A stretch of 14,687 nt of DNA from Candidatus Sulfobium sp. (lineage in GTDB: Bacteria > Nitrospirota > Thermodesulfovibrionia > Thermodesulfovibrionales > UBA6898), in assembly GCA_037380845.1 (NCBI GenBank), contig JARRRI010000042.1, forward strand, positions 1 to 14,687. Reading direction: 5' to 3'. Of this stretch, positions 1-14,687 are shown one piece after another. The notes under the pieces were generated by a model. It was not told the origin of the DNA and did no database searches. It saw only the letters and a program-made list of their open reading frames with translations. Positions within the stretch are counted from its first letter, which is position 1, and each line of letters starts with the position of its first letter. A program made the translations under genes and the position numbers.

Positions 1-915
1 GCCGGCGCCTTCGAAGGTCCTCTACAGGTAAACAACCAGTTTCCTCTCTTTCTGACCGTGGATTCGCCGCGTCTGGAAACAGCGACTACCGGGACATCCT
101 TTGCCGCAGCCTTTTCCTATTCGAGTGTATACATGGTGCATCATTCAGATTCATGGACGGTAAACCTCGATATGGAGGTGGCCGACCTGGATCTGAGATA
201 CAGAAAAAACTTCCCGGGCCTCTTCGAACTCGGGATAGAAGTCCCGGTTCTGAGCTTCTCCAGCGGCTTCATGGACGGTTTCCTGGAAAGCTATCACAGC
301 ACCTTCGGTTTCGGCGATTACGGCAGAAGCAACAGACCTGAGAACGAGTTTCTTTACGAAGTCCGCCATAACGGCGAGACAGTCATCAGGGGGAGGAACG
401 GGAGGATCGGTATAGGAGACATCAGGTTGTGGGCCAAGAGAGAGATCTTGACCGGAGACCCTGTGGTCAGTTTAAGGGTGGATGTGGAACTGCCGACAGG
501 GGACGCATCCAGCGGTTTCGGGAGCGGGGGGTTCGATACCGGCGTTGCATGCCTTGTGAACAAGAAGATCAGCGAAAAATTCATGTCTTACCTGAATATC
601 GGAGTCGTCTTTCCCGGAAATCTGAGAGCTGTAGATACCGTTGACCTGGAGACGTTCCCGTACGGAGGGGCCGGCATTGAAGCAGGCCCCTGGGGAAATT
701 TCAGTTTTCTCGGTCAGATACTCTTTCAGGGCTCACCTTATCCTGATACCTCGATTTCCCAGATCGACAGGACGGCGGCCCTTTTGTCCTTCGGTGCACG
801 TTACAGGACAGGAAAGAACAGCCTCGAGTTCTCCTTCACGGAGGACCCAAGCACATCTGGCGCGCCTGACTTTACGCTGAACCTTTCGTACAGAAGGAGT
901 TTTCCGATAGACTAG
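1..915 (+). CDS. DUF3187-family probable outer-membrane beta-barrel protein, 5'-truncated by the window edge
   Basis: Frame 1 is open from base 1 (AGAFEGPLQVNNQFPLFLTVDSPRLE...), so the true start is upstream of the window. It has an N-terminal GPLxxxNQxP motif, G-x-GDI and LPTGD motifs, and alternating beta-strand patterns ending in DFTLNLSYRRSF. Family assigned by motif recognition. Confidence 0.7.
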   Translation, partial: AGAFEGPLQVNNQFPLFLTVDSPRLETATTGTSFAAAFSYSSVYMVHHSDSWTVNLDMEVADLDLRYRKNFPGLFELGIEVPVLSFSSGFMDGFLESYHSTFGFGDYGRSNRPENEFLYEVRHNGETVIRGRNGRIGIGDIRLWAKREILTGDPVVSLRVDVELPTGDASSGFGSGGFDTGVACLVNKKISEKFMSYLNIGVVFPGNLRAVDTVDLETFPYGGAGIEAGPWGNFSFLGQILFQGSPYPDTSISQIDRTAALLSFGARYRTGKNSLEFSFTEDPSTSGAPDFTLNLSYRRSFPID

Positions 916-1059
916 AAGATTGCTGAAAAAAGTATCATGACTTTCTTGAATGCCGTCATACCCTCGGAGGCAGGTATCCAAACTGCCCGGAATACCTGGA
1001 TTCCCGTCTGCACGTAAATGGCAAAAAGGCTGAAAGCATCTTTTTCAGCAGCCTGCCAG
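912..1059. mobile_element. Degenerate non-autonomous MITE-like element with terminal inverted repeats enclosing a REP-like doublet
   Basis: Left end ctagaagattgctgaaaaaa (912-931) versus the reverse complement of the right end ctggcaggctgctgaaaaag (1040-1059): 15/20 identical, with a perfect 10-bp core tgctgaaaaa/tttttcagca. There is no coding capacity. Confidence 0.55.
955..1022. repeat. Two inverted REP-like units of the GTCATTCCCGCG-N-AGGCGGGAATCCA type
   Basis: gtcataccctcggaggcaggtatcca (955-980) and tggattcccgtctgcacgtaaatggc (997-1022) are head-to-head degenerate copies of one 26-mer palindromic unit. Confidence 0.65.
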
Positions 1060-1172
1060 AACTATCTCAGAGGCCCGTTTCTGCAATTTCAAATTAGGCC
1101 AGGATCGGAAGGGTGTTTTAAATCGGTTCGTCGAGCAGCGAAATAATGCCTCTAACTATTGGTCACAAGATT

Positions 1173-1181
1173 TGATATACT
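1173..1181 (+). promoter_or_regulatory. Extended -10 promoter (TG-a-TATACT) for the histone-like gene
   Basis: tgatatact lies about 60 nt upstream of the ATG at 1243. A strong SD (aggaggtg) precedes the start. Confidence 0.5.
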
Positions 1182-1242
1182 TTTGCCAGGAAGCCCACTA
1201 CTACAGGTCAGTCCCGGGGATTGACGGGAGAGGAGGTGAAGA

Positions 1243-1536
1243 ATGGCAATACGGAAGACGGCAGCCAAAAAGCCGGCTGCAAAGAAGGCTGCTCCCAGGA
1301 AAACGACGGCGAAAAAAACGGCCGCCAGGGCAAAGACCGCAGCGAAGACCGCTCCTCGCAAGACGGCCGCAAAGAAGACCGTAAAGAGGAGCAGGAAGAA
1401 AGCCGCCGGCGTCACTGAAGGCGACAGGTACGTGTGCAGCGTTTGCGGGCTAAGCGTAACCGTCGACGAAGTATGCGGGTGCGTCGACACCTGTGACATT
1501 ATCTGTTGCGGGCAGCAAATGCAGCCAAAGCGATAG
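1243..1536 (+). CDS. Histone H1/Hc2-like basic repeat protein fused to a desulforedoxin-like Cys-rich metal-binding domain
   Basis: Strong SD aggaggtg. Residues 1-56 are (T/P)AAKK-type pentapeptide repeats with 16 Lys, 6 Arg and no acidic residue. The C-terminus EGDRYVCSVCGLSVTVDEVCGCVDTCDIICCGQQM matches the desulforedoxin pattern EGDxYxCxxCG...CCGxxM, with three extra Cys. Confidence 0.8.
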   Translation: MAIRKTAAKKPAAKKAAPRKTTAKKTAARAKTAAKTAPRKTAAKKTVKRSRKKAAGVTEGDRYVCSVCGLSVTVDEVCGCVDTCDIICCGQQMQPKR

Positions 1537-1569
1537 CACTGAAACAACCATAAGACTGCAAGGACCAAC

Positions 1570-1606
1570 AAAAAAGCCCTGCCGGAGTCCGATTCCGGCA
1601 GGGCTT
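1570..1606 (-). terminator. Intrinsic terminator between the convergent histone-like gene and gspG (possibly bidirectional)
   Basis: Perfect 13-bp inverted repeat aagccctgccgga/tccggcagggctt (1574-1586/1594-1606). The A6 run at 1570-1575 gives a U-tract on the minus strand. Confidence 0.8.
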
Positions 1607-1673
1607 ATACATAAAAAACTCCCGGGAAAAGCAGTTATTTCGGTTTTAACGCGCTTCCAGCAATCGGAATGCG

Positions 1674-2108
1674 CTATTCCCAGCTATTGATGTCTTTATT
1701 TTCTCCGTCACCGCCGGGGGCGCCGTCCAGTCCGTAAGTGAGAAGATCGTAGTCGCCATGGTTCCCAGGACTCGTATACTGATAGGGCCTGTTCCACGGA
1801 TCGTTCGGTACCCCCTTCTTAAGATAAGGTCCGTCCCAGCCGTCTATACCGGGATCCACCACCAGGGCTTGCAGCCCTTCGGCTGTACTTGGATATCTGC
1901 CAGTATCGAGCCTGAAAGAATCAAGCGCCTGTCCGAACAACTCTATCTGCGTCTTTGCAGCGGCCGCCTTCCCTTTCCCAACCTTGCTGAAGAGGGTCGG
2001 TCCTACAAGGGCGGCAAGCAATCCGAGAATTACCATGACTACCAGGAGTTCAATAAGGGTGAAGCCCCCTTTCCCCCTGAACCGCTTATGTCTTTCCATA
2101 TTCTCCAT
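1674..2108 (-). CDS. gspG: Type II secretion system major pseudopilin GspG
   Basis: Prepilin cleavage motif G|FTLIELLVVMVILGLLAALVGP, followed by ALDSFRLDTGRYP, GLQALV, WDGPYL, DPWNRPYQY and YGLDGAPGGDGENKDI. The start is moved to MENM (2108), which follows a GGAGG. The ATG at 2099 is an alternative. Confidence 0.93.
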   Translation of the reverse strand: MENMERHKRFRGKGGFTLIELLVVMVILGLLAALVGPTLFSKVGKGKAAAAKTQIELFGQALDSFRLDTGRYPSTAEGLQALVVDPGIDGWDGPYLKKGVPNDPWNRPYQYTSPGNHGDYDLLTYGLDGAPGGDGENKDINSWE

Positions 2109-2161
2109 CCATCCTCCGGTACCCGGAAAACTTGTTCCGGGAATTAAAAACAATCTCAATT

Positions 2162-2191
2162 ATTTTATCACAGGCCCGAAAACAGCGTCAA
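2162..2191 (-). promoter_or_regulatory. Sigma70-type promoter for gspG (TTGACG-18-TAAAAT, with extended TG)
   Basis: On the minus strand: ttgacg (2191-2186), an 18-nt spacer, then tg-a-taaaat (2170-2162). Confidence 0.55.
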
Positions 2192-2219
2192 ACAGCACGC
2201 CGCCGTCTTCCTCAAGGTC

Positions 2220-2248
2220 TTTACTATTTACCTGCGAGATGATAAAAT
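2220..2248 (+). promoter_or_regulatory. Sigma70-type promoter for radC (TTTACT-17-TAAAAT, with extended TG)
   Basis: tttact (2220-2225), a 17-nt spacer, then tg-a-taaaat (2240-2248). The ATG is only 9 nt downstream and there is no SD. Confidence 0.5.
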
Positions 2249-2257
2249 CCTTTACCC

Positions 2258-2950
2258 ATGGCATACAAAAGCATAAAACACTGGCCTGAGGACGAACGAC
2301 CCCGGGAAAGATTGCTGGCCCGCGGACCCGGAGCCCTGTCCGATGCGCAGCTGATCGCGATTGTGCTCAGAACAGGGGGAGGCGGACGCAGTGCCCTGGA
2401 CATTGCCATGGAACTGCTTGGTACCTTCGGCACTATGAAGAATCTGGAGAGAGCGTCGGCTTCGGAATTCTGTAGCCTGAAGGGCATGGGCGAGGCCAAA
2501 GCTTCACAACTGAAGGCGGCGCTGGAACTCGGACGGAGAATGTTCAGGGAACCCCGTGCCAAGGGCCCGGCTTTTTCTACCGGACGGGACGTCTACGCCT
2601 ATTTTCACCCGCTTTTCAGGAACCTCGACAAGGAAGTTTTCCACTGTGCGATGCTCGACGTCAAGAACAGGCTGATCGGGGACCGGCGCATATCCGAGGG
2701 CACACTCACGTCTTCTCTTGTGCACCCCCGGGAGGCGTTCAGAGAGGCAATAAGAGAGTCGGCGGCGGCGGTAATTTTCGTGCACAACCATCCCAGTGGA
2801 GACCCTGATCCGAGCAGGGAAGACATACTACTGACCGAGAGGTTGGACACCGCCGGCGAGACAGTGGGCATAAGAGTGCTCGACCACGTTATCGTGGGCG
2901 ACGGAAGTTACTCAAGCATGCTTGAGAAGGGTTATTTGTCCGGAAAATAA
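2258..2950 (+). CDS. radC: RadC-family JAB-domain protein (UPF0758)
   Basis: N-terminal WPEDERPRERLL...GALSDAQLIAIVLRTG, a helix-hairpin-helix-like KGMGEAKA, and the JAB motif VHPRE...HNHPSGDPDPSREDI...VLDHVIVG. Confidence 0.95.
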   Translation: MAYKSIKHWPEDERPRERLLARGPGALSDAQLIAIVLRTGGGGRSALDIAMELLGTFGTMKNLERASASEFCSLKGMGEAKASQLKAALELGRRMFREPRAKGPAFSTGRDVYAYFHPLFRNLDKEVFHCAMLDVKNRLIGDRRISEGTLTSSLVHPREAFREAIRESAAAVIFVHNHPSGDPDPSREDILLTERLDTAGETVGIRVLDHVIVGDGSYSSMLEKGYLSGK

Positions 2951-3038
2951 AGTATAATAAAAATCCCCGGTTCCCCGGGCCGGGAGGGCTGGTGAAGCAT
3001 TTTCGGATCTCTAAGACGAACAGAGAGGGAAAGTCCGG

Positions 3039-4322
3039 ATGAAGGTACTGATTATAGGCGGCGGCGGCAGGGAGCATGCGATCGCATGGAAGCTTTCCCT
3101 GAGCCGTTCGGTAGACAAGATTTACTGCTGCCCCGGCAACGCGGGCATCGCGGAAGTTGCCGAGTGCATAGACATCGCCCCGGACGACTTCGACTCGCTC
3201 GTTGATTTTGTCAAGTACGAATGGATCGACTTGACAGTGGTGGGGCCTGAAGACCCGCTTTCCAGAGGCATTGTCGACCGGTTTGAAAAAGAAGGCAGGA
3301 GGATACTGGGACCGACAAAGGCCGCTGCCCGTCTTGAATCGAGCAAGGTCTTCTCAAAGGACCTGATGAAGTCTCACGGCATACCCACCGCTGAATACAG
3401 GGTCTTCACCTCCTACGTCCATGCGGAAGAATATGTAAAGTTCAAGGGGGCACCTATAGTGGTAAAAGCCGACGGCCTGGCGGCCGGAAAAGGCGTATTT
3501 GTAGCCTCCACGGTAGAAGAAGCCATGGACGCCCTGAAACGCATCATGAAAGACAGGGTATTCGGCGATGCGGGAGACCGGGTAATAGTGGAGGAATGTC
3601 TCCGCGGTGAGGAAGCGTCTTTCATGGTGTTTACCGACGGCAAAACCGTCGTTCCGATGGTAAGTTCCCAGGACCACAAGCGTGTCTTTGACGGTGACAA
3701 GGGGCCGAACACCGGCGGCATGGGCGCTTACAGTCCGGCACCCGTGGTAACCGGGGACATGGAGAAGAAAGTGATGGAAAGAGTCATGAAGCCGACCCTC
3801 AGGGCACTGAAAGGCGAAGGGATAGAATACAAGGGGATCCTTTATGCCGGCCTCATGATAGATAAAGGCATTCCCTATGTACTTGAATTCAATTGCCGTC
3901 TCGGGGACCCGGAAACCCAGCCTGTATTGTCGCGCCTGAGGAGCGATTTCATGGATATTGCCATGGCCATTGTCGACGGGAAACTGTCGGATGTCGCCGT
4001 AGAGTGGAACAGTGACCCCGCCGTCTGCGTCGTGATATCCTCGGCAGGCTACCCCGGTAAATACAGGAAAGGCGACGTAATAAAGGGCATCGGTGGTGCG
4101 AACAAGGTCGCCGGAGTACACGTATTTCATGCAGGCACCTCATTCAACGACGGAAGCATCGTAACCTCCGGAGGGAGGGTCCTGGGTGTAACCGCTACGG
4201 GGGAAGATATCGCCGCCGCCAGGCAGAAGGCATACCACGCGGTGGGGAAGATACATTTCGAGGGCATGCATTACAGGAAAGACATAGCCGACAAGGCACT
4301 GAAAAGAGAGAAAGCCTTATGA
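3039..4322 (+). CDS. purD: Phosphoribosylamine--glycine ligase
   Basis: Motifs MKVLIIGGGGREHA, VVGPEDPL, VVKADGLAAGKGV, QDHKRVFDGDKGPNTGGMGAYSP, LEFNCRLGDPETQ, FHAGT and TSGGRVL. Confidence 0.98.
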   Translation: MKVLIIGGGGREHAIAWKLSLSRSVDKIYCCPGNAGIAEVAECIDIAPDDFDSLVDFVKYEWIDLTVVGPEDPLSRGIVDRFEKEGRRILGPTKAAARLESSKVFSKDLMKSHGIPTAEYRVFTSYVHAEEYVKFKGAPIVVKADGLAAGKGVFVASTVEEAMDALKRIMKDRVFGDAGDRVIVEECLRGEEASFMVFTDGKTVVPMVSSQDHKRVFDGDKGPNTGGMGAYSPAPVVTGDMEKKVMERVMKPTLRALKGEGIEYKGILYAGLMIDKGIPYVLEFNCRLGDPETQPVLSRLRSDFMDIAMAIVDGKLSDVAVEWNSDPAVCVVISSAGYPGKYRKGDVIKGIGGANKVAGVHVFHAGTSFNDGSIVTSGGRVLGVTATGEDIAAARQKAYHAVGKIHFEGMHYRKDIADKALKREKAL

Positions 4323-4849
4323 AAAGGAAACCGAAACATTCCGGACCGAGGGTCCTGGTGGTAATGGGAAGCGATGCCGATCTGCCGGTAATGGAAGAAA
4401 CGGGACGGGTACTGGACTCCTTCGATATACCCTATGATATCACTGTTGCGTCCGCCCACAGAACGCCCGAAAGAACAATGAAGATCGTCAGCGAAGGCGA
4501 GAAGAACGGCATCGAAGTTATCATAGCGGGCGCCGGTATGGCGGCTCACCTCCCGGGCGTGATCGCATCGCATACCATACTGCCGGTTATCGGGGTACCA
4601 CTAACTTCCTCTCAGCTCAACGGAATGGACGCCCTCCTCAGCATCGTACAGATGCCGGCCGGAATTCCTGTCGCCACAGTCGCGCTCGGCAAGGCGGGTG
4701 CGAAAAACGCCGGTATACTCGCCGCCCAGATAATGGCAGGAAGAGACCCGAAAATAGCGCACAAACTCCTCGCCCACAGGAAGGCCATGGCTGCCGAGAT
4801 AGAGGAGAAGGCCGCCAGAATCACCAAGCGGAGTAATGCAGACTCATAA
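4319..4849 (+). CDS. purE: N5-CAIR mutase (class I PurE)
   Basis: Motifs MGSDADL, SAHRTPE, IIAGAGMAAHLPGVIA, PVIGVP and SIVQMPAGIPVATV. ATGA overlap with the purD stop. Confidence 0.97.
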   Translation: MKRKPKHSGPRVLVVMGSDADLPVMEETGRVLDSFDIPYDITVASAHRTPERTMKIVSEGEKNGIEVIIAGAGMAAHLPGVIASHTILPVIGVPLTSSQLNGMDALLSIVQMPAGIPVATVALGKAGAKNAGILAAQIMAGRDPKIAHKLLAHRKAMAAEIEEKAARITKRSNADS

Positions 4850-5693
4850 AGACTGTTTCCCCTGCTTTCTTAAACAGACGATAATGTCCCTGGACCGTTA
4901 TGCGGATTCCGGCACTGTTTCGCAGGAAACGCAAACGGACATAATGAAAGATGTGCTGCTTCTAATGGCGAAGGCCGATATTAACAGGCCTCCTTCCTAT
5001 ACGACTACCTATATACACAGACTGATAAGGGAGAGGCTGGGCGCCGACCCTTACCGCCTTATAAAGCTCAGATATAACGACCTCGCCATGGAGCTTTATC
5101 CGGCATTGAAAAAGAAGGTGAAGGCCGGCAGGGACCCGCTGCGTGCCGCATCGCGACTGGCCATAGCGGGCAACATAATCGATTTCGGCATATTCTCCTC
5201 CATTGACATAAGCGGCTCCATAGAAAGGGCTCTTGAAGAGGAAATCGCCGTCGACGATTACGGGACGTTCAGACATTCCTTGTCGGAGGCACGGGAGATC
5301 CTGTATCTCCTCGACAATTCGGGGGAAATCGTCTTTGACAGGCTTCTCATCGAGGAACTGGAGTGCCTGGGCAAGAAGGTCAAAGCAGTCGTAAAAGGCT
5401 CGCCCGTCCTGAACGACGCGACCCGAGACGACGCCATTCAGACAGACCTGACGAGCATTTGCGATGTCATCGACAACGGCTCAGACGCCGTCGGCACGAT
5501 TCTGGAATGGACCTCTCCCGAATTTCAGGACGAATTCCACGCTGCGGAACTCGTCATCAGCAAAGGCCAGGGCAACTTCGAAACCCTCGCCGGAACGGAA
5601 AAAGAGACATACTTCCTCTTTCAATCCAAGTGTGATGTGGTTTCTGGAGAACTGGGCCTTTCTCCCGGCTCGATGCTCCTTAAGAAATCCTGA
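4836..5693 (+). CDS. DUF89/ARMT1-like damage-control metal-dependent phosphatase
   Basis: N-terminal CxxC (CFPC) plus AGNIIDFG, YLLDNSGEIVFD, PVLNDAT, ISKGQGNFETL and KC motifs. Overlaps the purE 3' end by 14 nt. Confidence 0.9.
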   Translation: MQTHKDCFPCFLKQTIMSLDRYADSGTVSQETQTDIMKDVLLLMAKADINRPPSYTTTYIHRLIRERLGADPYRLIKLRYNDLAMELYPALKKKVKAGRDPLRAASRLAIAGNIIDFGIFSSIDISGSIERALEEEIAVDDYGTFRHSLSEAREILYLLDNSGEIVFDRLLIEELECLGKKVKAVVKGSPVLNDATRDDAIQTDLTSICDVIDNGSDAVGTILEWTSPEFQDEFHAAELVISKGQGNFETLAGTEKETYFLFQSKCDVVSGELGLSPGSMLLKKS

Positions 5694-5736
5694 ACTTTCC
5701 GGCTGGACGTTACGCTGTCAATAATATGATAGTCTG

Positions 5737-6042
5737 TTATCTCCCCGGTCTTCTTTCCGAGTGTCCCCTCCTGAAGCCGCCGTGTTCCCTGCGTTCCTGG
5801 GGCTTCGCTTCATTCACTACTATGGACCTGTCCATGAACGACTTTCCATTGAACATGGAAACCGCGTTCTGACTGTCCTCGTCCGACGCCATCTCAACAA
5901 AGCCGAACCCCCTGAGTCTTCCCGTTGCAGCGTCCTTGATCAGTTTGACGGACACCACTTCCCCCGCCTGCGCGAACAGGTCGCGGAGGTCATCCTCAGT
6001 CGCCTTGAAAGAGATGTTCCCTACATACAGTCTCGTACCCAT
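5737..6042 (-). CDS. RRM (RNP-1) RNA-binding protein
   Basis: RNP2 LYVGNI, RNP1 RGFGFVEM, VVNEAKP and an Arg/Gly-rich tail. SD aggagg. Confidence 0.95.
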   Translation of the reverse strand: MGTRLYVGNISFKATEDDLRDLFAQAGEVVSVKLIKDAATGRLRGFGFVEMASDEDSQNAVSMFNGKSFMDRSIVVNEAKPQERREHGGFRRGHSERRPGR

Positions 6043-6101
6043 GCTTCCTCCTAATAGATACGCCTTTCTTCCAGGACTGAAAGGCGTGACAGATTAGCCT
6101 A

Positions 6102-6130
6102 ACTATACTAATACCTATACGCTTTGTCAA
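6102..6130 (-). promoter_or_regulatory. Near-consensus sigma70 promoter for the RRM gene (TTGACA-17-TATAGT)
   Basis: On the minus strand: ttgaca (6130-6125), a 17-nt spacer, then tatagt (6107-6102). Confidence 0.75.
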
Positions 6131-6157
6131 GAAATAAATACGCTGACAGAAGCGGCT

Positions 6158-6186
6158 TTTCAAAGAAATCTGATCTGTGCTACCAT
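6158..6186 (+). promoter_or_regulatory. Probable extended -10 promoter for tsaC (TG-c-TACCAT)
   Basis: tgctaccat at 6178-6186 with a weak -35 tttcaa 17 nt upstream of the -10. The ATG is 8 nt downstream and there is no SD. Confidence 0.4.
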
Positions 6187-6194
6187 TGTGAAAA

Positions 6195-6857
6195 ATGGTC
6201 ACTTCGAAAGTCGCCCTTGCCGGAATTGAGAGAGCCCTGGCTGAAGCACGCCGGACTCTTGAAAGAGGAGGCGTAGTAGCCTTTCCGACGGAAACCTTTT
6301 ACGGGCTCGCAGTGCGATATGACGACAGGGAGGCGCTGCAGAGGCTTTACGAGTTGAAGCACCGCCCTGCAGACAAGGCGATGCCCCTGATCGCCGGCGA
6401 AAAGAAAACACTCCTTATGGTCGCCCTTCCCCTGAAGGCAGTCGCGGAGGAACTGGCGCAAATATTCTGGCCGGGACCGCTCACCATGCTGACCGCCGCA
6501 ACGGAAGGACTTTCCGGGTTCCTGACAGGGGGGACCACAAAGGTCGCGGTAAGGATACCGGGAGAATCGTTTGCGCTCCGTCTGGCCCGTTTTATGGGCA
6601 TTCCCCTTACCGCAACGAGCGCCAACATCTCGGGGCATCCGCCTGCCCAGAGTCCGGACAAAGTAGTCGAATATTTCGGCGGAAGAGTCGATCTCCTCGT
6701 TGACGAGGGCAGGACACCGGGTGGAAAGCCCTCGACGATCATAGACGTGACCGGTCCGGAAGTGCGCATAGTGAGGGAAGGAGCGATCTCCCGTGAAGAG
6801 ATATTGACTTCTTTACGCGGGCGTTCCGTCAGTGCCCGGCATAGGCGACCGTCATGA
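6195..6857 (+). CDS. tsaC: L-threonylcarbamoyladenylate synthase (TsaC/YrdC, without the Sua5 C-terminal domain)
   Basis: Motifs GGVVAFPTETFYGLA, LKHRP (KxR), FWPGPLT, VAVRIP, PLTATSANISG, PSTIID and REGAI. Confidence 0.95.
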   Translation: MVTSKVALAGIERALAEARRTLERGGVVAFPTETFYGLAVRYDDREALQRLYELKHRPADKAMPLIAGEKKTLLMVALPLKAVAEELAQIFWPGPLTMLTAATEGLSGFLTGGTTKVAVRIPGESFALRLARFMGIPLTATSANISGHPPAQSPDKVVEYFGGRVDLLVDEGRTPGGKPSTIIDVTGPEVRIVREGAISREEILTSLRGRSVSARHRRPS

Positions 6858-7533
6858 GAACAACAAACATCAGCCCTTTGCCCAGCTCCAGCCGCCCCGC
6901 TGTGCGCAATCTGACTTTGTAGAGAGTCGCCGCACAGACCAGGTTGTCGGTCAACGGAGCCAATGCAATGAGAGGCAGTGCAAGAAACTGATAAATTGAT
7001 GCTGCGAGGACAAGATAGGCGACCATCAATATCCTGTATGTGTTCTGTCTCGTAAACTGCATCCTCACTCTGAAGACGCCCGCCGTGAAAAAGAGGGCAA
7101 CGGCCATGTACAGCGTGACATCGACAGACCCTGAAGCCGGCAATTCGGCAAACGGCGCGGCAACCGCCAGCAGGAAAAAACCGGCTATTTCGGTGAGAAT
7201 GAAATGCTCGCCCTTCAGAAGAAAAAGAAGAAGATATGCCGCCGGGATAATCAGAAAGGGCAAAACCGCCGGAAAGGTGTGCCATGCAACGCTCACGATG
7301 AGCAGCGTTCCCGTCCCGATTTGTACGAGGAAAACGGCAATATATTTCCCGGAATCCGGGCCTTTACCTCTGAGCCAGAGCGTGAGAGCCTGTTTGGAAT
7401 TAACGTAAAGAACTAATGCTGCAAAGACTGCCGCGGCACCAGGGCTGAATCGGCCGCCAGCAGACAGCCCCGTCAGATATGAGAGGACTGCTACTCCCCA
7501 TGAACCGTATTCCTTAAGGATATAACGTTTCAA
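6829..7533 (-). CDS. YwiC-like integral membrane protein
   Basis: TTG start. N-terminal KEYGSWGV resembles the YwiC-family (E/Q)HGAW motif. There are many hydrophobic segments and a C-terminal GRLELG motif. Confidence 0.65.
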   Translation of the reverse strand: MKRYILKEYGSWGVAVLSYLTGLSAGGRFSPGAAAVFAALVLYVNSKQALTLWLRGKGPDSGKYIAVFLVQIGTGTLLIVSVAWHTFPAVLPFLIIPAAYLLLFLLKGEHFILTEIAGFFLLAVAAPFAELPASGSVDVTLYMAVALFFTAGVFRVRMQFTRQNTYRILMVAYLVLAASIYQFLALPLIALAPLTDNLVCAATLYKVRLRTAGRLELGKGLMFVVLMTVAYAGH

Positions 7534-7701
7534 AAGCCCTTTCTTGCCGCCGTGAAGGCGCTTCTATTTAATTCAGGGCCCCCGGACTGATCAGAACCTG
7601 TCTCAAAATTGAAATAGCGTTACAGGTCAGTGTGTTATTCCGGCCCTGGCAGACTTCGGCGAATGGGGCCATTTCAGCGCTCAGGCCGGTATCCCGCAGA
7701 A

Positions 7702-8409
7702 CTACTTCGCATTCAGAGAAGGCCTGACGTCTTTTTGGTAATTAAGTGCCGAGAAATAATTCGCTATGGCGGTCCTGTATTCTCCGATACTCTTCATCGC
7801 CTCTTTTGCGAGATTGAACCGCTGTTCGAGGCTGATCTTGCCACCCTGGTCTTTTACAGACCGCACGAAGTCAGGATACTGCAGAGGCGATGTCAGCACT
7901 GCGATACTGTGCCAGTTCTTCGCGGAAGCCATCGTCATGGCGGGACCGCCTATGTCGATATTGACCCTCGCGGTCTCGGCAGTGGTGTCCTGCTTCGCAA
8001 TAACCGACGTGAAGGGATACAGGTTGCCTACAAAGGCATCGAAATAAACGCCAGGGTTTCCGCCGAGTTTCGCCAGGGTTTCATAGATGTATTTCTCGTG
8101 GGCGGGGTTTCCCCTCTCCGCGAGAAGGCCGGCGTGTATCTTCGGATGCAGGGTCTTCACAAGGCCTCCCTCCATTTCCGGAGCGCCGGTAAAGTCTTCC
8201 ACGGATACGTAGTTCCCGGCCGCCTTGTCCCCCAGTATCTCCATGATCTTCTTGCCCGTGCCGCCGGTAGAATAAAAACGCACATCCGGATTAATCCCGG
8301 CAATTCCGTTTACAAGCTCCTCGAGACCCTGCTTGTCAAATACGCTCACCAGTATATGCTCCGGCCTGATCAGGTCTACAACCTGATAAATATTCTCTCT
8401 TATGCTCAT
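7702..8409 (-). CDS. purH: Stand-alone IMP cyclohydrolase (PurH N-terminal MGS-like domain only)
   Basis: Motifs LVSVFDK, STGGT, FTGAPEMEGGLVKTLHPKIHAGLL, NLYPF, NIDIGGPAM and SAKN. The protein ends after TAIANYF, and no AICAR transformylase domain follows. Confidence 0.88.
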   Translation of the reverse strand: MSIRENIYQVVDLIRPEHILVSVFDKQGLEELVNGIAGINPDVRFYSTGGTGKKIMEILGDKAAGNYVSVEDFTGAPEMEGGLVKTLHPKIHAGLLAERGNPAHEKYIYETLAKLGGNPGVYFDAFVGNLYPFTSVIAKQDTTAETARVNIDIGGPAMTMASAKNWHSIAVLTSPLQYPDFVRSVKDQGGKISLEQRFNLAKEAMKSIGEYRTAIANYFSALNYQKDVRPSLNAK

Positions 8410-8445
8410 CTCTCAGCCCCCGCTTTCATGTATTCTTGCTGCCCG

Positions 8446-8610
8446 TCACGTCCTGTCACAGGAGCGCGAAGATATTTTTTCCCATGTTTTTTCGTCTATC
8501 TCGTCCAGATATTCGGCCAGTGTATATCTTTTGCCGCAGTCCATGCAGCGCAGGGTGACCGTCCGTCAACCCATGAGCAGTTTCAGCTCGCCTTTGCAGT
8601 CCCTGCACAT
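8446..8610 (-). CDS. Probable dual-CXXC small selenoprotein, 54 aa, with Sec at codon 15 (UGA at 8566-8568)
   Basis: Manual translation: MCRDCKGELKLLMG-U-RTVTLRCMDCGKRYTLAEYLDEIDEKTWEKISSRSCDRT*. The in-frame TGA lies between two CxxC motifs. A GGAG is upstream, a SECIS-like hairpin is downstream, and the pattern fits the 'dual CXXC motif small (seleno)protein' family. The gene is absent from the ORF track. TTG at 8613 is an alternative start. Confidence 0.8.
8533..8549 (-). promoter_or_regulatory. Candidate bacterial SECIS hairpin
   Basis: GCUGCA-UGGAC-UGCGGC is a 6-bp stem with one G-U pair and a 5-nt loop with G at loop position 2. The loop starts after 22 nt downstream of the UGA, consistent with the general bacterial SECIS model. 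Confidence 0.55.
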
Positions 8611-8646
8611 CAAGATGGATTTTCTCCGGAATCAGACATGAAAATT

Positions 8647-8676
8647 ATTGTAGCCTATTTCGGTTATTTTTGTTAA
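8647..8676 (-). promoter_or_regulatory. Sigma70-type promoter for the selenoprotein / IMP-cyclohydrolase unit (TTAACA-18-TACAAT)
   Basis: On the minus strand: ttaaca (8676-8671), an 18-nt spacer, then tacaat (8652-8647), in an AT-rich patch. Confidence 0.5.
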
Positions 8677-8845
8677 CTGCGAAGTTAAGGCGTCGACAGC
8701 CCGGATACACGCAGCCTGGCTCCCCCTGCCTGCCGGACAGACCTCCCGTCCCGTGGCTTCAGGTATACCGGTTAAGGTAAAATAATTAACGGCTTTTTTG
8801 CATTCTGCCTGATAGAGGGTCATTGGATACATGTTTTCAAACGGC

Positions 8846-9469
8846 ATGCGAGTAGAAAAAATTGCAGTGGGACAGCTCGACGTAAACTGCTTCGTTGTCT
8901 CCGATGGGTCGCCGGAGGCAATGGTAATAGACCCCGGTGACGAGTCTGACTGCATTTCCTGGACGATTGACCAGCTGTCCCTGAGACCCCGATACATCCT
9001 CTTTACCCACGCACATTACGACCATGTCTGCGCCGGAGGTGATTTAAAGGCCAGGTATGGCGCATCAATAGTCATGCATGAGAGCGAAAGAGATACATAC
9101 CTCGCGACGAAAGACCTGTGCATATCGTGGGGCTACGGTCCGGAAGACTTCCCTCCTCCGGACCTTCTGGTAAAAGACGGTGACTTAATCACGGTGGGGG
9201 GTATTATGTTTGAGGTATTGCATGCGCCCGGCGATACTCCGGGCGTGATCTGCCTTTACGGCGGCAAGACCCTTTTCTCAGGAGACACCCTGTTCAGGGG
9301 CGCCGTGGGCAGGACGGACCTGGCCGGGGGCGACATTGGACTGCTCGGCAACTCACTCAGGAGAATCCTCGGCTTTCCTCCTGATACCAGGGTAATGTGC
9401 GGACATGGCGAAGAGACCACCATCGGCTTTGAATTACAGCACAACCCGTTTCTGCGCGGTCGAATATGA
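8846..9469 (+). CDS. MBL-fold metallo-hydrolase (glyoxalase II / YcbL-YqgX-like)
   Basis: Motifs VGQLDVNCFVV, VIDPG, THAHYDH (HxHxDH), LFSGDTLFRGAVGRTDL, GHGEETTIGFE and NPFL. The start is probably MRVEK (8846), with 8831 as an alternative. Confidence 0.92.
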   Translation: MRVEKIAVGQLDVNCFVVSDGSPEAMVIDPGDESDCISWTIDQLSLRPRYILFTHAHYDHVCAGGDLKARYGASIVMHESERDTYLATKDLCISWGYGPEDFPPPDLLVKDGDLITVGGIMFEVLHAPGDTPGVICLYGGKTLFSGDTLFRGAVGRTDLAGGDIGLLGNSLRRILGFPPDTRVMCGHGEETTIGFELQHNPFLRGRI

Positions 9470-10002
9470 AAGGTGCAATGTGTGAAGAGCCCGGTCCCCT
9501 GCCGCGTTTAATCGGGCAGGTGTTCCGGCATTGGGAAGCTGACCTGGGTCCCGTAAGAGCCCACTCGAAAAATTTCGCCCGTCTTATCGGGAAGGCAGAT
9601 CCCTTTATTCAGGAGAGCACCGCAGAAGTCTGTCCTCACTGCCGGCAGGTCTGCTGTATAAACAAACATTCTTATCATACTCATTTTGATGTCCTTTATC
9701 TGCTTGCACTCGGGGAAAAGGTACCCTCCCACGCGGTGGGCATGTCCGATTCTGAGCCATGCCAGTTTCTCTCCGCCCAGGGCTGCCGGCTGGGGCGCTT
9801 TTTGAGACCTTACAGGTGCACCTGGTATTTCTGCACCCCCTTGCTGGAGCATATGCGTAATGCTCCCGTGCGAAGATACCGGGCCTTCATCACCTGTCTG
9901 GAACAGATCTCAAGGGAAAGAGAACTTCTCCTGACCTCTTTTGTCGAAATCGCAAAAGAACGCTCTCTCATTAAGGACGTCCCTCTGCACGAATTCTACT
10001 GA
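9466..10002 (+). CDS. Cys-cluster protein, YkgJ/CxxCxxCC-like putative Zn/Fe-binding protein
   Basis: CPHCRQVCC ... CQFLSAQGCRL ... RPYRCTWYFC. ATGA overlap with the MBL gene stop. Confidence 0.7.
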   Translation: MKGAMCEEPGPLPRLIGQVFRHWEADLGPVRAHSKNFARLIGKADPFIQESTAEVCPHCRQVCCINKHSYHTHFDVLYLLALGEKVPSHAVGMSDSEPCQFLSAQGCRLGRFLRPYRCTWYFCTPLLEHMRNAPVRRYRAFITCLEQISRERELLLTSFVEIAKERSLIKDVPLHEFY

Positions 10003-10090
10003 AAAACTATAATAGTTCACTCCCGGGGCGAAGAAGTTTAAAATAGATCTATTGTGAATAATCCAGGTAGCCAGCCATTCGGATTTTGTC

Positions 10091-10627
10091 ATGATGCGGA
10101 ATAACCGGCGGCTGGGGCCCTGCGGCTCTTTCTGGGGGATCACCGGCGTTCTGGTGATCCTGGGCAGTGCGGTCTACCGGCTCACTCCTCTTGCACTGGA
10201 AGTATTTTCATATGACCTCCTATGGTATCACTGGTTTTCTGTCTGCCTTTCCCTGCTTCTCATGGCCTATGCCGAAGGCTACCGGGGCTTCCAGCAGCGA
10301 TTTTCGCCCCGTGTGGCGGCCAGGGCGAAATATCTGGCGGATCATCCGCGTCTACTCCACATCTTTCTTGCTCCCATTTTCTGCATGGGCTATTTTCACG
10401 CCACGAGGAAGAGGAAGATCACATCCTTTTCGGTCACCGCTGCCATAATAGTGTTGATCGTGCTGGTCCGTCTTATGCACCAGCCATGGAGAGGGATCGT
10501 TGACCTCGGCGTTGTGACGGGACTCATATGGGGTTTTGTATCGGTTCTCTTTTTCGGCATTAAGGCCTTTACCTCGGAAGACTTTGCCTTTTCACCCGAA
10601 GTCCCCGGGGGGGAAAAGGTGCCGTGA
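10091..10627 (+). CDS. Integral membrane protein of unknown function
   Basis: About 5 hydrophobic segments separated by motif-like loops (AYAEGYRGFQQRFSPRVAAR, APIFCMGYFHATRKRK, QPWRGIVDLGVV). Its stop overlaps the next start (GTGATG). Confidence 0.75.
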   Translation: MMRNNRRLGPCGSFWGITGVLVILGSAVYRLTPLALEVFSYDLLWYHWFSVCLSLLLMAYAEGYRGFQQRFSPRVAARAKYLADHPRLLHIFLAPIFCMGYFHATRKRKITSFSVTAAIIVLIVLVRLMHQPWRGIVDLGVVTGLIWGFVSVLFFGIKAFTSEDFAFSPEVPGGEKVP

Positions 10628-12513
10628 TGAGGCGCGATCGTTTTGTCCTGGCATTCCTGCTCGTTGCTGTCCAGCTTTCCTGGTGCAGTATCTGCCTCGG
10701 TGTCCCCCGGGGTACATATTTTACCAGGGCAAATGACTATTACAGCAGGGGCCGCTACGATGATGCCATAAAATATTACGGCAGGGCACTGAAGATCAGT
10801 CCGGACAGCTACCGTCTATACAATAACCGGGGCAACGCCTATTACAAAAAGGGGCTGTATGACAAGGCCGTCAGCGATTACACCAGGGCCGTAAAGATCG
10901 ACCCCCGAAGCGCCGAAGCTTATTACAACCGGGGCAACGCCTATTTTAGAAAAGGGCTCTACGACAAGGCCGTCAGCGATTACGACAAGGCCCTGACGAT
11001 CAACCCGCGCGATGCCGAAGCTTATTACAACCGGGGACTTACCCATTCATCGTGTGGAAACTATAAACAAGCCGTTGCCGATTACACAGAGGCGGCGAAG
11101 CTGAAAACCGGCGACGCCGAAACCTACAACAGTCGCGGCAATGCATATTCCAGACAGGGACTGTATGACAAGGCCATCAAGGATTACACGAAGGCGGTGA
11201 AAATCAGACCCCGGTATGCCGAAGCCTATATTGCATGGGGCCTCCTCAGCCTTCAAAGACGGAATTTGGAAGAGGCGCTGACTCATTTTACCAGGGCGAT
11301 AGAGATAGATCCGGGTGACGGCACGGCTTACGCAAACCGGGGAAACGTCTACTTTACAAAAGGCCTTTACGACAAGGCGATAAGCGATTACACCAGGGCA
11401 CTGGAAATCGATCCCGGGGACTACAGGGCTTTCGGCAACCGGGGGAACGCCTGTCTCGCAGAAGGTCAATACGATAAGGCGATAGGAGATTATACCAGGG
11501 CAGTGAAAATCAATCCAAAGTACGATAGGGGATACAATAACCGCGGCAGTGCACATTTCGCTAAGGGTCAGTACGACGAGGCGGTGAAAGATTACACCGT
11601 TGCACTGGAGATCAATCCGCGCTATGCAGAGTCTTATATCAACCGGGGTAATGCACACGTCGCCGCGGGAGACTCTGGGGAGGCGATAGACGACTATACG
11701 CAGGCCGCAGAACTGGACCCTTCTAATGAGAGGGCGTTTATCGGCCGCGGCAACGCATATTACCAGGCAGGAGAATACGGGAATGCAATCCGTGATTACA
11801 CGGAAGCCCTGCAATTCAATCAGGGAGACGCCGCTTTGCATTATAACAGGGGCAACCTCTATGCATTCACCGGTGATTACGACAATGCCATAAATGATTA
11901 CGGCGAAGCAATAAGGCTCGATCCCGGGGATGCGTCTTCCTTCAACAATCGCGGAAACGTCTATGTGGACAAGGGAGAATATGAAAGGGCGATCAGGGAT
12001 TATACAGAGGCAATAAGACTCGCCCCCCGGAATGCGCAGGCCTATTACAATCGGGCACATCTTTACTATCGCCGGGGGTCGTTCAGGAAAGCGGCGGCAG
12101 ACTTGAGAAAGAGCGCGGAAATCAACCCGCACTATGAATACGCCCGCGTCTGTCTGATGCTGGCACTGAGGAAAGTGTCGAAGGAAGAGTATGAAAAAGA
12201 ATTGGGGACCTTCAGGGATTATGTCAAAATGGAGAAGTCGGATGACTGGATCAGGACAATTTCAAGGTATTATCTGGGTCTTGTGAAGGAAGAGCAGGTA
12301 CTTTCTGAAGCCAAAAAAGGGAAGGACCGGGAAAAGAATAATGAGCGACTGTGCGAAGCATACTATTACCTCGGAGAAGAAAAGCTCTGGAACAAAGACC
12401 AAAAAGGTGCACTCATTTTTTTCCAAAAAAGCATTGAAACCGGCTCAAGCGGTCTGAACGAGTACATCAGCGCGCAAGGCATGATCGCCCTGATGAAGGC
12501 GGGCAAGATATAA
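10624..12513 (+). CDS. Secreted tetratricopeptide-repeat protein with an NlpI-like C-terminal region
   Basis: Signal-peptide-like N-terminus (MRRDRFVLAFLLVAVQLSWCSICLG), then 14 contiguous 34-aa TPRs. The C-terminal DWIRTISRYYLG...ERLCEAYYYLGE...NEY region resembles the NlpI C-terminus. Confidence 0.9.
   Translation: MMRRDRFVLAFLLVAVQLSWCSICLGVPRGTYFTRANDYYSRGRYDDAIKYYGRALKISPDSYRLYNNRGNAYYKKGLYDKAVSDYTRAVKIDPRSAEAYYNRGNAYFRKGLYDKAVSDYDKALTINPRDAEAYYNRGLTHSSCGNYKQAVADYTEAAKLKTGDAETYNSRGNAYSRQGLYDKAIKDYTKAVKIRPRYAEAYIAWGLLSLQRRNLEEALTHFTRAIEIDPGDGTAYANRGNVYFTKGLYDKAISDYTRALEIDPGDYRAFGNRGNACLAEGQYDKAIGDYTRAVKINPKYDRGYNNRGSAHFAKGQYDEAVKDYTVALEINPRYAESYINRGNAHVAAGDSGEAIDDYTQAAELDPSNERAFIGRGNAYYQAGEYGNAIRDYTEALQFNQGDAALHYNRGNLYAFTGDYDNAINDYGEAIRLDPGDASSFNNRGNVYVDKGEYERAIRDYTEAIRLAPRNAQAYYNRAHLYYRRGSFRKAAADLRKSAEINPHYEYARVCLMLALRKVSKEEYEKELGTFRDYVKMEKSDDWIRTISRYYLGLVKEEQVLSEAKKGKDREKNNERLCEAYYYLGEEKLWNKDQKGALIFFQKSIETGSSGLNEYISAQGMIALMKAGKI
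10711..12138 (+). repeat. 14 tandem 102-bp TPR-coding units
   Basis: Exact 34-aa periodicity from GTYFTRAN (10711) to INPHYE (12138), with consensus YxNRGNAY..KG.YDKAI.DYT.A..I.P. Confidence 0.9.
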
Positions 12514-12599
12514 ACTAGTGTGACTTTTGTTTTATTTGTGGGGGATGTCTTTCAGGGCTCCTCGCCGGTCTGAGTATCTGAATCGGCTGTAATTTTGAA

Positions 12600-13595
12600 C
12601 TACTGTGACGAATCATGAATAATACGTGCGTATTCAGCGACTGGAATCCTGGAATGCCACTTCCCTGCGAGAACGCCGGCCCCGATCACCAGATAGAAGA
12701 GCAGAAGAAGGATCACCGGATAAAAGACCGGCCTGAGCGCCCTCCTCTTTCTTCCCGTCTTCACCGTTACTTCCATCGCTCCCTTCGTCCGGCAACGGCT
12801 CACGCAGGTCATACACCCGAAACACTCGGCGGAGCCGATCACATCCTGACTCTCAACGTCGATAAGGGACGGGCAGTTGCTGCTGCATGCACCGCAGTGT
12901 GTGCAGGCCTTCTCGTTCCTGCGCACTTTCACGGGGCTGACACGGCTGAGGAGACCGAGAAGAGCCCCGTAAGGACAGAGATATCTGCACCAGAAATTCT
13001 TGTAGAAGAGAGAAAGACCGCCGATGCCGAAGAGCACCCAGAAGGCGGTGGGCGACATGTTTGTAAAGAATTCCATGGTCTTGAGATCCGCGATCTTGTA
13101 ATAGTCGGAGACAAAAAACAGGACCATCATGTTGGGAGCCATTGCAACGCCTATAAGCACCAGGAAAAGGGCCATCACAATGTACTTGACAGCCCGCAAT
13201 GACGAGTCGGCATATGTTCCCATCCTGAAGTTGCGGCCGAAGATCTTCTCTCCCGACATCCAGAAGACCTGCGAAACGGTGCCTACCGGGCATATCCAGC
13301 CGCAGAAACCCTTTTTCATTAAAAGAGATACGCAGACTATGGCTGTAAACATGACAAGTGCTGCCGGATGGAACGGTTCGATGTTCCCGGTAAAAAGAAA
13401 GTATTTTAAAGACATCAGCCCGGCTATAGGCAGGAAGGCGTCGACAGACGGGGGTCTCTGCACCAACGTATGGCCTCCCGCCGCGAGGTCAGTAACAAAA
13501 TTATAGAACTGATAACCTATAGAAACAGACAGCAGGAGAAAAAAAGCCTGCACGGCATATCTCAGGGTCCTGATATGTCTTCCGCCAGCAGTCAT
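12600..13595 (-). CDS. Membrane 4Fe-4S-binding protein (YccM/NapH-like polyferredoxin)
   Basis: Several transmembrane helices, two CxxxCP motifs (FCGWICP, WCRYLCP) and two ferredoxin motifs (CTHCGACSSNCP, CFGCMTCVSRC). Confidence 0.9.
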   Translation of the reverse strand: MTAGGRHIRTLRYAVQAFFLLLSVSIGYQFYNFVTDLAAGGHTLVQRPPSVDAFLPIAGLMSLKYFLFTGNIEPFHPAALVMFTAIVCVSLLMKKGFCGWICPVGTVSQVFWMSGEKIFGRNFRMGTYADSSLRAVKYIVMALFLVLIGVAMAPNMMVLFFVSDYYKIADLKTMEFFTNMSPTAFWVLFGIGGLSLFYKNFWCRYLCPYGALLGLLSRVSPVKVRRNEKACTHCGACSSNCPSLIDVESQDVIGSAECFGCMTCVSRCRTKGAMEVTVKTGRKRRALRPVFYPVILLLLFYLVIGAGVLAGKWHSRIPVAEYARIIHDSSQ

Positions 13596-13631
13596 GAAAT
13601 CTATGATAACTCTCCTGAAGGCGGCGAGTGT

Positions 13632-13645
13632 ATGACATATATCAT
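13632..13645. promoter_or_regulatory. Candidate Crp/Fnr-family binding site (ATGAC-N4-ATCAT) upstream of the polyferredoxin gene
   Basis: atgac atat atcat resembles the FNR box TTGAT-N4-ATCAA. It is centred about 42 nt upstream of the start site predicted from the minus-strand -10 TATCAT (13608-13603). Confidence 0.5.
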
Positions 13646-13746
13646 GTCAGAAACCGGGGTTCTTGCTATTTGAGCCCTCTTCTGTTACCTTCAAGTTAAT
13701 CATTATTGGCGGAAGGAAATCCAACCACGCAAGCGACATTATTGAC

Positions 13747-14490
13747 ATGAGAGAGTTGTTAAATACCGGCAAATGGACCGAAGCAAAACTGGACAGTTTC
13801 ATACGCGAAGCTTCCCGGCTCGGGCAACCCGGGGAGCGGATTGAGCTTATCTCGCGACATTTTCTTGGCACGGCTTATCAGGAGTCAACCCTGAAGGGGA
13901 ATCCGGACACTGAGGAGGTTCTCGTAATAAACCTTGAAGGAATCGACTGCTTTACTTTCCTCGACTACGTAGAAGCTATGAGAATTTCGGTCTCCTTCCG
14001 CGATTTCAGAAACAATGTAGTAAAGGTCAGATACCAAAATGGCAGGATATCTTTCCAGGAACGCAACCATTTTTTCACCGACTGGAGAGAATACGGTGCG
14101 GACCGTGTCGATGACGTCACAGGGCCTGTCGGTGGAGGCAAGTCGAGAAAGGTTGTAAAGATGTTGAACCTGAGGGAAGACGGCTCTCATTTCCTCCAGG
14201 GGATCGATGCCAAAAGAAGGGAAATAAGCTTTATCCCTTCGGATGACCTCAACGACCGCGTCATCGGCAGGCTCGAGACCGGAGACTACGCAGGGATCTA
14301 CTCGCCGCTTGACGGTCTCGACGTATCGCATGCGGGGATCGTCGTAAAAAAAGGCGGCTCGGTTTATCTGCGTCATGCTTCCTCAGCGGAACGGACCAGA
14401 AAGGTAGTTAATGAGGACTTCATGAGGTATATTGCTTCCAGACCGGGGCTCGTAGTGTTGAGACCAAAAAGCGTAATGGAAGGCCGATAG
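13747..14490 (+). CDS. DUF1460 N-acetylmuramoyl-L-alanine amidase-like protein (NlpC/P60 superfamily)
   Basis: Motifs SRHFLGTAY, EVLVINLEGIDCFTFLDYV (catalytic Cys), VRY...RNHFFTDW, GLDVSHAGI (catalytic His) and LRHASS. The start is probably MRELL (13747) rather than the TTG at 13663. No signal peptide is seen. Confidence 0.88.
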   Translation: MRELLNTGKWTEAKLDSFIREASRLGQPGERIELISRHFLGTAYQESTLKGNPDTEEVLVINLEGIDCFTFLDYVEAMRISVSFRDFRNNVVKVRYQNGRISFQERNHFFTDWREYGADRVDDVTGPVGGGKSRKVVKMLNLREDGSHFLQGIDAKRREISFIPSDDLNDRVIGRLETGDYAGIYSPLDGLDVSHAGIVVKKGGSVYLRHASSAERTRKVVNEDFMRYIASRPGLVVLRPKSVMEGR

Positions 14491-14508
14491 AATTTGACCT
14501 TGCGGCTG

Positions 14509-14557
14509 CATAAAAAACCTCCGGCAAGACCGCCGGGCCATTTATGGGCTTTTTATG
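14509..14557. terminator. Possible bidirectional terminator-like structure between convergent genes
   Basis: Outer inverted repeat cataaaaa/tttttatg (14509-14516/14550-14557) encloses a ccggc/gccgg hairpin (14521-14536). The structure is imperfect. Confidence 0.35.
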
Positions 14558-14590
14558 GATATGTGCCCTCTCCTTCACGGCCGGGCAGGG

Positions 14591-14686
14591 TTAAGCCGCC
14601 TCGGCTTTCAGGTTCTCTATCTCTTCACGAAGCCACCAGAGCATCCACAGGCCGGGGATAGCCGTCAGGGCTGTGACGAAAAAAAT
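14591..14686 (-). CDS. C-terminal fragment of an MFS transporter, probably the AmpG muropeptide permease
   Basis: The minus strand reads ...IFFVTALTAIPGLWMLWWLREEIENLKAEAA*, resembling the last AmpG helix (FFxxTxxxAxPGLxxLxxLR). Only 31 codons are visible. Confidence 0.55.
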   Translation of the reverse strand: MFFVTALTAIPGLWMLWWLREEIENLKAEAA

Positions 14687-14687
14687 G

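Follow-up and report, generated by a model that had tools for sequence, protein, structure and literature searches.

A probable dual-CXXC small selenoprotein gene with a SECIS-type hairpin in its second CxxC motif in Candidatus Sulfobium sp.

The window, by which we mean the whole 14,687-nucleotide stretch of Candidatus Sulfobium sp. DNA analyzed here (positions 1 to 14,687 of contig JARRRI010000042.1), carries on its minus strand a short reading frame interrupted by a single TGA. From an ATG at position 8610 the frame reads MCRDCKGELKLLMG-TGA-RTVTLRCMDCGKRYTLAEYLDEIDEKTWEKISSRSCDRT and runs to a stop TGA at 8448-8446; its upstream end is set by an in-frame TGA at 8634-8632. Translation table 11 splits the frame at 8568-8566, and the list of open reading frames has no entry there. 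In the alignment of related loci the TTG at 8613-8611 falls at the position of the relatives' own start codons (ATG, TTG, CTG or GTG); because of this placement, and of the RBS-like GGAG that stands 10 nt before it, translation may begin one codon upstream of the ATG, so that the product would have 55 rather than 54 residues. A preliminary description of this DNA, made from its letters alone, had given the frame, the TGA, the downstream hairpin and the 22-nt spacing exactly as we find them, and the possible TTG start is the one refinement to it. The gene is followed on the same strand by a stand-alone portion of purH, and no terminator-like site was found between the two. The coordinates of these features are collected in Table 1.

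Table 1. Position and character of the features at the small-gene locus; coding, decoding and control assignments are predictions.
Feature	Position	Strand	Remarks
Small selenoprotein CDS	8446..8613	-	Start TTG 8613-8611 or ATG 8610-8608; product 54-55 aa
In-frame TGA, predicted to be read as Sec (residue 15 from ATG)	8566..8568	-	TGA in 57/59 loci, TGC/TGT in 2
First CxxC (Cys2, Cys5)	8596..8607	-	Invariant in protein alignment; TGC/TGT mix in relatives
Second CxxC (Cys22, Cys25), overlapping hairpin	8536..8547	-	Invariant; both codons TGC in 57/57 Sec forms
C-terminal Cys51 (TGT)	8458..8460	-	Kept in 52/59 loci; Ser or Ile in 7
SECIS-type hairpin	8533..8549	-	Stem GCUGCA 8549-8544 / UGCGGC 8538-8533, loop UGGAC 8543-8539
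GGAG, RBS-like motif	8624..8627	-	10 nt before TTG, 13 nt before ATG; putative function
Sigma-70-like promoter match TTAACA-18 nt-TACAAT	8647..8676	-	10/12 consensus positions; consensus match only
Stand-alone N-terminal (IMP cyclohydrolase) part of PurH	7702..8409	-	36 nt past small-gene stop

To place the product among known proteins, its sequence was compared with curated family models. With U read as C, the protein matches the NCBIfam equivalog NF041197.2, "dual CXXC motif small (seleno)protein" (CxxC_Se_CxxC), at 61 bits (E 8.8e-17), and the DNA itself, scored through the stop, reaches 51.7 bits against the same model; the curated cut-off is 40 bits, and none of 14 control genomes gave a match over it. 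All the traits of the family are present, namely a length of about 55 aa, two invariant CxxC motifs and a Sec or Cys at an aligned position between them. These scores bear out the assignment to a dual-CXXC small (seleno)protein family that had been made in the preliminary description. Other searches returned little: the small protein has no Pfam match over the gathering score, Rfam holds nothing relevant in 8300-8900, and a sequence search of the PDB recovered only fragments with a CxxCGK knuckle. A natural Cys-form relative, when compared with a protein atlas, led back to clusters of the family itself and otherwise only to generic zinc ribbons.

The family itself is already known, having been predicted in 2007, curated as NF041197 and reviewed in 2022 and 2026. 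According to a table in the 2026 review (PMC13188914), NF041197 corresponds to the "hypothetical protein OS_HP3" of Zhang & Gladyshev 2007, where (PMC1976440) OS_HP3 is among six new selenoprotein families and is represented by two TGA-containing genes with a predicted SECIS and without a Cys homolog. OS_HP3 is also named in a table of the 2022 review and in a 2025 methods paper. In the portions of papers reached by our literature search we found none that gives OS_HP3 or NF041197 a function; two reviews name the family without one. The window gene agrees with NF041197/OS_HP3 in HMM score, length of about 55 aa, CxxC-Sec-CxxC order, position of the Sec or Cys and presence of a hairpin after the UGA, and shows no family-defining difference. 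What the present comparison adds concerns the Nitrospirota branch: a near-obligate use of Sec (57/59), the dual coding of SECIS and second CxxC, the distribution within the phylum and the dispensability of the C-terminal Cys.

We examined how the TGA codon fares among relatives. Within the GTDB family to which the window belongs, the gene was found over the cut-off in 51 of 54 genomes, and the 52 matches from this search comprise 50 with exactly one TGA, one with none and one fragment at a contig end. In a sample of 401 genomes spread evenly over the phylum, NF041197 matched in 172 (159 over the cut-off); of the 150 that were listed, 146 carry a single TGA and four carry none. For reading by codon we used 59 loci, made up of the window, 29 from the own-family search and 29 from the phylum search, which were the best-scoring ones and not a random draw. 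The Sec codon is TGA in 57 of these and TGC or TGT in the other two, and two further stop-free matches outside this set also have Cys at exactly the Sec codon. Thus homologs do carry Cys or TGA aligned at position 15, and no other residue was seen there in the loci read. In the 56-sequence protein alignment the invariant positions are C2, C5, U/C15, C22, C25, Y34, W43 and R53. One of the four Cys forms comes from a 99%-complete genome in which selA was not found; the genomes of the other three retain selA. The Cys form from the genome without selA (L040) has Sec15, Arg16 and Arg21 all changed to Cys, with a hairpin that can still pair, and looks like a recent Sec-to-Cys conversion after loss of the Sec machinery.

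The genome from which the window comes (assembly of 3.18 Mb in 104 contigs) contains the full set of genes that the preliminary description had named for a search. The genes selA (620.3 bits) and selB (331.6 bits) adjoin each other, selD (311.9 bits) lies at C20:72213-73058, all three over their cut-offs, and a tRNA-SeC with anticodon tca was found with aragorn. The selD gene has one in-frame TGA itself, and its selenophosphate synthetase is apparently a selenoprotein too. Sequence from other runs was also inspected: the contigs of runs X1, X9 and X10, the last two of which belong to a second study, distinct from that of the possible source runs, show no difference across 8566-8568. A diverged contig from X9 differs over 8385-8627 by 21 substitutions and two 1-base indels, none of which falls in the TGA or in 8533-8549. 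This variant represents a co-occurring strain or close relative, and both of its indels lie within 8430-8443, in the spacer between the small gene and the purH half. The TGA is therefore seen in second-study contigs and in a diverged variant, with neither TGC nor TGG in its place.

These observations bear on two simpler accounts of the locus. The TGA could be a true stop, either closing a 14-residue leader peptide that is followed by a separate open reading frame or marking a nonsense pseudogene of a Cys-containing zinc-ribbon gene; the break in the table 11 frame and the presence of a Met23 codon downstream of the TGA would fit such a reading. However, the sequence before and after the TGA is conserved in frame in 57 of 59 loci from many genera, Cys stands at the very same codon in the remaining two, the genome has a complete Sec machinery, and a pseudogene would not be expected to retain a single stop, always at this codon, in 51 of 54 genomes of the family. 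We regard a true stop as exceedingly improbable. A misassembled or misread TGC or TGG, conceivable in a metagenome-type assembly of 104 contigs, has a next to negligible chance of accounting for the TGA, given the agreement of the X1, X9 and X10 contigs, its retention in the diverged variant and its recurrence at the same codon in 57 of 59 loci.

We looked for three things that would weigh against a selenoprotein gene, namely a missing Sec machinery, a residue other than Cys or Sec at the Sec codon and a TGC or TGG in independent sequence, and found none of them. The family HMM, the Sec machinery, the TGA or Cys of the relatives and the TGA of the second-study contigs together uphold the hidden selenoprotein gene with an in-frame UGA that had been proposed. 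Judged by this comparative evidence, it is highly probable that the locus is a genuine, intact gene for an NF041197 selenoprotein of 54-55 residues whose UGA is decoded as Sec, a statement that does not extend to its function. For annotation, it is one more gene that is cut or skipped by callers relying on stop codons and that is recovered by a curated family model.

A second feature of the locus is the hairpin that follows the UGA. Sixteen bases separate the UGA from the stem, and the first loop base lies 22 nt from the A of the UGA. The hairpin is made of codons 21-26, R-C-M-D-C-G (CGC UGC AUG GAC UGC GGC), and since these include the codons of the second CxxC motif, the same bases would be under both a protein and an RNA constraint, which makes the overlap of SECIS and CxxC a neat case of dual coding. 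RNAalifold finds the 6-bp stem in the alignment of the relatives. All six stem pairs are kept in 56 of 56 distinct Sec-form sequences; five are invariant, and one changes from U-G to U-A in four sequences. At the loop-closing position a conditional seventh pair is formed by C-G in 23 of the 56, U-A in nine, A-U in three and U-G in two, and so can form in 37; in the other 19, which include the window with its unpaired first and last loop bases (U and C), it is absent. No two-sided compensatory change was found in the six core pairs among the 56 distinct Sec forms; as these pairs hardly vary, there is nothing two-sided to count, and covariation speaks neither for nor against the stem.

To separate the needs of the RNA from those of the protein, we compared codon usage inside and outside the stem in the 57 Sec forms. 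Inside the stem, all 57 forms have TGC at both Cys22 and Cys25, all 55 forms with Arg at residue 21 use CGC, and all 53 with Gly at residue 26 use GGC. Outside the stem, Cys2 is TGC in 46 and TGT in 11, Cys5 is TGC in 41 and TGT in 16, and Cys51 is TGC in 27 and TGT in 24; Arg16, Arg49 and Arg53 use five to six codons each, and Gly14 uses four. The sequences are related, and these counts consequently overstate the number of independent events behind the freezing of synonymous sites. A dependence between neighboring codons was also seen: an ACG at codon 23 goes with a G in the last position of codon 24 (TCG, GCG, GTG or GAG) in 23 of 24 cases, and with ATG at codon 23 that position is free. None of the four Cys forms has Arg at residue 21, where Cys, Ser, Val and Asn stand instead, and three of them have degraded stem codons. 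Given that Arg21 is given up once Sec is replaced by Cys, its conservation in the Sec forms looks like a requirement of the RNA rather than of the protein. Taken together, the frozen synonymous sites and their relaxation in the Cys forms argue that the hairpin is under a constraint at the RNA level beyond what the protein needs. The SECIS-like hairpin that the preliminary description had noted, with a G-containing loop 22 nt after the UGA, is thereby upheld by its six conserved pairs and synonymous sites.

Folding of the single sequence is not decisive, and it is the comparative evidence that carries the case. The 17-nt hairpin alone is predicted at -7.0 kcal/mol with a z of -3.3. A 41-nt region reaches -11.9 kcal/mol, a value that includes a non-conserved upstream helix, and is no better than its shuffles (z -0.69), and a 76-nt region gives a z of -1.35. 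The bSECIS model of Zhang & Gladyshev 2005, in the form summarized in the 2026 review (PMC13188914), asks for a loop of 3-9 nt, a stem of 4-16 bp, a spacing of 16-37 nt, a G in the first two loop positions and a free energy of at most -7.5 kcal/mol. With its 5-nt loop, 6-bp stem, G at loop position 2 followed by another G, and spacing of 22 nt, the window hairpin agrees with this model in these respects; its free energy of -7.0 kcal/mol lies above the bound, by a measure that depends on the length folded.

The distribution of the gene was compared with that of selA. Every GTDB family in which the gene occurs in the 401-genome Nitrospirota sample also has selA, and in the 192 genomes of families lacking selA it was found in none, the Cys form included. 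A comparison of the two lists by hand shows selA in 162 of the 172 gene carriers. The remaining ten consist of the Cys-form genome, three TGA carriers that are 96-98% complete and in which no selA was found at E <= 1e-50, and six genomes that are 63-96% complete. Common descent by itself could account for this co-distribution of the gene with selA. Within the sampled Sec-using branches of the Nitrospirota, this family, which is among the smallest selenoproteins, is nearly universal and almost always in its Sec form. A DNA pattern scan of named records gave 119 matches, 99 of which encode the family; the scan demanded both TGA and hairpin and was used for record titles only, not for frequencies. 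These titles are overwhelmingly of Nitrospirota, Thermodesulfovibrionales and "Nitrospirae bacterium" MAGs, and the proteins of two relatives from the same genus recur in records titled Thermodesulfovibrionales.

The gene neighborhood was examined in the same relatives. The preliminary description had placed the small gene upstream of a split purH, and this arrangement is found here and, on the same strand, in the majority of relatives from the window's own GTDB family, but not outside that family. In the own family an MBL-fold hydrolase gene and an open reading frame of no assigned family usually lie upstream on the opposite strand. In a second, distant large group, 20 loci share one cluster of upstream frames on the same strand; L071, the only member scanned, has there a class II aspartyl-type tRNA synthetase (aspS) with a GAD domain. 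The surroundings of other loci include a YacP-like NYN gene or a gene of the ArsR type. We considered a functional link to purH and rejected it in view of these other neighbors; because the linkage is confined to one GTDB family, it is better explained as inherited synteny than as a family-wide functional association. The PurH-like frame of the window spans model positions ~6-198 of 510. The next minus-strand frame, at 6829-7533, matches a YwiC-like membrane protein over the Pfam cut-off and is not the AICAR transformylase half, and the other purH half is not adjacent to 7702..8409 in the window. On the plus strand, 8831-9469 resembles an MBL-fold hydrolase (GloB-like, below the cut-off), and 9466-10002 is a frame without a family match, which is also kept in two loci from other families of the order.

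To obtain a structural basis for considering function, the protein was modeled with AlphaFold2 using the 56-sequence alignment. The model (mean pLDDT 76.9) has strands at residues 9-13, 18-22 and 28-30, short helices at 31-34 and 40-47 and a low-confidence tail (mean pLDDT 49 over residues 51-54). Sec15, in a motif G-U-R/K, is placed in the turn of the hairpin formed by strands 9-13 and 18-22, and the CxxC motifs are placed at the base of that hairpin. Foldseek against the pdb gave a best E of 0.38 (none at or below 0.001), its weak matches being mostly zinc ribbons and Rieske-type knuckles, and a wide structural search with VIA gave a best Z of 3.2, with none at or above 5. The common element shared with Rpb9, the eIF2-beta zinc ribbon, NrdR, ZifS and the Rieske cluster-binding subdomains is a pair of CxxC knuckles flanking a beta-hairpin. 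On zinc-ribbon and rubredoxin-knuckle domains the N-terminal residues ~1-35 superpose with an rmsd of 1.5-3.3 A and weak scores, and the sequence relation goes no further than the CxxCGK knuckle. Past residue 30 the window protein differs from these domains, continuing into an acidic helix and a basic tail that lie beyond the short N-terminal superpositions. From this model we infer that the CxxC knuckles would hold one metal ion, with Zn the likeliest and Fe possible, in a fold of the zinc-ribbon kind, and that Sec15 would be exposed as a reactive selenol in the hairpin turn, both judged from secondary structure only.

We propose, then, that UGA 8568-8566 would be read as Sec by the genome's own SelA, SelB, SelD and tRNA-Sec, with SelB presumably brought in by the 6-bp hairpin, the G-containing loop of which begins 22 nt downstream, so that the codons of the second CxxC would double as the recoding hairpin. 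In the finished protein, the four Cys would bind one metal ion and Sec15 would be presented as a selenol at the tip of the hairpin. Nothing in these results changes what is known of how Sec is decoded. Of the chemistries considered for such an exposed Sec, a redox or a carrier/ligand role is the most likely, and we favor it tentatively.

Other roles for Sec15 were weighed against this one. Sec15, instead of being an exposed redox residue, might act as a fifth ligand alongside the four Cys (and Cys51 in those proteins that have it), in a site for iron, a soft metal or an Fe-S cluster; the protein would then be a very small electron carrier or a metal chaperone. The five invariant Cys/Sec positions are what such a site would call for, there are weak matches to Rieske cluster-binding subdomains (Z 3.0-3.1, rmsd 1.5-1.6 over 32 residues) and to the HypA zinc site, and Sec has been proposed as a metal ligand in other families, as mentioned in the 2026 review (PMC13188914). 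However, AlphaFold2 puts Sec15 at the far end of a hairpin with five residues per strand and the knuckles at its base, and from this position, read from secondary structure only, joint coordination with the four Cys would be unlikely; Cys51, moreover, is dispensable in seven of 59 loci. We consider a fifth-ligand role unlikely.

The preliminary description had suggested instead that Sec15 and the C-terminal Cys form a redox-active intramolecular selenenylsulfide. In the window protein this could occur: Cys51 is present here as in 52 of 59 loci, and the C-terminal tail, modeled with low confidence, might be mobile enough to extend to the tip of the hairpin. As a property of the family the suggestion does not hold, since Cys51 is missing in seven of 59 loci, six of them Sec forms with Ser or Ile at position 51, and a Sec15-Cys51 pair is thus not the family's general mechanism. 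Further Sec-containing relatives from the pattern scan likewise lack it, ending in ...PANRA, ...PSNRA or ...PGNRA. We hold the selenenylsulfide to be distinctly unlikely as the role of Sec15. A different kind of role, which we put forward as a long shot, is that of a selenium-specific housekeeping factor, which might for instance carry, buffer or sense reactive selenium, or sense the state of Sec decoding, and would not be simply a further redox selenoprotein. This speculation draws on the confinement of the gene to families that carry selA, the rarity of conversion to Cys, the housekeeping neighbors (the purH half, aspS and the YacP-like NYN gene) and the fusion of the SECIS to metal-binding codons.

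Several other reading frames in the window were considered in the course of this work. The plus-strand frames 7630..8676 and 8402..8641 overlap the small gene; neither has a family match, and both were taken as spurious, the former also because it is antisense to the purH half. The minus-strand frame 8632..8997 (121 aa) overlaps the MBL gene and has no family match, and its similarity outside the genus is mainly in the part antisense to that gene; it is probably not a gene. Farther away, the minus-strand frame at 5737-6042 encodes a 101-aa RRM-type protein that scores 101.2 bits against NF058537, "RNA-binding regulator", whose cut-off is 100.
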